A stretch of 45,938 nucleotides of DNA, from positions 1 to 45,938 of the IMG/VR virus record IMGVR_UViG_3300044580_000271; one strand, given 5' to 3'. The position numbers were made by a program, and so were the translations under genes. Within the stretch, counting starts at the first letter, position 1. Every line of letters starts with the position of its first letter. The notes under the pieces are model-generated. The model was not told where the DNA came from and did not search any database. It saw only the letters and a program-made list of their open reading frames with translations. Positions 1 through 45,938 of this stretch are shown piece after piece. The DNA is from a virus (lineage: Duplodnaviria > Caudoviricetes).

Positions 1-235
1 TCTCGGTGTGCCAAATTCTTGTAGATAAATCAGCAGGGCTAAAATTAGCGAGTCCATCAATAATAGTAGTTATATCAACAACATCATTTAATGAAGCATC
101 AATACGCATTATAGAAGCATCTTTAGCTTTGTCCCATGCGAATAAGAAACTTACAGATCCGTCAAGTACACCTATAGAAGTCTCGGTGTGCCAAATTCTT
201 GTAGATAAATCAGCAGGGCTAAAATTAGCGAGTCC
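1..235. repeat. Exact 55-bp direct repeat (1-55 and 181-235) within the fibre gene
   Basis: tctcggtgtg...gcgagtcc occurs twice 180 bp apart, in frame (GLANFSPADLSTRIWHTE). Confidence 0.9.
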
Positions 236-1363
236 CAATGATACATTCGCTATATCAGTTCTATTTTGTACAACTGAAGCGTCTAATGCTGCAAAATGGT
301 TACTAACATCTGTAAGTGTAAATCCTGCGGTAGTATCGAATCTATTAGCAGTAGCATTCCAATATGCTATACCATCTGCTAGAGGATTGTCTTGTCTTGT
401 AGCAACTGCTTGTGTTGACGCATCAAGATAGCCAGTTGATGTTTGAGCAGCAATACCAATTCTAAATGTTTGTTGTGATTCGTCAAATATGAACACATAA
501 GGTTCTTCAGATCCCCTTCCAACAACAATACCTGATTGTAGAGATGATGGGGGTGCGCCTGTTAAACCAGTATTTAAGTGAATATACGCACTTGATACAT
601 CGATGGTTTCAACATCTACTACATAAAGAGAACCGTTTATAGTAAGGTTTCCTTTGATAGTTGTATCACCATCCACATAAAGATCACCATTTGTTGTGAT
701 TGATACATCGCCAGCTACTTGCAATCCACCATTTGAAATGATTAATGCACCAGTCATAGTGTCACCGCTCTTGGCAACATAAAGATCTAGTGAAGAATCA
801 ATGTTTTGAATTAGACCATCTAATAAAGAAATAGATGAATCTTGATTTGCATTTTTAACAAATGCAGCACCCATAGATAAATCTAGAGCGGCAATTGAAG
901 AGTCTTGATTCTGATTTTTGAGATCCAAAGCAGCAATCGAAGTATCTTGATACTGATTCTTTAGATCTAAAGCAGCAATCGAAGTGTCTTGGTTTGCATT
1001 CTTAACGAATGCTGCACCCATCGAGGCATCTAATCCTGCGATAGAAGTGTCTATGAAATCCAAGCGTGTATCTAACGCCGTTGAAACATCTGATATAAGA
1101 ACATCTACTTCAGGTTTACTGTAATAGTTTGTTGATGTTTCAAAGGCCATTGTACCTAATTGTCTATATTGGATCGAAACATCCGTTCCAATTGATCCAA
1201 CAACTAACGCATAAGGAGTATCGCCTGCAAACGCATCTTCAGCCGCAAATGTAATATGTGTTGTTCCTTGTAGATATACCGATGAATCGAATGTAACATT
1301 TCGTAGAAATGACACACTTGAATCAAACACTGTATTTGGTGCTACAAATTTTGAGGTGTTCAT
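1..1363 (-). CDS. Tail-fibre/virion structural protein, runs off the left edge
   Basis: Not in the ORF track because it is open-ended. Read manually: MNTSKFVAPNTVFDSSVSF..., with QDTSIAALD repeats and the fibre motif KSGDTMTGAL; frame stays open wherever checked down to position 1. Confidence 0.75.
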   Translation of the reverse strand, partial: MNTSKFVAPNTVFDSSVSFLRNVTFDSSVYLQGTTHITFAAEDAFAGDTPYALVVGSIGTDVSIQYRQLGTMAFETSTNYYSKPEVDVLISDVSTALDTRLDFIDTSIAGLDASMGAAFVKNANQDTSIAALDLKNQYQDTSIAALDLKNQNQDSSIAALDLSMGAAFVKNANQDSSISLLDGLIQNIDSSLDLYVAKSGDTMTGALIISNGGLQVAGDVSITTNGDLYVDGDTTIKGNLTINGSLYVVDVETIDVSSAYIHLNTGLTGAPPSSLQSGIVVGRGSEEPYVFIFDESQQTFRIGIAAQTSTGYLDASTQAVATRQDNPLADGIAYWNATANRFDTTAGFTLTDVSNHFAALDASVVQNRTDIANVSLGLANFSPADLSTRIWHTETSIGVLDGSVSFLFAWDKAKDASIMRIDASLNDVVDITTIIDGLANFSPADLSTRIWHTE

Positions 1364-1418
1364 AGTTTACTAAACTATTTTAATTATATATTTTGCTCTT
1401 TCGAGTTATTTTTTTATC

Positions 1419-1922
1419 TTAAAAACCTATAATTGTAATGTTATAAATTGATCCTGCAGAAGGAGGTGTGTAAAATGACACATAATTTGTGCTCGATCCT
1501 TTAGTTATGGCTGGATAAATAGTTTCATTAGTCGATGCATCCCAAATTTCAACATTTTGTCTCAATGTACTTAAATCATGAACAACAGCAAATGTGGTGG
1601 TTACGTCGTTTCCAACAATTGAACCATCATACGTTAATACTGTGCTGGAAGGAGTTGTTCCGCCTATTTTAACCCAATAGATATAATTAGTGTAATTTGT
1701 TTCATCTGTTAAGAAATAAAGGCCATTATTGTCGGGGGTTGAATCAGCAACAACAGATACAACAATTCCCTTAAATAACCACACATTGGATCCTGCATCC
1801 TGCCATGTGGCAGGATTTATCAAATCCGCTTTTGTGCTTACAACTAATCTTCCATCTAAAGGAGCCTTTACAAGAGGTTCAAAGTTAGCTGCAAAATTAA
1901 ATGTACCTTTATTTCTTGACAT
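1419..1922 (-). CDS. Virion structural protein; N-terminal domain shared with 1937..3514
   Basis: MSRNKGTFNFxANFEPLxKAPLDxR N-terminus; structural gene context. Confidence 0.6.
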   Translation of the reverse strand: MSRNKGTFNFAANFEPLVKAPLDGRLVVSTKADLINPATWQDAGSNVWLFKGIVVSVVADSTPDNNGLYFLTDETNYTNYIYWVKIGGTTPSSTVLTYDGSIVGNDVTTTFAVVHDLSTLRQNVEIWDASTNETIYPAITKGSSTNYVSFYTPPSAGSIYNITIIGF

Positions 1923-1936
1923 TTAATGTAGTTATT

Positions 1937-3514
1937 TTAGAATTCTAATCTTATTTGTACGGCACTCCTATCATCACTATTGTAAGTATATTTAGTGTAG
2001 TTTATAGATTGTCCTTGTATTGTTTCTGTTGTGCCTGATGATGTCCAATATGTCAATGATGTTCCGGCCGTTCCACCCTGATATTCCCATTGACCTGAAA
2101 CTGTATTGTATGTTCTAACTCCAGTTAAAGGATTGTTTGTGGGTGCCCCTATCCATGCATTTGGAACTTCAAATGCTTGTTTATTTCCCCCTGATTCACT
2201 AACTAAAGATAATGTAATAGGACCTGAAGTTGTCATAGCTACAAGAGATTGTTTTGTCATAACTCCAATAGTAACGGTTGAAGCGAATAATGGGTAAACA
2301 CCTGTTATCGTTATAGTATTTGAATTAACAGTTCCTGGTGCAAGTGATGAATCATAAGGATTTCCTTTATTATCATATGGTTGAACACCCCCGTCATAAC
2401 TGATAGCTACATTCCATGTGTATGTTCCTAATGGAATAGAAGCATCAAATACAGGAGCTGCATATGGATTAGTACTTGTCGAAATATCTACTAATCCTGG
2501 TCCTGTTCCACCAAAATTAAAGTTATTAGGTAATCCACTTCGATATGGACTATCTGCTGTATATTGTGGATTGATACTACCTCTATTAAGTGTTGAAGTA
2601 AATGTTAAAGGAACATTTGCTGATACTTCATATAATAATGTTGTAGGTGCAACAGCTATTGTTGCTGAAGGACCAGTTAATGTTGGATATTGAGTCGGGA
2701 ATAACAAATCGTTTAATATTGAAGTTAAAGTGTCACCTTTTAAATCATATACTTTTGTTCCAGCAGGAATACCTCCAACGGCGCTTGGCATAGTTAGACT
2801 AGGATCTAATGAAGTTTCGTAAAATACATGAGTTGTACTTATGTCACCAGTAAATGCTCCACTAGATACGCTTACATCTAAATATCCTGAAGCATCCCAA
2901 TACAATCCATAACCTAAAGAAGCTTCTTTAACGAACGGGCCTTCAGCAAACGAAGCCTCTAAATTTTGAACTCTAAGATCTAATTGACCAATGGAAGCAT
3001 TAATAAATCCTATGGAAGCATTTATTGAAACAAGATAATTAAAAATAGTATTTATACTCCCATCTATTCTCTGAATAGATGCATCTAATTGATCTAAAAT
3101 TGGAAATATTACATTGATGCTTCCATCTATTCTGGATATTGAAGCATTAATTGTAAATATTTGATTATAAATATTGTTGATGGAAGCATCTCTTAAAGCT
3201 AATGAACCATCAATATATGTCATTAAAGCGGTAACATCAATCTCGGCACCACCTCCAACTTTAACCCAATTAGTTGATACATCATAATTATCAGCATCTT
3301 TAAGAAAGTAAACTCCATTTAATGAGGGATCACTATCATTTCCTACACCGACAATCATTCCGTTATATAGCCAAACAAGACTATCTGCATCTATCCATGT
3401 GGATGGGTTAGTTAAATCAGCATAAGCTCCAACTACTTGTCTTGCATCTAACGGTGCTTTAAGTAGAGGTTCAAAGTTTGCTGAAAAATTGAATGTACCT
3501 TTATTACGTGACAT
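1937..3514 (-). CDS. Fibre-like virion protein (shared N-domain, heptad DxSI coiled coil, beta-rich C-domain)
   Basis: DASI/DGSI heptad repeats; C-terminal ~290 aa closely similar to the C-terminus of 3529..6171. Confidence 0.65.
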   Translation of the reverse strand: MSRNKGTFNFSANFEPLLKAPLDARQVVGAYADLTNPSTWIDADSLVWLYNGMIVGVGNDSDPSLNGVYFLKDADNYDVSTNWVKVGGGAEIDVTALMTYIDGSLALRDASINNIYNQIFTINASISRIDGSINVIFPILDQLDASIQRIDGSINTIFNYLVSINASIGFINASIGQLDLRVQNLEASFAEGPFVKEASLGYGLYWDASGYLDVSVSSGAFTGDISTTHVFYETSLDPSLTMPSAVGGIPAGTKVYDLKGDTLTSILNDLLFPTQYPTLTGPSATIAVAPTTLLYEVSANVPLTFTSTLNRGSINPQYTADSPYRSGLPNNFNFGGTGPGLVDISTSTNPYAAPVFDASIPLGTYTWNVAISYDGGVQPYDNKGNPYDSSLAPGTVNSNTITITGVYPLFASTVTIGVMTKQSLVAMTTSGPITLSLVSESGGNKQAFEVPNAWIGAPTNNPLTGVRTYNTVSGQWEYQGGTAGTSLTYWTSSGTTETIQGQSINYTKYTYNSDDRSAVQIRLEF

Positions 3515-3528
3515 TTTTTTATATTATT

Positions 3529-6171
3529 TTAAAAAATCAATCTTATTTGAATTGAACTTCTGTCGGTTCCATTATAAGTGTATCTTGTATAATTAATTAT
3601 ATTTCCTTGTACGGTTTCGGTTACAGATGATGTTGTCCAATAACTTAATGATGTAGCTTGTGTTCCACCTTGGTATTCCCAAGATAATGTTAAGGTATTA
3701 TATGTTTGAATTCCTTGTAATGGTCTTGATGTTAGCCAAGCATTTGGAATTTCAAATTTTTGTTTATTTCCCCCACTTTCGGGAACCATATTATATACTA
3801 TATTATTTCCGGTTATCATTGACACTAAGGTTTGTTTTGTTAAAGTAGTTATATTTGTTGTTGTTCCAAACAATGGATATACTCCTTCAATGGTTCTTGT
3901 AATAATGGAGGTATTTCCAGCTGATAATGGTGTTGAATAATTATTTCCTTTACTATCTTTTGGCTGTACACCTGCATCATACGAAATATATGATGTCCAG
4001 GATTGATTTCCATTAATTACAACATAACTTGGATTTGATTGATTATCAGTTAATGATGTTGATAAAACTGATGAAGGTAATCCAGTTCCCGTATAATTAT
4101 AAGTATTTGGTAATCCACTTCTATAAGGACTAGCTGCTGTATATTGAGGATTTATTGAACCTCGATTAAATGTCGCAGTAAATGATAATGAAATATTTTG
4201 TGCTATTTCATATAAAGTTGTTGTAGGATTGATTGTGAATGATGAAGAAGGATTTGTTAAAGTAGGATATGCAGTAGGAAATAAAAGAGCATCCCATAAG
4301 CTACTTAATGTGTCACCGTCTAAATCATATACAGATGTGCCGGCAGGAATTCCACCAATAGTATTTGGCATTGTTATAGATGGGTCTAAAGAAGAATTAT
4401 AAATGCCTCCAGTCAAGGTTAGAATAGATACATCTTGAATTATTTGCCAAGCATATAATTCGTTTAATGAAGCATCTTGATTACTACCCTGAGCCCCTTG
4501 AAGTCCTTGAGTTCCTTGAATACCTTGTGATCCTTCAGTACCTTGAACCCCTTGTCCTGCAAAACCACCCGAAATACCTTGAGCACCTTGAATACCAAAT
4601 GTTCCCTGAGTTCCTTGAATACAAAGACCTTGAGGACCAATTTTTCCTTGAGCTCCTTGAATACTTAAACCTTGTATACCTTGAGTACCTTGTGTTCCTT
4701 GAACACCTAAACCTTGAGCACCTTCTCGTCCTTGAATACCTCTGGTTCCTTGTATGCCTTGAAGCCCATCTTCACCCTGCGTGCCTTGAACACCTAAACC
4801 TTGAGCTCCTACTAATCCTTGTATACCTCTAGATCCTTGTATACCTAATTTACCTTGAACACCTTGTGTTCCTTGAACACCTAAACCTTGAGCTCCTTCT
4901 CGACCTTGAATACCTCTAGTTCCTTGTGTGCCTAATTTACCTTGAACACCTTGAGTTCCTTGAACACCTAAACCTTGAGATCCTACAGTTCCTTGAATAC
5001 CTCTAGTTCCTTGTATACCTTGAATACCATCAGTTCCTTGAACTCCTTGAGAACCAATAATACCCTGAGAACCAATAATTCCTTGAATACCTCTGGTTCC
5101 TTGTAAACCTAATCTACCTTGAATTCCTTGAGTTCCTTGAATTCCTTGCGAACCAATTGTTCCTTGGATTCCTTGAACACCCAATGTTCCTTGAGTTCCT
5201 ATTCTTCCTTGAACTCCTATAATACCTTGTATACCTATTTGTCCCTGAATACCTTGGGCCCCTTGCACACCTAGAGTTCCTTGAGTTCCTGTTAATCCTT
5301 GTGATCCAATGGTGCCTTGAATACCTTGAGATCCACTTACTTCAAGATAACCGGAATCCCAATAGAAATCAGTACCTAAAGATGCTTCTGTAACACTTCC
5401 TATAGTACGATTATTATATAACCAATTTATTGAGGCATCACGGCTTGCTAAACTACCATCTATATAAATTTTTAATTGATCACAACAAGCGGTACTAACT
5501 TCTAAATATCCATTAGACCAATAAAAATCAGCTCCAAGAGATGAATCTAAAACGATGTTAGAATAAATATCCGGGTTTAATCTAAAAGTAATTAAACCTG
5601 AAGATGAATCGGTAACAATTATTCCTTGAGTTCCTATAACTCGTTTAAAATAAAAGGTAGTTCCAAATGAGGTATCAACACGACTATGGTAAACGCCAAC
5701 ATGACTTCCGTCTGGAACATCTAAAATATTTAAGCCAACATACGGACCTGTATGATTTGCTCTATCAAGATAATAATCCGGGCCTTCGCCTTTTAATGTA
5801 TCAGCATCTATTGAAACGTCTGAAGGAGGAACTGGGGGTGTTGGTGTATTACTATTATAATATACATACCATCTTAAAATATCCGCAGTATTATAACCAA
5901 GTCTTGTATATCTTATATGAAGATAGAAATCAGGGCGATCTCTAAATTCAATATTATTTAAATTGGTTTGTGTAAGAGTATTCCAATTTGTCCAAATAAT
6001 ATTATCAAATGAATATCTAAATTCTTTTTTAGTAAAAAGCCCGGATAAATCTTCTTCTTTAAAATATTGTATCTTTTGGACATGAAGAGGCTCTTCAGAA
6101 TCCTTTATTCCAGGACTAAAAAATTCTATTGTCTTTACATATTCATATCTTGCAAGCTGATATTGTAGCAT
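3529..6171 (-). CDS. Collagen-like (Gly-X-Gln) fibre protein
   Basis: Long GxQ triplet run (GIQGTQGSQ...) between globular domains. Confidence 0.8.
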   Translation of the reverse strand: MLQYQLARYEYVKTIEFFSPGIKDSEEPLHVQKIQYFKEEDLSGLFTKKEFRYSFDNIIWTNWNTLTQTNLNNIEFRDRPDFYLHIRYTRLGYNTADILRWYVYYNSNTPTPPVPPSDVSIDADTLKGEGPDYYLDRANHTGPYVGLNILDVPDGSHVGVYHSRVDTSFGTTFYFKRVIGTQGIIVTDSSSGLITFRLNPDIYSNIVLDSSLGADFYWSNGYLEVSTACCDQLKIYIDGSLASRDASINWLYNNRTIGSVTEASLGTDFYWDSGYLEVSGSQGIQGTIGSQGLTGTQGTLGVQGAQGIQGQIGIQGIIGVQGRIGTQGTLGVQGIQGTIGSQGIQGTQGIQGRLGLQGTRGIQGIIGSQGIIGSQGVQGTDGIQGIQGTRGIQGTVGSQGLGVQGTQGVQGKLGTQGTRGIQGREGAQGLGVQGTQGVQGKLGIQGSRGIQGLVGAQGLGVQGTQGEDGLQGIQGTRGIQGREGAQGLGVQGTQGTQGIQGLSIQGAQGKIGPQGLCIQGTQGTFGIQGAQGISGGFAGQGVQGTEGSQGIQGTQGLQGAQGSNQDASLNELYAWQIIQDVSILTLTGGIYNSSLDPSITMPNTIGGIPAGTSVYDLDGDTLSSLWDALLFPTAYPTLTNPSSSFTINPTTTLYEIAQNISLSFTATFNRGSINPQYTAASPYRSGLPNTYNYTGTGLPSSVLSTSLTDNQSNPSYVVINGNQSWTSYISYDAGVQPKDSKGNNYSTPLSAGNTSIITRTIEGVYPLFGTTTNITTLTKQTLVSMITGNNIVYNMVPESGGNKQKFEIPNAWLTSRPLQGIQTYNTLTLSWEYQGGTQATSLSYWTTSSVTETVQGNIINYTRYTYNGTDRSSIQIRLIF

Positions 6172-6206
6172 TTAATTGGACAATTATTTTTATTATTTAT
6201 TCAAAT

Positions 6207-6231
6207 AAAAAAGGGTTCTCGAGCCCTTTTT
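6207..6231. terminator. Intrinsic terminator, probably bidirectional
   Basis: aaaaaagggttc-tc-gagccctttt hairpin with A/T tracts. Confidence 0.7.
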
Positions 6232-6259
6232 ATTCGCAATTTTTAAATGTCCCAACCAT

Positions 6260-6976
6260 TTAAATTATAATATCATCATATTTAGTATAAATTCCTTCTA
6301 CTAAAACATTTTTAATTCCTAAAATTAAATCATTATATGTTCCGGCGATTAAAGTATATCCTTTTTGTTGTAATCCATTTTCTAAATATCCATTTGTTGA
6401 CTCTATAAAATCCATAATTCCATCAGTTTTATCCCCATATTCTATACCAAGCCTTCCCATTTCAGTATAAGCAAATATTAATGCTTCAACTGTATTCATT
6501 AAATCTTCTGAATCTGCAAATGAAAGATATTGAGGAACAACAAATTTAGCATAATACCATCTCTGTCTACATGATTTTAAAAGATTTGCATGATGTTTAT
6601 GCCATTCTAATAAAATAAACCCCTGAGCTTGTTGTTGTGTATAACCTTTTCCCATTAAATAAATTACAGCAGATATTGAATCCGGATACGAGTAATAATG
6701 AATAGCTAGATCTTTTTCAATATTAGTTAAATTAGACCATCCTATTTCCATTACTAAATCTTTAATGGCAGTTTTGTATGCAAAATAATCATTAACTACA
6801 ATATCCCCAAATAAATGCCAATTTGTAATTGAAGATATATCAGCATATCCAGATGGAATTACATCGGTAAATATTCTTTTAAATGGTGGGTTTCCATTTA
6901 AATCGGATTCATTCCATGTTTGTAAATCAACACCAATAATTTGACCATTTAAATTATATCCTAAAAGCTTTTTCAT
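6260..6976 (-). CDS. Hypothetical protein (structural region)
   Basis: 238-aa ORF abutting the upstream gene. Confidence 0.6.
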   Translation of the reverse strand: MKKLLGYNLNGQIIGVDLQTWNESDLNGNPPFKRIFTDVIPSGYADISSITNWHLFGDIVVNDYFAYKTAIKDLVMEIGWSNLTNIEKDLAIHYYSYPDSISAVIYLMGKGYTQQQAQGFILLEWHKHHANLLKSCRQRWYYAKFVVPQYLSFADSEDLMNTVEALIFAYTEMGRLGIEYGDKTDGIMDFIESTNGYLENGLQQKGYTLIAGTYNDLILGIKNVLVEGIYTKYDDIII

Positions 6977-7719
6977 TATAATACTCTTATTATTTCTATT
7001 AATGCGTCGCTTATGGTTGTATTACCTGATGAATTCCAAAAATTTAAAGCAACTCTATGAGCTGTATGAGTATCAAACGAAACATAAAATACTCTATATT
7101 GAGATCTTACTTCAGTTATATTTGATATTCTAAAACTTAACGTGTTACGTTCTCCTTGAGCCACATTATCTAAGGAAAATGAAAAATATGAATTGGCGTT
7201 TGTCGAACTTCTGCTCCATAGCCAACTAACTGATATTTTATACATTCCTGGGGGCAAAGGAGGAGTCCATTCATCTATTTTTGAAACTGGAGATGTTGAA
7301 TATGTTGTGGAATTAGGAGATGATTCATATCTTAAATAATATTGTCCATAATATGATGGCATAATTCCAGAACTTGACATTTTTCCACTTGCATCTATTA
7401 CAGCTATAGTTACATTTTGTAATTCAGTATTCAAAGAAGTATCCGTTATGAATAATGGGGCTTCAATTTTTACTGGTTCGTTATAAATAAATTCATCAGA
7501 CAATGGCTCTCCTGTGTGATTTTGAACAATATAATTTAAAATAGAAATATCATTTATCAATAATTCTGAACTAAAAAATAAATTGACACTTGGATCTATT
7601 TTTTGAATATAACTTAAAGAAGAATCTACAGAGCTATCATAAATTGAAATAGTTAAAGAATCTAAATCAACCTTTTGATTTAGAAAATCAGCAATATTAT
7701 AATCATATTTAAAATCCAT
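6976..7719 (-). CDS. Putative virion protein with beta-sandwich C-terminus
   Basis: 247-aa ORF, DxS-rich N-half, Ser/Thr/aromatic beta-strand C-half. Confidence 0.55.
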   Translation of the reverse strand: MDFKYDYNIADFLNQKVDLDSLTISIYDSSVDSSLSYIQKIDPSVNLFFSSELLINDISILNYIVQNHTGEPLSDEFIYNEPVKIEAPLFITDTSLNTELQNVTIAVIDASGKMSSSGIMPSYYGQYYLRYESSPNSTTYSTSPVSKIDEWTPPLPPGMYKISVSWLWSRSSTNANSYFSFSLDNVAQGERNTLSFRISNITEVRSQYRVFYVSFDTHTAHRVALNFWNSSGNTTISDALIEIIRVL

Positions 7720-7720
7720 A

Positions 7721-7849
7721 TTATAAATTTATTTGCCCCACATCAGCTTTTCTAAATTCCAAACGAATATCACGAATATAAGCGGTTGATCCTGCATCAG
7801 CATAATAATCTACTTTAACGTAATGACCTGACGGATCTTGATTAATCAT
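7721..7849 (-). pseudogene. 42-aa orphan C-terminal-like fragment (MINQDPSGHYVKVDYYADAGSTAYIRDIRLEFRKADVGQINL)
   Basis: Open frame overlapping the stop of 7842..10079 and ending just before the next ATG; reads like the end of a beta-sandwich domain. Confidence 0.4.
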
Positions 7850-10079
7850 AAGCATTCGTTGTAGCATTTAACGATACTATATGTTTAGTTGAATTATCGA
7901 CTCGAATATGAAAATCTCTTGTTATTGATGTTTCAGTATCTACTGTAGCTGATAATATTGTTCCGGCATAAGGTGGTCTAACACCCACAGTTGATGAATG
8001 AGCCGCCCCATCCATAGTTAAATAACCAGCTACATTAGAATTAAGAGATGATCTGCCAAATGTATAAATTGTATGATCAGTTGATAATACTTTATTTCGA
8101 CTAGCGTCATAAATGTATAAATTCCCCCAACTTGCATCTAGCAAATCAGTTAATTGTTTTATCTCACTAATTGACGCATCTTGAACAATTTGCCAATCAA
8201 ATAGTTGGTTAATTGATAAATCTCTTTCTATTAATGACGAATCAATATAATTATAAATAGCATTTATTGATGTATCACTAATTGAGGTTCCTTGAGTTCC
8301 TTGAACACCTTGAATTCCTTGAGATCCTTCTACTCCTTGAGATCCTAAAGTTCCCTGCGTACCCTGTGATCCTTGAATTCCTTCAAGTCCTTGTGATCCT
8401 ATTGTTCCTTGGATTCCCTGAGTTCCTTGAATACCTTGAGTTCCAAAAGTTCCTTGTATACCAATTTGACCTTGAATACCTTGCGTGCCTTGGGTTCCTT
8501 GGGTTCCTTGAGCTCCTTGAATACCTGCAAGACCTTGAATTCCTATAGTTCCTTGTATACCTTGTGTTCCTTGTGTTCCTATTTTACCTTGAATACCTTG
8601 AACACCTTGAATACCTACAGTTCCTTGAATTCCCTGAACACCTTGCGTTCCTTGGGTTCCTTTAGTTCCAAAAGTTCCTTGAGTTCCAAAAGTTCCTTGA
8701 ATTCCTTGAGAACCTATAACACCTTGAACTCCTCGATTTCCTTGTACACCTTGCGTTCCTTGAGTTCCTTGTAAACCAATATGTCCATGAGCACCTTGTG
8801 TTCCTTGAACACCTTGAATTCCTTGTGTTCCTATTGTGCCTTGGATTCCTTCAAGTCCTTGTATACCAATTTCTCCTTGAATACCTTGGGCTCCTTGAAT
8901 TCCTATAGTTCCTTGAGTTCCTTGTGAACCTTGAATTCCTTGGGCACCTGTTGCTTGTAATAATCCATCAACCCATAGAAAATAGCTATGATTTAATGAT
9001 ACGTCTGGAATATAATTGGATCTTATATCATTTAATGATCCGTCAACATAAGCATAATCCATGGAAAGTACGCTGACATCCAAATACCCTAATGGATCCC
9101 ATACAAAGGCAGATCCTAAAGAGGATTCCCTTACATAAGCGTCAATAGCTTGTTTTCCATCTAATGCTTGCTGTAAACCAGTAATAGTATTAATAGGTTG
9201 TTGTCCCTTATGATTTGGTCTCCATAGATAATAAGATCCTGGTTGTCCATCTAAGGTTGTACAATCTCTAGAAATTGAGGTGTGACAAGATTCATCATAG
9301 TATTCTTGAGGACATGGTTTTGTTGGAATTATTGGTGCGGATGGTGTGCATGTAGTATCTTCTTTTGGAATAGTTGATGAATCATATTGTTTGTATGTTA
9401 AAGACATCTTAGAAATTTTAGCTTCCTGATTTGCCTTTACATATCTGAATTCAAAAAATAAAAATGGCTTATTTTTTAAATTTAAACTCGTTAAATTATT
9501 TTGATTTAATGGTTCCCACGCAGACCAATAATTCTTGTTATTGGACCATCTAAATTCTTTTTTATCAAATGAACCAGAAGAATCGTCTTTATAAAAACGA
9601 ATTTTTTCAACATTCTGAATAGGTGAGGAGTTCCTTAAAATAGTAATATTTCCTGAATCTGTTTTCGCAAAATTGGAAAAAACCTTTGTACTTACAGAAC
9701 TTGGCTGAGATGGCGAAGTTTGTTGTGTTGGCACAACATTTGGTTGAGGTGTTGATGTCTGCGAAGATGAAGAAGGGCTTGTAGAATCATAAGTTAGACT
9801 AAATGTAGATACCCCCGCTGATTGATTTGCCTTTACATATCTAATTTCAAGAAATAATCTTGACCCCTTTATTTGTAAATTCGTTAAATTTCCTTGATTT
9901 AATGATTCCCATGCTGACCAGTAATTGTTATTAAATGACCATCTGAACTCTTTTTTGTCAAAAGTACCATGAGAGTCATCTTTAAAAAATCGAATGTTCC
10001 CAATGTTTTCTATAGGAACACTATTCTTTAAAATAACTACGTTACCTGATTCAGATTTAACGAAATTAGAGAAAAGCAT
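7842..10079 (-). CDS. Collagen-like fibre protein with duplicated N-terminal domain
   Basis: Two copies of the FSNFxKxxSGN...KKEFRWS...WSAWE domain, then a GxQ run. Confidence 0.8.
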   Translation of the reverse strand: MLFSNFVKSESGNVVILKNSVPIENIGNIRFFKDDSHGTFDKKEFRWSFNNNYWSAWESLNQGNLTNLQIKGSRLFLEIRYVKANQSAGVSTFSLTYDSTSPSSSSQTSTPQPNVVPTQQTSPSQPSSVSTKVFSNFAKTDSGNITILRNSSPIQNVEKIRFYKDDSSGSFDKKEFRWSNNKNYWSAWEPLNQNNLTSLNLKNKPFLFFEFRYVKANQEAKISKMSLTYKQYDSSTIPKEDTTCTPSAPIIPTKPCPQEYYDESCHTSISRDCTTLDGQPGSYYLWRPNHKGQQPINTITGLQQALDGKQAIDAYVRESSLGSAFVWDPLGYLDVSVLSMDYAYVDGSLNDIRSNYIPDVSLNHSYFLWVDGLLQATGAQGIQGSQGTQGTIGIQGAQGIQGEIGIQGLEGIQGTIGTQGIQGVQGTQGAHGHIGLQGTQGTQGVQGNRGVQGVIGSQGIQGTFGTQGTFGTKGTQGTQGVQGIQGTVGIQGVQGIQGKIGTQGTQGIQGTIGIQGLAGIQGAQGTQGTQGTQGIQGQIGIQGTFGTQGIQGTQGIQGTIGSQGLEGIQGSQGTQGTLGSQGVEGSQGIQGVQGTQGTSISDTSINAIYNYIDSSLIERDLSINQLFDWQIVQDASISEIKQLTDLLDASWGNLYIYDASRNKVLSTDHTIYTFGRSSLNSNVAGYLTMDGAAHSSTVGVRPPYAGTILSATVDTETSITRDFHIRVDNSTKHIVSLNATTNAYD

Positions 10080-10144
10080 TAACTCTCTTTATCATTTTAT
10101 TTATTTATCTTTAGAATTGGAATGCCCTTCTAAAAATGAGAGAG

Positions 10145-10306
10145 TTAAAAATGATTTAAATGTTCGTAATTTTTTGTGAAATTTTTGTCTTCGTCTAGAA
10201 TGCCAGCGTTAATAAGAGTATTGAGAGCTTCTTTTTTAGAAGTTCTCTTCTTTTTTGCTAATTTTTTTAACAAAACAATATCTTTATTTTTATTGCAATT
10301 CTTCAT
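10145..10306 (-). CDS. Small basic hypothetical protein (53 aa)
   Basis: Read manually: MKNCNKNKDIVLLKKLAKKKRTSKKEALNTLINAGILDEDKNF...; overlaps the upstream stop. Confidence 0.5.
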   Translation of the reverse strand: MKNCNKNKDIVLLKKLAKKKRTSKKEALNTLINAGILDEDKNFTKNYEHLNHF

Positions 10307-11327
10307 CAGAGAGAGTGGTCATGTCATCAAACTGAGAAAAGTTGTTAATTTTAGAAAAGTATTTGTTATTTCGTAGTTCTTCTTGTTTAGATGGGCACAT
10401 TTCATGAATCTTCTTGACTCTCATATGCTCTTTGACCATCTCATAAACTTCTTTCCAATCTGCTCCAATAGATTGAATCCAATCTTTATGTTTTTCAACT
10501 AACTTAGCAGAAACAAACTCATGACCATGTGCGGGCCAAGCCCCTGGCTTTGTAAAAGACTGTTTAGTAACATCAGCTTTTCCTAAATCATGAAATAAAG
10601 CGGCGACAGCATTATTCATGCCTCCCGTTTTACGGGCTCTATTGTAAACTATAGTAATATGTTTCAATACGTCACCTTCTGGATGCCAATAGGCACTTTG
10701 GGGGGTATTGCCACAACGTCTTAAATAGTCTTGTATTTCTTTTGGAGAGGCTTTTGATATTTCTTCAAATGTTGGTATGTAATTCATTGATTGTAAATTT
10801 TCTTTTACTATTCTTAAATTGGAAACTAACTCAAATCTTATATCTAAATGTGGATTTTTTCTTTTGGCTCTATTTATTATTGGCAAATAAGCATTTGTTA
10901 TTTCTTGTTCAGTAAATTCATTTCTGTATTCATCTAAAACTAAATTACTTTCTCCCATTCCTATCATATCAGTATTTCCAACTCTTTGAATACTAATAAA
11001 TTCAGTAGGTAATTTATGAATCCATCTATGGGGTACTGTAACTAAATTTTGAAATTGTAATGAATCTAAAATAGTTTGATGAATACAATTTGCTTTTATT
11101 GATAAATAAACATTTCCTTTTTTGTCTATAATTCCTCTTACATCCGGGGCGATATTACTTAAAGATGAAGGATTTACAATGACCTTAGCTTTTTCATTAA
11201 TGTCTATAATCTTATCTCTATTTTGAGCAATTTCATATTCTTGATTAAACTCATCAAATTCATCAGGAATATAAAATCTTTTAGAAGCATAAACATCACC
11301 TATGCCTTCTCTAACAATTTTAGTCAT
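10290..11327 (-). CDS. Two-domain protein with C-terminal HD phosphohydrolase (type found with CCA-adding enzymes)
   Basis: Q..YWHPEGDVLKH...ALFHDLGK...HGHE...HM motifs. Confidence 0.75.
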   Translation of the reverse strand: MTKIVREGIGDVYASKRFYIPDEFDEFNQEYEIAQNRDKIIDINEKAKVIVNPSSLSNIAPDVRGIIDKKGNVYLSIKANCIHQTILDSLQFQNLVTVPHRWIHKLPTEFISIQRVGNTDMIGMGESNLVLDEYRNEFTEQEITNAYLPIINRAKRKNPHLDIRFELVSNLRIVKENLQSMNYIPTFEEISKASPKEIQDYLRRCGNTPQSAYWHPEGDVLKHITIVYNRARKTGGMNNAVAALFHDLGKADVTKQSFTKPGAWPAHGHEFVSAKLVEKHKDWIQSIGADWKEVYEMVKEHMRVKKIHEMCPSKQEELRNNKYFSKINNFSQFDDMTTLSDEELQ

Positions 11328-11397
11328 TGAATAAACTTTTATTTATTTATTCAATAAAAATGGCGCTCAAGATTTTCGTTTCTTACTATTAAATCTG

Positions 11398-11529
11398 TTA
11401 ATTATAAAGCTGATCCGGATCACTTAATGGAAGAGCTTCACGTAAAATCATTAAACTTCCACGATGAACGTACTTATCAAAATGAAGTTCAGTATTATCT
11501 TTTTCCAAATGAATCTTTGTTTCTGACAT
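11398..11529 (-). CDS. Small hypothetical protein (43 aa, possibly frameshifted)
   Basis: MSETKIHLEKDNTELHFDKYVHRGSLMILREALP...; coding-like sequence continues in another frame to ~11351. Confidence 0.35.
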   Translation of the reverse strand: MSETKIHLEKDNTELHFDKYVHRGSLMILREALPLSDPDQLYN

Positions 11530-11992
11530 AATTATTTAGTATTCGTAAGACTTCTGCATTTGGTAAAATGTGTTTATTGTTTATTTTGAAATACTCTTTA
11601 TCTCCTCTTAAGTAATCTAAGGCAAATTGCCCAATTGCCCCACTCCTGCTTATTCCAGCTGCACAATGTACCAATAGAACTTTTACATCTTTATTGTTAT
11701 CAAGAAAATTAACTACGCGTTTTGCATCTTCTTCAGTAAAAGCTCTAGTTTTCCCTGAATTTGTTGGGGAAATTTCTAAATCGTTTTTAACATCATCGAA
11801 AAAAAGATTGAGTACATTATGGTGAGGCTGGGTAAATAAAGGTGTGTGATAATAATTTCCTTCAGTATCATTGATGCAAATAAATGCATAATTTATTATA
11901 GCATCAACAGAATCATCGTTGATGTTATTTCTTTCTAATACTTCCTGAAATTGAACTTTTGGAAACACGTAAATTTTTACTTTCTCATCCAT
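11495..11992 (-). CDS. Cys-dependent (PTP/dual-specificity) phosphatase
   Basis: HCAAGISRS CX5R P-loop; upstream FDD general-acid motif. Confidence 0.85.
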   Translation of the reverse strand: MDEKVKIYVFPKVQFQEVLERNNINDDSVDAIINYAFICINDTEGNYYHTPLFTQPHHNVLNLFFDDVKNDLEISPTNSGKTRAFTEEDAKRVVNFLDNNKDVKVLLVHCAAGISRSGAIGQFALDYLRGDKEYFKINNKHILPNAEVLRILNNYVRNKDSFGKR

Positions 11993-11995
11993 AAA

Positions 11996-13156
11996 TTATG
12001 TTTTATATTTTTCAACTATTTCTTTTGCTTTATTTAATCTGTAGGTTTTTTCTAAAATAAATTGAACTTTTTTAGTCTTGTATTTATTCTTATCATCGAT
12101 ATAAGCTCTCATGAAATCGAAATAAGGTTCTTTATGACAATTAGTTGCAAATTTAGCAAAATCACCATTGAATTCTGTTAAAAATCTGTTAAAAAGAGCT
12201 TCAACCTTTGAATCAATATGTGATGCATAATTATCAATAGCTTTGGTAACCATATTGATAAAATCAAAAGCATCTTTATCTTCTATTGGATTTAATTGAG
12301 ATACTAAATCATCCAATGTTTCCCTGTAGTAATTCTCAATGACATAATCTTCTCTAAATACGTTCATAGTTCTTAAACCATGAACAGTAAAGTACCACTG
12401 AGTCTTGACCTTCAACAACATACCGTCATCAAAAATAACTACCCACCCCTCTTTATCTTCCTCTACCTTTGATTTTTCAATCAATTGATCAAGAGTAAAT
12501 GATTCGTTTTTAATAAAGTACATGGTAGTTGGAATATTGCTTACTTCTGAAGCAGGGATATAGTCACCATTACTATTATTTCTCAATCCAATGAATCTAA
12601 GTTCTGGACTTCCATATTTAAGTACAATTCTATTAGCATAGGAAACATATTCGAAGAGAGGAGTAAATCCATCTTCAAGTTGTTTTTTAACCCATTTTGT
12701 GTGGTCTTCCCATGCAAACAATAATTGCTGTGATGATATTACTTGTTCATTATCAAATCCTCGTATAGTTTTGGCAAATAATTTTCCGTTTGGTAACATC
12801 ATAAATGCAACCAATGAACCATCTTCCTTTGAAGAAATATGCACAATATTCTTATCTTTAACTTTATCATACTGAGTTTCCTCTATCTGATTTATGTTAA
12901 AGAATTTAGGAAGCATTAAATATCGATTGAAAATAGTTCCATCTTCATTGAATACAAACGTAACTCCTCTCATATCGAAAGCAGTGATATTTGGTTCATT
13001 TGGAAGTGGGTTTGCAAAATGGTTATAGCCACATATAAAGTAATCAAATGCTGAAATTTTGTAGTTGTCTATTCTCCACATATGTTCAGAAAAATTGAAG
13101 TTGTTGTAATACTTGCAAATCTTCTGTGCGTCATTATATGTGACTAAATACTTCAT
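11996..13156 (-). CDS. T4 Rnl1-family RNA ligase
   Basis: RGxxF, KFFN, motif I KEDGS, FEY...NRIV, EGWV, KVK motifs. Confidence 0.85.
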   Translation of the reverse strand: MKYLVTYNDAQKICKYYNNFNFSEHMWRIDNYKISAFDYFICGYNHFANPLPNEPNITAFDMRGVTFVFNEDGTIFNRYLMLPKFFNINQIEETQYDKVKDKNIVHISSKEDGSLVAFMMLPNGKLFAKTIRGFDNEQVISSQQLLFAWEDHTKWVKKQLEDGFTPLFEYVSYANRIVLKYGSPELRFIGLRNNSNGDYIPASEVSNIPTTMYFIKNESFTLDQLIEKSKVEEDKEGWVVIFDDGMLLKVKTQWYFTVHGLRTMNVFREDYVIENYYRETLDDLVSQLNPIEDKDAFDFINMVTKAIDNYASHIDSKVEALFNRFLTEFNGDFAKFATNCHKEPYFDFMRAYIDDKNKYKTKKVQFILEKTYRLNKAKEIVEKYKT

Positions 13157-13192
13157 GTTGTAAATATAACCAAAAAATATGTAAATAAAAAA

Positions 13193-13963
13193 TTATTTCA
13201 ATCGACTGAAGAATTTTTGAGGATCAAGAATTTCGTCATACGAAGGGGGCTTATTGGTTACTAATATTTTGATCCCTTCTTTAAGTCCTTTTTCATCTAA
13301 AAATTCTTTTAAAAAATAAGAAGAATACCAATAAACAAACTTAACTCTATTATCTTTATCAGTTAATTCTTCTACTGTTTTAGGAATAGGAATTTCGCCA
13401 ATAGGTGAACTTTCATTTAAATAATAAACTACATATTCACATACACCTTCTTCAATAAAATCGGATCCAAACCTTGATCCAGGATTTGGAAATAGTCTTA
13501 TGGTTCCATATTCTGGAGAAACTGAAAGCCCTTCTTGTTTTGCAATAATTAATGTCTGATTAAAATAAACATGAGTCATTTCATGAAAGAGAACTCCCTT
13601 TACAGTTTTTGCCGTATGAGGCATCACTCTTTGTTGATACTTAGTAAGATTTTTGTATTCATATTCAACATATCTTTCTTCGTTATTTATAATTATGTAA
13701 TCAGGAAGATAAAAATTACCTAAATCTCCATCGCCATTTTCATCGAGGTTTTCTGTAAAAAGATATACATCATATAGAGTATCGATTCTATATTCATATT
13801 CAGCAATTAGATTGTCGTGATTATTGCTTATATAGGTGTCAATTCCTTTAGAAGATGGCTTACCCTGCTTATTATAATATAAGGGGTCTTTGTGCTGTTG
13901 TTGTAAAAACGAAAGAAATAATAAAGCAGCTAGTATCGAACCAATCTTTAAAATGTATCTCAT
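13193..13963 (-). CDS. Secreted/membrane-anchored zinc metallopeptidase-like protein
   Basis: N-terminal hydrophobic segment; FHEMTH ... FIEEGVCEY (gluzincin-like). Confidence 0.6.
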   Translation of the reverse strand: MRYILKIGSILAALLFLSFLQQQHKDPLYYNKQGKPSSKGIDTYISNNHDNLIAEYEYRIDTLYDVYLFTENLDENGDGDLGNFYLPDYIIINNEERYVEYEYKNLTKYQQRVMPHTAKTVKGVLFHEMTHVYFNQTLIIAKQEGLSVSPEYGTIRLFPNPGSRFGSDFIEEGVCEYVVYYLNESSPIGEIPIPKTVEELTDKDNRVKFVYWYSSYFLKEFLDEKGLKEGIKILVTNKPPSYDEILDPQKFFSRLK

Positions 13964-14205
13964 TTACGTCTCCATTTTCCCGATTTATAATATTCTCCTT
14001 CTTGATTTAAATAGATTTTTCCATCTTTTGCCATTGACCATTTATTATGAACTTCATCTAGATCAAAAGGCAATTCATCTAAGTCAAATTGACTAAGTTT
14101 CTGTTTTGATTTTTTGCGGAATTTACCATTCGCGATTTGCTTGTCCTTTTTCTCGGACGATCCTGCGATCCCTACAATAGGGGTCTTACGATAGGATTTA
14201 CTCAT
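13960..14205 (-). CDS. Small basic hypothetical protein
   Basis: 81 aa, MSKSYRKTPI...KDGK...WRRK; overlaps the next start. Confidence 0.6.
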   Translation of the reverse strand: MSKSYRKTPIVGIAGSSEKKDKQIANGKFRKKSKQKLSQFDLDELPFDLDEVHNKWSMAKDGKIYLNQEGEYYKSGKWRRK

Positions 14206-14406
14206 AACTAATTCAAAGTTATTTTTGGTAAAATTAAATAATTTTTAGGGGATTTGAAAATTTTCGGGGTTAAAATCATGTTAAAGTTGAAAACCTTTTT
14301 ATATTTATTCATATACGCGCCCGGGCCCAGGTACGGGTATGGGAGCTTTTCCTCTGGAGCTTAAGTACTTATTTTATGATGCTCGGGACCCCGGTTTTAA
14401 GCCCCA

Positions 14407-14462
14407 TGTTAATTTTCTGTTAAAAAAATTTTTTTATCTCACGGATTTTTATTATATTTGCA
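14407..14462 (+). promoter_or_regulatory. Bacteroidota-type promoter (-7 TATATTTG) with upstream TGTTAA-N5-TGTTAA repeat
   Basis: tatatttg at 14453-14460; tgttaa at 14407 and 14418. Confidence 0.6.
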
Positions 14463-14481
14463 ATATAAATTGCTCTTTGAT

Positions 14482-14970
14482 ATGAATGAAACTACAGACA
14501 TGAGACAAATCGTTGAGAACGAATTGTCTACACATGGTATCACGATTAAAAAATGGAGCAACCAATCTTGTGGAACAGCTTTCATGAAGACCCGCGAGAT
14601 TAAAATTCCTCATCCAGTAGACTATGATACTTTGGGTGTTTGCTTCCATGAAATTGGCCACATCGTTCATGGACATGATGAGAAGAGTGGCAAAACTCGT
14701 TACGTTGAGGAATATGAAGCAGAACAGTTTGCGATTCAAAAACTCAAAGAGTATGGGTTTTACAACAAACGGTACGAGTATAGAGCCATGGCTTACGTCC
14801 TCTCAAAGCTTGCTCAAGCTCGAAATCGTGGACATAACATGAAGAACGTCCCTAAAGAAATTGTAAAATGGGCCGGTCTTCAGGTAAATAAGTGGAATAA
14901 GGCAAAAAAGGTTTATGTTTGTCGAAATTCCTACAAACGTAAAGGCGACATTAAAATCTACTTGCGATGA
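14482..14970 (+). CDS. HEXXH metallopeptidase-like protein (ImmA/IrrE-like)
   Basis: FHEIGH...EEYEAE; start moved to the ATG downstream of the promoter. Confidence 0.6.
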   Translation: MNETTDMRQIVENELSTHGITIKKWSNQSCGTAFMKTREIKIPHPVDYDTLGVCFHEIGHIVHGHDEKSGKTRYVEEYEAEQFAIQKLKEYGFYNKRYEYRAMAYVLSKLAQARNRGHNMKNVPKEIVKWAGLQVNKWNKAKKVYVCRNSYKRKGDIKIYLR

Positions 14971-15191
14971 AACAAAAAGTAAAAACAGGAGGCATTAAAA
15001 TTCGAAAGATTGATAACAACCATTATCAACTTTTGATAGAAGCCGTAATTGTCAAACAAAAATATCATAAGCAGTGGATTATTTTAGTAAAAGATAATTG
15101 TATTGCTTTTGGTAAGACTCCCCTTGAAGCAATAAGAACTTTGGGTTTAAACAATAATATACGTTATTCACCTAAAATGAAAATAGCATGA
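14967..15191 (+). CDS. Hypothetical protein
   Basis: 74 aa, ATGA-coupled to its neighbours. Confidence 0.55.
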   Translation: MKQKVKTGGIKIRKIDNNHYQLLIEAVIVKQKYHKQWIILVKDNCIAFGKTPLEAIRTLGLNNNIRYSPKMKIA

Positions 15192-15448
15192 CACGAAAAA
15201 TTCCTTCAAGCTGGACTACGTGGTATGAAACTACTTATTATAAAAATGGTGAGAAGTTTTCATACACGACTAAAAGTCATACACAGATACATAATGTCAT
15301 TCATGTCGAAGCAGCAAAACGTGGTGAATGGGCTCAGACATTAATGTATGACAAAACTGTTGAGTGGCCATTTGGACTCTATGCAGAAGTAATTCAAACA
15401 ACGTCAAAACCAAAAATAGTTAAGATGGATGGAACTGAAGTGAAATAG
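15188..15448 (+). CDS. Hypothetical protein
   Basis: 86 aa, coupled start. Confidence 0.55.
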   Translation: MTRKIPSSWTTWYETTYYKNGEKFSYTTKSHTQIHNVIHVEAAKRGEWAQTLMYDKTVEWPFGLYAEVIQTTSKPKIVKMDGTEVK

Positions 15449-15498
15449 CGAAAACTTTTAAAAATAAAGAATATATAATTTAATTAAAATAATTTTTA

Positions 15499-15600
15499 AT
15501 GGAAAAACAATTGTTAGGCATATGGTATTTTCAAAGCGCGCCAATTGGGCGTGATACATCACTTATGTGTAATGAGAGAGTGCAATTTCGACAGCGATAG
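15499..15600 (+). CDS. Putative attenuator leader peptide MEKQLLGIWYFQSAPIGRDTSLMCNERVQFRQR
   Basis: 33-codon ORF between a promoter-like motif and a terminator; contains a segment complementary to the terminator 5' arm. Confidence 0.55.
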   Translation: MEKQLLGIWYFQSAPIGRDTSLMCNERVQFRQR

Positions 15601-15623
15601 ATAACTATTAAGAACGATATATA

Positions 15624-15652
15624 GGGCCTCTCTTAATAGGGAGGCCTTTTTT
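15624..15652 (+). terminator. Intrinsic terminator upstream of the YkuK-like gene (attenuator)
   Basis: ggcctctc-ttaata-gggaggcc followed by a T-run. Confidence 0.8.
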
Positions 15653-15675
15653 ATTTTAACAAATTTAATTTTAAG

Positions 15676-16182
15676 ATGATGGCAGAAAAGAAGTTAATGT
15701 TCTACAAGATTGATGGAACAAAGATTGAAGATGTAAATCAGTATGTTAAGGACTGGATTGCACAGTACCCACACTCAGAAATTACAGTTGGATGTGACTC
15801 ACAGGCGTATGCTAGATACGTAAAGTACTCAGTTGTAATTGTTATGCACATATTCTACGAATCAAAGGAAACAAATCCAGACAGAGTAGGACATGGAGCA
15901 CATGTTATTTCTGCAACTATTATAGATAGAAGTAAGGGTCTAAAGTCTGATATTTACACTAAGCTATGGGCTGAAGCTATGTACACAGTAGAAGCAGCTC
16001 AAATGCTTGACGGATGTGATAAGAAAATTAAGATTCACCTTGACTACAACAGTAAGGAAGAAGCATACTCAAATGTTCTATATGCTTCCGGTATAGGATT
16101 TATTAAGGGTATGGGATATGAAGCTTGTGGTAAGCCATACGCTTGGGCAAGTTCAAATGTTGCAGACCACTTATGTCGTTAA
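15676..16182 (+). CDS. RNase H-like YkuK/DUF458-family protein
   Basis: VGCDSQ, KLWAEA, IHLDYN, KPYAWASSNVADH motifs. Confidence 0.75.
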   Translation: MMAEKKLMFYKIDGTKIEDVNQYVKDWIAQYPHSEITVGCDSQAYARYVKYSVVIVMHIFYESKETNPDRVGHGAHVISATIIDRSKGLKSDIYTKLWAEAMYTVEAAQMLDGCDKKIKIHLDYNSKEEAYSNVLYASGIGFIKGMGYEACGKPYAWASSNVADHLCR

Positions 16183-16185
16183 TTT

Positions 16186-16214
16186 AAAAGCCTTAGTTCT
16201 CTAAGGCTTTTTTT
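16186..16214 (+). terminator. Intrinsic terminator
   Basis: aaaagccttag-ttct-ctaaggctttt plus T-run. Confidence 0.8.
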
Positions 16215-16234
16215 ATGAATAAATAAAATAAAAG

Positions 16235-16594
16235 ATGAAAAAACTATTAATAATATTATTATTGTCATTGGCATCATGTGCTCCTATGAGGATATTTTAC
16301 ATAATGAATAATGACTATTCAGAATCTCAATATGATAAAGCCTTAACTGATGTTTATTCATCATTAAAATATGTTGAAACAGATTCTATAAGTCTTGATC
16401 AATGGATGCGAAATGATGGGTTAGCAGGAGATGAAGTAGTTTTTAATCAATACATATTATTATCTAATCCAGACAAGAAGACTAATTATTATATGATCTT
16501 TACTGAATTTTATAAAGCAGCTATAGATTCAGCATATTATAACTATAAAATAAGATGTGAGACCAAGAACAAAAAAATTTGGCCAAGTTATTAA
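16235..16594 (+). CDS. Lipoprotein
   Basis: MKKLLIILLLSLASC lipobox. Confidence 0.65.
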   Translation: MKKLLIILLLSLASCAPMRIFYIMNNDYSESQYDKALTDVYSSLKYVETDSISLDQWMRNDGLAGDEVVFNQYILLSNPDKKTNYYMIFTEFYKAAIDSAYYNYKIRCETKNKKIWPSY

Positions 16595-16645
16595 AAACTT
16601 TTTCATACCTTAAATATATAAGAACAAATTAAAATAATAAGTGAT

Positions 16646-16786
16646 ATGAAAAAAGTAATTTTAGGTATTTTCATTTTTGCAATGCTCGTTATTACTTCTT
16701 GTGGAAATAAGAAATCTGCAGCGGCTTCTGAAGCTACAGTAGATTCTACAAAAGTAGAAGTCGTTGACACAGTGAAGGTTCAGTAA
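16646..16786 (+). CDS. Small lipoprotein (46 aa)
   Basis: Read manually: MKKVILGIFIFAMLVITSCGNKKSAAASEATVDSTKVEVVDTVKVQ. Confidence 0.65.
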   Translation: MKKVILGIFIFAMLVITSCGNKKSAAASEATVDSTKVEVVDTVKVQ

Positions 16787-16869
16787 GCATTTGTTAAAAA
16801 ATGTTAAAAAATGCCTCGAATTTTTTTAGTTCGAGGTTTTTTATTATATTAGCATCAAATTTAAATGTC

Positions 16870-17127
16870 ATGTTTATATTAACATCGATACAAGAATTTG
16901 AACAAAGAAAAATTGGATTCTACAAAGATTATACAGAAATTCCCAATCGTTTGTCTAGGAAAGCCGTTAGGTTACTTCTGCGAAAAGGAACACCTAAGTT
17001 TGCAATATTCATTTCATCTGACAGAGTTGAAAAAGGAACTTTTCAGATTTATTATAATTTAAGTTCCTTTCATACGAAGAAAAATAAACTTGAAGGTACT
17101 GAATATATTGGCTATGTTACTATTTAA
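16870..17127 (+). CDS. Hypothetical protein
   Basis: ATG downstream of promoter-like tatattag (16845). Confidence 0.5.
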   Translation: MFILTSIQEFEQRKIGFYKDYTEIPNRLSRKAVRLLLRKGTPKFAIFISSDRVEKGTFQIYYNLSSFHTKKNKLEGTEYIGYVTI

Positions 17128-17230
17128 GAAAAGAAAAAAGAAAAAGTCTGAATCAGATAAGTGCATGGATGATTATATGAAAAAGATCAACGAAATGCAA
17201 GATAGGTTTTTAAGCGAACTTAAAAAATAA
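17114..17230 (+). CDS. Small basic hypothetical protein (38 aa)
   Basis: MLLFKKRKKKKSESDKCMDDY...; fills the gap between neighbours. Confidence 0.4.
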   Translation: MLLFKKRKKKKSESDKCMDDYMKKINEMQDRFLSELKK

Positions 17231-17234
17231 TGTT

Positions 17235-17462
17235 ATGGCAACAAAGAAGATCACACATGAATTTATCGCATTACTTGTTAAGGCAAAGTGTTCGAAGACT
17301 GAAAAGGAATTTACTGTACCAGTGGGACAGTGGGATATTTATTCACATGAACAGGAATGCGAAATTTGTGGTTCTCATGGAGAAATGATAGTTGATATTC
17401 ATTGCCCAGAATGTGGTCAGACTCATTCACATGTTTTAAAAAGATGGAGAAATGACAGTTGA
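17235..17462 (+). CDS. Small zinc-ribbon protein
   Basis: CEICG and CPECG motifs. Confidence 0.6.
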   Translation: MATKKITHEFIALLVKAKCSKTEKEFTVPVGQWDIYSHEQECEICGSHGEMIVDIHCPECGQTHSHVLKRWRNDS

Positions 17463-17510
17463 TATTCATTGCCCAGAATGTGGTCAGACTCATTCACATG
17501 TTTTAAAAAG
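17377..17510. repeat. 67-bp tandem duplication with one mismatch
   Basis: 17377-17443 versus 17444-17510 (gata vs gaca). Confidence 0.9.
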
Positions 17511-17535
17511 TTGGTAACCCTTAATAAATACACAC

Positions 17536-17898
17536 ATGAAATTCAAAATGACAAATTTCAGCAAGAACATCAGGATTGATTTAAGTGATCGAGAAGTACA
17601 TGTTCCAAAGAAAGAAAAATTCAAAGTAGTTAGAGAAGGAGAAGAATGGAATTCTCAATCAAATATATCTATGCTTTTTGGGTTAAGTGTTTTAGTTGCT
17701 CTTATATTTATGTTTATAAGTATAGCTGCTATAAACAAAGAATGGGAGTCTGTCGGTATTTGGTGCTTAATAACGTTTTTGATGTGTGCGTTGACATTGT
17801 TTATAGGTATACTAAAATATGAGTTTAAATGGCAGACATGGATATGGGTCTTTAATACTATTTTATGGTTTTTTAATACAATTTTACACATTGGATAA
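17536..17898 (+). CDS. Membrane protein (about 3 TM)
   Basis: Three hydrophobic segments. Confidence 0.6.
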   Translation: MKFKMTNFSKNIRIDLSDREVHVPKKEKFKVVREGEEWNSQSNISMLFGLSVLVALIFMFISIAAINKEWESVGIWCLITFLMCALTLFIGILKYEFKWQTWIWVFNTILWFFNTILHIG

Positions 17899-18277
17899 GA
17901 TATTAATCATAGTAAGAGGAATTCCTGGATGTGGAAAATCGACTTTCGCAAAGCTTCTGGGCCGTGCTATTTGCACAGCTGATGATTATCTAACAAGAAA
18001 CGGAAAGTACGAATGGTCTAGAGAAAATACTGGAAAGGCCCATGCATGGTGTCAGAGAAAATGTGAAAGATTCATGAAATCAAGAATAACTCCTGTCATT
18101 GTGGCCAATACTTCTACGACTGAAAAAGAACTTCATCCTTATTATGATTTAGCTAATAAATATGGTTTTGAAGTTTTCTCTATTATTGTTGAAAATCGTC
18201 ATAACGGCATTAATGAACATAATGTTCCAGAAGAAACTCTTGAAAAAATGAGAAATCGTTTTGATATTAAATTATAA
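17891..18277 (+). CDS. P-loop polynucleotide-kinase-like protein (AAA_33)
   Basis: RGIPGCGKST Walker A, ADD, VANT, HNVP motifs; TTG start inferred. Confidence 0.8.
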   Translation: MDKILIIVRGIPGCGKSTFAKLLGRAICTADDYLTRNGKYEWSRENTGKAHAWCQRKCERFMKSRITPVIVANTSTTEKELHPYYDLANKYGFEVFSIIVENRHNGINEHNVPEETLEKMRNRFDIKL

Positions 18278-18279
18278 TC

Positions 18280-18567
18280 ATGGAAAAATTTGTATTTGAA
18301 GGAGAAGAATATAATATCATCTCCGAAAATAAAGGTAGTACTGAAAGGGGTTACTATCAAATGAAAATGACTGATCAAACCAGAGAAAGAGAATTATATG
18401 CATGGAGGCCCTGGTGGATTGGTAAAAAGTTTCGATGGTTTAAAAAAATAAAAATAAGAGAACGTCTTTGGTTTGATAGAAGTACAACCTTTGATGATGG
18501 GTGGTCTTATCAGAATTATTGGCAGCCATGGAGAAAAATATGGGAAGCCGAAGAAATTTTATCATAA
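18280..18567 (+). CDS. Hypothetical Trp-rich protein
   Basis: 95-aa ORF in operon. Confidence 0.55.
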   Translation: MEKFVFEGEEYNIISENKGSTERGYYQMKMTDQTRERELYAWRPWWIGKKFRWFKKIKIRERLWFDRSTTFDDGWSYQNYWQPWRKIWEAEEILS

Positions 18568-18618
18568 AAATTTTTATTTTTGAAAACTTTAGTTTATATT
18601 CGCTAACAAATTTCATCT

Positions 18619-19218
18619 ATGATTACAGAAAAAACAACAATTCAAAAGCTCTATGACGATCCCAAGTCAAAAAATTTTGTTAACCATTTAATAAGAGCTT
18701 ATCTTCCAATTAATAAACCTAAAAAGGTATGGGAATTTGGAGCTAATACATCACATAAATGTAATGTTTGCGGACATTCTTTGATCGATCTAGAGACAGT
18801 AATAGGAAGAATAATGATTTCTAAGGATTATATGACTGATACAATTGATCAAATGAGAAGAGAACTTCAAGGAGAAAAAATTGAGAGAGAAGATCGAGCT
18901 GTTATTAAACATATTACTCATGGGGCTATTCAAGCTTGGCAAGGAGAAAAAACAACAACATATCTCTGTGCCGACTGTATAAAAGACCTTCTAGATATGG
19001 TTACAACTGGAATTCTTATGGGAGATAAAAACATTATATGGATTACAAAGTCCATGCAAAGAGATGAAGTTTTTACTCATATGAAATCAAGCCCAGTTGT
19101 TACAAATCGCGAAAAGGAAAAATTGGATGAAATACATAAGAGGGCAGAGCAAAAGAAAATGACCTTTGGAGATTTACAGATATTAAAAGACTTAAAAGAC
19201 CGAATGATGGAGGAATGA
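18619..19218 (+). CDS. Hypothetical protein with two CxxC pairs
   Basis: CNVC and CADC; upstream tatattcg promoter-like site. Confidence 0.6.
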   Translation: MITEKTTIQKLYDDPKSKNFVNHLIRAYLPINKPKKVWEFGANTSHKCNVCGHSLIDLETVIGRIMISKDYMTDTIDQMRRELQGEKIEREDRAVIKHITHGAIQAWQGEKTTTYLCADCIKDLLDMVTTGILMGDKNIIWITKSMQRDEVFTHMKSSPVVTNREKEKLDEIHKRAEQKKMTFGDLQILKDLKDRMMEE

Positions 19219-20078
19219 GAAGAGCATTTCATGATTTTGGATTTATAGAAGAAGATGGTGTATTCTTTGGAGTAACACTTGGTTTTGACTTTACCGCAGA
19301 GCATGAGTGGGGAATTTCCGATATGAAGCGAACGCTTGAAATTCCCGAATTAAAAAACTCAAATGTTGGTATCAAATCACGTATGATTGGTATTAAACAT
19401 CCAGAAGCTGTTATACATTATAAAGAGGATGGCAAATACACTTATCTGTACATGAGAGAAAAATACCCATGGGAAAAAGATACAGAGCCAAAAATTCCTG
19501 AATATTGTCTTAAAAAGGACGAACTTGATTGGATGATTAAAGACAATGACAGACGTGAAAAAAAGCAGGATGAAATACTTACTGCATGGGACGGGAAAGA
19601 GTTCGGTATGTTAACTAAAGGAGAAGAGAATCGTGCCAAGTTAAAAGAGCTCCATGAAGCTATTCTAAAACATGATGCAGCTTTGACATTCTTAAATTTA
19701 AATGGAAAAAATCCTTTTGCAAATGCCTGCCTATCTCTTTTAATTGCAAGTAAATTACCAAAAGATACTTTGGGTGCAATGAAAGAAGCAGACGAAAATT
19801 CTCTTGAATTAAGCAAAATTACAAAGAAATTAAATCTTCTTGAGCGTTTGAGAAAAACCAATAAGTTTGGTGAATACAGTCTTCATGCTGCTTCACCACA
19901 TTTCATTGATAGTGAAGAAAAAAGAAAATTGAAAACTAAATATGATGTTAGTGTTTGGATAAATTCAGGTTCTTTTTACGGATGGTGTACTGTTGAAGAA
20001 GTTGAAGAACTTATCAAAGACAAAAATTTGACTGTCGAAGAATTTAAGAAAAGGAAAGAAGCCCAGAAAAATGGCTAA
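19215..20078 (+). CDS. Hypothetical protein
   Basis: 287-aa ORF, coupled. Confidence 0.65.
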   Translation: MRRAFHDFGFIEEDGVFFGVTLGFDFTAEHEWGISDMKRTLEIPELKNSNVGIKSRMIGIKHPEAVIHYKEDGKYTYLYMREKYPWEKDTEPKIPEYCLKKDELDWMIKDNDRREKKQDEILTAWDGKEFGMLTKGEENRAKLKELHEAILKHDAALTFLNLNGKNPFANACLSLLIASKLPKDTLGAMKEADENSLELSKITKKLNLLERLRKTNKFGEYSLHAASPHFIDSEEKRKLKTKYDVSVWINSGSFYGWCTVEEVEELIKDKNLTVEEFKKRKEAQKNG

Positions 20079-20481
20079 AGATAAACCCATAAAAATGATT
20101 ACTGTTGCTCATACTGATGAAACTGCAGTGTGGTCTGTTTTATCTGCTGTTGAGAATATACAGGAATATCGTAAATGGGCAGATAAAATTCCTGCTATTA
20201 AGTTTCCATCAGATTGGTGTGTTCAAATAATTCCTCCATATGGTGGAGCTATTGTTCGTTTTACTGTTCAAAGATATGGGTGCAAGAATAAAGTCAGTGT
20301 ATATTTAGATTGTTATGACAGATTAGGTTATGTTGGTCGTCCTTATTGGGAATTATATCCTTATAAAGGTGACACATACCGTTGTGCAATGGAAGATATT
20401 GATGAACTTCTCGATATCATAGACTATGCACTTGGAAATAAAAGAAAACATCTTAACAGAACTTTAACAGAAAAAAGTTAA
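20071..20481 (+). CDS. Hypothetical phage protein
   Basis: 136-aa ORF, VSVYLDCYDRLG...PYWE. Confidence 0.6.
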   Translation: MAKDKPIKMITVAHTDETAVWSVLSAVENIQEYRKWADKIPAIKFPSDWCVQIIPPYGGAIVRFTVQRYGCKNKVSVYLDCYDRLGYVGRPYWELYPYKGDTYRCAMEDIDELLDIIDYALGNKRKHLNRTLTEKS

Positions 20482-20510
20482 AATTCTGTTAAAAAATTAT
20501 TATATTTGCA
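20453..20510 (+). promoter_or_regulatory. Promoter with four TTAACA-type boxes upstream of the regulator gene
   Basis: ttaaca at 20453 and 20464; inverted agttaa/tgttaa at 20476 and 20487; tatatttg at 20501. Confidence 0.6.
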
Positions 20511-20533
20511 ATAAATATTTTAAAAGACCTACT

Positions 20534-21208
20534 ATGAAGATTGTGTTGAATTCGCAAAGCGATGATCTTCTAAATGAATTTCTAAGACTATCAAAGAATA
20601 ATAATGTTGAAATCATAAATGCTAAAACTGAGAAATTTTTGTTCGATTGTATATCGGTTGGTGATGTAAGCGCTTTTATTATTGATAACTCTTCAGAATA
20701 CTCGCAAAAGGCGATCGATTTCATAAAGAAGAAACATCCATACATTCCTGTGGTGATAATAGGTAAACAAGAAATAGACAAAATTAATAATGCTGATATT
20801 TATATTCCCCTCATAAAAGATATTCCCTATTTTTATTCCCTTTTGACTCGTAATGTCATCAATTACGAAAAGAATTTCAAGTCCTTACAAAGGCTTACAA
20901 TAAAAATCTCTAATAAAATAGAATTTGGAGATTGTATGTATGACCCAAACATAAGGACCTTATTTTATCAAGGGCGCGAAATAAACAAATTTTCAGAAAA
21001 AGCCGGGGGTATTGTGGAAATATTAGCTGCTAATTATGGAAAGCTTGTTAGAAAAGAATTGATATTGGAAAAAATATGGCTTAAGAGTGATTACTTTTCA
21101 AGCCGCTCCATGGATGTCTATGTCACAAATATCCGCAAGATTTTAGCTGAGCATAAAATCTCTATGAAAATAAAAAGTGTTTCAAAAACCGGGCTAATAT
21201 TAGAATAA
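20534..21208 (+). CDS. OmpR/PhoB-family regulator with degenerate receiver domain and winged-helix DNA-binding domain
   Basis: C-terminal LVRKELILEKIW...SRSMDVYVTNIRKIL; N-terminal alpha/beta receiver-like fold. Confidence 0.8.
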   Translation: MKIVLNSQSDDLLNEFLRLSKNNNVEIINAKTEKFLFDCISVGDVSAFIIDNSSEYSQKAIDFIKKKHPYIPVVIIGKQEIDKINNADIYIPLIKDIPYFYSLLTRNVINYEKNFKSLQRLTIKISNKIEFGDCMYDPNIRTLFYQGREINKFSEKAGGIVEILAANYGKLVRKELILEKIWLKSDYFSSRSMDVYVTNIRKILAEHKISMKIKSVSKTGLILE

Positions 21209-21213
21209 AAGAT

Positions 21214-21744
21214 ATGAAAGATTATGGGGTTCCTGAAGTTGTATTAACCGAGGAAGAAATACAAAAAGTACGCAAAGCATACTCACGCACCTTAAAAAGA
21301 AAAACCAAACTTACTAAAAGTATGAGCGTTGCTGCTAGTCATTGTTTTGCAGAAGGCAAACCATTCTCTGAAACTATTCAGAAAATACAAGACTATGCAG
21401 CTCTATTAGCAGAAAAATCCAATGGCTCTATAGAAAATGTTTACATAAAACGAAATAACTCGTATTATGCCAGCTCAAATAGCATGCTATTTTATATTGT
21501 AAAGGAAGAGTCCGAACAAGAGTTTAACATCCGATTAGAACAACACCTTAAGAAAAAAATTGAGATAGCTAATAGAGATAAACGTAGAAGACTGATTGCA
21601 GAGGCCAAAGAAAAAGAAAGAAAAAAAGCTGTCTTACTAAATGCTATTGAGGAACTTGGCCCTGAAATTTACGATATTTTTGAAGAAATAAAACTTAAAG
21701 AGCCTAAAAAGGATGGAAGCAATCCTAACAAAACAAGAATGTAA
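21214..21744 (+). CDS. Hypothetical coiled-coil protein (paralog of the next gene)
   Basis: Ends LGPEIYDIFEEIK. Confidence 0.6.
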   Translation: MKDYGVPEVVLTEEEIQKVRKAYSRTLKRKTKLTKSMSVAASHCFAEGKPFSETIQKIQDYAALLAEKSNGSIENVYIKRNNSYYASSNSMLFYIVKEESEQEFNIRLEQHLKKKIEIANRDKRRRLIAEAKEKERKKAVLLNAIEELGPEIYDIFEEIKLKEPKKDGSNPNKTRM

Positions 21745-22183
21745 CAAAATATTTGAGGACGTAAAATCAAAAGCAACTAAACAACAAGTTGAGATTGATT
21801 TAGGTACTGTTTCACAACAAGCTGTGTTTCAGAACGCAACCATAAATTTAGCTATTAAACGATTAGAAAAAATAAGGAATGAAGTTTCTATTTCTTATTC
21901 TGTACCTGCAGATCAGATAAAAACACATATTGAGGGTTGGAATCAAATACGCCTTTATATCAAACGATATGAAACAGATGATGAAGTGATGGCTAGAGTA
22001 CGAATAGAAGCCTCAGAAAAAATCAAAAATATAAATAACGTTCGTCGAAAGAAAATTTTGGAAGAAGCCAAAAAGAAAGAAAAGGATAAAAAAGAATTAG
22101 CTCGTATCGTAGCTAATTTAGGTCCTGAAATCTATGAAGTTTTTGAACAAATTAAAAGGAATGAAAATGATAAACAAAGATAA
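21713..22183 (+). CDS. Hypothetical coiled-coil protein (paralog of the previous gene)
   Basis: Ends LGPEIYEVFEQIK. Confidence 0.6.
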   Translation: MEAILTKQECNKIFEDVKSKATKQQVEIDLGTVSQQAVFQNATINLAIKRLEKIRNEVSISYSVPADQIKTHIEGWNQIRLYIKRYETDDEVMARVRIEASEKIKNINNVRRKKILEEAKKKEKDKKELARIVANLGPEIYEVFEQIKRNENDKQR

Positions 22184-22421
22184 AAATCCGATTTTTTACA
22201 AAAGTGCCGAAGAAATGGACAAGCCATTAAGCGAATTAATGGAAGAACTTCGACGTGATGTAAGTAAAATCAGAGGAAAACTTTCCGATATTAGACGTTC
22301 TTATGGTTGGGACGATAGAATTGAACATATCGAAGGAGGCCTAACTTGTATGTTAGTTGCTATGTACGACACGATGGAAGAATGGAAACGATTCGAAGAA
22401 AAGCAAAAAAACAAGGCATAA
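22167..22421 (+). CDS. Hypothetical protein
   Basis: Helical ORF; start uncertain (22134/22161/22167). Confidence 0.55.
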   Translation: MINKDKNPIFYKSAEEMDKPLSELMEELRRDVSKIRGKLSDIRRSYGWDDRIEHIEGGLTCMLVAMYDTMEEWKRFEEKQKNKA

Positions 22422-22434
22422 ATAAATCATCAAG

Positions 22435-22455
22435 ATGCCCTTCGGGGCATTTTTT
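22435..22455 (+). terminator. Intrinsic terminator
   Basis: atgccc-ttcg-gggcat plus T-run. Confidence 0.85.
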
Positions 22456-22540
22456 ATGCAAAAAAGTAACTTTTTAACATTTTTTAACATTTAGAATTTT
22501 ACCACGTCGGCAATTTTGATTATATTTACCTTAAGAAAAT

Positions 22541-22621
22541 GGCCTAGCTCCTTTGGATTATAGCCCAACGAGAGACCAGGAACGATAAAAAGTTGGAAGT
22601 TCGAATCTTCCCACGGCCACA
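22541..22621 (+). ncRNA. tRNA-like element (intact T-arm, partial acceptor stem)
   Basis: ggaag-ttcgaat-cttcc at 22595-22611; ggcc/ggcc closing stem; no canonical D or anticodon arm. Confidence 0.45.
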
Positions 22622-22639
22622 AAAGAAACAACACACACA

Positions 22640-22873
22640 ATGAGAACATTAATAGGCATAGTAGTAGTAATCTTGATCTTCAAATGGTTTTTTAGCGAAC
22701 CTAAACAGGTAGAAAAAAGCGAACCTATAAAAATGGAAAAGATTGAAATGGTTGAGTTTGATTCTACTACTGTTCAGGTTTGTACCAAAGAAGGCTGTAA
22801 AAACGTAACCATGGAAGACCGTAGAAAAGCAGCTGAAGAAGCACAAAGAATTATTGATGAAATAATGAAATAA
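22640..22873 (+). CDS. Small membrane-anchored protein
   Basis: N-terminal TM segment. Confidence 0.6.
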   Translation: MRTLIGIVVVILIFKWFFSEPKQVEKSEPIKMEKIEMVEFDSTTVQVCTKEGCKNVTMEDRRKAAEEAQRIIDEIMK

Positions 22874-22882
22874 ATTACACAC

Positions 22883-23566
22883 ATGAAAAAGTTAGTAGCA
22901 ATATTCAGTTTAATTCTTACTTCGATAGTAAGTGAGGCTCAAAACGAACCTAAATTTTCCAATAACTTGATTTACAAAGCTGAATTTGGTGAATTTCAAT
23001 ATCGTGGTAGCAATTTCACTAAAAAATTACCCGGCCCAGTCACCTTTAGTTTTGATAGTACTTTAATGATGTCTACTTTAAAAGATCATCATAGCAGAAT
23101 TAGGTATTATAAAATAGAAGAATCCGGAAATGATGGAGATTTTTCTTACACTACCTATAAATGTAGAGACAACGCTGGTCAATTAATAACAGTTTTTATG
23201 ACTTATCAAAAAACTGAAAATGTAAGTTCAATAATACTATGTTATTCTAATTATGATTTGCTATTTAATGTTAAAGCATTTCCAGCCCCGATAAAAGAAA
23301 CTTTTATAACAGATGATATTGAATCTCTTGGAGTATTTGGTGAAAACAACACCGAAGATATTTCAATAGAGGAATTTAAAACACGAGTTAATGAATCAGG
23401 TAAACTTATCGGCATAGATAATTTAGGCAATAGATTAGAACCTATTATTAAAGCGGCGGTTTTTAATGAAATTGCTAATGGTGTAACTTCGGCCGATAAC
23501 AAACCTAAGAGATGGCAGAAGGGTTCCTCTGTTGATGACCCTCATATCATCATTGAGAAAAAGTAA
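22883..23566 (+). CDS. Secreted hypothetical protein
   Basis: Signal peptide ending SEA-Q. Confidence 0.6.
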   Translation: MKKLVAIFSLILTSIVSEAQNEPKFSNNLIYKAEFGEFQYRGSNFTKKLPGPVTFSFDSTLMMSTLKDHHSRIRYYKIEESGNDGDFSYTTYKCRDNAGQLITVFMTYQKTENVSSIILCYSNYDLLFNVKAFPAPIKETFITDDIESLGVFGENNTEDISIEEFKTRVNESGKLIGIDNLGNRLEPIIKAAVFNEIANGVTSADNKPKRWQKGSSVDDPHIIIEKK

Positions 23567-23620
23567 AAAATATTTTTGAATTACAAAGAAATTAGTTATA
23601 TTAGCCACAAATTAAATGTG

Positions 23621-23977
23621 ATGAAACTGAACGACATTTTAAAACCAAAAACAAAAAAAGAAACCATTGCCGAATTCTGCCGTAGATACCAAGTTGATCA
23701 GAGAGAATTGAAAAAATTCTTTGAGAAAATGAGATGGCACAGCGGAATTGTATCATGGTTGAAAGGAATATTTTATTGGGTCTTTGGATTATCAATGATT
23801 GTTAATTCCATCATGGCTCTTTCCGATCATTATTTTTGGTTCCCCATTACTCAGACCAAAAGTATGTTATCATTCATCAATATTTTCTGGGTAATATCGT
23901 GGTTTGTCGTATCAATTTTAATAATTGCATGGGGAATTATTATAGTTAATCGTTATTATCAAACAGAACAATATTAA
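23621..23977 (+). CDS. 2-TM membrane protein
   Basis: LKPKTKKETIAEFC N-terminus and two hydrophobic segments; paralog of 24313..24681. Confidence 0.6.
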   Translation: MKLNDILKPKTKKETIAEFCRRYQVDQRELKKFFEKMRWHSGIVSWLKGIFYWVFGLSMIVNSIMALSDHYFWFPITQTKSMLSFINIFWVISWFVVSILIIAWGIIIVNRYYQTEQY

Positions 23978-23980
23978 GAT

Positions 23981-24316
23981 ATGGACACACATGAAAATTC
24001 AAATGATCAGACTATTGTAGTTGAACTACTTCAATCTGCACTTGCTGGTAAAATTGACCCATCGTCTAATTTTAACCCGCAGTTGTTGGCCGAAGCTATC
24101 GTTACAAAGTTGAATTTTAACTTATCACCGATAGAAAGAAATGCAAAGAAAGTTGAAGACGCTATAAGAACTTTCAATGAGATGATTAATAAAATAGATT
24201 CTGAAATGGATAATGAAATGCAGCAGCTTGGAAAAGAAGAAGTTCTTTTAAAGAACTTTATAAGGGGGCAGAAAACCGCTTGTGAAAAACTTAAAGAATC
24301 TCTTAAAGAAATATGA
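23981..24316 (+). CDS. Hypothetical coiled-coil protein
   Basis: 111-aa ORF. Confidence 0.55.
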   Translation: MDTHENSNDQTIVVELLQSALAGKIDPSSNFNPQLLAEAIVTKLNFNLSPIERNAKKVEDAIRTFNEMINKIDSEMDNEMQQLGKEEVLLKNFIRGQKTACEKLKESLKEI

Positions 24317-24681
24317 AATCCAACGTTTTAAAAGGAAAAAGTCAAAAGGAAATAATTGATGCCTTTTGTGCTAAACATAATATTGCTAGTTATGAATGGT
24401 CGGAATTTATCCATCAATTAGGAAGGATTCCGCTACAAAAGAATCTTCATTTGGTTTGGACCATCCCGCTTTTCCTAATTGGAATTACGGCTTTATTCAC
24501 TACATTTGGATTTCTTTTTGATGATCAATTTCCAGTCATTTATAAAATAGCCGAAAAAGCTACACCAACATTTTTTCAAAGATTTGTGAATATATTTTAC
24601 GCATTATTGCTATTCATCATTCCATCAATTATTATAGCAATCCCGATAATAAAATGGAATAAAGTATATGGTTGGAGTTAA
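24313..24681 (+). CDS. 2-TM membrane protein
   Basis: LKGKSQKEIIDAFC N-terminus and two TMs. Confidence 0.6.
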   Translation: MKSNVLKGKSQKEIIDAFCAKHNIASYEWSEFIHQLGRIPLQKNLHLVWTIPLFLIGITALFTTFGFLFDDQFPVIYKIAEKATPTFFQRFVNIFYALLLFIIPSIIIAIPIIKWNKVYGWS

Positions 24682-24689
24682 ATGCTGTT

Positions 24690-25796
24690 ATGAAACAATA
24701 TACTATAAAAGAATTAAAAGAAAAAAATCTCATTATCTTTGAAGCGATAATGGGGTCTCATGCTTATGGAACTGTTCTTCCAACTTCAGATAAAGATGTT
24801 CGCGGGGTTTGGATGCAGCCATTTGAAGATATACTTCAATACGGTTATGCAGAACAGGTTGCAGATGAAAAGAATGATGTTGTTTATTACGAACTTAGAC
24901 GATTCATAAATCTTCTTCGTGATAATAATCCAAATATTGTTGAAATTCTTTTTGCACCCGAAGATTGTATTCTTACCACATCTGACGAATGGAAGATTCT
25001 CAAATCAGTCGACAAGAAATTTCTAACGCAGAAATGTCGTTGGACTTTTGCCGGTTATGCTATTGATCAAATCAAAAAAGCAAGAAGTTACAACAAGAAG
25101 ATGAACTGGGAAGAAGCCCAGATGGTTCGCAAAGGAGTTCTTGATTTTTGCTATATTCTTGATGAAGGCGGATCAACACCTCTTCACGATTGGTTGATAA
25201 GATTTAATGACTCTAAAATCGATATGTATGATCAACGAGACTTTAGTCTTGCTGCGATAGATCATGCTAAGGATGTTTATGCAATGTATCAATTTCCAGG
25301 AGGAATTGTTTCGGATGTCAACACAGCTAATGATGTTCAACTTCAGTCCATCCCAAAAGGCATACTTCCTACCGCGTATTTAACGTTTAATAAGGATGCA
25401 TATTCAACTCATTGTACACGTTACAAGGAATATCAAACATGGCTTAAAGAGCGTAATGAAGACCGTGTGAAAATGAATAAAGCACACAGAAAGAATTATG
25501 ACTCAAAAAACATGATGCACACTTTTCGCCTGCTTAAAGTTGCAATTGAAATTGCAAGAACAGGAAATCTAAATGTTCGTCGTTCACCTGAAGAAATTGA
25601 AGTTCTTATGAAAATTCGTCATGGAGAATATGAATATGATGATCTCCTTCGTGAAGCAGAAGAAATGATTAAGAATCTGGATGATGAGTATGACAAGTCA
25701 ATTCTTCCTGATAAAGTTGATGAATACTATGCAACATCTATTTTATTTGAAATGAGAAAGAAAAGATATGGTTTTAAAAACAACATTATACCTTGA
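24690..25796 (+). CDS. Pol-beta-superfamily nucleotidyltransferase (Nuc-transf/RlaP-like)
   Basis: GSHAYG...SDKDVRG, NNPNIVEIL, YDSKNMMHTFRLL. Confidence 0.8.
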   Translation: MKQYTIKELKEKNLIIFEAIMGSHAYGTVLPTSDKDVRGVWMQPFEDILQYGYAEQVADEKNDVVYYELRRFINLLRDNNPNIVEILFAPEDCILTTSDEWKILKSVDKKFLTQKCRWTFAGYAIDQIKKARSYNKKMNWEEAQMVRKGVLDFCYILDEGGSTPLHDWLIRFNDSKIDMYDQRDFSLAAIDHAKDVYAMYQFPGGIVSDVNTANDVQLQSIPKGILPTAYLTFNKDAYSTHCTRYKEYQTWLKERNEDRVKMNKAHRKNYDSKNMMHTFRLLKVAIEIARTGNLNVRRSPEEIEVLMKIRHGEYEYDDLLREAEEMIKNLDDEYDKSILPDKVDEYYATSILFEMRKKRYGFKNNIIP

Positions 25797-26064
25797 ATCA
25801 GACCCTGACGAAGTTCAAAATGAATGGGAAAAAAAGCAGGAACAAAAATTTTTGCAAGAGTTAATTGCTAAACAAATAAATGAAATTCAAATACTTTTCA
25901 AAGGTAGCAATCATACTCCAGCAAATTTTGTTTTAGTTGGTCAACAAATTTATGATATTTTAATAACACTTCAAGAAGATGAATCAATTCCCTCTGTTAG
26001 AAAAACTAGTAAAAGAGCTAAACGAAACCAATTCGACCTTAGACAAAATACAGACCCTATCTAA
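25768..26064 (+). CDS. Hypothetical protein
   Basis: 98-aa ORF overlapping both neighbours. Confidence 0.4.
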   Translation: MVLKTTLYLESDPDEVQNEWEKKQEQKFLQELIAKQINEIQILFKGSNHTPANFVLVGQQIYDILITLQEDESIPSVRKTSKRAKRNQFDLRQNTDPI

Positions 26065-27283
26065 GCCCGAATATAATGATCCGTTTATTAAAGAAATATT
26101 AAAAGCAACACATAATCCGTTCAAACAATATTATGTGACACCAGATAATCTCAAAAAGAGAACCGATCTGGTTGCTTTATTTTCCGAATATGACGATATT
26201 TTTGATTTGCTTGATGCTCTTAGTTCCAGAAAAATAACTGGGCATGATGCAATCTCAGAAGTTAATGCTTTCATCAAAGCTAATAAGGAACATTCAGAAT
26301 TGATTTATAATCTATTTGATCGTAATCTGAAGATACGTATCTCTGAAAAAATCATCAACAAAGTATTTCCAAATCTTATTCCTTCCTTTGAAGTTGCTCT
26401 GGCAAATAAGTATGATGATAAACTTGCAGCTAAGATCGATTTTACAAAACAAGATTGGTATGCAAGTCGTAAGCTTGATGGTCTAAGATGCATCTGCATT
26501 GTTGATGAAACTGGTGTTGTCAAAATTTATTCCAGAAGTGGATTAGAATTTTGGACTTTATCAGTTATTAAAGAAGAAGTTGATAAACTAAATTTGAAGA
26601 ATATTGTATTAGATGGGGAAGTTTGTATTCTTGATGAAAATGGAAATGAAAACTTCCAGGCGATTTTAAAAGAATACAATCGTAAGAACCATACCATAAA
26701 AAATCCGCGTTTCAAAATATTTGATTTGATTCCACTAAATGAATTTGTTTGTAACCAAGGTGAGATTACATTTTCATCTCGAATCAATAACTTGAAATAC
26801 GCTCTATCTGGTTACGATGGAAAAATACTAGACATTGTTCCTCAATGGAAAGTTGAATCAGGCGAACATTTAGTTGAATTGACAACCTTAGCAGAAAAAA
26901 ATGGTTGGGAAGGCATAATGATTCGAAAAGATATTCCTTATGAAGGAAAGCGTTCAAATAACTTACTTAAATGCAAGAAGTTCTTGGACAATGAATACAT
27001 AGTAAAAGGAGTCGAAGTTGGTCCCTTTAGGGTCATTGTAAATGGTTTAGAGGTCACTGAAGAGGTTCTTAGTAATGTCATAATAGAACACAAAGGTTGT
27101 GATGTTGCTGTAGGTTCAGGATTCTCTATTGACCAAAGAAGACGATACAAAGAACATCCTGAAGAAATTATTGGAAAAGAAATAACAGTTCAATATTTTG
27201 AAGAAACTAAAAATCAGGATGGAGGATTTAGTTTAAGATTTCCAGTTGTGAAAGCGATTTATGAAGAAGGGAGAAAAGTTTGA
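25979..27283 (+). CDS. lig: ATP-dependent DNA ligase
   Basis: KLDGLR, LDGE, EGIMIR, KCK, VGSGF, SLRFP motifs. Confidence 0.92.
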   Translation: MNQFPLLEKLVKELNETNSTLDKIQTLSKPEYNDPFIKEILKATHNPFKQYYVTPDNLKKRTDLVALFSEYDDIFDLLDALSSRKITGHDAISEVNAFIKANKEHSELIYNLFDRNLKIRISEKIINKVFPNLIPSFEVALANKYDDKLAAKIDFTKQDWYASRKLDGLRCICIVDETGVVKIYSRSGLEFWTLSVIKEEVDKLNLKNIVLDGEVCILDENGNENFQAILKEYNRKNHTIKNPRFKIFDLIPLNEFVCNQGEITFSSRINNLKYALSGYDGKILDIVPQWKVESGEHLVELTTLAEKNGWEGIMIRKDIPYEGKRSNNLLKCKKFLDNEYIVKGVEVGPFRVIVNGLEVTEEVLSNVIIEHKGCDVAVGSGFSIDQRRRYKEHPEEIIGKEITVQYFEETKNQDGGFSLRFPVVKAIYEEGRKV

Positions 27284-27710
27284 TGTTCAATCCATTAATA
27301 GAGACAAAGTTCTTTTGATTCTAAAATGGTGCGAAAATAAATTTGGGAAGTCAACTCACTATAAGAGATTTCCCAAATTACGTGTTTATAGATCGAAGGG
27401 AACTGCAAACCCTGATTATAGAGATACAGGTTTATTAGGAGAATTTCACAATGAAACGATAAAGGTATTTTTAGGTTCCCATACAAGTGTTAAACAACTA
27501 TGTCGAACTGTTATTCATGAGTACAAACATTATTTGATGGGGTTAAAAGAATTCTATCAGCTTTACGGAAAATTTGTTAAGAAAGGAAAAAATTTAGATT
27601 ATATTGAAGATCATCATCCACATGAAATAAAAGCTGAACGCTTTGAAAAAAGATGGACAGATCTATGCTTTAAGGAACTAAAAAATAAATTATATGTCAA
27701 ACAAGGTTAA
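27261..27710 (+). CDS. HEXXH metallopeptidase-like protein
   Basis: VIHEYKHY ... HPHEIKA. Confidence 0.6.
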   Translation: MKKGEKFDVQSINRDKVLLILKWCENKFGKSTHYKRFPKLRVYRSKGTANPDYRDTGLLGEFHNETIKVFLGSHTSVKQLCRTVIHEYKHYLMGLKEFYQLYGKFVKKGKNLDYIEDHHPHEIKAERFEKRWTDLCFKELKNKLYVKQG

Positions 27711-28026
27711 ACCGATCACACCCTCAGAAGTACTTCAATCCAAACAGGAATCAATACCTGATGAAGTATTTCAGGCTGTTAATGAAATGATCACCAAAAA
27801 ATGGGATGGCTATTCTGCTACTTTTCGCCAAGAAGATTTGATGGCGCATTATTTCTCAATAGTTGGTGGAGGAGAATTAGGCAGTGACAGACAAAAAGTT
27901 TATGATAATCACTGGTTTGATTTTGAGGAGATTTATAGAAAAGCTGGATGGTCTGTTGAGTATGATCGTCCTGGTTATAATGAGAGTTATCCTGCAACAT
28001 TTACGTTTAAGAAAAAAAGAAAATAG
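27694..28026 (+). CDS. Hypothetical phage protein
   Basis: YRKAGWSVEYDRPGYNESY motif; coupled. Confidence 0.6.
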   Translation: MSNKVKPITPSEVLQSKQESIPDEVFQAVNEMITKKWDGYSATFRQEDLMAHYFSIVGGGELGSDRQKVYDNHWFDFEEIYRKAGWSVEYDRPGYNESYPATFTFKKKRK

Positions 28027-28027
28027 T

Positions 28028-28594
28028 ATGATACCAAAATTTAAAAATCGACCAAATAAATCCTATAATATCGATGGAAGAGAAGTGTGGGATTCACGTT
28101 CTGCTGCCGTTAATTTAGCTATTTTAATTTGGACCTATAATTTAGAAGGTCCTTATGTTTTGGCTTCAAAACGTGGTCCTGCTGCAGCAGATAACCGAGG
28201 AAAAATGAATCTTGTTGCTGGCTATTTTGATTGGGATGAATCTGGCGAAGAAGCTATTTACAGGGAATCTTGGGAAGAATGTGGGATTTATCTTCCTGAT
28301 TTGATTAAATCTGCTGAAGCAATAATATCCAATGATCTTGACAATCCATGGTACACAAATACAAAGCCAACAGAAAACAGGCAGAACATCTCATTGAGAT
28401 ATGGTATTGCAATGATTTTAAAAACTAATGATCTTCCAGTTTTATCAACAGAACATAATGAGATTCCAGGAGAGGTTGAAGACCCAATGTGGATTCCTAT
28501 AGAAGATATTCACAATTATCAATGGGCTTTTAACCATGATCAAGTTATACTTGATTATTTTAAAAGAATCGAAAAGATCATTGATGATAAATAA
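28028..28594 (+). CDS. Nudix hydrolase
   Basis: AGYFDWDESGEEAIYRESWEECG Nudix box; WAFNH. Confidence 0.85.
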   Translation: MIPKFKNRPNKSYNIDGREVWDSRSAAVNLAILIWTYNLEGPYVLASKRGPAAADNRGKMNLVAGYFDWDESGEEAIYRESWEECGIYLPDLIKSAEAIISNDLDNPWYTNTKPTENRQNISLRYGIAMILKTNDLPVLSTEHNEIPGEVEDPMWIPIEDIHNYQWAFNHDQVILDYFKRIEKIIDDK

Positions 28595-28604
28595 AATAAA
28601 AAAG

Positions 28605-28979
28605 ATGGAAAAAGAATACGGAACCGTAACCTTCTTAAATTCAATAAAGGACACATTTCCCTATGTCGAAGCAGCCATAATGATTCTCGATAATAATTTC
28701 AATTGGTGGAAATCCAATTATGAAACATTTGAAGAAGTTTTGGCCAACGAAGTAAGAGGAATTGCAAAACAACCTATTGAAATAAGAACAAGATTTACCG
28801 TTTATAGCGGACCAGATGAAAACGTTCAAGTTGTTAAATGGAATGGTCCTGCTATCGAGTTTACATTTATCGAAACTACCCCAGATGTTGTATTAAAAGT
28901 TAAAAACAAAATTGGCAACACATGGGAAGGACATAAATTACTTACAGAAGACAATAAGTTATTTGTGTTGTTTGAATAA
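28605..28979 (+). CDS. Hypothetical protein
   Basis: ORF following a gataaata motif; start uncertain. Confidence 0.55.
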   Translation: MEKEYGTVTFLNSIKDTFPYVEAAIMILDNNFNWWKSNYETFEEVLANEVRGIAKQPIEIRTRFTVYSGPDENVQVVKWNGPAIEFTFIETTPDVVLKVKNKIGNTWEGHKLLTEDNKLFVLFE

Positions 28980-29020
28980 AACTATTGTCTTTCATTTACA
29001 TAAAAACAAAAACATGAATA

Positions 29021-29968
29021 ATGGCAGGTGTAAAAGAATTATTTTCAGAAAAATTTCGTCCTAAAAATCTAACTCAGTTAATTGCTCCTGCAAGAATAAA
29101 GACTGAGCTTTCACAAGGATTAGTTCAAAACATTTTATTATATGGCTCTGCCGGAACAGGGAAAACATCTTCCCTGTTCATATTAGCAGAGAATCATCCA
29201 TACCTCTATATTAATGCTTCATCTGAACGAGGTATTGATATTATTAGAGAAAAAATATCCAAGTTTTGTTCAACCATATCACTCGAGGGAGGCTCAGAAA
29301 ATCTTAAATGTGTCATATTAGACGAGATAGATGGTGCCACCGAGGAGTTCTTTAAGGCCCTGCGATCGGTTATGGAACGATATGCAGCTACTTCAAGATT
29401 TATTGCTTCTTGTAATCATATTCAAAAGGTTCCGGCACCAGTTCAATCGAGGTTTCATATGATTTCATATGATGCTATTGATAAAGATGAAGAAACTTAT
29501 TTAATTGGAGAATATAAAACACGAGTAGCAAAAATATTAGATGCTATAAAGGTAACTTATACTGATGAAGTATTAACAAAATTTGTAGTTAAGGATTTTC
29601 CTGATATGAGAACCATTGTTCAAAATATCCAAAGTTTTTATTATCGAGGAATTAAAGTTCTTGATCCAAAAAATTTCAATATCAACTTTGATTTTAAAGA
29701 TTTATTTGATTTGTGCTTAGCAAAACCAAATCCTATTGATAATTACAAATTTATTGTCAATCAATATGGAACTAAGGTTGATGAGTCACTTATTGTTTTA
29801 GGAAGAGATTTTCCTGAATACATAAAGAATAATGCTCCAAGCAAAATTGACAGACTTCCTTTAGTGATCATTTGTGTTGCTGAATATCAATATCAAAAAG
29901 AATTTGTAGTAGATCCAATGATTACTCTTTTAGCTTGTGTATTTAAGATACAAGAGATATTGAAATAA
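29021..29968 (+). CDS. Clamp loader AAA+ subunit (T4 gp44/RFC-like)
   Basis: EKFRP, GSAGTGKT, INAS.ERGID, LDEID, SRF, FPDMR. Confidence 0.9.
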   Translation: MAGVKELFSEKFRPKNLTQLIAPARIKTELSQGLVQNILLYGSAGTGKTSSLFILAENHPYLYINASSERGIDIIREKISKFCSTISLEGGSENLKCVILDEIDGATEEFFKALRSVMERYAATSRFIASCNHIQKVPAPVQSRFHMISYDAIDKDEETYLIGEYKTRVAKILDAIKVTYTDEVLTKFVVKDFPDMRTIVQNIQSFYYRGIKVLDPKNFNINFDFKDLFDLCLAKPNPIDNYKFIVNQYGTKVDESLIVLGRDFPEYIKNNAPSKIDRLPLVIICVAEYQYQKEFVVDPMITLLACVFKIQEILK

Positions 29969-30031
29969 TCTTAACAGAATTTTAACAGAAAACATTTTTA
30001 TTTTTAACAATTTTAAATTACTTTTGGTGTT

Positions 30032-30352
30032 ATGAATATTCAGACGAAATATAACCCCGGAGATTATTTATTCTTCATAAAGAATGGCAAGAAAAAAGGA
30101 GATGTTCAAGTGTTATCGATAACAGCTTTTCATAGTAATGGCCAAAATGATGAAATTACTTATAAAGTTAAAGAGATATACACTGGATATGGAACAACTA
30201 ATGAAGAGCATGAAATAGAAGAAGACTTTTTGTATCAAAATGAAGGCGAAATATTAGCTTTCTTCAAAGGAAATATTAGATCCTTTTTGAATAAAAATAA
30301 AGAATTCAACGGAAGGATCAAAGAACCAGAAAAAGACGATTTACCATTTTAA
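30032..30352 (+). CDS. Hypothetical protein
   Basis: TKYNPGD N-terminus; DDLPF C-terminus. Confidence 0.55.
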   Translation: MNIQTKYNPGDYLFFIKNGKKKGDVQVLSITAFHSNGQNDEITYKVKEIYTGYGTTNEEHEIEEDFLYQNEGEILAFFKGNIRSFLNKNKEFNGRIKEPEKDDLPF

Positions 30353-30361
30353 AGTATAAGT

Positions 30362-31510
30362 ATGACCAATGTAATTTTTGATTTATCAAACATGTTTTTC
30401 AGAAGCCTCTTTATAGTTGGAGGTTATGGAGCAAAAAATTATTCATTTGATAATCAGTCCGAAGTCGATCAATTAATGAGAAAGGTTTCTACTGATGTAT
30501 CTTTTATTATAAGACAACTAAATCCCTCAAGAGTTATTTTTGCTCTTGATTCCAGATCTTGGAGAAAAGAAATTTCAATTGATGAGAATGATGGTTATAA
30601 AGCCAATCGCGAAAAAAGTGGAATGATCAATTGGGACAATGTATTTAATACAATGAGAGAGTTTGGAGAAATCCTTAATTCAAATGGGTTTATCGTTACT
30701 AAAATTGATAATGCTGAAGCAGATGACATCATCACTTTATGGAGAGATAAATTATTGTTTGATCAAAATCAACATGTTATTATAGTTTCTGCTGATGAAG
30801 ATGTACGTCAATTAGTTGCATTTTTCCCATATGAACCAGGAAAAATGGTTTTCTCTACAGTTTATAATCCATTTTCAACTGGCAAAAATGCAACTAAAAG
30901 ATTATTTGTACCTCATCATTTTCATGATTGGATCGAAAAGTTAGATAGTGGCGATATTTTCAATAGAGCTATTGATGTTGACAAAGACGATTTTAAAAAG
31001 CTAAGAGATAATGAAAAGGTTTCTGTAGAAGAAGTAAACGGGGAATATATTGCCATGAAAAAAATATTTTGCGGCGATGATGGAGATAATGTTCCTGCCA
31101 TTTATTCTTGGCTTAGTGATAAAGGAAAAATGGTTCGTATCACTGAATCAAAATTCCAAAAGATTATCGATTACATTGGAGCTAAGGATTATTTAGATCT
31201 TGTCGAAAAGGCCCCAATAATTTATGATCAAATAACAGAGATGGCCGGACATACTCCGTCTTTCCGAAATATGGTTGACAGACTAAATAGACAAATTAAA
31301 TTGGTTGTATTATCTCGTCATGTTTTTCCTCAAGAAATTTTGGATAAATTTGATGAACAAGTCCAAGAGCAATTACAAAGGCCAACTGTACATCCTCAAA
31401 ATTGGAATATGAATTCTATCTTGGAAGGAACTCGTTATGTAAGAAACAATAATGGAAGTGAAGCATCTATTTTTAAAGAAATTGATAGGTTAAACGCACA
31501 ATTATTTTAA
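30362..31510 (+). CDS. 5'-3' exonuclease / T4 RNase H-like (FEN/PIN fold)
   Basis: IFD.SN, SWRK, YKANR, EADD, SADED, GDDGDNVP. Confidence 0.85.
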   Translation: MTNVIFDLSNMFFRSLFIVGGYGAKNYSFDNQSEVDQLMRKVSTDVSFIIRQLNPSRVIFALDSRSWRKEISIDENDGYKANREKSGMINWDNVFNTMREFGEILNSNGFIVTKIDNAEADDIITLWRDKLLFDQNQHVIIVSADEDVRQLVAFFPYEPGKMVFSTVYNPFSTGKNATKRLFVPHHFHDWIEKLDSGDIFNRAIDVDKDDFKKLRDNEKVSVEEVNGEYIAMKKIFCGDDGDNVPAIYSWLSDKGKMVRITESKFQKIIDYIGAKDYLDLVEKAPIIYDQITEMAGHTPSFRNMVDRLNRQIKLVVLSRHVFPQEILDKFDEQVQEQLQRPTVHPQNWNMNSILEGTRYVRNNNGSEASIFKEIDRLNAQLF

Positions 31511-31519
31511 TGAGTGTTG

Positions 31520-31855
31520 ATGAATTACAATAAAATAAGAGGGGAACTTTACGTTGAAATTATTAGTTCAAAACAAAAAGAAGAACCCTCAAAAAGGCTT
31601 GTTCAGTTATTTTATGATCTCGTTAATGTATCACTAACTGGATTTAAATATAATCAGAATTTATATGACGACTTATTTCAATCCGCTATTTTAGATCTTT
31701 TACTACATTGGAAAAAGTATAATGAAAAATCAAATTGTGATCCAAAACTGTATATGAACCAAATAATTAAAAGTAGTTTTGCTCATACATATTATACAAA
31801 TTTAAAACATAAATCTAAAACAATATGCCTACAGGATATACAGCCGGAATTATAG
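31520..31855 (+). CDS. Small divergent T4 gp55-like (late sigma) protein
   Basis: DDLFQSAILDLLLHWKKYNEKSNCDPKLYMNQIIKSSF resembles gp55 region 2. Confidence 0.5.
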   Translation: MNYNKIRGELYVEIISSKQKEEPSKRLVQLFYDLVNVSLTGFKYNQNLYDDLFQSAILDLLLHWKKYNEKSNCDPKLYMNQIIKSSFAHTYYTNLKHKSKTICLQDIQPEL

Positions 31856-32445
31856 ATGGAAAAATTAATACCTTTCGCGATTTTGCTCTTGTTTGTGTAA
31901 AAGCTTTTGGAGCCGCTATCCATATGAGAGATGAACAAGATGTAAAATATGAGCCAGCAAAACCTGATCAATATTATGTCAATGCCGTTAAAGAGGCCAG
32001 AGAAAGAATGGTTGAAATTTTCTCAATTACTGATGAACAAATAATAGAAAGAAAAAGGATAACAATTGAATCCACTTTAAAATATCATTCTCAACGAATA
32101 AGGCAAATAAAAGTTATACGAGAAAAATTAGAATATTTACTAGAACAAGCCAGAAAATATGAGCCTCCAACGCCAGAACATGTTGAAATAAAAGAATTTA
32201 TGGTTCAACAACTTGAAAGTACTATTGAACATGATTGTGATTTAAGTTATCATGAAGCATACATTGAGATGACTAATTCCTTGAAAGATAAACCTATTGA
32301 TCCAAAAGCTATTAGAGATTCTTTATTAGATGATAATATTAAGGATATGCAACATGCAGAAGAAAGGTTAAAAGATAATATCAATAAATGTAATGAGGCA
32401 AATAAATGGGTTGAAGTGTTTTTAAATTCTATAAAGGATGAATGA
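31825..32445 (+). CDS. Hypothetical phage protein
   Basis: MPTGYT...AFGA..HMRD...PPTPEH..KEFM..QL. Confidence 0.65.
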   Translation: MPTGYTAGIIDGKINTFRDFALVCVKAFGAAIHMRDEQDVKYEPAKPDQYYVNAVKEARERMVEIFSITDEQIIERKRITIESTLKYHSQRIRQIKVIREKLEYLLEQARKYEPPTPEHVEIKEFMVQQLESTIEHDCDLSYHEAYIEMTNSLKDKPIDPKAIRDSLLDDNIKDMQHAEERLKDNINKCNEANKWVEVFLNSIKDE

Positions 32446-32732
32446 CCATGACAAAACCACTATTTATATTATTTGTTGAGATGGGAACAATGTCATCTAT
32501 AAAAGCTCGTCAACGGATGGCAGAAGCAAGAGATTATTTAGAAAAACAAATAGGCGATGATTTTAAAATACTAATACTTCCCACAATGAATGGACATAGC
32601 AGAGTTCAATTTTATCCTCCAGGAATAGATATTCAAGATTTTTCAGAAGATTTAATTAAAGAGTTGGCTAAAAAAACATCTTTAAAAAATATTCGAATTT
32701 CAATGAACAAAGAAAATTTAACAGAAAATTAA
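32442..32732 (+). CDS. Hypothetical protein
   Basis: 96-aa coupled ORF. Confidence 0.5.
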   Translation: MTMTKPLFILFVEMGTMSSIKARQRMAEARDYLEKQIGDDFKILILPTMNGHSRVQFYPPGIDIQDFSEDLIKELAKKTSLKNIRISMNKENLTEN

Positions 32733-32816
32733 CAGATTTTGGAAAACTTTTTAAAAGTACTGCATAAAATAAGTAACCTGAAGCTCCAGGAAAAAACTAT
32801 CTAAATACTATCCAGA

Positions 32817-33233
32817 ATGGAACTCTTTGAACTTACAAAGATTATGTTTGAAAAACCAGAAGAATACTCTTCGGTAACCCCTGGAGATAAGAGAAAACAC
32901 TTCTTTATGATAAATCGAAGGATGGCAATTCAACATCCTGAAGAAGCACAAGCTTTACAACGTCTTAAAATAAATGAATCTGCTGTTGTTGATTTCTGGC
33001 AACGCTTTCTTATTCGAAAATATAAAGGAAAGACACCTTTTTGGATGTTTATTGCTGGCGTTAAAAAGAAACAAGAAGAAAAAGAAAAGAAAGTAAACAT
33101 AAAGGAATCTGTAATAAAACAATATGCTATTAAATTTGGTTATGATTTAAAATCTGTAAGAGAAGCTATTGAAATTTTTCCAGATTCAATGAAAAAAGAA
33201 TTACAAAACTTTGAAAAAATATTAGAATCATGA
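32817..33233 (+). CDS. Possible clamp-loader small subunit (T4 gp62-like)
   Basis: FMINR motif, size and proximity to the gp44-like gene; weak similarity only. Confidence 0.4.
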   Translation: MELFELTKIMFEKPEEYSSVTPGDKRKHFFMINRRMAIQHPEEAQALQRLKINESAVVDFWQRFLIRKYKGKTPFWMFIAGVKKKQEEKEKKVNIKESVIKQYAIKFGYDLKSVREAIEIFPDSMKKELQNFEKILES

Positions 33234-33613
33234 GTGAATTTTTACAAAAACTGACATTAGTATTTATAATATGGGAAGTTTTAAAACTTTTCATTAGTAA
33301 GCTTTCCTGGGAAAATGTTATTTCAAGTTGGAATAAAAAGAATGAACCCCAATTAATTAAGGGAAAATATCCTTTACTAAATTTTATAGCTTATTCCTAT
33401 ATGATTTATCTTGCGTTACTATTATTTACACAATGGTGGTGGGTTTCTTTATCTATGGTTGCCTTAGCTATATTAACAACTATATCAATGTTTCCGTCTA
33501 TTAAAAGATCAGATTCATTTAATTTTCATATATTTTTAATGTATGTTGTTGATACTGTTATAACTATAATTTTACTGTGTCAGATAAATAATCCATTGGA
33601 ATGGATATTATAA
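33230..33613 (+). CDS. Membrane protein
   Basis: Several hydrophobic segments. Confidence 0.6.
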   Translation: MSEFLQKLTLVFIIWEVLKLFISKLSWENVISSWNKKNEPQLIKGKYPLLNFIAYSYMIYLALLLFTQWWWVSLSMVALAILTTISMFPSIKRSDSFNFHIFLMYVVDTVITIILLCQINNPLEWIL

Positions 33614-33698
33614 AAGAATCAAAATCCAAAATTGACGGATCACAAATGCAAATCGCTAATGATGCTGCTAAGAATTTTTTAAACACGTGGCTGAATAG

Positions 33699-34031
33699 AT
33701 GAAAAAAAGAGACAAAATATTTCGAGAAGTAAATTACAGAAAGTTTTTAGGTAGAGAAGGCGAAACAGATACTACAAAACCCCCTATTGCAACGGTTAAA
33801 AAGGTTGTGGAATGTTGGCAAAAAGGTGGATTAGATGCTGTCAAAATATTTTTAAATGAATCGATTGTATGGGGAAATACTTGGGAAGATAAGATTAAGA
33901 AATTAATAAATGAAGGAAAAACTCTCTCTGCCCAAGCCGAAATAGAATTAGTCGCATTTAACTTAGATTTCAGAAATCAATTATATAAAAAGAAATTAGA
34001 CCCTAATAAAATTGAAAAACATGGACGTTAA
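33699..34031 (+). CDS. Hypothetical protein
   Basis: 110-aa ORF. Confidence 0.55.
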   Translation: MKKRDKIFREVNYRKFLGREGETDTTKPPIATVKKVVECWQKGGLDAVKIFLNESIVWGNTWEDKIKKLINEGKTLSAQAEIELVAFNLDFRNQLYKKKLDPNKIEKHGR

Positions 34032-34560
34032 AAAATTACTTGAAGCCGTAGAAGAAAAAAATCTTTCAATTAAAGATTTAAAAATTCTAAATTTAGTACC
34101 TAATGTTGTAGATGATGTTGTAATTGGCATTCCAAATGGGCACGTGGAAGCGTATCTTCCTAAGGATATGTCTGGTGATAGGTACAAAAAGTGGCTTAAA
34201 GGGCGCGGCGGTATATTTTATAGAGATTTAACAAGGGCTAATTCTAATCGTGCACACGGAAAATATGTACTACTTGAAGGGAATGGATCTAGGATGATTT
34301 CGAGGTTAATTGATGATGACGAAATAGAATTGTTTAGTGTACTTAAATTGATAGATGGAAAAATAAAGGATCGCCCCTATATGACTATTCGTACCCTAGA
34401 GGAGGATGAGAAACTAACATCTACTCAAAGATATATAAAAGAAAACGATGAGGAATATAATTCTGAAATAAGAATTACCATTCCGAACAATGATATATCC
34501 TCAGAAGAGCCTGAGGACAGTGAACCTGATCATGGGAATGTTTCCCTATTTGAAGATTAG
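34021..34560 (+). CDS. Hypothetical protein with acidic tail
   Basis: ORF ending in TAG. Confidence 0.55.
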   Translation: MDVKKLLEAVEEKNLSIKDLKILNLVPNVVDDVVIGIPNGHVEAYLPKDMSGDRYKKWLKGRGGIFYRDLTRANSNRAHGKYVLLEGNGSRMISRLIDDDEIELFSVLKLIDGKIKDRPYMTIRTLEEDEKLTSTQRYIKENDEEYNSEIRITIPNNDISSEEPEDSEPDHGNVSLFED

Positions 34561-34722
34561 TTAGCTTTACAATTCCTAAAATAAATAAGCTCTAATAGCT
34601 TAATAGATGCTATTGATGTAAAATTTTTTTGAATCAATTATTTTATTTAAATTTACATTATTGAGTAAATGCTAAAATAATTGAGTACATCTTGGCATTA
34701 AGTTAAACTAAAAAAATGAATT

Positions 34723-35472
34723 ATGAAAGTAGTAAAACAAACTAAAAATTTGCAAACGAAATCCGGAAAATTTAAAAAATTCTTTTTAATTAACTTTTTA
34801 TTCTTAATCAGTTTTATGTTTTCTTTTAATTCCGGAGAAACACCCGTGAATGCTCAGTCCTTTGGTTCTGATTTTTCAAATACAGCTTATGTATATTCAG
34901 TTCGCGATCGAGGGCGTATGGAGTTAATAAATGAAGTAAAGCTCTACATGCATCAAATTGCTCCGGATTCTAAATTAGATCCGGAGTTTCTAGTCTTAAA
35001 ATGTCTAGAGTATGATATGGATATTGCATTTGTTGTTGCTCAAGGTATATTGGAATCACATCTTGGGACAAAGGGATTAGCTGTGCAAACGAATTCGGTA
35101 TGGAACGTTGGTACTTATGACAACGGAGAGATTAAATATCGATACAGTAATGTAAATGAGTCAATTGAACCATATCTAAAACTCCTTAAAGACAAATATT
35201 TAATTAACATATCTGTTAAAGGTGATACAATCTATAAAGATTTGAATCATTTATTACAAGACAGAGGATATAAAAACTTAAAGGGAGAAAGATATGCTAC
35301 AGCTTCTTCGTATGAAAATTCATTACGAAAGATAATGATACAAATCAATATGGACACTAATATTCAAATGTATCAACAAGTAATAACATTATCTGACGAA
35401 AAAATATTAGCCTATTTTGGACCAATAGAAAAAGAGATCACATCAGATTTAAAAGAAATTGCAATGAATTAG
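34723..35472 (+). CDS. Glucosaminidase/lysozyme-like muralytic enzyme with N-terminal membrane segment
   Basis: AQGILESHLG, NSVWNVG, YAT motifs (GH73-like). Confidence 0.7.
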   Translation: MKVVKQTKNLQTKSGKFKKFFLINFLFLISFMFSFNSGETPVNAQSFGSDFSNTAYVYSVRDRGRMELINEVKLYMHQIAPDSKLDPEFLVLKCLEYDMDIAFVVAQGILESHLGTKGLAVQTNSVWNVGTYDNGEIKYRYSNVNESIEPYLKLLKDKYLINISVKGDTIYKDLNHLLQDRGYKNLKGERYATASSYENSLRKIMIQINMDTNIQMYQQVITLSDEKILAYFGPIEKEITSDLKEIAMN

Positions 35473-35492
35473 AAATCATTGAATTTTAATTT

Positions 35493-35517
35493 AAAAGGGG
35501 GTTAACCCCTTTTTTTA
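35493..35517 (+). terminator. Intrinsic terminator
   Basis: aaaagggg-gttaa-cccctttt plus T-run. Confidence 0.8.
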
Positions 35518-35564
35518 TTGGGGTGAAGTAATATAATTAAAGATATATAAAATAAAATTAACCT

Positions 35565-36500
35565 ATGCCTTTAGATTGGGGAAATCCAAATACTTATAAT
35601 TATGTAGATCAAGAACATAATTTGATGCTATGTAAAAATGAAGAATGGAATGTTACAATAGGAGGTGGCAGATACGAGGCAATAGTCAGATCCTTTATTG
35701 CTTATTTATGTTATGGAGATGAAAGATTTATTGAGGGTATAGAATCTTGTTGGACAAAAAAACAAATTGGAAAAAAATACAAATATATTGGGCGTCCATA
35801 TCCTGTTAAAGCCGATAAATTACCCCCATTAGTTGCCGATCATGTAGCTTATTCTATTTTTGCGTTTAAATATGCAGGATATTCTCAGGAATCACTTAAA
35901 GATTTTATTAATCATACAAAGATAAATTTTAATCCTTCTTTTTATTTATGGGCCAAAGCATTAGTGGGAAATAAATTAAACGAACTGTTATTTTATTTTT
36001 ATATGATTCCAAAAATTAAACTTGTTACACTATGGAACAAGTTAATTTATAAGATTGCTCCATTCGAAGATGAAGTTTGTCAAAATGGGTGGATTAAAGT
36101 CGACAATGATTTAAAACCGGAAAGAATAAAAAAATTAGCTAAAAAATTATATTCCATACAAGATTTACACTGTGTTGCGTGGAAGATTTATTTTATGTCA
36201 AACTCAAAATTAAAAACAAAGTTACAAAAAATGTGTTTAAAAATAACTCCCAGACATAATTATGTGATAAAAATGATATTAGGGTCTAAGGAAAATATTT
36301 CAAAGAATAAAATTAATAATTATAAACCTATGACAAGTCATAGATGGCACACAATATTAAATCCATGGATAACAGACAGAGATTTAAGTATCATAACAGA
36401 CGAAAAATTATTACAAGCTAATGTTTTAGATGTGGATTATGTAAGGACTTTATATAATACTATTTGGTGTCCACCAATAGATAAAAAAATAATAAATTAA
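35565..36500 (+). CDS. Hypothetical protein
   Basis: 311-aa ORF after a gatatataa motif. Confidence 0.6.
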   Translation: MPLDWGNPNTYNYVDQEHNLMLCKNEEWNVTIGGGRYEAIVRSFIAYLCYGDERFIEGIESCWTKKQIGKKYKYIGRPYPVKADKLPPLVADHVAYSIFAFKYAGYSQESLKDFINHTKINFNPSFYLWAKALVGNKLNELLFYFYMIPKIKLVTLWNKLIYKIAPFEDEVCQNGWIKVDNDLKPERIKKLAKKLYSIQDLHCVAWKIYFMSNSKLKTKLQKMCLKITPRHNYVIKMILGSKENISKNKINNYKPMTSHRWHTILNPWITDRDLSIITDEKLLQANVLDVDYVRTLYNTIWCPPIDKKIIN

Positions 36501-36504
36501 AAAT

Positions 36505-37299
36505 ATGAATTACGTATTTAATCTACAACCTAGTCCAAAAGATGATAGAGACTTTCTACTTGAAAGTATATATCCATATTCTGTTGCCCTTCCATCAACA
36601 TTAGATCTTCGTAACGGAATGCCACCGGTAAGAGATCAAGGACAATACGGAACTTGTTCTGCACAAACTGCAGCGGCAATGAAAGAATGGCAAGAACGAG
36701 TGGATGTTAATTTTAAAAACTATATGTCACCTCAATTTGTTTATAATTTGAGAGAGAATTATGGAACAGAAGGAATGACACCTAGAGATACAATGAAAAT
36801 TTTGTATCATGTTGGCATAGTTCCTGAAAAAGATTATCCATATGCTTCTTCATTTGAAAACTTGGATCCATCGGCTTTAAAACCAACATTAGCAGAAACT
36901 GCAGCTAAGTATCGAATTTCTGGATATGCTACAATAGGAACAATAGATTCTTTGAAAAAGGCTTTATTAGCAAATGGTCCTTGCTATATCGCATTTTCTG
37001 TTTATAATCCAGAAAAAAGAGAATTTTGGAAACCTGATTTTCCTAATCAAGAAGCTATGGGAGGACATGCTGTTACAGTAGTTGGATGGTTAAAAGATTC
37101 ATTCATTATAAGAAACTCTTGGAGTTCTCAATGGGGAGATGGTGGTTATACATATTATAAATTCGCAGATTGGGGTATGCATTGGGAAGTTTGGACAACT
37201 ATCGATGCAGATACATCTCAAGATAAACTAGAACAAATATCGTGTGATAGAGTAGGATTTCTTAGAAAATTATTTCATAGAAGAATTAGACAATATTAA
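36505..37299 (+). CDS. Papain-like (C1) cysteine peptidase
   Basis: QGQYGTCSA, GGHAV, IRNSWSSQWGDGGY. Confidence 0.9.
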   Translation: MNYVFNLQPSPKDDRDFLLESIYPYSVALPSTLDLRNGMPPVRDQGQYGTCSAQTAAAMKEWQERVDVNFKNYMSPQFVYNLRENYGTEGMTPRDTMKILYHVGIVPEKDYPYASSFENLDPSALKPTLAETAAKYRISGYATIGTIDSLKKALLANGPCYIAFSVYNPEKREFWKPDFPNQEAMGGHAVTVVGWLKDSFIIRNSWSSQWGDGGYTYYKFADWGMHWEVWTTIDADTSQDKLEQISCDRVGFLRKLFHRRIRQY

Positions 37300-37667
37300 T
37301 GAGAAAATTTTCATCCATAGAAGATTGGGAAAAGAATCAGGAGAGAATTTTAAGTTTGCGTGATACCTTAACTCTGAATGTTGAAGCGGGATTAGAACAT
37401 TATGCAAAATTTATAGATTATGAATCTATTGAATATCATGAAGGAGACGAAGAGAGTACTTTTTATATAAATCTACTTATTCCGAAAAATGATCCAATTG
37501 TTAAAGGCCAAGACAAACAATCTATAAAAGATGAAATTTTTGTTTATATTGGTAGTAGTTCTTATACTGGTCCTGACGGTCCATATGAAAAAACATCTGT
37601 ATATGTAAAAGATATAAAGGACATATGGAAAGTGTACATTACAAAAAATTGGGGATATGATATATAA
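37299..37667 (+). CDS. Hypothetical protein
   Basis: 122-aa coupled ORF. Confidence 0.55.
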   Translation: MRKFSSIEDWEKNQERILSLRDTLTLNVEAGLEHYAKFIDYESIEYHEGDEESTFYINLLIPKNDPIVKGQDKQSIKDEIFVYIGSSSYTGPDGPYEKTSVYVKDIKDIWKVYITKNWGYDI

Positions 37668-37685
37668 AAAAATAACCACTTGAAT

Positions 37686-37964
37686 ATGACACAGATTGCT
37701 CCAATTAGAAAAGTTTTCAATATAATAGATTCTTGTGAAAATTCGCAGCAATTAAGAACTTGTATGAAACTTGCTGATTATTATACACAAATGGTTAAAG
37801 AAAAAGGTGTCGTTAATCATTCTCTAGTTAAAGAAACAATATACATCCGTATTAATGAGAAAAAAGAAGAACTTGGATTGGCTAATAAATTTCACGGAAA
37901 AATACAAAAGAAAAAAATTGCATTTAAAGAAATCGAAAATGAATTAATTGAAAATTTTTCATGA
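37686..37964 (+). CDS. Hypothetical protein
   Basis: IIDSCENSQQL motif; after gatatataa. Confidence 0.55.
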   Translation: MTQIAPIRKVFNIIDSCENSQQLRTCMKLADYYTQMVKEKGVVNHSLVKETIYIRINEKKEELGLANKFHGKIQKKKIAFKEIENELIENFS

Positions 37965-38389
37965 AAGCAAAATTTGTAAATGAAACATTACAAGATATTT
38001 TCAAACCTAAAACAGAACAAGAGGTTGAATCTATGTTTAATAAAGCTTTTAAAGATTACAAAAAATACATTATAAAAGAAACCCCATCATACGCAATATT
38101 TCAATTTGACATAGATAGCGAAAAAGTATTACAAGATTTTTGGAAGTTTAATGTATTATGGGCTTCGAGAACTCCTTTTGGAATGCCCTTAAATCAAGCA
38201 AGAAAATATATGGAACAGTATTACAAAGAATTCGGTCCATTTATTCTCGTTATAGATAAATTAGATTCTAAATTTTATTTAACCCAACGTAAAGCCCCTT
38301 TTGTAACAGATATGATAAATGATAGGATGTTAGGAGAAATGGGAGAACAAATTACAGGAGAGAAATTTTTGAAAAAGTATAATTTTTGA
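37961..38389 (+). CDS. Hypothetical protein
   Basis: MKAKFVNE...FKPKT N-terminus. Confidence 0.6.
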   Translation: MKAKFVNETLQDIFKPKTEQEVESMFNKAFKDYKKYIIKETPSYAIFQFDIDSEKVLQDFWKFNVLWASRTPFGMPLNQARKYMEQYYKEFGPFILVIDKLDSKFYLTQRKAPFVTDMINDRMLGEMGEQITGEKFLKKYNF

Positions 38390-38431
38390 AAAAAAAAACA
38401 TTAAAAAATTTTTTTATTTGAAAAAAGTGAT

Positions 38432-38480
38432 TATATTTGCACTATCTATCAAAACTTTTTGTGGGCGAGTGTATATATAA
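38432..38480 (+). promoter_or_regulatory. Tandem promoters for the RNA island
   Basis: tatatttg at 38432; aaact-N16-atatat(aa) at 38452-38480. Confidence 0.55.
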
Positions 38481-38522
38481 TAATATTAAAAATGATTTAA
38501 AAAGCGATAAAGATTTTCAAAG

Positions 38523-38621
38523 ATGATGGCAACGTATTTAACATATAGCCCCTTTAGTTTACCACAACAACTTTGTGAAGAGCTATTTTATGCTCTTAAG
38601 GAGGGAAAGTATAGTGGTTAA
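38523..38621 (+). CDS. Putative attenuator leader peptide MMATYLTYSPFSLPQQLCEELFYALKEGKYSG
   Basis: 32-codon ORF; internal aggaggg is complementary to the terminator 5' arm ccctcct. Confidence 0.55.
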   Translation: MMATYLTYSPFSLPQQLCEELFYALKEGKYSG

Positions 38622-38651
38622 GTAGGTTGTCATACTCTATATAACTTCTTC

Positions 38652-38684
38652 ACCCTCCTCACGAAAGTCTGGAGGGTTTTTTTT
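38652..38684 (+). terminator. Intrinsic terminator at the head of the tRNA island (attenuator)
   Basis: accctcc-tcacgaaagtct-ggagggt plus T-run. Confidence 0.75.
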
Positions 38685-38722
38685 GGTTCTTTGACATATT
38701 GGTAACGTTAAAATAAGATTTC

Positions 38723-38764
38723 TTCGAACCTATTTTGAATATATAGTAGAAATAGGTTCGAATG
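38723..38764 (+). promoter_or_regulatory. 13-bp hairpin reaching the endonuclease start codon, promoter-like loop
   Basis: ttcgaacctattt / aaataggttcgaa; loop contains gaatatata. Confidence 0.7.
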
Positions 38765-39277
38765 AAAATCTGTGAAAATTGTAATAAAGAACACAATGGT
38801 TCTTATGGTAAAGGTAGATTTTGTTCTAAAACGTGTGCTAAATCATTTAGCACCAAAGAAAAAAGATTAGACATAAATATTAAAATAAGTCAAAAGCTAA
38901 AAGGATGTAAATCACCAAAACGAAAGGAGCCAAAAAAATGTTTGAATTGTGGAAATGATTGCCATAAAAAATTCTGTTCAGTTGAGTGTTATAAATTATA
39001 TTATCAAACATTACGAACTGCATTTGAAAATTATAAAATTAAATCACAATTTAAATTTAATGTTTATGATTATCCGAATTATTTTGAACTAATTCTGATT
39101 GAAAAATACGGGTGGTATTCTCCAACAAATAATCTTAATGGAGTTTCAAGAGATCATTTATATTCTGTTAAAGACGGATTTATAAATAATATTGACTGCA
39201 AAATAATTTCACACCCAGCCAATTGTAAATTAGTTCTTCATAAAGATAATCAAAAAAATATAAAAATTCATCTATAA
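38762..39277 (+). CDS. HNH-like homing endonuclease with N-terminal Zn-binding repeats (C-terminus probably frameshifted)
   Basis: CxxC...FCS..C repeats; SRDH...HPANC...HKDN. Confidence 0.7.
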   Translation: MKICENCNKEHNGSYGKGRFCSKTCAKSFSTKEKRLDINIKISQKLKGCKSPKRKEPKKCLNCGNDCHKKFCSVECYKLYYQTLRTAFENYKIKSQFKFNVYDYPNYFELILIEKYGWYSPTNNLNGVSRDHLYSVKDGFINNIDCKIISHPANCKLVLHKDNQKNIKIHL

Positions 39278-39311
39278 CAATTGATGAATTAAAGGAACGA
39301 ATAAAAAATAT

Positions 39312-39382
39312 GGCGAATGGGCAGGACGGCCATGCGGGGGTCTGCAAAACCTCAGAATCCAGTTCAACTCTGGGATTCGCCT
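39312..39382 (+). tRNA. tRNA-Cys(GCA)
   Basis: ggcgaat/attcgcc acceptor; ct-GCA-aa loop. Confidence 0.85.
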
Positions 39383-39384
39383 CT

Positions 39385-39541
39385 AAACTGTAGTAATGTT
39401 AAGAGTTACTTCGTAGCTTTGGGAGCCGGTATCGCAAGATGTGGAGGTTCAAGTCCTTCTTCCCCGCACAGATATTCGCGGGGAATGGTGAAATGGTAGA
39501 CACGCCGTAAGAAAAAATACTCTAAACGAGTTTCTCAGTTT
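39385..39541 (+). ncRNA. Scaffold-A RNA carrying a circularly permuted Leu-type tRNA mimic
   Basis: aaactg/cagttt closing stem; order is variable arm, T-arm, loop-closed acceptor, D-arm. Confidence 0.75.
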
Positions 39542-39556
39542 TTATTTTATTTTTAT

Positions 39557-39632
39557 GCCGGCATAGTTCAGTAGGTAGAGCAGCTGTCTTGTAAACAGCA
39601 GGTCGGGGGTTCGAATCCGTCTGCCGGCTCCA
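39557..39632 (+). tRNA. tRNA-Thr(TGT)
   Basis: gctgt-ctTGTaa-acagc; encoded CCA. Confidence 0.92.
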
Positions 39633-39634
39633 AT

Positions 39635-39773
39635 GGGGAGAAAGTTTAAAAAAGAAAAAACACTCTAGTTGACTTTCTCATGTAAATGTAGTAATAACGA
39701 AGAGTTACTTCGAAGGTAAAACGTTAGTTTTGAAATACTAAATTTGTTGGTTCAAATCCAGCTCTCCCCGCCA
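39635..39773 (+). ncRNA. tRNA-like RNA with permuted scaffold A inserted in the D-loop; 8-nt anticodon loop
   Basis: ggggaga/tctcccc-g-cca; gttt/aaac D-stem enclosing 71 nt; intact T-arm. Confidence 0.75.
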
Positions 39774-39777
39774 AATA

Positions 39778-39854
39778 AAGTTGTAGTAATAAGAAGAGAT
39801 ACATCGTAGCTCCATAAATTACCACAAAAAACTCTTTTTTGAATTTCTCAACTT
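39778..39854 (+). ncRNA. Scaffold-A RNA, minimal copy
   Basis: aagttg-tagtaa...aagagatacatcg...actct...tttctc-aactt. Confidence 0.7.
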
Positions 39855-39858
39855 AAAC

Positions 39859-39932
39859 TGCCTTATAGCGTAATTGGCAGCGCGCAAGCCTCTGGAGCTT
39901 GGTCAGTCGGGGTTCGAGTCCCTGTAAGGCAA
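39859..39932 (+). tRNA. tRNA-Gln(CTG)
   Basis: caagc-ctCTGga-gcttg; tgcctta/taaggca acceptor. Confidence 0.9.
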
Positions 39933-40047
39933 CTGAGTGAACATTGTGGAGTTAGTGTAATGGTAGCACGCCCGGCGGGTGTCTGGGAAGACTGGTTCGA
40001 ATCCGGTACCATGATCGACACAATTGACTGTAGGGAATAGACCTACA
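39933..40047 (+). ncRNA. Scaffold-B RNA with a degenerate colinear tRNA insert
   Basis: ctgagtgaaca...tcgacac-aattgac-tgtagg-gaataga-cctaca; D-arm and T-arm inside. Confidence 0.7.
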
Positions 40048-40053
40048 AAAAAT

Positions 40054-40125
40054 TGCCCTATAGCACAATGGCCAGTGCACGGGACTTTGGATCCTGGGAT
40101 TCACGTTCGAGTCGTGGTGGGGCAG
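40054..40125 (+). tRNA. tRNA-Gln(TTG)
   Basis: cggga-ctTTGga-tcctg. Confidence 0.9.
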
Positions 40126-40251
40126 CTGAGTGAACATCGTCATTAAAGAGAGTTGAGGGTTCAAATCCCTCATATCGGTTCATAAACTGATATTAGTGTA
40201 ACGGTAACATACTGCAACGATCAACACGATTGACAGCAGGGAAAGACCTGC
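40126..40251 (+). ncRNA. Scaffold-B RNA with a circularly permuted tRNA mimic
   Basis: T-arm gaggg-ttcaaat-ccctc, closed acceptor atatcggtt-cata-aactgatat, then D-arm gtgt-aacggta-acat. Confidence 0.75.
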
Positions 40252-40255
40252 AAAA

Positions 40256-40329
40256 CGGGGTATAGCACAGTTGGTAGCGCGCATGCTTTGGGAGCATGAG
40301 GTCGTCGGTTCGAGCCCGGCTACCCCCGA
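40256..40329 (+). tRNA. tRNA-Pro(TGG)
   Basis: catgc-ttTGGga-gcatg; one extra C in the 3' acceptor strand. Confidence 0.88.
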
Positions 40330-40407
40330 CTGAATCAACAGCGTCAACGGGGGCCAGTTGGTGGCCCTGCGGTCCGTTCTAGATGATTGACTTCAGGGAA
40401 AGACCTG
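40330..40407 (+). ncRNA. Scaffold-B RNA, short copy
   Basis: ctgaatcaaca...gattgac-ttcagg-gaaaga-cctg; insert gggcca-gttgg-tggccc. Confidence 0.65.
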
Positions 40408-40411
40408 TAAC

Positions 40412-40493
40412 GCCCCCATAGGAGAATTGGTATATCCACCTGGCTTAGGACCAGGCGTCTATGACATTGAGAGTTCGAGTCTCTCTGGGGGCA
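40412..40493 (+). tRNA. tRNA-Leu(TAG)
   Basis: cctgg-ctTAGga-ccagg; long variable arm. Confidence 0.9.
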
Positions 40494-40500
40494 CAAATTT

Positions 40501-40541
40501 CATGGTTAACTCAAATATATAAAGTAAAAGAGTTAACCATG
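40501..40541 (+). promoter_or_regulatory. 12-bp hairpin sequestering the HNH start codon
   Basis: catggttaactc / gagttaaccatg; loop contains atatataa. Confidence 0.75.
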
Positions 40542-40967
40542 AATAAAAAAGAATTAGATAACGAAATTATTCAGGCTTGCAAAAAAAGTAGAACAATGTC
40601 TGAAGCATCAAAAATTATTGGAATTCCATATTCCACATTTAAACGAAAAACAATATTATTGGGTTTATGGAAACCAAATCAAGGAGGAAAAGGAATCGCA
40701 AATATATCACTTGAAGATGTATTTAATGGAAAAAAATATCTTAGAAGTTATCAATTAAAAAATAAATTAATTGCAGAAGGGTATAAAGAAGCAAAATGTG
40801 AAGAATGTGGATTAGGAGAAGAATGGAATGACAAAATTCTTGTACTAGAATTAGACCACATAAATGGAAATAAAAGGGATAATAGATTAGAAAATTTAAA
40901 AATATTGTGTCCAAATTGTCATTCACAAACACCAACTTTTAGAGGAAGAAAAAATGGAAATGAATAA
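40539..40967 (+). CDS. HNH homing endonuclease
   Basis: CEECG...LELDHINGNKRDNRLENLKILCPNCH; the ORF-track start overlaps tRNA-Leu, so 40539 is used. Confidence 0.9.
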   Translation: MNKKELDNEIIQACKKSRTMSEASKIIGIPYSTFKRKTILLGLWKPNQGGKGIANISLEDVFNGKKYLRSYQLKNKLIAEGYKEAKCEECGLGEEWNDKILVLELDHINGNKRDNRLENLKILCPNCHSQTPTFRGRKNGNE

Positions 40968-41129
40968 ACAATTTTTACAGTTTTTAGATTCATTAATTCA
41001 TAGTAAAAATTTTAATTTTCGATATAGATTAAAATTAAAAATTTCGACCCAAGGAAAAAATTTATGCAGCAGTATTTGATGAAAGAAGGATTAATGAACT
41101 TATAAATAATAATTTTCATGAATTGTAAT

Positions 41130-41202
41130 GCTCGGTTCGTCTAGTGGTCAGGACATCAGGTTTTCATCCTGGGGATCAGGGGTTCGACCCCCCTACCGAG
41201 TA
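41130..41202 (+). tRNA. tRNA-Glu(TTC)
   Basis: tcagg-ttTTCat-cctgg. Confidence 0.9.
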
Positions 41203-41207
41203 CAAAT

Positions 41208-41289
41208 GTTGCGTTATACAAGCGGCCAAAGTGGTCAGACCTTCAATCTGATTCGTAATGATTCGCGGGTTCGAATCCCGCACGCAATA
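41208..41289 (+). tRNA. Atypical long-variable-arm tRNA, anticodon TTC, C33; identity uncertain
   Basis: gttgcgt/acgcaat acceptor; tcaga-ccTTCaa-tctga; extended variable region. Confidence 0.65.
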
Positions 41290-41290
41290 C

Positions 41291-41377
41291 GTCCAAATGG
41301 TGGAATTGGTAGACACGCTAGCTTGAGGGGCTAGTGCCATAACAGGTTTGGGGGTTCGAGTCCCCCTTTGGACACCA
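41291..41377 (+). tRNA. tRNA-Leu(GAG)
   Basis: ctagc-ttGAGgg-gctag; encoded CCA. Confidence 0.92.
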
Positions 41378-41380
41378 AAT

Positions 41381-41461
41381 GCCGACGTTGAGCAATTGGC
41401 TGGCTCGCCTGACTGTAGATCAGGTCCTTCGGGCGTAGGGGTTCGAGTCCCTTCGGCGGCA
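41381..41461 (+). tRNA. tRNA-Tyr(GTA), variant with G37
   Basis: cctga-ctGTAga-tcagg; one A.G mismatch in the acceptor. Confidence 0.8.
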
Positions 41462-41581
41462 CAAAAGGTTAGTAATTCGGACGCCTAACCAGCAGAAGGA
41501 TGAAGTTTCCTTGGCGAAATTGATCGAAACAGTCTTGGTGGTTCTTGTACATGTCGTGATAAAGTGACCAAAAACTATAAC

Positions 41582-41654
41582 GGAGTCTTGGCAGAGTTGG
41601 TCAACGCGCTGGACTGAAAATCCAGAGATCCAGGTTCGATCCCAGGAGGCTCCA
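41582..41654 (+). tRNA. tRNA-Phe(GAA)
   Basis: ctgga-ctGAAaa-tccag. Confidence 0.88.
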
Positions 41655-41741
41655 CAAAAAATTTTCAAAAATATTTTTTTATTTGAAAACTTTTGATTAC
41701 ATTAGCCTTAGAATAAAAAACAGTTCTTTGATAAAGATACT

Positions 41742-42036
41742 TGGCTTAATCAGGCGCCCGTAGGGCGTATGGTCGTCGATTACCGAACCTCGGTTTACGA
41801 TCAATGATAATGAGAGTTGTAGTTCAAGAATGTAGCGTAAAGTTACTGCAGACTGCAATAGAAATTAGCCTGGTAGGAAATCCTCGGATTCCTATTAATC
41901 TCAATAGTAAGAGGACGTGAGAGATTATTAAGTCATTTACAGATTGGGGAATAGGTAGAGTGGTCTTCGACCGGTGGTAACTTGCAAGACCTGACTTTAG
42001 AAAACCGGCATGGGCGCGGGTGGCCCAACCCAATCT
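41742..42036 (+). ncRNA. Unassigned ~295-nt multi-hairpin RNA
   Basis: Closing stems tggcttaat/attaagtca and agattggg/cccaatct; many internal hairpins; own promoter-like site and boxA-like site upstream. Confidence 0.6.
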
Positions 42037-42039
42037 AAC

Positions 42040-42127
42040 GGGGCGATACCGAAGTGGCCAAACGGGCCCTGCCGTAAACAGGGTGGCTCTACGGAGTCTT
42101 CGATGGTTCGAATCCATTCTCACCCCA
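42040..42127 (+). tRNA. tRNA-Tyr(GTA), variant with C33
   Basis: ccctg-ccGTAaa-caggg; long variable arm; C.A mismatch in the acceptor. Confidence 0.8.
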
Positions 42128-42151
42128 CAAAAGATGTTCTTTGAAAATACT

Positions 42152-42456
42152 TGATTCAGCTAGGAGTGACCAAAATTTAGATTAAATTAGAATTAATTAG
42201 TAAATGATGAAGAGGTTAAATTCCTCAAAAACAGACGGTTCGATTCCGTCGGCGGCTTTACCGTTAAAGGATGTAATATTAGATAATAATATGATAAAAA
42301 CGGTCCTATTAGGTCTATGCTTAAATGAAACTCCTTTAGGGTTCTAGATACCTAACACTTTCTCTAAGATTGTATGCCTTCGGGCTGGATGGAGAGAATG
42401 GATCAAAAGTGGCTGATGTCATTTAGTTGTGCTAGGATTCGCGATCTTAGCACAAC
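42152..42456 (+). ncRNA. Unassigned ~300-nt structured RNA with an internal T-arm
   Basis: tcagcta/tggctga closing stem; gacgg-ttcgatt-ccgtc; 13-bp terminal hairpin at 42426-42456. Confidence 0.5.
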
Positions 42457-42460
42457 AATC

Positions 42461-42543
42461 GGGAAGGTACCGAAGCGGTCAACCGGGACAGACTGTAAAT
42501 CTGTTGGCTTAGGCCTTCGTAGGTTCGAATCCTGCCCTTCCCA
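42461..42543 (+). tRNA. tRNA-Tyr(GTA), canonical
   Basis: acaga-ctGTAaa-tctgt; gggaagg/ccttccc acceptor. Confidence 0.92.
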
Positions 42544-42588
42544 CCTCACTTTTTGTACCTTGAACATAGATATATAAAATAAAAATCT

Positions 42589-42984
42589 ATGCCAAGAAAA
42601 CAAAAAGTTTATAACGTTCTTTATAAAACTACTTGTTTGATTACAAATCGATATTATATCGGTATGCATTCAACAAATAATTTAAATGATGGTTATTTAG
42701 GAAGTGGTTCTCACTTACGATATTCAGTTAATAAATATGGAGCTGAAAATCATAAATTTGAAATTCTCGAACAACTTCCAAATAGAAGTTCTTTAAAAAA
42801 TAGAGAAAAAGAAATTGTTAATGAAGAAATGCTTAAAGACCCTTTGTGCATGAATTTAAAACCTGGTGGAGAAGGAGGTCTTAGCAATCCAATTCATCGA
42901 AAAAAATTTCTTGAAGCAGGTACTTTGGCTGCTTCAAAGAGTGTAAGAGAAATGCAACACAGTGGGTGGGAATGGGTGATTTAA
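42589..42984 (+). CDS. GIY-YIG (Seg-like) homing endonuclease, short
   Basis: VLYKTT...YYIGMHST...YLGSG...E...MNL. Confidence 0.85.
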   Translation: MPRKQKVYNVLYKTTCLITNRYYIGMHSTNNLNDGYLGSGSHLRYSVNKYGAENHKFEILEQLPNRSSLKNREKEIVNEEMLKDPLCMNLKPGGEGGLSNPIHRKKFLEAGTLAASKSVREMQHSGWEWVI

Positions 42985-42997
42985 ATTAATCAAAGAT

Positions 42998-43351
42998 ATG
43001 TTTATTCAACATCACGGGGCATTGCAGCAATCTAAAATCGGGACTTCATCAAGCTATGTGTCTTTAAGTCCGACTTCATTAAAATTTGAGGATTCTGGTT
43101 CACCCTATACCTATAATTATACTTATGTAACATCTTCAGGTTCCTGGACAGCTTCGTTGCCAAGTGGTGATCCTTATTCAATATTACAGAATTACACAGC
43201 ATCAGGCAGCGGAAGTGGTAATGCTTATGTTGATATAAATTATAATGATAGTTATGAAAATTGTCAATATGTAGTCATAAGATACACAAGTGGAACTGCT
43301 TATGCTGATTTAGTTGTTTATCGAGATGGAATAACAAATACTTACCCATAA
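42998..43351 (+). CDS. BACON-like Ig-fold protein
   Basis: LSPTSLKF...VTSSGSWTAS...SGSGSG pattern. Confidence 0.55.
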   Translation: MFIQHHGALQQSKIGTSSSYVSLSPTSLKFEDSGSPYTYNYTYVTSSGSWTASLPSGDPYSILQNYTASGSGSGNAYVDINYNDSYENCQYVVIRYTSGTAYADLVVYRDGITNTYP

Positions 43352-43369
43352 TTCAAATAAATATTATGT

Positions 43370-45490
43370 ATGGCAACTTATTATATTTCAAATACTGGGT
43401 CCGATGGTAATACTGGGACATCTTCATCAAGTCCTTGGGCAACATTATCTAAAGTTAATTCTTATACATTTTCTGCTGGAGATATTATTTTGTTTCAGAG
43501 AGGAGGAATCTGGAGAGAACAAACTAGTTTAGTTCCACAAAGTGGGACAAGTTCAGCCGTTATTTATTATGGTGCCTATGGTACAGGGGATAAACCAAAA
43601 ATATTAGGTAGTAAACAAGAAAATTCCACAGGAGATTGGACAAATGTTGGCACAAATCTTTGGAGAAATACAGATACAACTTTTACAAATACAAATGGCG
43701 GAGTTGGGAATATTATTTTTAATGATGAAGAAAGTATTGGTTGGAAAGTATACTCTTCAGGAGACCTTAATTCCCAAGGAGATTTTTATTATGACTTAAC
43801 TAATCAACAAATTACACTATATTCTACATCCAATCCTGCATCCTATTACAGCAATATTGAATGTGCTTTAGGCAAGGATGCTGTAAGATTATGGAGTTCG
43901 CAGGATTACGTAACTATAGAGAATATTGATTTCAGATATTGGGCTGCTCACGGAATAAGTGCAGGAGGGGGTAATAATAATATTACAATTCGGGATTGTA
44001 ATTTTCAATATATAGGAGGTGGTGATTTTGACGGAGGTTCCTATGGTAATGCAATACAATTTTGGGGGTCTTGTAGCAATATCTTGATAGAGAAAAATAC
44101 ATTTTATGAAATATATGACGCTGCTATAACTCACCAATATTCTGGATCAACAGTTGTTACGGTAAGTAATTTTGTTGTAAGACTTAACATTGTAAATAAA
44201 GCCTATTATAGTTGGGAACATTTTCTTACTGCTAATTCAGGTAGCAGTATATCTGGAATGTATGTACAGAATAATACATTTGTTAATGCAGGTTCGTCGT
44301 GGAGTGATATGCAAAGACCACTTGATCAAAATAATGGTCGGCACATAATGATATGGGAAATGACGTCAAATGCATCCTACAGTAATTTGTATATACGAAA
44401 TAATATTTTTGACGTTGCAACAGAAAGTGCTATTCATATAGCTTCAGGATCAATACCTTACTGGACATTTGACTATAATTTATATGATGTCAGCGTTGTA
44501 TGTTACGATGGAGCAACATATACAACATTGACTCAATGGCAGACTGCTCGTTCAAAAGATTTAAATTCTATAACAGGAAATCCTTCTTTTATCAGTTCTA
44601 CAGATTTTCACTTAAGTTCAACTTCTTCACCCGCTTATGGTGCTGGAGTTTATGTGGGATATTCTACTGATTTTGATGGGGTATCTTGGAATAACCCTCC
44701 CTCAATAGGAGCTTATGAATACGATGAGGGTGGTGGTAGTGACTCAAGTTCAGGATTTTACTATCTGACACACAATGGAAAGTATCTTACATATAATGGG
44801 AAATACCTTACTATTAATACTCAGTACTTTGATCCTAGTTTATCATCTTTGCGTACCGATTTTATTGCAGGCTGGCAACTCGACGAATCGGCGGGTAATA
44901 CAGCAAATGAGATAACGGGATATTTTCCCGGAACAAATACGGGAGTAACGGTCAACGCTGTCGGGAAATTCGGTAAGGCTTTTTATTATGGAGGTGCCGG
45001 ATATACCAATGTTGGTGCGAGGGACCCGCTAAAACTACAGACACACACTATTTCGCTTTGGGTCAATACGTCCAGTAACGCAACATCCGGCCTGCTCACT
45101 AATTGGGTCTGGGCCAATTCGCAATATTACGGATATGCAATTACGATGCTATCGGGCGGAACGGTTGAATATAATCTAAGGTTTAATGACGGCACCTATT
45201 TAGTTCTGACTTCTACCGGGGTGATTAATAACGGGGCATGGCACAACATCATTGCGACTTTTGACGGCACTACTGCATACTTATATATTGATAATGTGCA
45301 GGCTGACACTGATTCGGCAGCCGGGGCTAAGACAATACAATATCACGCAAATTGTGCGTTTCACTTAGGCGACCGCAATGAGGGAGATTATCCGCTTACA
45401 GGTTACTTGGACGCACCTTACATCTGGAGCAGGGTAATTACATCCGGCGAAAGAGCGATTATACAAACCAAACCATATCCATTTGAATGA
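43370..45490 (+). CDS. Right-handed beta-helix protein with C-terminal LamG/ConA domain (putative receptor-binding protein or depolymerase)
   Basis: YYISNTGSDGNTGTSSSSPWATL start; pectin-lyase-like repeats; SIGAYE; TISLWV...WHNIIATFDG...LYIDN. Confidence 0.8.
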   Translation: MATYYISNTGSDGNTGTSSSSPWATLSKVNSYTFSAGDIILFQRGGIWREQTSLVPQSGTSSAVIYYGAYGTGDKPKILGSKQENSTGDWTNVGTNLWRNTDTTFTNTNGGVGNIIFNDEESIGWKVYSSGDLNSQGDFYYDLTNQQITLYSTSNPASYYSNIECALGKDAVRLWSSQDYVTIENIDFRYWAAHGISAGGGNNNITIRDCNFQYIGGGDFDGGSYGNAIQFWGSCSNILIEKNTFYEIYDAAITHQYSGSTVVTVSNFVVRLNIVNKAYYSWEHFLTANSGSSISGMYVQNNTFVNAGSSWSDMQRPLDQNNGRHIMIWEMTSNASYSNLYIRNNIFDVATESAIHIASGSIPYWTFDYNLYDVSVVCYDGATYTTLTQWQTARSKDLNSITGNPSFISSTDFHLSSTSSPAYGAGVYVGYSTDFDGVSWNNPPSIGAYEYDEGGGSDSSSGFYYLTHNGKYLTYNGKYLTINTQYFDPSLSSLRTDFIAGWQLDESAGNTANEITGYFPGTNTGVTVNAVGKFGKAFYYGGAGYTNVGARDPLKLQTHTISLWVNTSSNATSGLLTNWVWANSQYYGYAITMLSGGTVEYNLRFNDGTYLVLTSTGVINNGAWHNIIATFDGTTAYLYIDNVQADTDSAAGAKTIQYHANCAFHLGDRNEGDYPLTGYLDAPYIWSRVITSGERAIIQTKPYPFE

Positions 45491-45938
45491 GAAAGTTACT
45501 ACTGATATTATCTGTTTTTATCAGCCTGACCGTATCGGCACAAACGACATGGTATATTTCTCCTTCCGGTAATGATGGAACGGGTACCGGGACTATTGAT
45601 GATCCCTGGCGCACACTTTATAAGGCCTGTACTGACCCGTCCGTTTCGGAAGGCGACAATATTTATGTCATGGCCGGGACCTATACTATTTCAACTCAAA
45701 TACCCTGGCCCGATGGAGTAAGTATAATCGGAGAGGGAATGTACCGGTCGATATTTAACTGTTCGGTTTCAGATGGTCCGGCTATCAAAGGAGAGAGTTA
45801 CGGTCATTCCGGCGACACGAATTATGGCAACCAGTCAATAAGCTATTGCGGCTTTAATGGCAACCTTACCGGGTATCAGGCTATTGCAGTCAACTTCCGT
45901 TCAAACGTAGAAATACATCATTGCAGTTTTGAAAATTT
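45487..45938 (+). CDS. Signal-peptide-bearing beta-helix protein, runs off the right edge
   Basis: Read manually: MRKLLLILSVFISLTVSA-QTTWYISPSGNDGTGTGTIDDPWRTL...IYVMAGTY. Confidence 0.75.
   Translation, partial: MRKLLLILSVFISLTVSAQTTWYISPSGNDGTGTGTIDDPWRTLYKACTDPSVSEGDNIYVMAGTYTISTQIPWPDGVSIIGEGMYRSIFNCSVSDGPAIKGESYGHSGDTNYGNQSISYCGFNGNLTGYQAIAVNFRSNVEIHHCSFEN

Follow-up and report, generated by a model that had tools for sequence, protein, structure and literature searches.

A probable ribosome-lag attenuator conserved ahead of the RNase H-like gene ykuK in two phage clades

In the phage genome studied here, a promoter-like motif, a leader ORF, an intrinsic terminator and the RNase H-like gene ykuK probably form a conserved unit in which ykuK is controlled by a general attenuator that responds to lagging ribosomes. 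We put the probability of this reading at about 0.65. The window, that is the whole stretch of DNA analysed, is an entire linear virus record of 45.9 kb with a completeness estimate of 11%. The host likely belongs to the Bacteroidota, as suggested by the start codons (a Shine-Dalgarno (SD)-like motif precedes 0 of the 52 ORFs in the window) and by a sequence near 38432 that presumably follows a promoter consensus of that phylum. The unit consists of the following elements:

15471..15478, + strand: promoter-like motif ATATATAA, 20 nt 5' of the leader start
15499..15600, + strand: leader ORF of 33 codons, with conserved start, frame and stop
15525..15532, + strand: candidate anti-antiterminator, predicted by folding to pair with 15576-15583 in shorter transcripts, in the window phage only
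15537..15570, + strand: GC-rich hairpins of the leader 5' domain, from folding, with a possible role as pause or insulator
15573..15590, + strand: putative antiterminator 5' strand (purine run plus UUCG) in codons 25-31, from folding and the cognate-pair test
15616..15624, + strand: inner variant of the promoter motif, by motif likeness a possible bypass promoter
15623..15652, + strand: intrinsic terminator (hairpin plus U tract), 22 nt 3' of the leader stop
15676..16182, + strand: ykuK (DUF458), an RNase H-like gene by profile match and invariant acidic residues
16188..16214, + strand: terminator-like hairpin 3' of ykuK, a sequence feature

As a terminator-like hairpin follows ykuK, the unit is predicted to contain this single gene. 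Transcription probably starts past the ATATATAA motif, and the conservation of start, frame and stop suggests that the leader is translated. A ribosome that gets to about codon 22 or further soon enough would cover the purine strand in codons 25-31, upon which the terminator is predicted to fold and the transcript to end. If the ribosome stalls within codons ~2-21 or never starts, the purine strand would take the spacer and the 5' arm of the terminator first. With the 5' arm held in this pairing, which covaries, the polymerase would read through into ykuK. The model assumes coupling between the phage polymerase and the host ribosome. Cleaved or uncharged tRNAs, drugs and damaged ribosomes would be inducers alike: the leader has no run of a single residue and its sensing stretch holds 15 kinds of amino acid, so all such stresses would induce.

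To place the unit among its relatives, we collected loci from 16 viral sequences, the best 80 of 123 metagenome matches and the window. These 97 rows yielded 65 non-redundant loci and 24 near-duplicates, and 8 with <200 nt upstream were dropped. For 64 YkuK proteins (L014, a fragment, was left out), a quick tree was built and labelled partly by hand. The sequence-only reading had called for a search for similar leaders upstream of ykuK in other phages, and a conserved leader and terminator were indeed found. Among the matches listed, the clade of the window's YkuK has a short leader with a terminator in 9 of 14 rows and lacks it in five, and its sister clade has a long leader (56-66 codons) with a terminator in 18 of 21 rows, two of these 18 terminators having been assigned by hand. 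The short leader keeps its start, frame and stop in nine non-redundant loci, of which eight have 32-34 codons and one has 22. Homologues differ by synonymous changes, including two multi-base ones; peptide identity drops to 19-34%, and all length changes are in-frame. Between short and long leaders, homology was not detected at the protein level (probability 0.2%); the 56-66-codon leader of the sister clade is an unrelated ORF of ordinary composition. A strong hairpin with a T run precedes ykuK in 30/65 phage-type loci versus 4/78 Bacteroidota chromosomal loci (P=6e-9; one automatic rule, search windows of 110 and 130 nt), the chromosomal set being the 78 usable among 120 of ~1500 matches; 74 of these 78 copies are thus without a strong upstream terminator. 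Pattern scans for the leader in the DNA of viral contigs gave 14, 51 and 26 matches, of which L001, L002 and L004 were recognisable, and no convincing leader copy away from ykuK. An alignment search of genome contigs with YkuK gave no confirmed relative.

The long leaders belong to the basic GFYDGRF family of 49-66 residues, encoded directly 5' of ykuK (L055:2819-2968, L003:1736-1924 and ~20 related ORFs). In outlying phages the family is encoded by an ordinary coupled gene, and in one clade it takes the place of the attenuator leader, some of these leaders being decayed (L073, L098, L100, L102). Its nearest named ESM Atlas cluster is ArfA (0.89, with the family on 23% of members); we found no Pfam or NCBIfam match to it, and no solved ArfA chain at E<=10. 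In three further loci (L006, L054, L063), the end of a different ORF, with a terminal PWNKG, lies at the leader position; we take this motif to be typical of homing-endonuclease repeats. Both L054 and L063 retain the terminator, and the upstream duplex of L063 is strong (P=0.023).

A conserved attenuator with an antiterminator that covaries with the terminator is well supported. What a uORF attenuator is expected to display in its sequence is present here: a conserved short ORF, an intrinsic terminator and, at the level of the family, a covarying antiterminator. The terminator proposed from the sequence alone comprises 11 pairs at 15623-15648, followed by a T run, and the proposed pairing of 15573-15580 with 15628-15635 can form (GAGAG/CUCUC, two G-U pairs included). 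Across 10 aligned leaders, both sides change at 4 of 9 pairs of the terminator consensus. The switch was modelled on transcripts that ended at the terminator loop, with a ribosome footprint of 28 nt. In the truncated window transcript, 15573-15590 pairs with 15615-15617 and 15626-15635. In all ten short leaders, the terminator 5' arm is held by the final third of the ORF as long as the ribosome is absent or no further than ~codon 21. This pairing falls once the modelled ribosome stands at ~codon 21-25 (15 in L047), to 0.4-0.5 in the window and to near 0 in most other leaders. In the full-length window transcript, the terminator is favoured at every ribosome position, with a margin of 6-10 kcal/mol as far as codon 21 and of 11.5-13.4 kcal/mol thereafter, a step of ~4 at codon 22-23. 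As the terminator wins everywhere at full length, the switch must be kinetic, and it may be partial.

The covariation was assessed by pairing the 3' end of each leader with its own and with permuted terminator arms. In 24 leaders (8 short and 16 long, after removal of three near-duplicates), the duplex with the own arm averaged -14.4 kcal/mol, and permuted partners gave -9.6±0.6 kcal/mol (P=1e-5). The 16 long leaders alone gave the same significance (P=1e-5); the eight short ones, whose arm is shared, did not reach significance by themselves (P=0.08). Five control terminators had no preference for their own arm (P=0.82). As related loci are not independent, the real number of covariation events is smaller than these counts. 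Tested one by one against shuffles, the duplex was significant (P<=0.05) in 4/9 short and 7/17 other upstream regions; it was no better than shuffles in the window itself (P=0.28) or in L002 (0.25), L033 (0.40) and L036 (0.13). Three other terminators of the window have no comparable upstream duplex (P=0.64-0.99).

Two further readings of the leader were considered. At the peptide level, the conserved Phe-Arg (TTT/TTC CGA) could conceivably be an arrest motif; this was set aside, as the predicted antiterminator uses the same bases for pairing with the spacer. A loop-loop kissing or purine-riboswitch-like fold was dropped, as homologues do not preserve the two-hairpin junction. A 5' hairpin domain is predicted in 7/7 leaders folded, with differing sequence, and the candidate 1:2 helix (15525-15532/15576-15583) is predicted in the window and not at the same place in distant leaders.

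The leader region as a whole folds well (z=-3.8). It could thus also be a structured cis element or small RNA that is switched by a protein or ligand, or encode a trans-acting peptide, with translation being incidental. The divergence of the short-leader peptides would fit such a role, as would the four outlying rows in which a GFYDGRF ORF precedes ykuK without a terminator (L008, L009, L010, L055). However, Rfam covariance models run over the window matched tRNAs only, with no riboswitch or leader family at gathering score; the preserved start, frame and stop and the strictly in-frame length changes speak for translation; and the 5' folds differ by lineage while two unrelated ORF types feed one switch. 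We therefore consider this explanation very unlikely.

The distance between the leader stop and the hairpin raises the question of polarity. In E. coli, a ribosome can repress terminators <27 nt from a stop codon (accessible part of PMC4824070). The spacer of 22 nt in the window lies inside this range, and the gap is 12-25 nt in 20/22 loci, within the range of partial repression reported there; in the other two, the leader ORF overlaps the hairpin. Also against induction by lag, the purine strand is exposed again when the ribosome is modelled at the stop codon. A trailing ribosome at the stop could block the terminator, as in the pyrL-pyrBI or rph-pyrE type, and ykuK would then be on in healthy translation. 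Such an arrangement needs no covarying antiterminator inside the ORF, though one exists, and L078, where the ORF overlaps the hairpin, still pairs its own arm best (rank 1 of 29 in both row and column). The opposite polarity thus seems distinctly unlikely to us, and induction by a lagging ribosome remains the preferred reading.

The motif ATATATAA has 10 copies in the window, most of them 20-30 nt 5' of start codons, and it or a one-base variant lies upstream of nearly all homologous leaders. In a close relative, similarity restarts exactly at 15471, past a replaced segment. The inner variant at 15616 opens another possibility, in which the hairpin is the plain terminator of a small-gene transcript and ykuK is driven from the inner motif. 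It matches a variant found at the upstream position in L057 and L094, and it is kept in L001. However, it is altered in L002 and L036 and absent from five diverged short leaders (L037, L038, L046, L047, L048), which makes it at most a local secondary promoter. The ykuK start lies only ~25 nt past the U tract, and a plain terminator leaves the covarying antiterminator unexplained. We regard this explanation as highly improbable; the inner motif may be a secondary promoter in the window's lineage.

We then turned to the composition of the leader. As the sequence-only reading had counted, the 33-codon ORF uses 19 amino acids, all except His, and 28 distinct codons. How unusual these counts are depends on the comparison. 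Among 33-codon windows of the phage's own genes, at least 19 amino acids (P=0.004) and at least 28 codons (P=0.008) are both rare; against base shuffles of the ORF the values are P=0.02 and P=0.06, and against uniform codons P=0.013 and P=0.16, respectively. The amino-acid count is mildly unusual, and the codon count is mostly an effect of composition. The GC-rich codons pointed out in the same reading do occur in an ORF with a higher GC content than the whole window (0.40 vs 0.33), and several of them fall within hairpin stems. No amino acid is used more than four times in the 33 codons, and codons 2-21, the sensing stretch of the model, contain 15 amino acids (P=0.07) and 19 codons (P=0.12).

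The ORF had been thought to sample nearly the whole tRNA pool. This was not supported, as it contains 28 of 61 sense codons and codon diversity in the homologues is at shuffle level (P=0.24 over five lineage groups combined). A related explanation is that the leader was selected for maximal codon variety and would report the loss of any single tRNA. Amino-acid diversity over the same five groups, a combination that includes the leader originally picked for this trait and related lineages, gave P=0.0002 versus shuffles and P=0.0009 versus GC-matched genes. The full-length short leaders use 17-19 amino acids versus shuffle means of ~15 (7/7 above the mean), with individual P values of 0.008-0.18. 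Two leaders from outside the window's clade are among the more diverse (L037, P=0.028; L038, P=0.015). On the other hand, L046 and L048 are unremarkable (both P=0.18), L047 has 10 amino acids in 22 codons, eight long leaders with 15-19 amino acids are at or below the expectation for their length, and His is missing from 9/9 short leaders counted.

A second leader in the same phage provides a contrast. It precedes the tRNA island at 38523-38621 (32 codons, within 38473-38680), and its architecture had been said to match that of the ykuK leader. The pairing between a purine strand and a terminator arm is shared, whereas the tRNA-island leader uses 13 amino acids and terminates when free of ribosomes in the model. 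Its predicted behaviour is that of a classical four-segment attenuator, terminated without a ribosome and antiterminated for stalls at codons 1-15. Of its 31 residues, 21 are amino acids of the downstream tRNAs found by ARAGORN (P=0.0008), whereas the ykuK leader has no such bias (15/32 residues, P=0.20). The array itself (39300-42550) contains 14 tRNAs by ARAGORN and 11 by Rfam, with more tRNA-like stretches in between, and is interrupted by an HNH ORF (40461-40967).

A distant locus, L015, has a leader of 42 codons with all 20 amino acids (P=0.011) and 37 distinct codons in 41 (P=0.0007). Its order (L015:1667-1945) is promoter motif, leader, antiterminator/terminator, tRNA-Gln and a ykuK gene that heads a tRNA array. 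This locus, whose YkuK has 26% identity, was spotted post hoc as 1 of 11 distant loci, and a close relative of it was not found in viral contigs. The all-20 leader and the contrast with the tRNA-island leader favour selection for breadth. Taken together, the ykuK leader appears to be a broad sensor. The evidence that selection acted on its amino-acid breadth is modest, and there is none in this family for codon sampling of the whole pool. The breadth likely comes from mixed composition in the short leaders and from plain length in the long ones. Selection for maximal codon variety is, in our view, rather unlikely.

The ORF at 15676-16182 matches PF04308 (RNaseH_like) with E=2e-15 and 57 bits, versus a cut-off of 25. 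Four acidic residues of the RNase H1 type (D41, E100, D123, D164) are invariant in 64/64 close and 13/13 diverse sequences. The structure model of YkuK (pLDDT 88) was compared in a wide VIA search, in which the top fold matches were RNase H1 with middling scores (Z 7.0-7.6), the best being LC11-RNase H1 (Z 7.6, rmsd 3.6, 113 residues aligned). This agrees with the published placement of B. subtilis YkuK, a stand-alone RNase H-like domain with a helix-1 glutamate, in the RNase H1 clade (accessible part of PMC3985635).

The neighbours of ykuK give context to a link with translation rescue, which had been suggested for the window and gains support from them. In the window, an Rnl1-type RNA ligase gene lies 2.5 kb upstream of ykuK; beyond it are those of a phosphatase and an HD protein. 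On the downstream side, an AAA_33 kinase lies at a distance of 1.6 kb (17819-18277, + strand). The genes around ykuK resemble an RNA-repair set: HD protein, dual-specificity phosphatase and Rnl1-type ligase at 10290-13156 (- strand) and the AAA_33 kinase. Between ykuK and this kinase is a near-duplicated stretch (17235-17533), in which the end of a 75-aa ORF (17235-17462) is repeated in a 21-aa ORF (17452-17517). An RNA ligase is found within 2-3 kb of ykuK, on either side, in 36/65 listed loci as a raw count, and in 28/40 loci of at least 4 kb. The ligases come from two families, and shared descent explains part of the count. Distant homologues of ykuK are part of tRNA arrays in two named phages, Leptolyngbya phage Lbo-JY46 and Phaeobacter phage MD18; in the latter, the gene follows a Pth2 gene. 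Among 52 loci scanned, tRNA genes are near ykuK in three (L012, L013, L015), all distant homologues, and in none of the closer loci. In Vibrio phage EniLVp02 (L192:3-1193), ykuK lies two genes past an annotated RNA-binding protein with DUF7788, DUF2828 and VWA matches. The most likely role for YkuK in this context is that of a catalytically active ribonuclease of the RNase H1 fold, which serves the neighbouring RNA ligase, kinase and phosphatase set in the repair and turnover of tRNA or other RNA.

The best-known leaders of this kind, trpL, hisL, leuL and thrL, combine a leader ORF with alternative antiterminator and terminator structures and read-through induced by stalling. Unlike these, the ykuK leader has no run of control codons and its target is not biosynthetic; a 1:2 helix that would terminate the untranslated RNA is predicted in the window but not in distant leaders. 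The sequence-only reading had set the leader against classical ones that repeat one amino acid, and thereby missed a precedent, the whiB7/wblC uORF of Actinobacteria. There, too, translation of the uORF leads to a Rho-independent terminator and stalling to an antiterminator; these uORFs differ in both length and sequence, and the one of M. smegmatis encodes all amino acids except Cys (accessible part of PMC10274678). The sensor logic itself is thus already known from whiB7. The two are compared by logic alone: the whiB7 attenuator is chromosomal, Ala-enriched and controls a transcription factor with positive feedback (same source), whereas the ykuK leader is phage-borne, has 32-34 or 56-66 codons and precedes one RNase H-like gene. 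The B. subtilis vmlR leader likewise senses stalls of multiple causes through antiterminator/terminator switching and polymerase pausing; it needs an anti-antiterminator and uORF initiation (accessible part of PMC9226507), whereas an anti-antiterminator is predicted for the ykuK leader in the window's lineage only. In E. coli toiL-topAI, a uORF also senses stalling from several causes and controls a toxin-antitoxin transcript (accessible part of PMC12121999). Our searches of titles and abstracts, with subscription literature mostly outside their scope, found no published phage-encoded attenuator of this type and no published ykuK regulation or YkuK/DUF458 function; the accessible part of PMC3985635 reports no activity or regulation for B. 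subtilis YkuK/DUF458.

The start of ykuK itself may add a further layer. In the listed loci, an SD-like motif precedes 17/27 attenuated ykuK genes versus 3/220 other ORFs, a count that allowed several ATGs for ykuK and one for the other ORFs. The carriers are L003, L004, L005, L046, L047, L052 and 11 more; the ykuK gene of the window is without it. The SD may be a second check of ribosome status, because Bacteroidia ribosomes disregard an SD unless bS21 is missing (accessible part of PMC9976891). Extending this, large phages could carry sensors of translation health, in which leaders selected for a near-full amino-acid alphabet would switch on YkuK once host defences cleave tRNA or harm ribosomes. 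YkuK would then supply the ribonuclease that a phage kit for tRNA or RNA repair otherwise lacks, and in many relatives the SD check would favour altered (e.g., bS21-less) ribosomes. We offer this extension tentatively and consider it rather unlikely.

A covarying switch that would respond to ribosome lag precedes ykuK in two phage clades. Together with the RNA-ligase, tRNA-array and Pth2 context, it points to an inducing condition and a candidate substrate class for YkuK, and the leader arrangement hints at a role of this nuclease in coping with RNA damage or translation stress. If true, these phages would monitor host translation directly and use it to time a counter-defence gene, which would bear on how phages escape tRNA-cleaving defences.

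Follow-up and report, generated by a model that had tools for sequence, protein, structure and literature searches.

Leader-peptide attenuators are known from trpL, hisL and pheL of E. coli and Salmonella, from the multivalent thrL and ilvGMEDA leaders, and from pheM located in front of pheST. The T-box riboswitch senses tRNA status and controls a terminator. Leader-peptide attenuation of amino acid operons is described in general terms in the accessible text of PMC4833913, and a genome-wide attenuator survey (PMC2965389) mentions neither attenuated tRNA arrays nor phages in its accessible part. The purpose of phage tRNAs has been debated for 50 years, codon compensation being set against a substitute role for host tRNAs that have been depleted or cleaved (PMC10264068, accessible sections). 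According to the same sections and those of PMC11464382, phage tRNAs counter tRNA-depleting or tRNA-cleaving defences, as in the case of PARIS and T5. The trn operon (L-array) of Anabaena PCC 7120 is, in the available text of two papers, under the control of TrcR (PMC8421152; PMC10272220). No description of leader-peptide control over tRNA genes was found in the accessible open literature.

Organisation of the leader and the tRNA units

The window, i.e., the whole 45,938-base virus record analysed here, contains exactly one leader unit; the leader and the tRNA units are on the plus strand. A preliminary description had placed promoters and a 32-codon ORF in front of an intrinsic terminator preceding all the tRNAs, with a stretch of the ORF complementary to the terminator, and these parts are indeed there. 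The promoter-like element TAnnTTTG (38432..38439), which we take to be the Bacteroidota housekeeping -7 consensus, occurs in 37 of 57 family leaders (4.3 in shuffled sequences) and is kept in L336, the orthologue of the window leader (74% identity). A second promoter-like element, AAACTT-N-TATA (38452..38481), occurs in 14 of 57 leaders (1.5 in shuffled ones), is absent from L336 and possibly serves a phage sigma factor.

The ORF (38523..38621) is present in the ORF list. Its translation likely starts at the second ATG (38526), which is favoured by the spacing of the ACATA motif (38541..38545), a frame-independent hallmark of the family located 15 nt past the A of this start codon. In 24 of 37 leaders ACATA starts 15–17 nt past the A, with each of the three frames represented, and it was also found in 7 of 20 hold-out leaders, compared to 3 of 273 ordinary ORF starts. 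Our guess is that it may act as a polymerase pause letting the ribosome load. Codons 2–21 form the predicted sensing zone, which includes a predicted anti-antiterminator strand (region 1, 38550..38555) expected to pair with 38600–38605 when the ribosome is absent. The antiterminator strand aggaggg (region 2, 38599..38605) is complementary to the 5' arm of the terminator (38653..38684), which is made of CCCTCC (38653–38658), GGAGGG (38671–38676) and an 8-T tract (38677–38684). A boxA-like element (38686..38701) follows, and all 14 tRNA genes found by ARAGORN lie downstream of the terminator.

L336 keeps aggaggg, both terminator arms and boxA, with a changed loop and spacer. Additional tatag/ctata pairing, also proposed in the preliminary description, is present in the window, is lost in L336 and is not conserved; judging from this comparison, it is dispensable. 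The ORF of L336 has indels of 3 and 6 nt only, with the frame kept, and one stretch of the peptide is invariant at the protein level despite synonymous changes. pN/pS is 0.48 by rough counting over 45 tree edges and 94 distinct ORFs, which indicates that the leader reading frame is under purifying selection. The same pN/pS value and invariant run could be expected if the peptide acted in trans, or if the nascent chain together with a ligand arrested the ribosome, codon supply not being decisive; a trans-acting leader peptide, peTrpL, has been reported in the accessible literature. We consider this very unlikely: the family peptides are unrelated, 32 of them falling into 18 clusters, and yet the layout is fixed, a codon sensor would show purifying selection too, and the leader peptide has no Pfam match. 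The leader does not belong to any Rfam family either; the T-box riboswitch was rejected, as its Rfam model gave no match, either with the gathering score or with the E limit relaxed to 5.

By itself, the window locus is no more than suggestive. The predicted energy is -14.4 kcal/mol for the terminator hairpin (z -1.9 against shuffles) and -19.7 kcal/mol for the antiterminator fold (z -2.1), each helix being about 2 SD beyond shuffles, and the shuffle p for aggaggg alone is 0.02–0.065. The hairpin at 38653–38684 was absent from the output of a generic terminator scan.

An ORF at 38762..39277, located between boxA and the first tRNA, looks zinc-finger/HNH-like by eye and has no Pfam match. It is missing from L003 and from the contigs of runs X5 and X20, and by this comparison is an optional insert; runs X1 and X18 have a one-base difference near its end. 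A perfect hairpin (38722–38761) encloses a TATATA motif and ends at the start codon of this ORF. The late-promoter and translation-block hairpins of homing endonuclease genes are similar.

The first tRNA unit (39312..41655), predicted to be the regulated one, includes 12 ARAGORN genes (Cys, two Thr, two Gln, Pro, two Leu, two Glu, Tyr and Phe) and an HNH gene (40461–40967). In the Glu(TTC) gene reported by ARAGORN at 41208–41290, the variable arm is long and the anticodon loop, CCTTCAA, is unusual; the identity of this tRNA is doubtful. Three copies of a GTAGTAAT-n-AAGAGWTACWTCG motif are located at 39335–39470, 39635–39772 and 39783–39850. Downstream of two of them, an anticodon arm and a T arm resembling those of tRNAs can be recognised, which end in TCTCCCC/TTCCCCGC-CA. 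These copies resemble tRNA-like RNAs with a large D-arm insert and were missed by ARAGORN; Rfam gave 23 bits for 39699–39770. Another hairpin motif, TTGAC-n-AGGGAA(A/T)AGACC, is found between tRNA genes (40017–40050, 40222–40253 and 40385–40410), each copy sitting after a degenerate tRNA-like piece. Elsewhere in the window, tyrosine-phosphatase-like, T4 Rnl1-like RNA ligase and HD-domain/CCA-enzyme-like genes (11495–13156 and 10290–11327) and a kinase-like ORF (17819–18277) were recognised by eye as a possible tRNA repair set.

The attenuator had been proposed to gate the whole tRNA/ncRNA island. This likely holds for the first 12 tRNA genes and probably does not extend to the ncRNA part. An ncRNA-like stretch and two tRNA-Tyr genes lie behind their own promoter-like site (recognised by eye, one mismatch to TAnnTTTG) and boxA, at about 41670..41734, with neither leader nor terminator. 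A separate ncRNA/tRNA-Tyr unit probably begins here, leaving 39312–41655 as the only stretch likely gated by the attenuator. A long intergenic stretch past the second boxA (41740–42480) has a third boxA at 42136 and no Rfam family. It is covered by long contigs from RNA runs X9, X12, X13 and X16 (41740–42482, depth 22–77) and is a candidate for abundant phage ncRNAs around tRNA-Tyr. The first tRNA unit is represented by short RNA-run contigs of depth 2–4 and the leader by none in the four runs, contigs being unable to rank expression.

Contigs from four other studies carry the leader sequence too, differing by one synonymous change, and hence it is not an assembly artefact. The clamp-loader gene of the window is closest to those of Lak phages of Prevotella, the best match being Lak-A2 (45% identity). 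Together with the Bacteroidota-type promoter and boxA motifs, this suggests that the host is probably within Bacteroidota. A T run followed by boxA was found neither in Lak-A2 nor in LR756504. When the leader was compared by blastn with 50,697 phage records, seven short matches were obtained, all unrelated; the tRNA block matched phage records at 8–9% coverage, with no cultured relative among them. A search with a neighbouring ORF gave three close relatives and eight weak matches.

The leader family and co-variation of its helices

Family sites were found through boxA patterns, and the ORF was never part of any search pattern. In viral contigs, the search for boxA preceded by a T run gave at least 122 loci, and a second pattern gave 91; a pattern of the same kind gave 15 loci in the genome scan and at least 120 in the metagenome scan. 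A G/C plus T-run end was required in the 91-locus viral, genome and metagenome patterns. Among the matches listed there are 166 distinct sites, 86 of them with tRNAs downstream. For these tRNA-linked viral sites, again among the matches listed, a terminator was recognised by a fixed rule in 80 of 86, and a terminator together with a short ORF (ATG, 20–50 codons, ending 18–45 nt before the terminator) in 78 of 86. The same layout was found in 77 of 79 tRNA-linked metagenome sites among the matches listed, compared to about 8% in shuffles, while the listed sites without tRNAs are mostly without a terminator. The 15 matches of the genome scan include no tRNA array with a leader, with the possible exception of L239 (1–2 tRNAs). 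The counts exclude six of 90 sites failing the terminator rule (two of which have one by eye), two sites without the ORF, and clusters in which no tRNA was seen; the start codon of L118 was picked by hand.

For pairing statistics, 37 representatives of clusters at 75% identity were used, along with a hold-out of 20 leaders less than 75% identical to the first set. In the representatives, pairing of the last 35 nt of the ORF with a terminator 5' arm has an energy of -11.9 kcal/mol when the arm is the leader's own and -7.0 kcal/mol when it is foreign. Own-arm pairing beats the foreign mean in 35 of 37 (p 2e-10) and in 18 of 20 hold-out leaders, and beats own shuffles at p <0.05 in 18 of 37. The signal is confined to positions -40 to +10 relative to the ORF stop. 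The antiterminator, therefore, co-varies with the terminator across the family.

Leader composition, boxA and the downstream tRNAs

The preliminary description pointed out that the leader peptide holds all of C, T, Q, P, L, E, Y and F, the amino acids served by the array. This is true and weak when taken alone, as all eight are also found in 9 of 56 other leaders and in 2.5% of random 31-aa windows. At positions 2–21, 17 of 20 codons are served by the array, while in the last 10 codons only four are. At least 16 matching codons of 20 were found in 0.3% of 9,810 overlapping random windows and in one of 56 other leaders, namely L336. No tRNA was detected in the unit for the leader codons TTA, AGC, AGT and GCA, and tRNA-Gln(CTG) and tRNA-Thr(GGT) have no corresponding codon in the window leader.

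Across the family (n=37), the share of core codons served by the own array is 0.52, compared to 0.33 for permuted arrays (z 9.0, 0 of 20,000 permutations). In control comparisons with 32 leaders z was -0.2 for frame +1, 2.2 for frame +2, 0.2 for the reverse complement and 0.3 for the last 8 codons, and a neighbouring-gene control at 31 loci gave -0.9. The match persists with one leader per cluster (z 7.6–8.0 for 25 clusters, 5.9–6.8 for 18 peptide clusters and 4.2–4.7 for 9 clusters) and in the hold-out (n=10, z 4.1, 1 of 20,000). Leader amino acids match the own array in frame only, and only upstream of about codon -10. Several leaders (L141, L038, L055 and L168) show no advantage of their own array over foreign arrays. 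It is mainly at the amino acid level that leaders and arrays match; the anticodon match is modest, the isoacceptor test giving 54 of 78 against 43 expected (z 2.7), driven mostly by Ile. An ORF standing by chance in front of an ordinary terminator would be consistent with the single-locus folding z near -2 and with the nine other leaders holding all eight amino acids. It is contradicted by the family statistics, the hold-out replication and the conservation in the orthologue, and we find it scarcely credible.

A fuller view, though not a new sample due to overlap with the first set, was provided by longer regions, 19 from 18 viral records plus the window, in which units were located without using boxA. 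Here 307 of 377 tRNA genes lie behind a leader, the own-array match is 0.76 vs 0.46 (n=27), and the leader covers 92% of the amino acids of its own array vs 63%. Within-genome swaps in genomes with two units showed that the own block fits better in seven of eight cases (mean 0.68 vs 0.25); the one exception, L417, in which the second ORF is doubtful, was retained in the count. In L413, two blocks serve nearly complementary sets of amino acids, and the match is 1.0 with own and 0.12 with swapped blocks. Tandem repetition of only one to three kinds of control codons is seen neither in the window leader nor in the family: the longest codon run is two in the window leader and three in the family, and 6–18 amino acids are sampled. 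A distinct Lys/Tyr/Met-rich leader type is located before small Lys, Tyr and Met tRNA blocks (L425, L426, L274, L283 and L372).

The boxA-like element was overlooked in the preliminary description. Its 16-mer is identical to that in the 16S–23S spacers of two Bacteroidota rRNA operons, 60 nt before 23S in L242 and past the spacer tRNAs in L241; such a placement was found for these 2 of 15 genome boxA matches. The boxA is therefore of the host-group sequence type, as in a rrn antitermination leader. The 9-mer core GTTCTTTGA occurs four times in the window (0.8 expected), three of the four being inside the island. It can be suggested that boxA and the host Nus complex regulate the array in the manner of rRNA operons, the terminator serving to insulate or leak and the ORF being incidental. 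The match to rrn spacers and the clustering of GTTCTTTGA in the island fit this, and boxA was described as necessary and sufficient for rrnTAC in the accessible text of PMC10250234. However, boxA is located 3' of the T tract, so that termination has already been decided by the time the polymerase transcribes it. Such regulation would leave unexplained the ORF, the co-variation of the antiterminator and the in-frame composition match, and in leader units without boxA the match to the array is just as present. This makes a purely boxA-based regulation, in our opinion, most improbable.

Proposed switch and its relation to known systems

In our switch model, as is commonly assumed, only the RNA between the ribosome and the polymerase can fold. 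It replaced a first model where RNA upstream of the ribosome could pair with RNA downstream, and results of both are reported. In the window, the modelled antiterminator probability exceeds 0.9 with the A site at codons 2–21 (20–22 depending on footprint) and is gone by codons 24–25; the modelled switch of L336 is similar. The modelled family mean is 0.83 up to codon -15 and then falls through 0.50 at -9 to 0.03 at -4. The composition match fades at about codon -10 independently of the switch model, so it ends about where the modelled switch closes, a position agreeing with the mechanism. In the model, then, the antiterminator is exclusive with the terminator and is covered by the ribosome late in the ORF, and the codons cognate to the downstream genes lie in the zone where a stall would act. 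With pairing across the ribosome allowed, as in the first model, the ON zone shrinks to codons 2–15. In equilibrium folding of the full-length leader, the terminator is favoured as soon as the ribosome has moved beyond about codon 9, which means that the switch must depend on co-transcriptional kinetics.

Without a ribosome, the window leader is predicted to form a long helix hiding aggaggg and to be OFF. A start-codon knockout, proposed earlier as a refuting test, is thus predicted to be OFF as well and cannot refute attenuation in the way intended. The region 1:2 protector helix is predicted in the window leader and L336, and in only 11 of 57 leaders; in most relatives the modelled antiterminator forms in the absence of a ribosome (mean P 0.64; <0.2 in 11 of 57). 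The latter would suit a general translation-stress sensor opened by any slowing of ribosomes (antibiotics, ribosome or factor toxins, host shut-off), for which the composition match would be secondary tuning. So would the absence of homopolymer runs (longest 3) and the induction of the Anabaena tRNA array by translation inhibitors (accessible text of PMC8421152). However, a composition that tracks each array, and complementary sets where one genome has two arrays, as seen in the swapped blocks of L413, would be unnecessary for such a sensor, and the window leader is predicted OFF without a ribosome. We consider a general sensor improbable, though less so than the alternatives discussed above.

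The preliminary reading of the locus as ribosome-mediated attenuation held across an independent family, in layout, co-variation, purifying selection and the zone-restricted composition match. We are fairly confident that the leader is a multivalent, ribosome-mediated transcription attenuator that carries a census of the amino acids of its array, slow decoding of which would switch the tRNAs on. This reading is based on observed parts, their conservation and co-variation and the composition match, and on a modelled switch; leader translation, readthrough, Nus loading and the trigger are what we infer from them. Host RNA polymerase would start near 38445–38490, and a ribosome would load at 38526 and trail it. 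When decoding is fast, the ribosome would move beyond codon 22 and cover aggaggg, permitting the CCCTCC/GGAGGG hairpin to form and transcription to stop at about 38684. A ribosome lingering on any of codons 2–21, of which 17 of 20 encode C, E, F, L, P, Q, T or Y, would leave aggaggg free to pair with ccctcct, blocking the terminator. The readthrough polymerase would then cross boxA, likely load the host Nus antitermination complex and transcribe the 12 tRNA genes up to 41655. Once supplied, these tRNAs would let the ribosome move on and the switch close, providing negative feedback. As the layout and the match recur in dozens of phages, these tRNAs are likely made only when the corresponding codons are read poorly.

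Host tRNA-cleaving defence is a plausible natural trigger, with a chance we put at slightly under even, other candidates being a shortage of amino acids and a general slowing of translation. More tentatively, and with somewhat greater doubt, we propose a programmable decoding census in large Bacteroidota phages, in which every tRNA block has its own gating leader, leaders are rewritten as tRNAs are gained or lost, several blocks in a genome share out the amino acids, and host tRNAs destroyed by a defence nuclease are detected and just the block needed is made. An inducible codon-matched switch would make phage tRNAs an on-demand reserve. It would also make the debate over their purpose directly testable, as a 200-nt reporter would show which shortage opens which block, and could serve as a template for reporters of tRNA-specific stress. 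If the census reading is true, the leaders constitute a readable record of the tRNAs attacked by host defences. The family further provides a statistical example of gene content and a regulatory peptide evolving together.

Bacteroidota trp, his, phe/tyr and ilv leaders have the same build as the phage ones, the genes behind them being presumably ilvD, trpE, hisG and pheA as read from N-terminal sequences. The design of the phage attenuator was therefore probably taken over from the host. Among 16 Trp-Trp host leaders collected without bias, ACATA was found exactly in 4 and with at most one mismatch in 11, compared to 37 of 273 in the control. The 4 of 16 exact matches weaken ACATA as a universal mark of host attenuators. 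An earlier host search had demanded the motif and was circular, and its reversed-pattern control matched many genomes too. ACATA would be an undescribed fixed-position motif common to phage leaders and Bacteroidota host attenuators. Some ACATA host leaders with antiterminator and terminator (L249, L254, L270 and others) are Cys/Met-rich or mixed and precede no obvious amino acid enzymes; these are possibly undescribed host attenuators.

Compared with the known systems, the locus is closest in build to attenuators of amino acid operons, sharing with them a short ORF, an antiterminator at its 3' end, an intrinsic terminator and cognate codons. Unlike them, the phage leader is predicted to control tRNA genes instead of biosynthesis or synthetase genes, and phage leaders sample 6–18 amino acids singly over about 20 codons, whereas the classical ones use runs of 1–3. 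In addition, the phage leader is followed by boxA, and most relatives have no predicted 1:2 protector helix. The Anabaena L-array is similar in being, in the text available, a spare tRNA array, silent by default and induced by impaired translation. It differs in being controlled at initiation via direct repeats and the TrcR repressor, according to the same text; the main text of PMC8421152 does not contain 'attenuat', 'leader' or 'terminator' and describes no codon-specific sensing. The likeness to rrn leaders (PMC10250234, accessible text) comes from boxA, an identical 16-mer preceding stable-RNA genes, but the phage boxA sits past a conditional terminator, and in a phage. For counter-defence phage tRNAs, no sensing switch is described in the accessible sources (PMC10264068 is without 'attenuat', 'leader' and 'promoter' in the part available), while the array described here has a predicted sensor. 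Unlike the T-box, this sensor is predicted to work via the translating ribosome and for many amino acids at once. Attenuation would thereby be extended from enzymes to tRNAs themselves, and to viruses.

Follow-up and report, generated by a model that had tools for sequence, protein, structure and literature searches.

The Y RNAs described in the literature dock on Ro60 by means of their paired ends, and they are without either an anticodon or a free acceptor end. In the available sections of PMC4201824, the defining features of YrlA are GNCGAAN0-1G as a motif, a conserved YUAY, parts in the order V-T-acceptor-D, and a distance of at most about 4 kb from the Ro60 gene; Bacteroidetes YrlA are included there, the 22 phages are Bacillus, Caulobacter, and Mycobacterium phages, and the YrlA of Mycobacterium smegmatis is described as acquiring a CCA end after RNase P cleavage. 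A phage Ro60 binds a stem-bulge-stem with CGAA and recruits the host PNPase, according to the available part of PMC12135203. The accessible text of PMC7790460 connects rsr-yrlBA-rtcBA with tRNA damage and proposes that YrlA acts as a competitive inhibitor, and it reports that Salmonella YrlA itself is uncut by the anticodon nuclease studied. In the parts available, PMC7824862 places phage TROVE among RNA repair genes, and in bioRxiv 10.1101/2024.10.10.617714 the Ro60-like gene of Bas63, which lies beside tRNA-like genes, counters the Ppl defence. Known RNA permutations are catalogued in PMC10085705, with Y RNAs not among them in the portion available. In a literature search on phage tRNAs, Y RNAs, and Ro60, with most subscription papers outside it, no paper was found that reports a Ro60 stem within a whole tRNA.

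The DNA analysed here (the window) is a virus record of 45,938 bases with a tRNA cluster at 39.3-42.6 kb, as located by ARAGORN. An RNA encoded on the + strand at 39635-39773 starts 2 nt past the CCA of a tRNA-Thr (39557-39632), and it is real and conserved, and likely a Ro60-docking mimic of a whole tRNA. Its parts, all on the + strand, follow the order of a tRNA, with the putative docking stem within the D-loop. The acceptor stem (39635-39641/39763-39769) has seven of seven pairs and is followed by the discriminator G (39770) and an encoded CCA (39771-39773), both read from the sequence. The D-stem of four pairs (39644-39647/39719-39722) encloses 71 nt. The anticodon arm (39724-39741) has a stem of five pairs (39724-39728/39737-39741) and an 8-nt loop (39729-39736) with one U more than the GAA loop of the ortholog L158; the variable region (39742-39745) and a normal T-arm (39746-39762) complete the body. 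The anatomy proposed in the initial annotation, namely the perfect acceptor, G73 with CCA, the intact T-arm, the D-stem around 71 nt, and the 8-nt anticodon loop, is thus borne out by the coordinates.

The 5' part of the D-loop with an A-rich linker (39648-39661) is the counterpart of the 3'-side A-rich linker in copies of ordinary order. It is followed by strand Y of the stem (39662-39679), which would be the 3' strand of an ordinarily ordered Y RNA and consists of a covarying inner helix strand and an invariant pyrimidine strand (39674-39679). The stem cap (39680-39687), two pairs with a GNRA loop at 39682-39685, occupies the site of the free 5' and 3' ends in ordinary Y RNAs; a variant in run X1 has 39683 altered with the GNRA preserved. 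Strand X (39688-39714), the 5' strand in ordinary order, was compared by eye with published Y RNA layouts, and it contains a bulged-helix motif (39688-39694) with a bulged U at 39689 and a U-U mismatch, an inner helix strand (39700-39705), a YUAY-type core (39704-39712), and CGAA at 39711-39714. The 3' part of the D-loop (39715-39718) carries G18-G19, which were counted by eye in 24/24 relatives with the stem in the D-loop, seven of which use the last G of the core for this purpose. Overall, the RNA has the long stem with a bulged helix and a large internal loop by which Y RNAs are broadly recognized.

The expectation that standard scanners would miss such an RNA also held, as ARAGORN called 14 tRNAs in the window, that at 39635-39773 not among them, and Rfam at gathering level gave no match there, the best being a 23-bit tRNA match to the 3' part. 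At E <= 10, no Rfam family was found for the D-loop insert, including ribozyme, intron, and YrlA families. The single-sequence fold of 39635-39773 is modestly better than that of shuffled sequences (z -2.5), and at minimum energy the D arm comes out mispaired. The structure rests on covariation.

Relatives were collected by scanning viral, metagenome, and genome contigs for patterns, which gave 196 loci, many of them redundant and some of them chance matches. Many scan rows were chance matches inside genes and were removed by eye before alignment. The sources retained were 33 named for one alignment and 38 for the parsing of inside-out RNAs, and 11 of the 47 rows of alignment A2 were removed as doubtful, duplicate, or long-cargo. 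For the inside-out stems (n=36), 91.9% of cells are paired and 9/17 pairs change on both sides, with 0/500 shuffles matching the covariation score and slid controls 24-54% paired. For the ordinary-order stems (n=36), 89.6% of cells are paired and 12/19 pairs change on both sides, again with 0/500 shuffles. These covariation scores are inflated by relatedness, and the letters used in the search are invariant by construction. When the structures are slid, pairing drops to about half or less in both orders. Since the pairs around the bulged U are invariant, covariation neither supports nor contradicts them. The insert in the D-loop is a rod of nested, covarying pairs, and owing to this nesting a pseudoknot reading was rejected.

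The initial annotation had also noticed that the scaffold stands in permuted order inside the D-loop, and its halves do recur in the window in the opposite order, at 39389-39537 and 39782-39850 and nowhere else on either strand. The first sister copy (39385-39541, + strand; 44 bits, E 7e-8) has the order X-cargo-Y and encloses a circularly permuted tRNA-Pro with a UGG anticodon, a long variable arm, an 8-pair acceptor, and a 3-pair D-stem, the 3' half of which (39416-39468) precedes the 5' half (39478-39507). A near-identical copy is found at L012, and the unusual combination of features is preserved in the relatives L012 and L043. The second sister copy (39778-39854, + strand), a model match also of ordinary order, encloses a 17-nt anticodon-like hairpin (39806-39822) with CAU in the loop. 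Among the wider family, the ordinary-order cargoes are hairpins of 13-30 nt, the loops of which are often anticodon-like by eye, a hairpin with a variable arm, a T arm with an acceptor, D-anticodon-T bodies without an acceptor, and full permuted tRNAs.

In public contigs, 38 distinct inside-out RNAs were parsed in tRNA bodies, all of them with an acceptor of seven pairs and a T-arm, the 5' strand of the acceptor being taken as the best-pairing 7-mer; one more locus, L163, failed to parse. By eye, the stem sits in the D-loop in 24 of the 38, at the acceptor/D junction in eight, and in the anticodon stem in two, and it replaces the D arm in four. The putative docking stem acts as a portable module, joined to a whole tRNA at any of four sites. 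The complete genome G003 has one inside-out copy without the 3' half of the tRNA. A blastn search of the cluster against 50,697 phage records gave only ordinary tRNA matches among the matches listed. The tRNA cluster of the window is interrupted by an HNH-type ORF (40461-40967, Pfam HNH match) and by two endonuclease-like ORFs (38762-39277 and 42589-42984), neither of which has a Pfam match. In a relative (L013:1-345), an endonuclease-like ORF is inserted between the tRNA-Thr and the ortholog of the 39635-39773 RNA.

Since the permuted tRNA cargo resembles that of bacterial Y RNAs, Ro60 was searched for near the copies of the motif. TROVE is present in 4/5 motif-bearing virus records, 1/5 further fragments, 2/4 inside-out records, and 3/5 genomes. 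The proteins on motif-bearing records are 559-575 residues long and combine TROVE with vWA, so that the putative partner in the motif-bearing relatives is a true Ro60 ring. The best PDB sequence match of the protein of this clade is Ro60 of Thermus phage phiLo (E 5e-14), and with a low-confidence model (pLDDT 56) 13/13 Foldseek matches at E <= 0.001 are Ro60/TROVE structures. Among cultured phage records, only distant relatives of the clade's Ro60 were found, the best at 34%.

A search with model R1 (E <= 1e-4) placed the stem upstream of Ro60 and in the same orientation at 38 of 42 viral loci, which are redundant, belong to one clade, and were reached through motif-bearing contigs; 29 of the 39 distinct matched sequences lie outside the training set. 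Of the four loci without a match, two offer less than 400 nt of upstream sequence, a third is truncated by the contig edge, and the last is the most divergent. On the opposite strand, seven weak R1 matches (E 0.07-0.15) lie at the gene end. A regular expression finds the stem in 28/42 viral Ro60 loci, compared with one match in 210 shuffled loci. Copies of the D-loop type are found upstream of Ro60 at 1276 nt in G168 and at 469 nt in G169, and most copies in these phages lie in tRNA clusters at least 10 kb from Ro60. The Ro60 gene is absent from the 46-kb window and from its closest relatives, G006 and G007, which are fragments 12-15% complete. G171, which is 89-90% like 40088-42952 of the window, carries the Ro60 of the clade about 10.7 kb further on; therefore, the counterpart in the window would fall beyond the window end if the gene order is the same. 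A family of ORFs of about 65 aa is often located between a short Y-like RNA and the Ro60 gene (L214:3530-3721, L224:2541-2741, L234:3746-3943, L235:3746-3943, and L225:3123-3371). In G169, the D-loop Y-like RNA and the Ro60 gene are directly preceded by a GOLLD RNA (281 bits; L302:2934-3348).

The cellular sample comprised 150 genomes of the phylum of G011, ten of them with TROVE, and the sole R1 match lies directly upstream of a TROVE gene, i.e. in one of the ten Ro60-positive genomes. Ro60 loci of Bacteroidota contain tandem arrays of one to five RNAs that share the inner core, some with the canonical T-acceptor-D order. A cellular pattern of the core matched 7/10 Ro60-positive and 3/140 Ro60-negative genomes, with three control matches; as the pattern was drawn from the Ro60 positives, only its negative side is a test. 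From the distribution of core-bearing Ro60 loci, the phage host would be a member of Bacteroidota. Model R2, built on the inside-out stem and run over 53 sources in a search for such stems at cellular Ro60 loci, gave strong matches for the window and two training loci, and the weaker matches that could be placed are junctions between tandem ordinary copies. Tandem ordinary copies set strand Y beside strand X of the next copy, with which it would pair, and thus the inside-out form may have had a simple origin by duplication.

The acceptor, anticodon, and T stems stay paired in the D-loop relatives (n=24), and the letters of the anticodon stem change. The loops, of 6 to 9 nt, show CAU, GAU, GAA, UGA, GUG, and other anticodons, which differ on near-identical bodies. 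The discriminator is A in 20/24, G in 3/24, and U in 1/24, position 8 is A (for U8) in 15/24, and CCA is encoded in 4/24. The 8-nt anticodon loop is the same in L001 and L013, and there is no indel at this place in runs X1 and X5; however, the closest ortholog (L158) has a 7-nt GAA loop, and therefore the 8-nt loop is a trait of the lineage and not a conserved one. The 39635-39773 RNA departs from a canonical decoding tRNA, which has U8, a D-loop of 7-11 nt, and an anticodon loop of 7 nt, in its A8, its 71-nt D-loop, and its 8-nt anticodon loop. The Trp-like identity first proposed for it finds no support, as the loop is without a CCA anticodon and, although G73 is present, a discriminator G is found in only 3/24 relatives. 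Overall, the tRNA body is preserved, though not as a decoder.

Since the conserved hairpin adjoins the Ro60 gene in related phages and bacteria, the 39635-39773 RNA is likely an inside-out Y RNA. In the explanation that we consider probable, the complete tRNA body with its D-loop hairpin is an inside-out Y RNA that would dock on Ro60, retain its stem, and serve as a tRNA decoy. It would be a circularly permuted Y RNA, the docking stem of which is capped by GNRA and the ends of which are a native tRNA acceptor with CCA. RNase P would release it from the transcript of the tRNA cluster by a cut at 39635. Folded as an L, the RNA would project the rod from the D-loop immediately ahead of G18-G19, and because of this position of the insert the elbow would be intact. 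The stem would stay in the mature RNA and dock on the phage Ro60 ring, and the tRNA elbow, anticodon loop, and CCA end would be displayed as a decoy for host defences that cut tRNA; within a Ro60 repair particle, the RNA would divert or competitively inhibit them. The cargo classes mirror the known kinds of Y RNA, and varying anticodons on near-identical bodies are as expected of decoys. Across the family many anticodons are displayed, often as the anticodon hairpin alone. The decoy role by itself is more tentative and falls somewhat short of an even chance; the main alternative role for a docked RNA may be the tethering of Ro60 to PNPase or another tRNA-binding factor.

The initial annotation had regarded the tRNA as the carrier of a scaffold and had offered two readings of the insert, a permanent domain or a removable intron-like element. 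The carrier and permanent-domain readings gained support, the scaffold being the likely Ro60-docking stem of Y RNAs, and the intron-like reading lost ground. As an intron, the stem would be cut at its base by a nuclease, perhaps guided by Ro60, and a phage RNA ligase would join the halves to give a working tRNA, while the copies of ordinary order would be permuted tRNA genes with a circular intermediate in their maturation; both parts of this proposal are unlikely. It draws on 12 copies in which removal of the stem restores a continuous anticodon stem of five pairs and a 7-nt loop, i.e. a perfect anticodon arm, in a set selected on that very test. Removal would also leave G18-G19 and a D-loop of normal length in the 39635-39773 RNA, and processing of YrlA to a canonical tRNA has been raised as a possibility (bioRxiv 10.1101/312249). 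The phage, moreover, encodes an RNA repair kit of an HD protein, a phosphatase-like protein, and Rnl1 (10290-13156, - strand), together with a P-loop kinase and RlaP. Within this kit, a T4 Rnl1-type RNA ligase gene lies at 11996-13156 on the - strand (PF09511, E 2e-18), and on the + strand the AAA_33 P-loop kinase gene, probably polynucleotide-kinase-like, is at 17819-18277 (PF13671, E 4e-11) and the gene of the RlaP RNA-repair nucleotidyltransferase at 24672-25796 (PF10127, E 3e-21). However, in the same 12 copies the offset of the 3' junction from the C of the core is at most 0 in five, +1 in two, and at least +4 in five. A self-splicing intron would need fixed cut sites, and since these offsets are incompatible a fixed-site ribozyme intron was rejected. 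The same stem also holds 13-30-nt hairpins, minihelices, and acceptor-less bodies, from which excision gives no tRNA, and the spliced product of 39635-39773 would keep A8 and the 8-nt loop. An ortholog without the insert gave no match to an exact gapped pattern in viral contigs, the only sequences searched. No joint across any copy was found in eight runs (of 23 listed, all as contigs), a weak test at low depth, and an RNA-library contig of a relative crosses its permuted copy unspliced, also at low depth. In the improbable event that this proposal holds, the stem would be a Ro60-marked, protein-dependent tRNA intron removed by a nuclease and the phage ligase, and working tRNAs would come from D-loop-interrupted or permuted genes by tRNA splicing of a kind that is not known from bacteria. 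Such tRNA genes would be hidden from scanners, and Ro60 could gate their release.

It is less probable still that the stem docks on another protein and that the RNA is the tRNA mimic of some other particle, the adjacency to Ro60 being an inherited neighbourhood. The two mismatches of the 5' motif with the published Ro60 motif, the distance of most copies from Ro60 within tRNA clusters, and the ORF of about 65 aa so often found between a short copy and Ro60 would all fit this proposal, but phages and cellular genomes alike show the association with Ro60 although the neighbouring genes differ, and in the cellular genomes the core pattern, itself drawn from those positives, falls from seven of the ten Ro60-positive genomes to the control level in the Ro60-negative ones. 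It is highly improbable that the insert is a very small ribozyme, self-splicing or self-cleaving, that occurs in both a normal and a permuted version. Two circular permutations with invariant internal-loop letters do recall small ribozymes, as far as the available part of PMC10085705 describes them; against this stand the lack of any Rfam ribozyme or intron match at E <= 10, the lack of a constant cut site relative to the core, the simple nested rod, and the tight association with Ro60. There is as little probability that the RNA is a functionless, decaying tRNA pseudogene with an acquired Y RNA fragment. The non-canonical A8 and 8-nt loop and the G003 copy lacking its tRNA 3' half would agree with decay, as would the finding of no RNA contig over 39635-39773 in the six RNA runs examined, which is a weak test for short modified RNAs (runs X1 and X5 are probably DNA). 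Random decay among orthologs, named in the initial annotation as evidence that would speak against its proposal, is opposed by the pairing preserved in the acceptor, anticodon, and T stems of the 24 divergent D-loop relatives and by the compensatory changes in the inserted stem across the inside-out copies.

Two further regions of the tRNA cluster, and two repeats elsewhere in the window, were recorded. A second, unrelated scaffold occurs in three copies (39933-40048, 40126-40253, and 40330-40410), each of which ends in a conserved hairpin, and it has three kinds of cargo like those of the first: a plain hairpin, a permuted tRNA, and a tRNA body of weak acceptor, which ARAGORN mis-calls as tRNA-Thr(ggt). 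In a close relative the 5' strand of the copy contains CGAA, the 3' hairpin is also present in other phage contigs, and there is no Rfam match at E <= 10; this scaffold is possibly another module of the Y RNA type. A long structured non-coding stretch at about 41725-42455 (z -3.65), in which a tRNA-Tyr-like gene (42040-42128) is embedded, is a candidate large ncRNA. Near-identical contigs of depth 9-260 are present in 4/4 RNA runs, far above the upstream cluster. The stretch is conserved with indels in G171, a 21-base probe matches three viral contigs only, and no Rfam family was found for the RNA at 41.7-42.4 kb at E <= 10, apart from a 10-bit tmRNA end. A 67-nt tandem duplication, 99% identical, lies at 17377-17510, and repeats with a period of 9 nt at 4487-5334 and 8290-8930, in minus-strand ORFs, encode collagen-like Gly-X-Gln triplets.

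These observations indicate that phage tRNA clusters contain RNAs that scanners miss or mis-call. The sister copies display single tRNA parts, unlike the inside-out copies with a whole tRNA, and such a panel of cargoes brings within reach of tests the function of the tRNA module of Y RNAs and the reason for Ro60 in phages, with anticodon nucleases, synthetases, RNase P, and PNPase as the factors against which the cargoes can be tried one by one.

In algae and archaea, permuted and intron-containing tRNA genes resemble this family in the inverted halves (as at 39385-39541) and in an insert at a non-canonical position. The algal and archaeal tRNAs are cut by a splicing endonuclease at bulge-helix-bulge sites. 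The junctions here, in contrast, are A-rich with no bulge-helix-bulge seen by eye, and no splicing endonuclease was seen among the 30 window proteins scanned. The nearest solved relative of the clade's protein is phiLo Ro60 with Yrl1 and Yrl2 (PDB 9KOP, 9L5Y; PMC12135203); in the available sections of that paper, the Y RNAs lie upstream of the gene and have CGAA at a large internal loop, comparable with 39711-39714, whereas no tRNA module is described there for the phiLo RNAs and CGAA is not conserved in the 39635-39773 family. The layouts of Deinococcus Yrn1 and Yrn2 and of YrlB (RF01053), as given in the available part of PMC4201824, are matched by the acceptor-less D-anticodon-T members and by the short hairpins, and two cellular loci score 36-43 bits on RF01053. 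The 39635-39773 RNA differs from these in retaining a full acceptor stem with free ends and, as far as those sections go, in its motif letters.

YrlA (RF02553; Salmonella, Mycobacterium smegmatis, and mycobacteriophages) shares with this RNA the long stem, the bulged helix, the YUAY-type core, the A-rich linker, and a tRNA module, and at the level of the family there are several RNAs per locus, near the Ro60 gene and on the same strand. In the part of the YrlA seed alignment compared by eye, the spacing of motif, stem, YUAY, and A-rich linker is the same as in X and Y. The phage 5' motif differs from GNCGAAN0-1G at two positions, its commonest form being that of 19/39 copies; the C of the motif is restored in cellular copies that share the core, and the 39635-39773 RNA also has CGAAG at 39711-39715, with CGAA following the core in only 7/33 parsed copies. 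YUAY follows the inner stem at 39705-39708, and the commonest core is that of 20/33 parsed copies. Five core-bearing loci, one of them a phage copy with a permuted tRNA, score 34-47 bits on the Rfam YrlA model, three of them across the whole model, compared with a gathering score of 69. In the available text of PMC4201824 and bioRxiv 10.1101/312249, the 5' and 3' ends of YrlA pair with each other to make the stem, which takes the place of the anticodon arm; the parts are ordered T-acceptor-D, without an anticodon loop. In contrast, the 39635-39773 RNA has a loop-capped stem in the D-loop of a whole tRNA in normal order, with an anticodon arm and an encoded CCA. Its stem is closed by the GNRA cap and its ends are those of the acceptor, whereas both sister copies form the stem from their ends, and it shows no V-T-acceptor-D order without an anticodon loop. 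Since it departs from YrlA in two defining features, the end-formed stem and the permuted order without an anticodon, it is regarded as a variant and not as a member of RF02553, and it is predicted, with good likelihood, to work like a Y RNA.

Follow-up and report, generated by a model that had tools for sequence, protein, structure and literature searches.

In the account of Chen et al. 2014 (PMC4201824), the YrlA effector consists of a T-arm, a closed acceptor stem and a D-arm, which is what the source defines as YrlA order, while the Yrn1 effector runs through a D-arm, an anticodon-like arm and a T-arm, and the YrlB and Yrn2 effectors are long hairpins. The same source describes handles that differ between lineages, YrlA RNAs lying nearly all within 4 kb of Ro60, and a Deinococcus radiodurans Yrn2 made as one precursor with tRNA-Asp. 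In phage phiLo, Ro60 (phiRo60) is described as binding two phage Y-like RNAs (Yrl1 and Yrl2) and recruiting host PNPase (PMC12135203), and ROT/TROVE jumbo phages are mentioned in the context of RNA repair (PMC7824862). The theta ribozymes, minimal HDV-like RNAs (Kienbeck et al. 2024), are reported to adjoin directly the 3' end of phage tRNAs that lack CCA, and they occupy this position in Bacteroidota phages (PMC10879173).

The window analysed here is the whole of a 45,938-nt (45.9-kb) virus record. Its CheckV completeness of 11% suggests that the record is a fragment of a genome near 400 kb, which would make the virus a jumbo phage. A tRNA array spans 39312 to 42545 of the window, and a sequence-only reading had proposed that a second, independent handle-plus-tRNA-mimic family (family B, beside the family-A units upstream) begins directly behind three consecutive tRNAs of this array. 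Our results uphold the existence of such a family, since the handle covaries and every full unit was found at tRNA position 74. The three units are arranged as follows.

39859..39933, + strand: tRNA-Gln(CUG), with discriminator A39932, C74 at 39933 and CCA absent
39934..39942, + strand: unit 1 handle 5' strand, comprising UGA, the P1 5' strand (39937-39939) and RAC
39943..40015, + strand: unit 1 cargo, a colinear degenerate tRNA with G33 and without a free 3' end, whose acceptor stem is the P2 closing helix
40016..40028, + strand: unit 1 handle 3' strand and UGAC lead, comprising CNA, the P1 3' strand (40019-40021) and RAK
40029..40047, + strand: unit 1 end hairpin P3, with a GAAUAGA loop at 40035-40041
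40054..40126, + strand: tRNA-Gln(UUG), with discriminator G40125 and C74 at 40126
40127..40135, + strand: unit 2 handle 5' strand
40136..40221, + strand: unit 2 cargo, a permuted tRNA mimic in YrlA order (T-loop 40159, loop-closed acceptor stem, D-arm 40194)
40222..40234, + strand: unit 2 handle 3' strand and UGAC lead
40236..40251, + strand: unit 2 end hairpin P3, with a GAAAGA loop at 40241-40246
40256..40330, + strand: tRNA-Pro(UGG), with discriminator A40329 and C74 at 40330
40331..40339, + strand: unit 3 handle 5' strand
40340..40378, + strand: unit 3 cargo, a hairpin with a GUNGG loop
40379..40391, + strand: unit 3 handle 3' strand and UGAC lead
40394..40407, + strand: unit 3 end hairpin P3, with a GAAAGA loop at 40398-40403
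40412..40493, + strand: tRNA-Leu(UAG), the next tRNA, whose 5' cut would set the 3' end of unit 3

When both strands of the window were scanned, the 5' motif matched exactly three times (39933, 40126 and 40330), against about 0.10 matches expected from base composition, a comparison that is indicative only because the motif was derived from these same copies. The TTGAC-stem-GAA(T)AGA element also matched three times (40024, 40230 and 40387), and the final stems of the three units pair as had been claimed. The element boundaries needed correction: the 3' handle strand begins 8 nt before the ATTGAC at which it had been placed, and the inner P1 helix had been overlooked, as had the Ro60 gene of the adjoining contig described below. 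The acceptor 3' strand of tRNA-Pro (40323-40327) carries five C in the window versus four in three relatives, which reflects either an assembly error or a bulged acceptor stem.

To describe the handle, we derived a fold in which C74 is followed by UGA-NYS-RAC-(P2 cargo P2')-CNA-NNN-RAK-UGAC-N-P3 hairpin. P1 is a 3-bp helix formed by three free positions of the 5' strand and three of the 3' strand (pairs seen: G-C/C-G; U-A/C-G; A-U/G-C/U-A/G-U). Across 13 scaffold variants, P1 was paired in 36 of 39 cases (shuffled mean 24.8, with 0 of 20000 shuffles as high; slid registers 7-24 of 39), P2 in 61 of 65 and P3 in 51 of 52. An independent count on an alignment of 11 units found 94.7% of cells paired and 9 of 12 pairs changed on both sides, with 0 of 500 shuffles reaching the observed pairing and slid registers giving 30-45%. 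These counts come from related rows from which the structure itself was derived, and because all full units belong to a single syntenic phage group, the covariation draws on 3-4 paralogue lines. The units have 21 invariant columns, and the invariant unpaired nucleotides cluster beside the tRNA junction. P1 is flanked by the invariant purine-rich loops UGA/RAK and RAC/CNA, which would form tandem purine (G.A) pairs. The handle stays constant while the cargo and the host tRNA (Gln-CUG, Gln-UUG, Pro-UGG, Thr-UGU) vary.

Free folding did not recover P1 together with P2 in the covarying register, and enforcing that register costs 1.5-1.7 kcal/mol; an ATTGTG/CACAAT stem in unit 1, first suggested by free folding, is not the conserved stem. 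Folding z-scores were -2.59 for unit 2 and weak for units 1 (-0.38) and 3 (-0.55). A covariance model built from 11 units and run on 81 sources gave full units 63-108 bits, compared with 17-31 bits for bare hairpins, the top matches being mostly training rows. Only tRNA reached gathering score in the window, and an Rfam search of 38300-43500 with E up to 10 returned nothing relevant to the units. Judged by comparison of related sequences, the family B handle is a defined covarying RNA motif that matches no Rfam family.

We then compared the cargoes. ARAGORN calls cargo 1 tRNA-Thr(GGT), in agreement with its description as a colinear degenerate tRNA. Its Rfam tRNA score is 26.6 bits, under the cut-off of 29, and it has G in place of U at position 33; P2 of unit 1 is the cargo's own acceptor stem, which therefore runs into the handle and leaves the cargo without a free 3' end. 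A functional tRNA-Thr(GGT) was rejected on these features, and caution is warranted elsewhere because ARAGORN reports tRNA-mimic cargoes as real tRNAs. Cargo 2 is permuted as proposed, with the T-loop at 40159 before the D-arm at 40194 and a closed stem between them, and cargo 3 is indeed a hairpin, with the loop GTTGG in the window and GTAGG(G) in relatives. Among 14 distinct units, six have YrlA order (T-arm, closed acceptor, D-arm), four are colinear and four are hairpins, so that units 2, 1 and 3 match the YrlA, Yrn1 and hairpin layouts, respectively. The three family-A units of the window carry the same three cargo types.

To determine the distribution of family B, pattern scans were run on IMG/VR, JGI metagenomes and GTDB, some of them with no tRNA requirement. 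The relatives gave 14 distinct full-length units with a covarying handle, so the motif is neither unique to the window nor devoid of covariation. All of them stand at tRNA position 74, including those from tRNA-agnostic scans, behind Gln(CUG), Gln(UUG), Pro(UGG) or Thr(UGU) tRNAs. All come from one group of syntenic phages, comprising near relatives (G001, G002 and G003; 85-98% DNA identity over aligned blocks) and a distant syntenic group (G013, G014 and L336; mostly 30-79% protein identity). Family B was absent from the tRNA arrays of four Ro60-positive fragments that are 4-15% complete (G006, G007, G010 and G011). The GTDB pattern scan gave six matches, none with the handle and several probably due to chance; the covariance model R1 gave 0 of 151 Bacteroidia-class genomes, a scan that shows little as it had no positive control; and BLAST of the array against cultured phages matched tRNA pieces only. 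Family B is thus confined so far to one phage clade. Our literature search found no description of the handle, and five short motifs were absent from six supplementary files of PMC10690425, whose files 1, 2 and 4 lay outside the search and may hold the handle.

Two kinds of trailer were set apart from family B. L030 and actinophage trailers share the first ten letters of the motif and do not match model R1; since an estimated 15 or so ten-letter matches are expected among tRNA trailers, they were left out. The L030 trailer (minus strand, behind tRNA-Pro) encloses a tRNA-like gene in a stem and has no family B 3' strand. A separate conserved trailer directly follows single tRNAs, which are of many isotypes, in phages that are small and often GC-rich (L007, L012, L015, L021, L133, L137, L145, L153, L185, L213, L222 and L224); in it, a 5' UGA-N-Y and a 3' R-N-UCA form pairs (judged by eye to covary) that enclose an AGUA/GAA loop-E-like motif. 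It had no Rfam match in the loci tested and no TROVE gene in the six records tested. TROVE was likewise not found in five actinophage records or in G004 and G005.

The UGAC/GAA(U)AGA end hairpin had been counted as part of the family, and the wider scan showed that it is not specific to it: of 74 distinct 3' modules at all loci, 62 have no handle, a few of these lying in coding sequence, where they may be chance matches. All 12 handle-bearing modules are preceded by C. Ten of them keep the exact spacing from a T-loop; the remaining pair belongs to L329, where one is truncated at the end of the locus and the other follows a damaged tRNA-Pro. The hairpin occurs in tandem in L067, L260, L276, L302, L323, L335 and L365, and stand-alone copies elsewhere precede tRNAs, terminators or genes. 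It is identical to the 3' end of each family B unit and uncatalogued (no Rfam family for it or for the actinophage trailers was found in 9, 8 and 20 loci), and it is joined to the handle only in family B's phage clade. It is a widespread stand-alone end module and, lying 4-6 nt before the next tRNA in family B, most likely marks and protects a 3' end. In L334:301-322, a UGAC/GAAAGA hairpin lies inside an apparent CRISPR spacer between direct repeats.

These comparisons bear on whether the units are simply decayed tRNA genes and spacers, functionless, next to a generic end hairpin. The ARAGORN call for cargo 1, the wide occurrence of the hairpin and the restriction of family B to one clade would agree with decay. 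However, decay does not account for the compensatory changes that P1 and P2 show while the cargo differs, for the 21 invariant columns or for a permuted T-before-D order retained in 6 of 14 units; with covariation largely refuting it, we regard decay as very improbable.

To define the 5' boundary of the RNAs, we examined the base following the discriminator. The 5' motif had been placed at the very next base after the discriminator of tRNAs lacking an encoded CCA, with RNA 5' ends at 39933, 40126 and 40330. The placement holds for all three tRNAs, and CCA is absent, but C74 is encoded, and the first C of the motif is this C74. C follows the discriminator in 12 of 12 window tRNAs checked and stands at position 74 in 80 of 84 scaffold-free rows of related arrays, two of the 84 being tRNA-like calls rather than clear tRNAs; the four exceptions, one of which is the window's tRNA-Pro, look mis-registered by the rule used. 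Because C is present after nearly all array tRNAs, it is taken as the tRNA's own C74, and the family B RNA probably starts at U75, so that 5' ends at the three C positions are not supported. C74-U75 also precedes 6 of 7 family-A units, compared with 26 of the other 84 rows, a difference with p = 0.007 among rows that are not independent.

Release of the family B RNAs during tRNA maturation is plausible from this arrangement. In a first step, a host RNase Z-type enzyme would cut between C74 and U75, freeing a tRNA that carries the first C of CCA and giving the RNA a 5' UGA. In work by Pellegrini et al. in 2012, B. subtilis RNase Z reportedly cuts before a U further downstream, a finding for B. 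subtilis rather than for this phage's host. In a second step, RNase P acting at the next tRNA, 4-6 nt beyond the hairpin, would make the 3' end, where the end hairpin likely blocks exonucleases. RNase Z is described as maturing CCA-less precursors (PMC4919913, PMC7479834), and the B. subtilis enzyme has a structure determined with a U74 trailer (PMC8943300). A CCA-adding (PolyA_pol) gene was not found in five fragments that are 11-15% complete.

The stretch occurs in 20 public RNA runs, available as contigs only. In the four examined, short contigs of low depth (about 3-5) cover parts of the units; neither ends nor strand nor level can be read from such contigs, some of which may be DNA. One RNA-library contig (X13) covers 39985-40222 without a difference, running unbroken over unit 1, tRNA-Gln and unit 2, and may be DNA or precursor. 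This contig would fit an arrangement in which the unit stays on the tRNA or leaves slowly, as a structured trailer in cis that gates 3' maturation of tRNA-Gln, tRNA-Pro and tRNA-Thr, as would the zero spacer between C74 and the handle in every unit and the narrow isotype set of the host tRNAs. Such gating leaves unexplained three interchangeable tRNA-mimic cargoes common to family A, and the same tRNA types occur without family B in these arrays; we consider it decidedly improbable.

Elsewhere in the array, the non-coding stretch 42160-42380 had a contig depth of 59.6 in RNA run X11 versus about 2-4 for the phage's other contigs, and may be an abundant unannotated RNA; a weak match to a tmRNA T-arm lies inside it at 42234-42250. 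A long non-coding region at 41720-42030, probably structured and without an Rfam match, is kept in G003. CUA-anticodon tRNAs, of the amber suppressor type, occur in related phages (L237:5010-5082, L292 and L293), and the stop codons of 48 window ORFs are TAA in 37, TGA in 8 and TAG in 3.

The position directly behind a tRNA also invites comparison with self-cleaving RNAs. Like theta ribozymes, family B starts within 1 nt of a tRNA 3' end. It differs from them in having a large tRNA-like insert, in starting with C or U rather than G1, and in lacking the nested double pseudoknot, since loop pairing of at most 3 bp is possible. Even so, the handle and end hairpin might together form a theta-like ribozyme whose cut falls at C74 or beside it and whose variable stem holds the cargo; it would be a new self-cleaving class in which the G.A-rich handle and the GAAAGA hairpin dock to give a protein-free cut at C74/U75. 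If true, a CCA-ready tRNA and a stable tRNA decoy would be freed in one step. Consistent with this are the exact position in all full units, the invariant unpaired nucleotides gathered beside the junction, the same position of theta ribozymes in Bacteroidota phages (PMC10879173) and the prospect that a structured trailer would stop exonucleolytic trimming. On the other side, Rfam gave no ribozyme match with E as high as 10, an HDV-type G1 and pseudoknot are absent, the loop or UGAC could pair with the handle over 3 bp at most, 62 of the 74 hairpin variants have no handle, and a ribozyme has no need of conserved tRNA T- and D-loops. Both the theta-like cut and the new class are therefore improbable in our estimate. 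Readings as a hammerhead, glmS, box C/D or k-turn, or metazoan Y-helix RNA were dropped on comparison with consensus features, because the covarying register has no 3-nt bulge and UGAC is unpaired.

To assess the link with Ro60, we searched for TROVE genes. G003, the record with units 2 and 3, codes for a TROVE protein of 570 aa. A scan with this protein gave 14 phage loci, which form about six or seven lineages, and the B-bearing records G013 and G014 hold two of these loci; Ro60 and family B thus share a record in G003, G013 and G014. The last 55 nt of the window (45884..45938, + strand) overlap exactly with the start of contig L281, which continues the window's last open frame and then regains G003 synteny where the window left off. 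The TROVE gene at L281:7206-8888 was matched by Pfam (E = 7e-9), by PHROG 850 (E = 2e-30) and, as best PDB match, by phiRo60 (E = 3e-18). The overlap, frame and synteny make it very likely that this phage has a Ro60 gene, linked by contig overlap rather than by one record, on the same strand as unit 3 and about 12.7 kb downstream of it. The contig join also spans about 3.2 kb of inserted DNA that carries laminin-G and beta-helix genes (window 42953-45938 plus L281:1-260); the insertion interrupts a GIY-YIG-type homing endonuclease gene at 42589 that is intact in G003.

Family A, with its GUAGURA...UACUUCG handle, lies in the same array, carries the same three cargo types and is also often found behind a C74-U75 tRNA. 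Its units in the window are as follows.

39387-39539, + strand: family-A unit with cargo in YrlA order
39635-39773, + strand: family-A unit, tRNA-like, with the handle inserted in the D-loop
39780-39852, + strand: family-A unit, minimal

The unit at 39635-39773 has a paired acceptor stem and an encoded CCA, and its D-loop handle is permuted with the 3' half first; the arrangement also occurs in L177. Two further family-A units stand just upstream of the L281 Ro60 gene (L281:6653-6830), and family-A loci were noted at window 39387-39852, at these L281 positions and in L421-L425 and L440. Of the 14 phage Ro60 loci, 13 have the A handle within 10 kb, and in eight it lies no more than about 600 nt upstream; the exception has only 381 nt of upstream sequence. 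TROVE was found in 27 of 401 Bacteroidia-class genomes (a tally that includes one unpublished genome, on which no conclusion depends), and among 20 Bacteroidia-class Ro60 loci (4.5-11 kb) family A was present in six and family B in none. A loose family-A pattern was no richer in the 401 genomes than its reversed control. The family-A handle common to the phage and Bacteroidia-class genomes, our sole basis on this point, suggests a Bacteroidota host.

Family B differs from family A in its handle and in not flanking Ro60 genes, as family A does in both phages and Bacteroidia-class hosts. Measured against Y RNAs, family B has the Ro60 gene in the same genome and on the same strand (through L281 in this phage), a stem formed from the 5' and 3' ends with internal loops (P1 and P2 covary) and, in unit 2 and 6 of 14 units overall, the order of T-arm, closed acceptor and D-arm. 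Further likeness lies in a tRNA-like domain set on an end stem, a colinear unit 1, a plain-hairpin unit 3 and linkage to tRNA. By contrast, its distance from Ro60 (about 12.7 kb) exceeds 4 kb, and family A holds the adjacent position. The Ro60 motif GNCGAAN0-1G is present in 0 of 14 units, and CGAA in two, neither a window copy; because family-A handles also lack the Ro60 motif by eye, it may be lineage-specific. Family B has no single-bulge helix, its handle being a 3-bp helix between purine-rich loops, and it starts at tRNA position 74/75 without a spacer and ends in the UGAC/GAA(U)AGA hairpin. The Rfam YrlA model (RF02553) reached at best 13.7 bits in the window versus a cut-off of 69, with 0 of 5 records above it; the model also fails family A, yet A units rank best among full-length matches (21.1 and 18.5 bits). 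With family A beside Ro60 and family B lacking several Y RNA features, family A is very likely a Bacteroidota-type Y RNA, although under the Rfam YrlA cut-off, and would be the cognate one, and family B is not a YrlA member by the features tested.

The layouts match the three Y RNA effector types, and phiRo60 provides a precedent; we therefore read family B as a second handle in the Y-RNA toolkit. Specifically, we favour, at a probability of roughly 45%, the reading that the family B RNAs are Y-RNA-like tRNA mimics on a second, uncatalogued handle, likely serving as decoys or tethers on phage Ro60. The locus would comprise three non-coding RNA genes, each with a covarying handle and a swappable tRNA-like insert, cut from the tRNA-array transcript. 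In a third step after release, the irregular handle would bind a protein, most likely Ro60, and display a non-chargeable tRNA elbow, anticodon arm or D-loop-like hairpin. During infection, enzymes that recognise tRNA (host tRNA nucleases, PNPase, repair enzymes) would be engaged by the displayed mimic. We count against the involvement of Ro60 that family A rather than family B is tied to it, that its motif is found in 0 of 14 units, that the YrlA model failed and that family B occurs in one clade.

The same released tRNA-mimic RNAs might instead bind another phage or host protein, as a second RNP parallel to Ro60 and family A. The B handle is unlike both that of family A and the YrlA motif, family A already explains the adjacency to Ro60, and family B is restricted to one clade while Ro60 and family A are wider. 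Against another protein, no candidate RNA-binding or other partner gene stood out when B-positive and B-negative fragments, all incomplete, were compared; the genes of B-positive fragments missing from B-negative ones were unannotated small ORFs and an RNase H-like gene only. Moreover, bacteria with several Y RNAs are described as using one Ro60 with unlike handles (PMC4201824). A different protein partner is thus possible and, on balance, unlikely.

In the favoured reading of Y-RNA-like decoys or tethers on Ro60, the decoy role would stand alongside an RNA ligase/PNK repair set of the phage. The window encodes a clamp loader, a DNA ligase and an exonuclease, together with the following RNA repair genes.

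11495-11992: DSPc-like phosphatase
11996..13156, - strand: T4 Rnl1-type RNA ligase
17819-18277: PNK-like kinase
24672-25796: RlaP nucleotidyltransferase

RNA end-healing and sealing genes, including one for an HD protein, occupy 10290-13963, 17819-18277 and 24672-25796.

If the favoured reading is right, one jumbo phage would carry at least eight Y-like RNAs (five of family A and three of family B) on two unrelated handles that present the same three kinds of tRNA mimic. The family B motif, new to Rfam, would mark either a second Ro60-binding mode or the site of another partner. The purpose of the tRNA-like domain of bacterial Y RNAs is left open in PMC4201824; because handle and cargo are naturally swapped here and can be assayed separately, the function of this domain would become directly testable.
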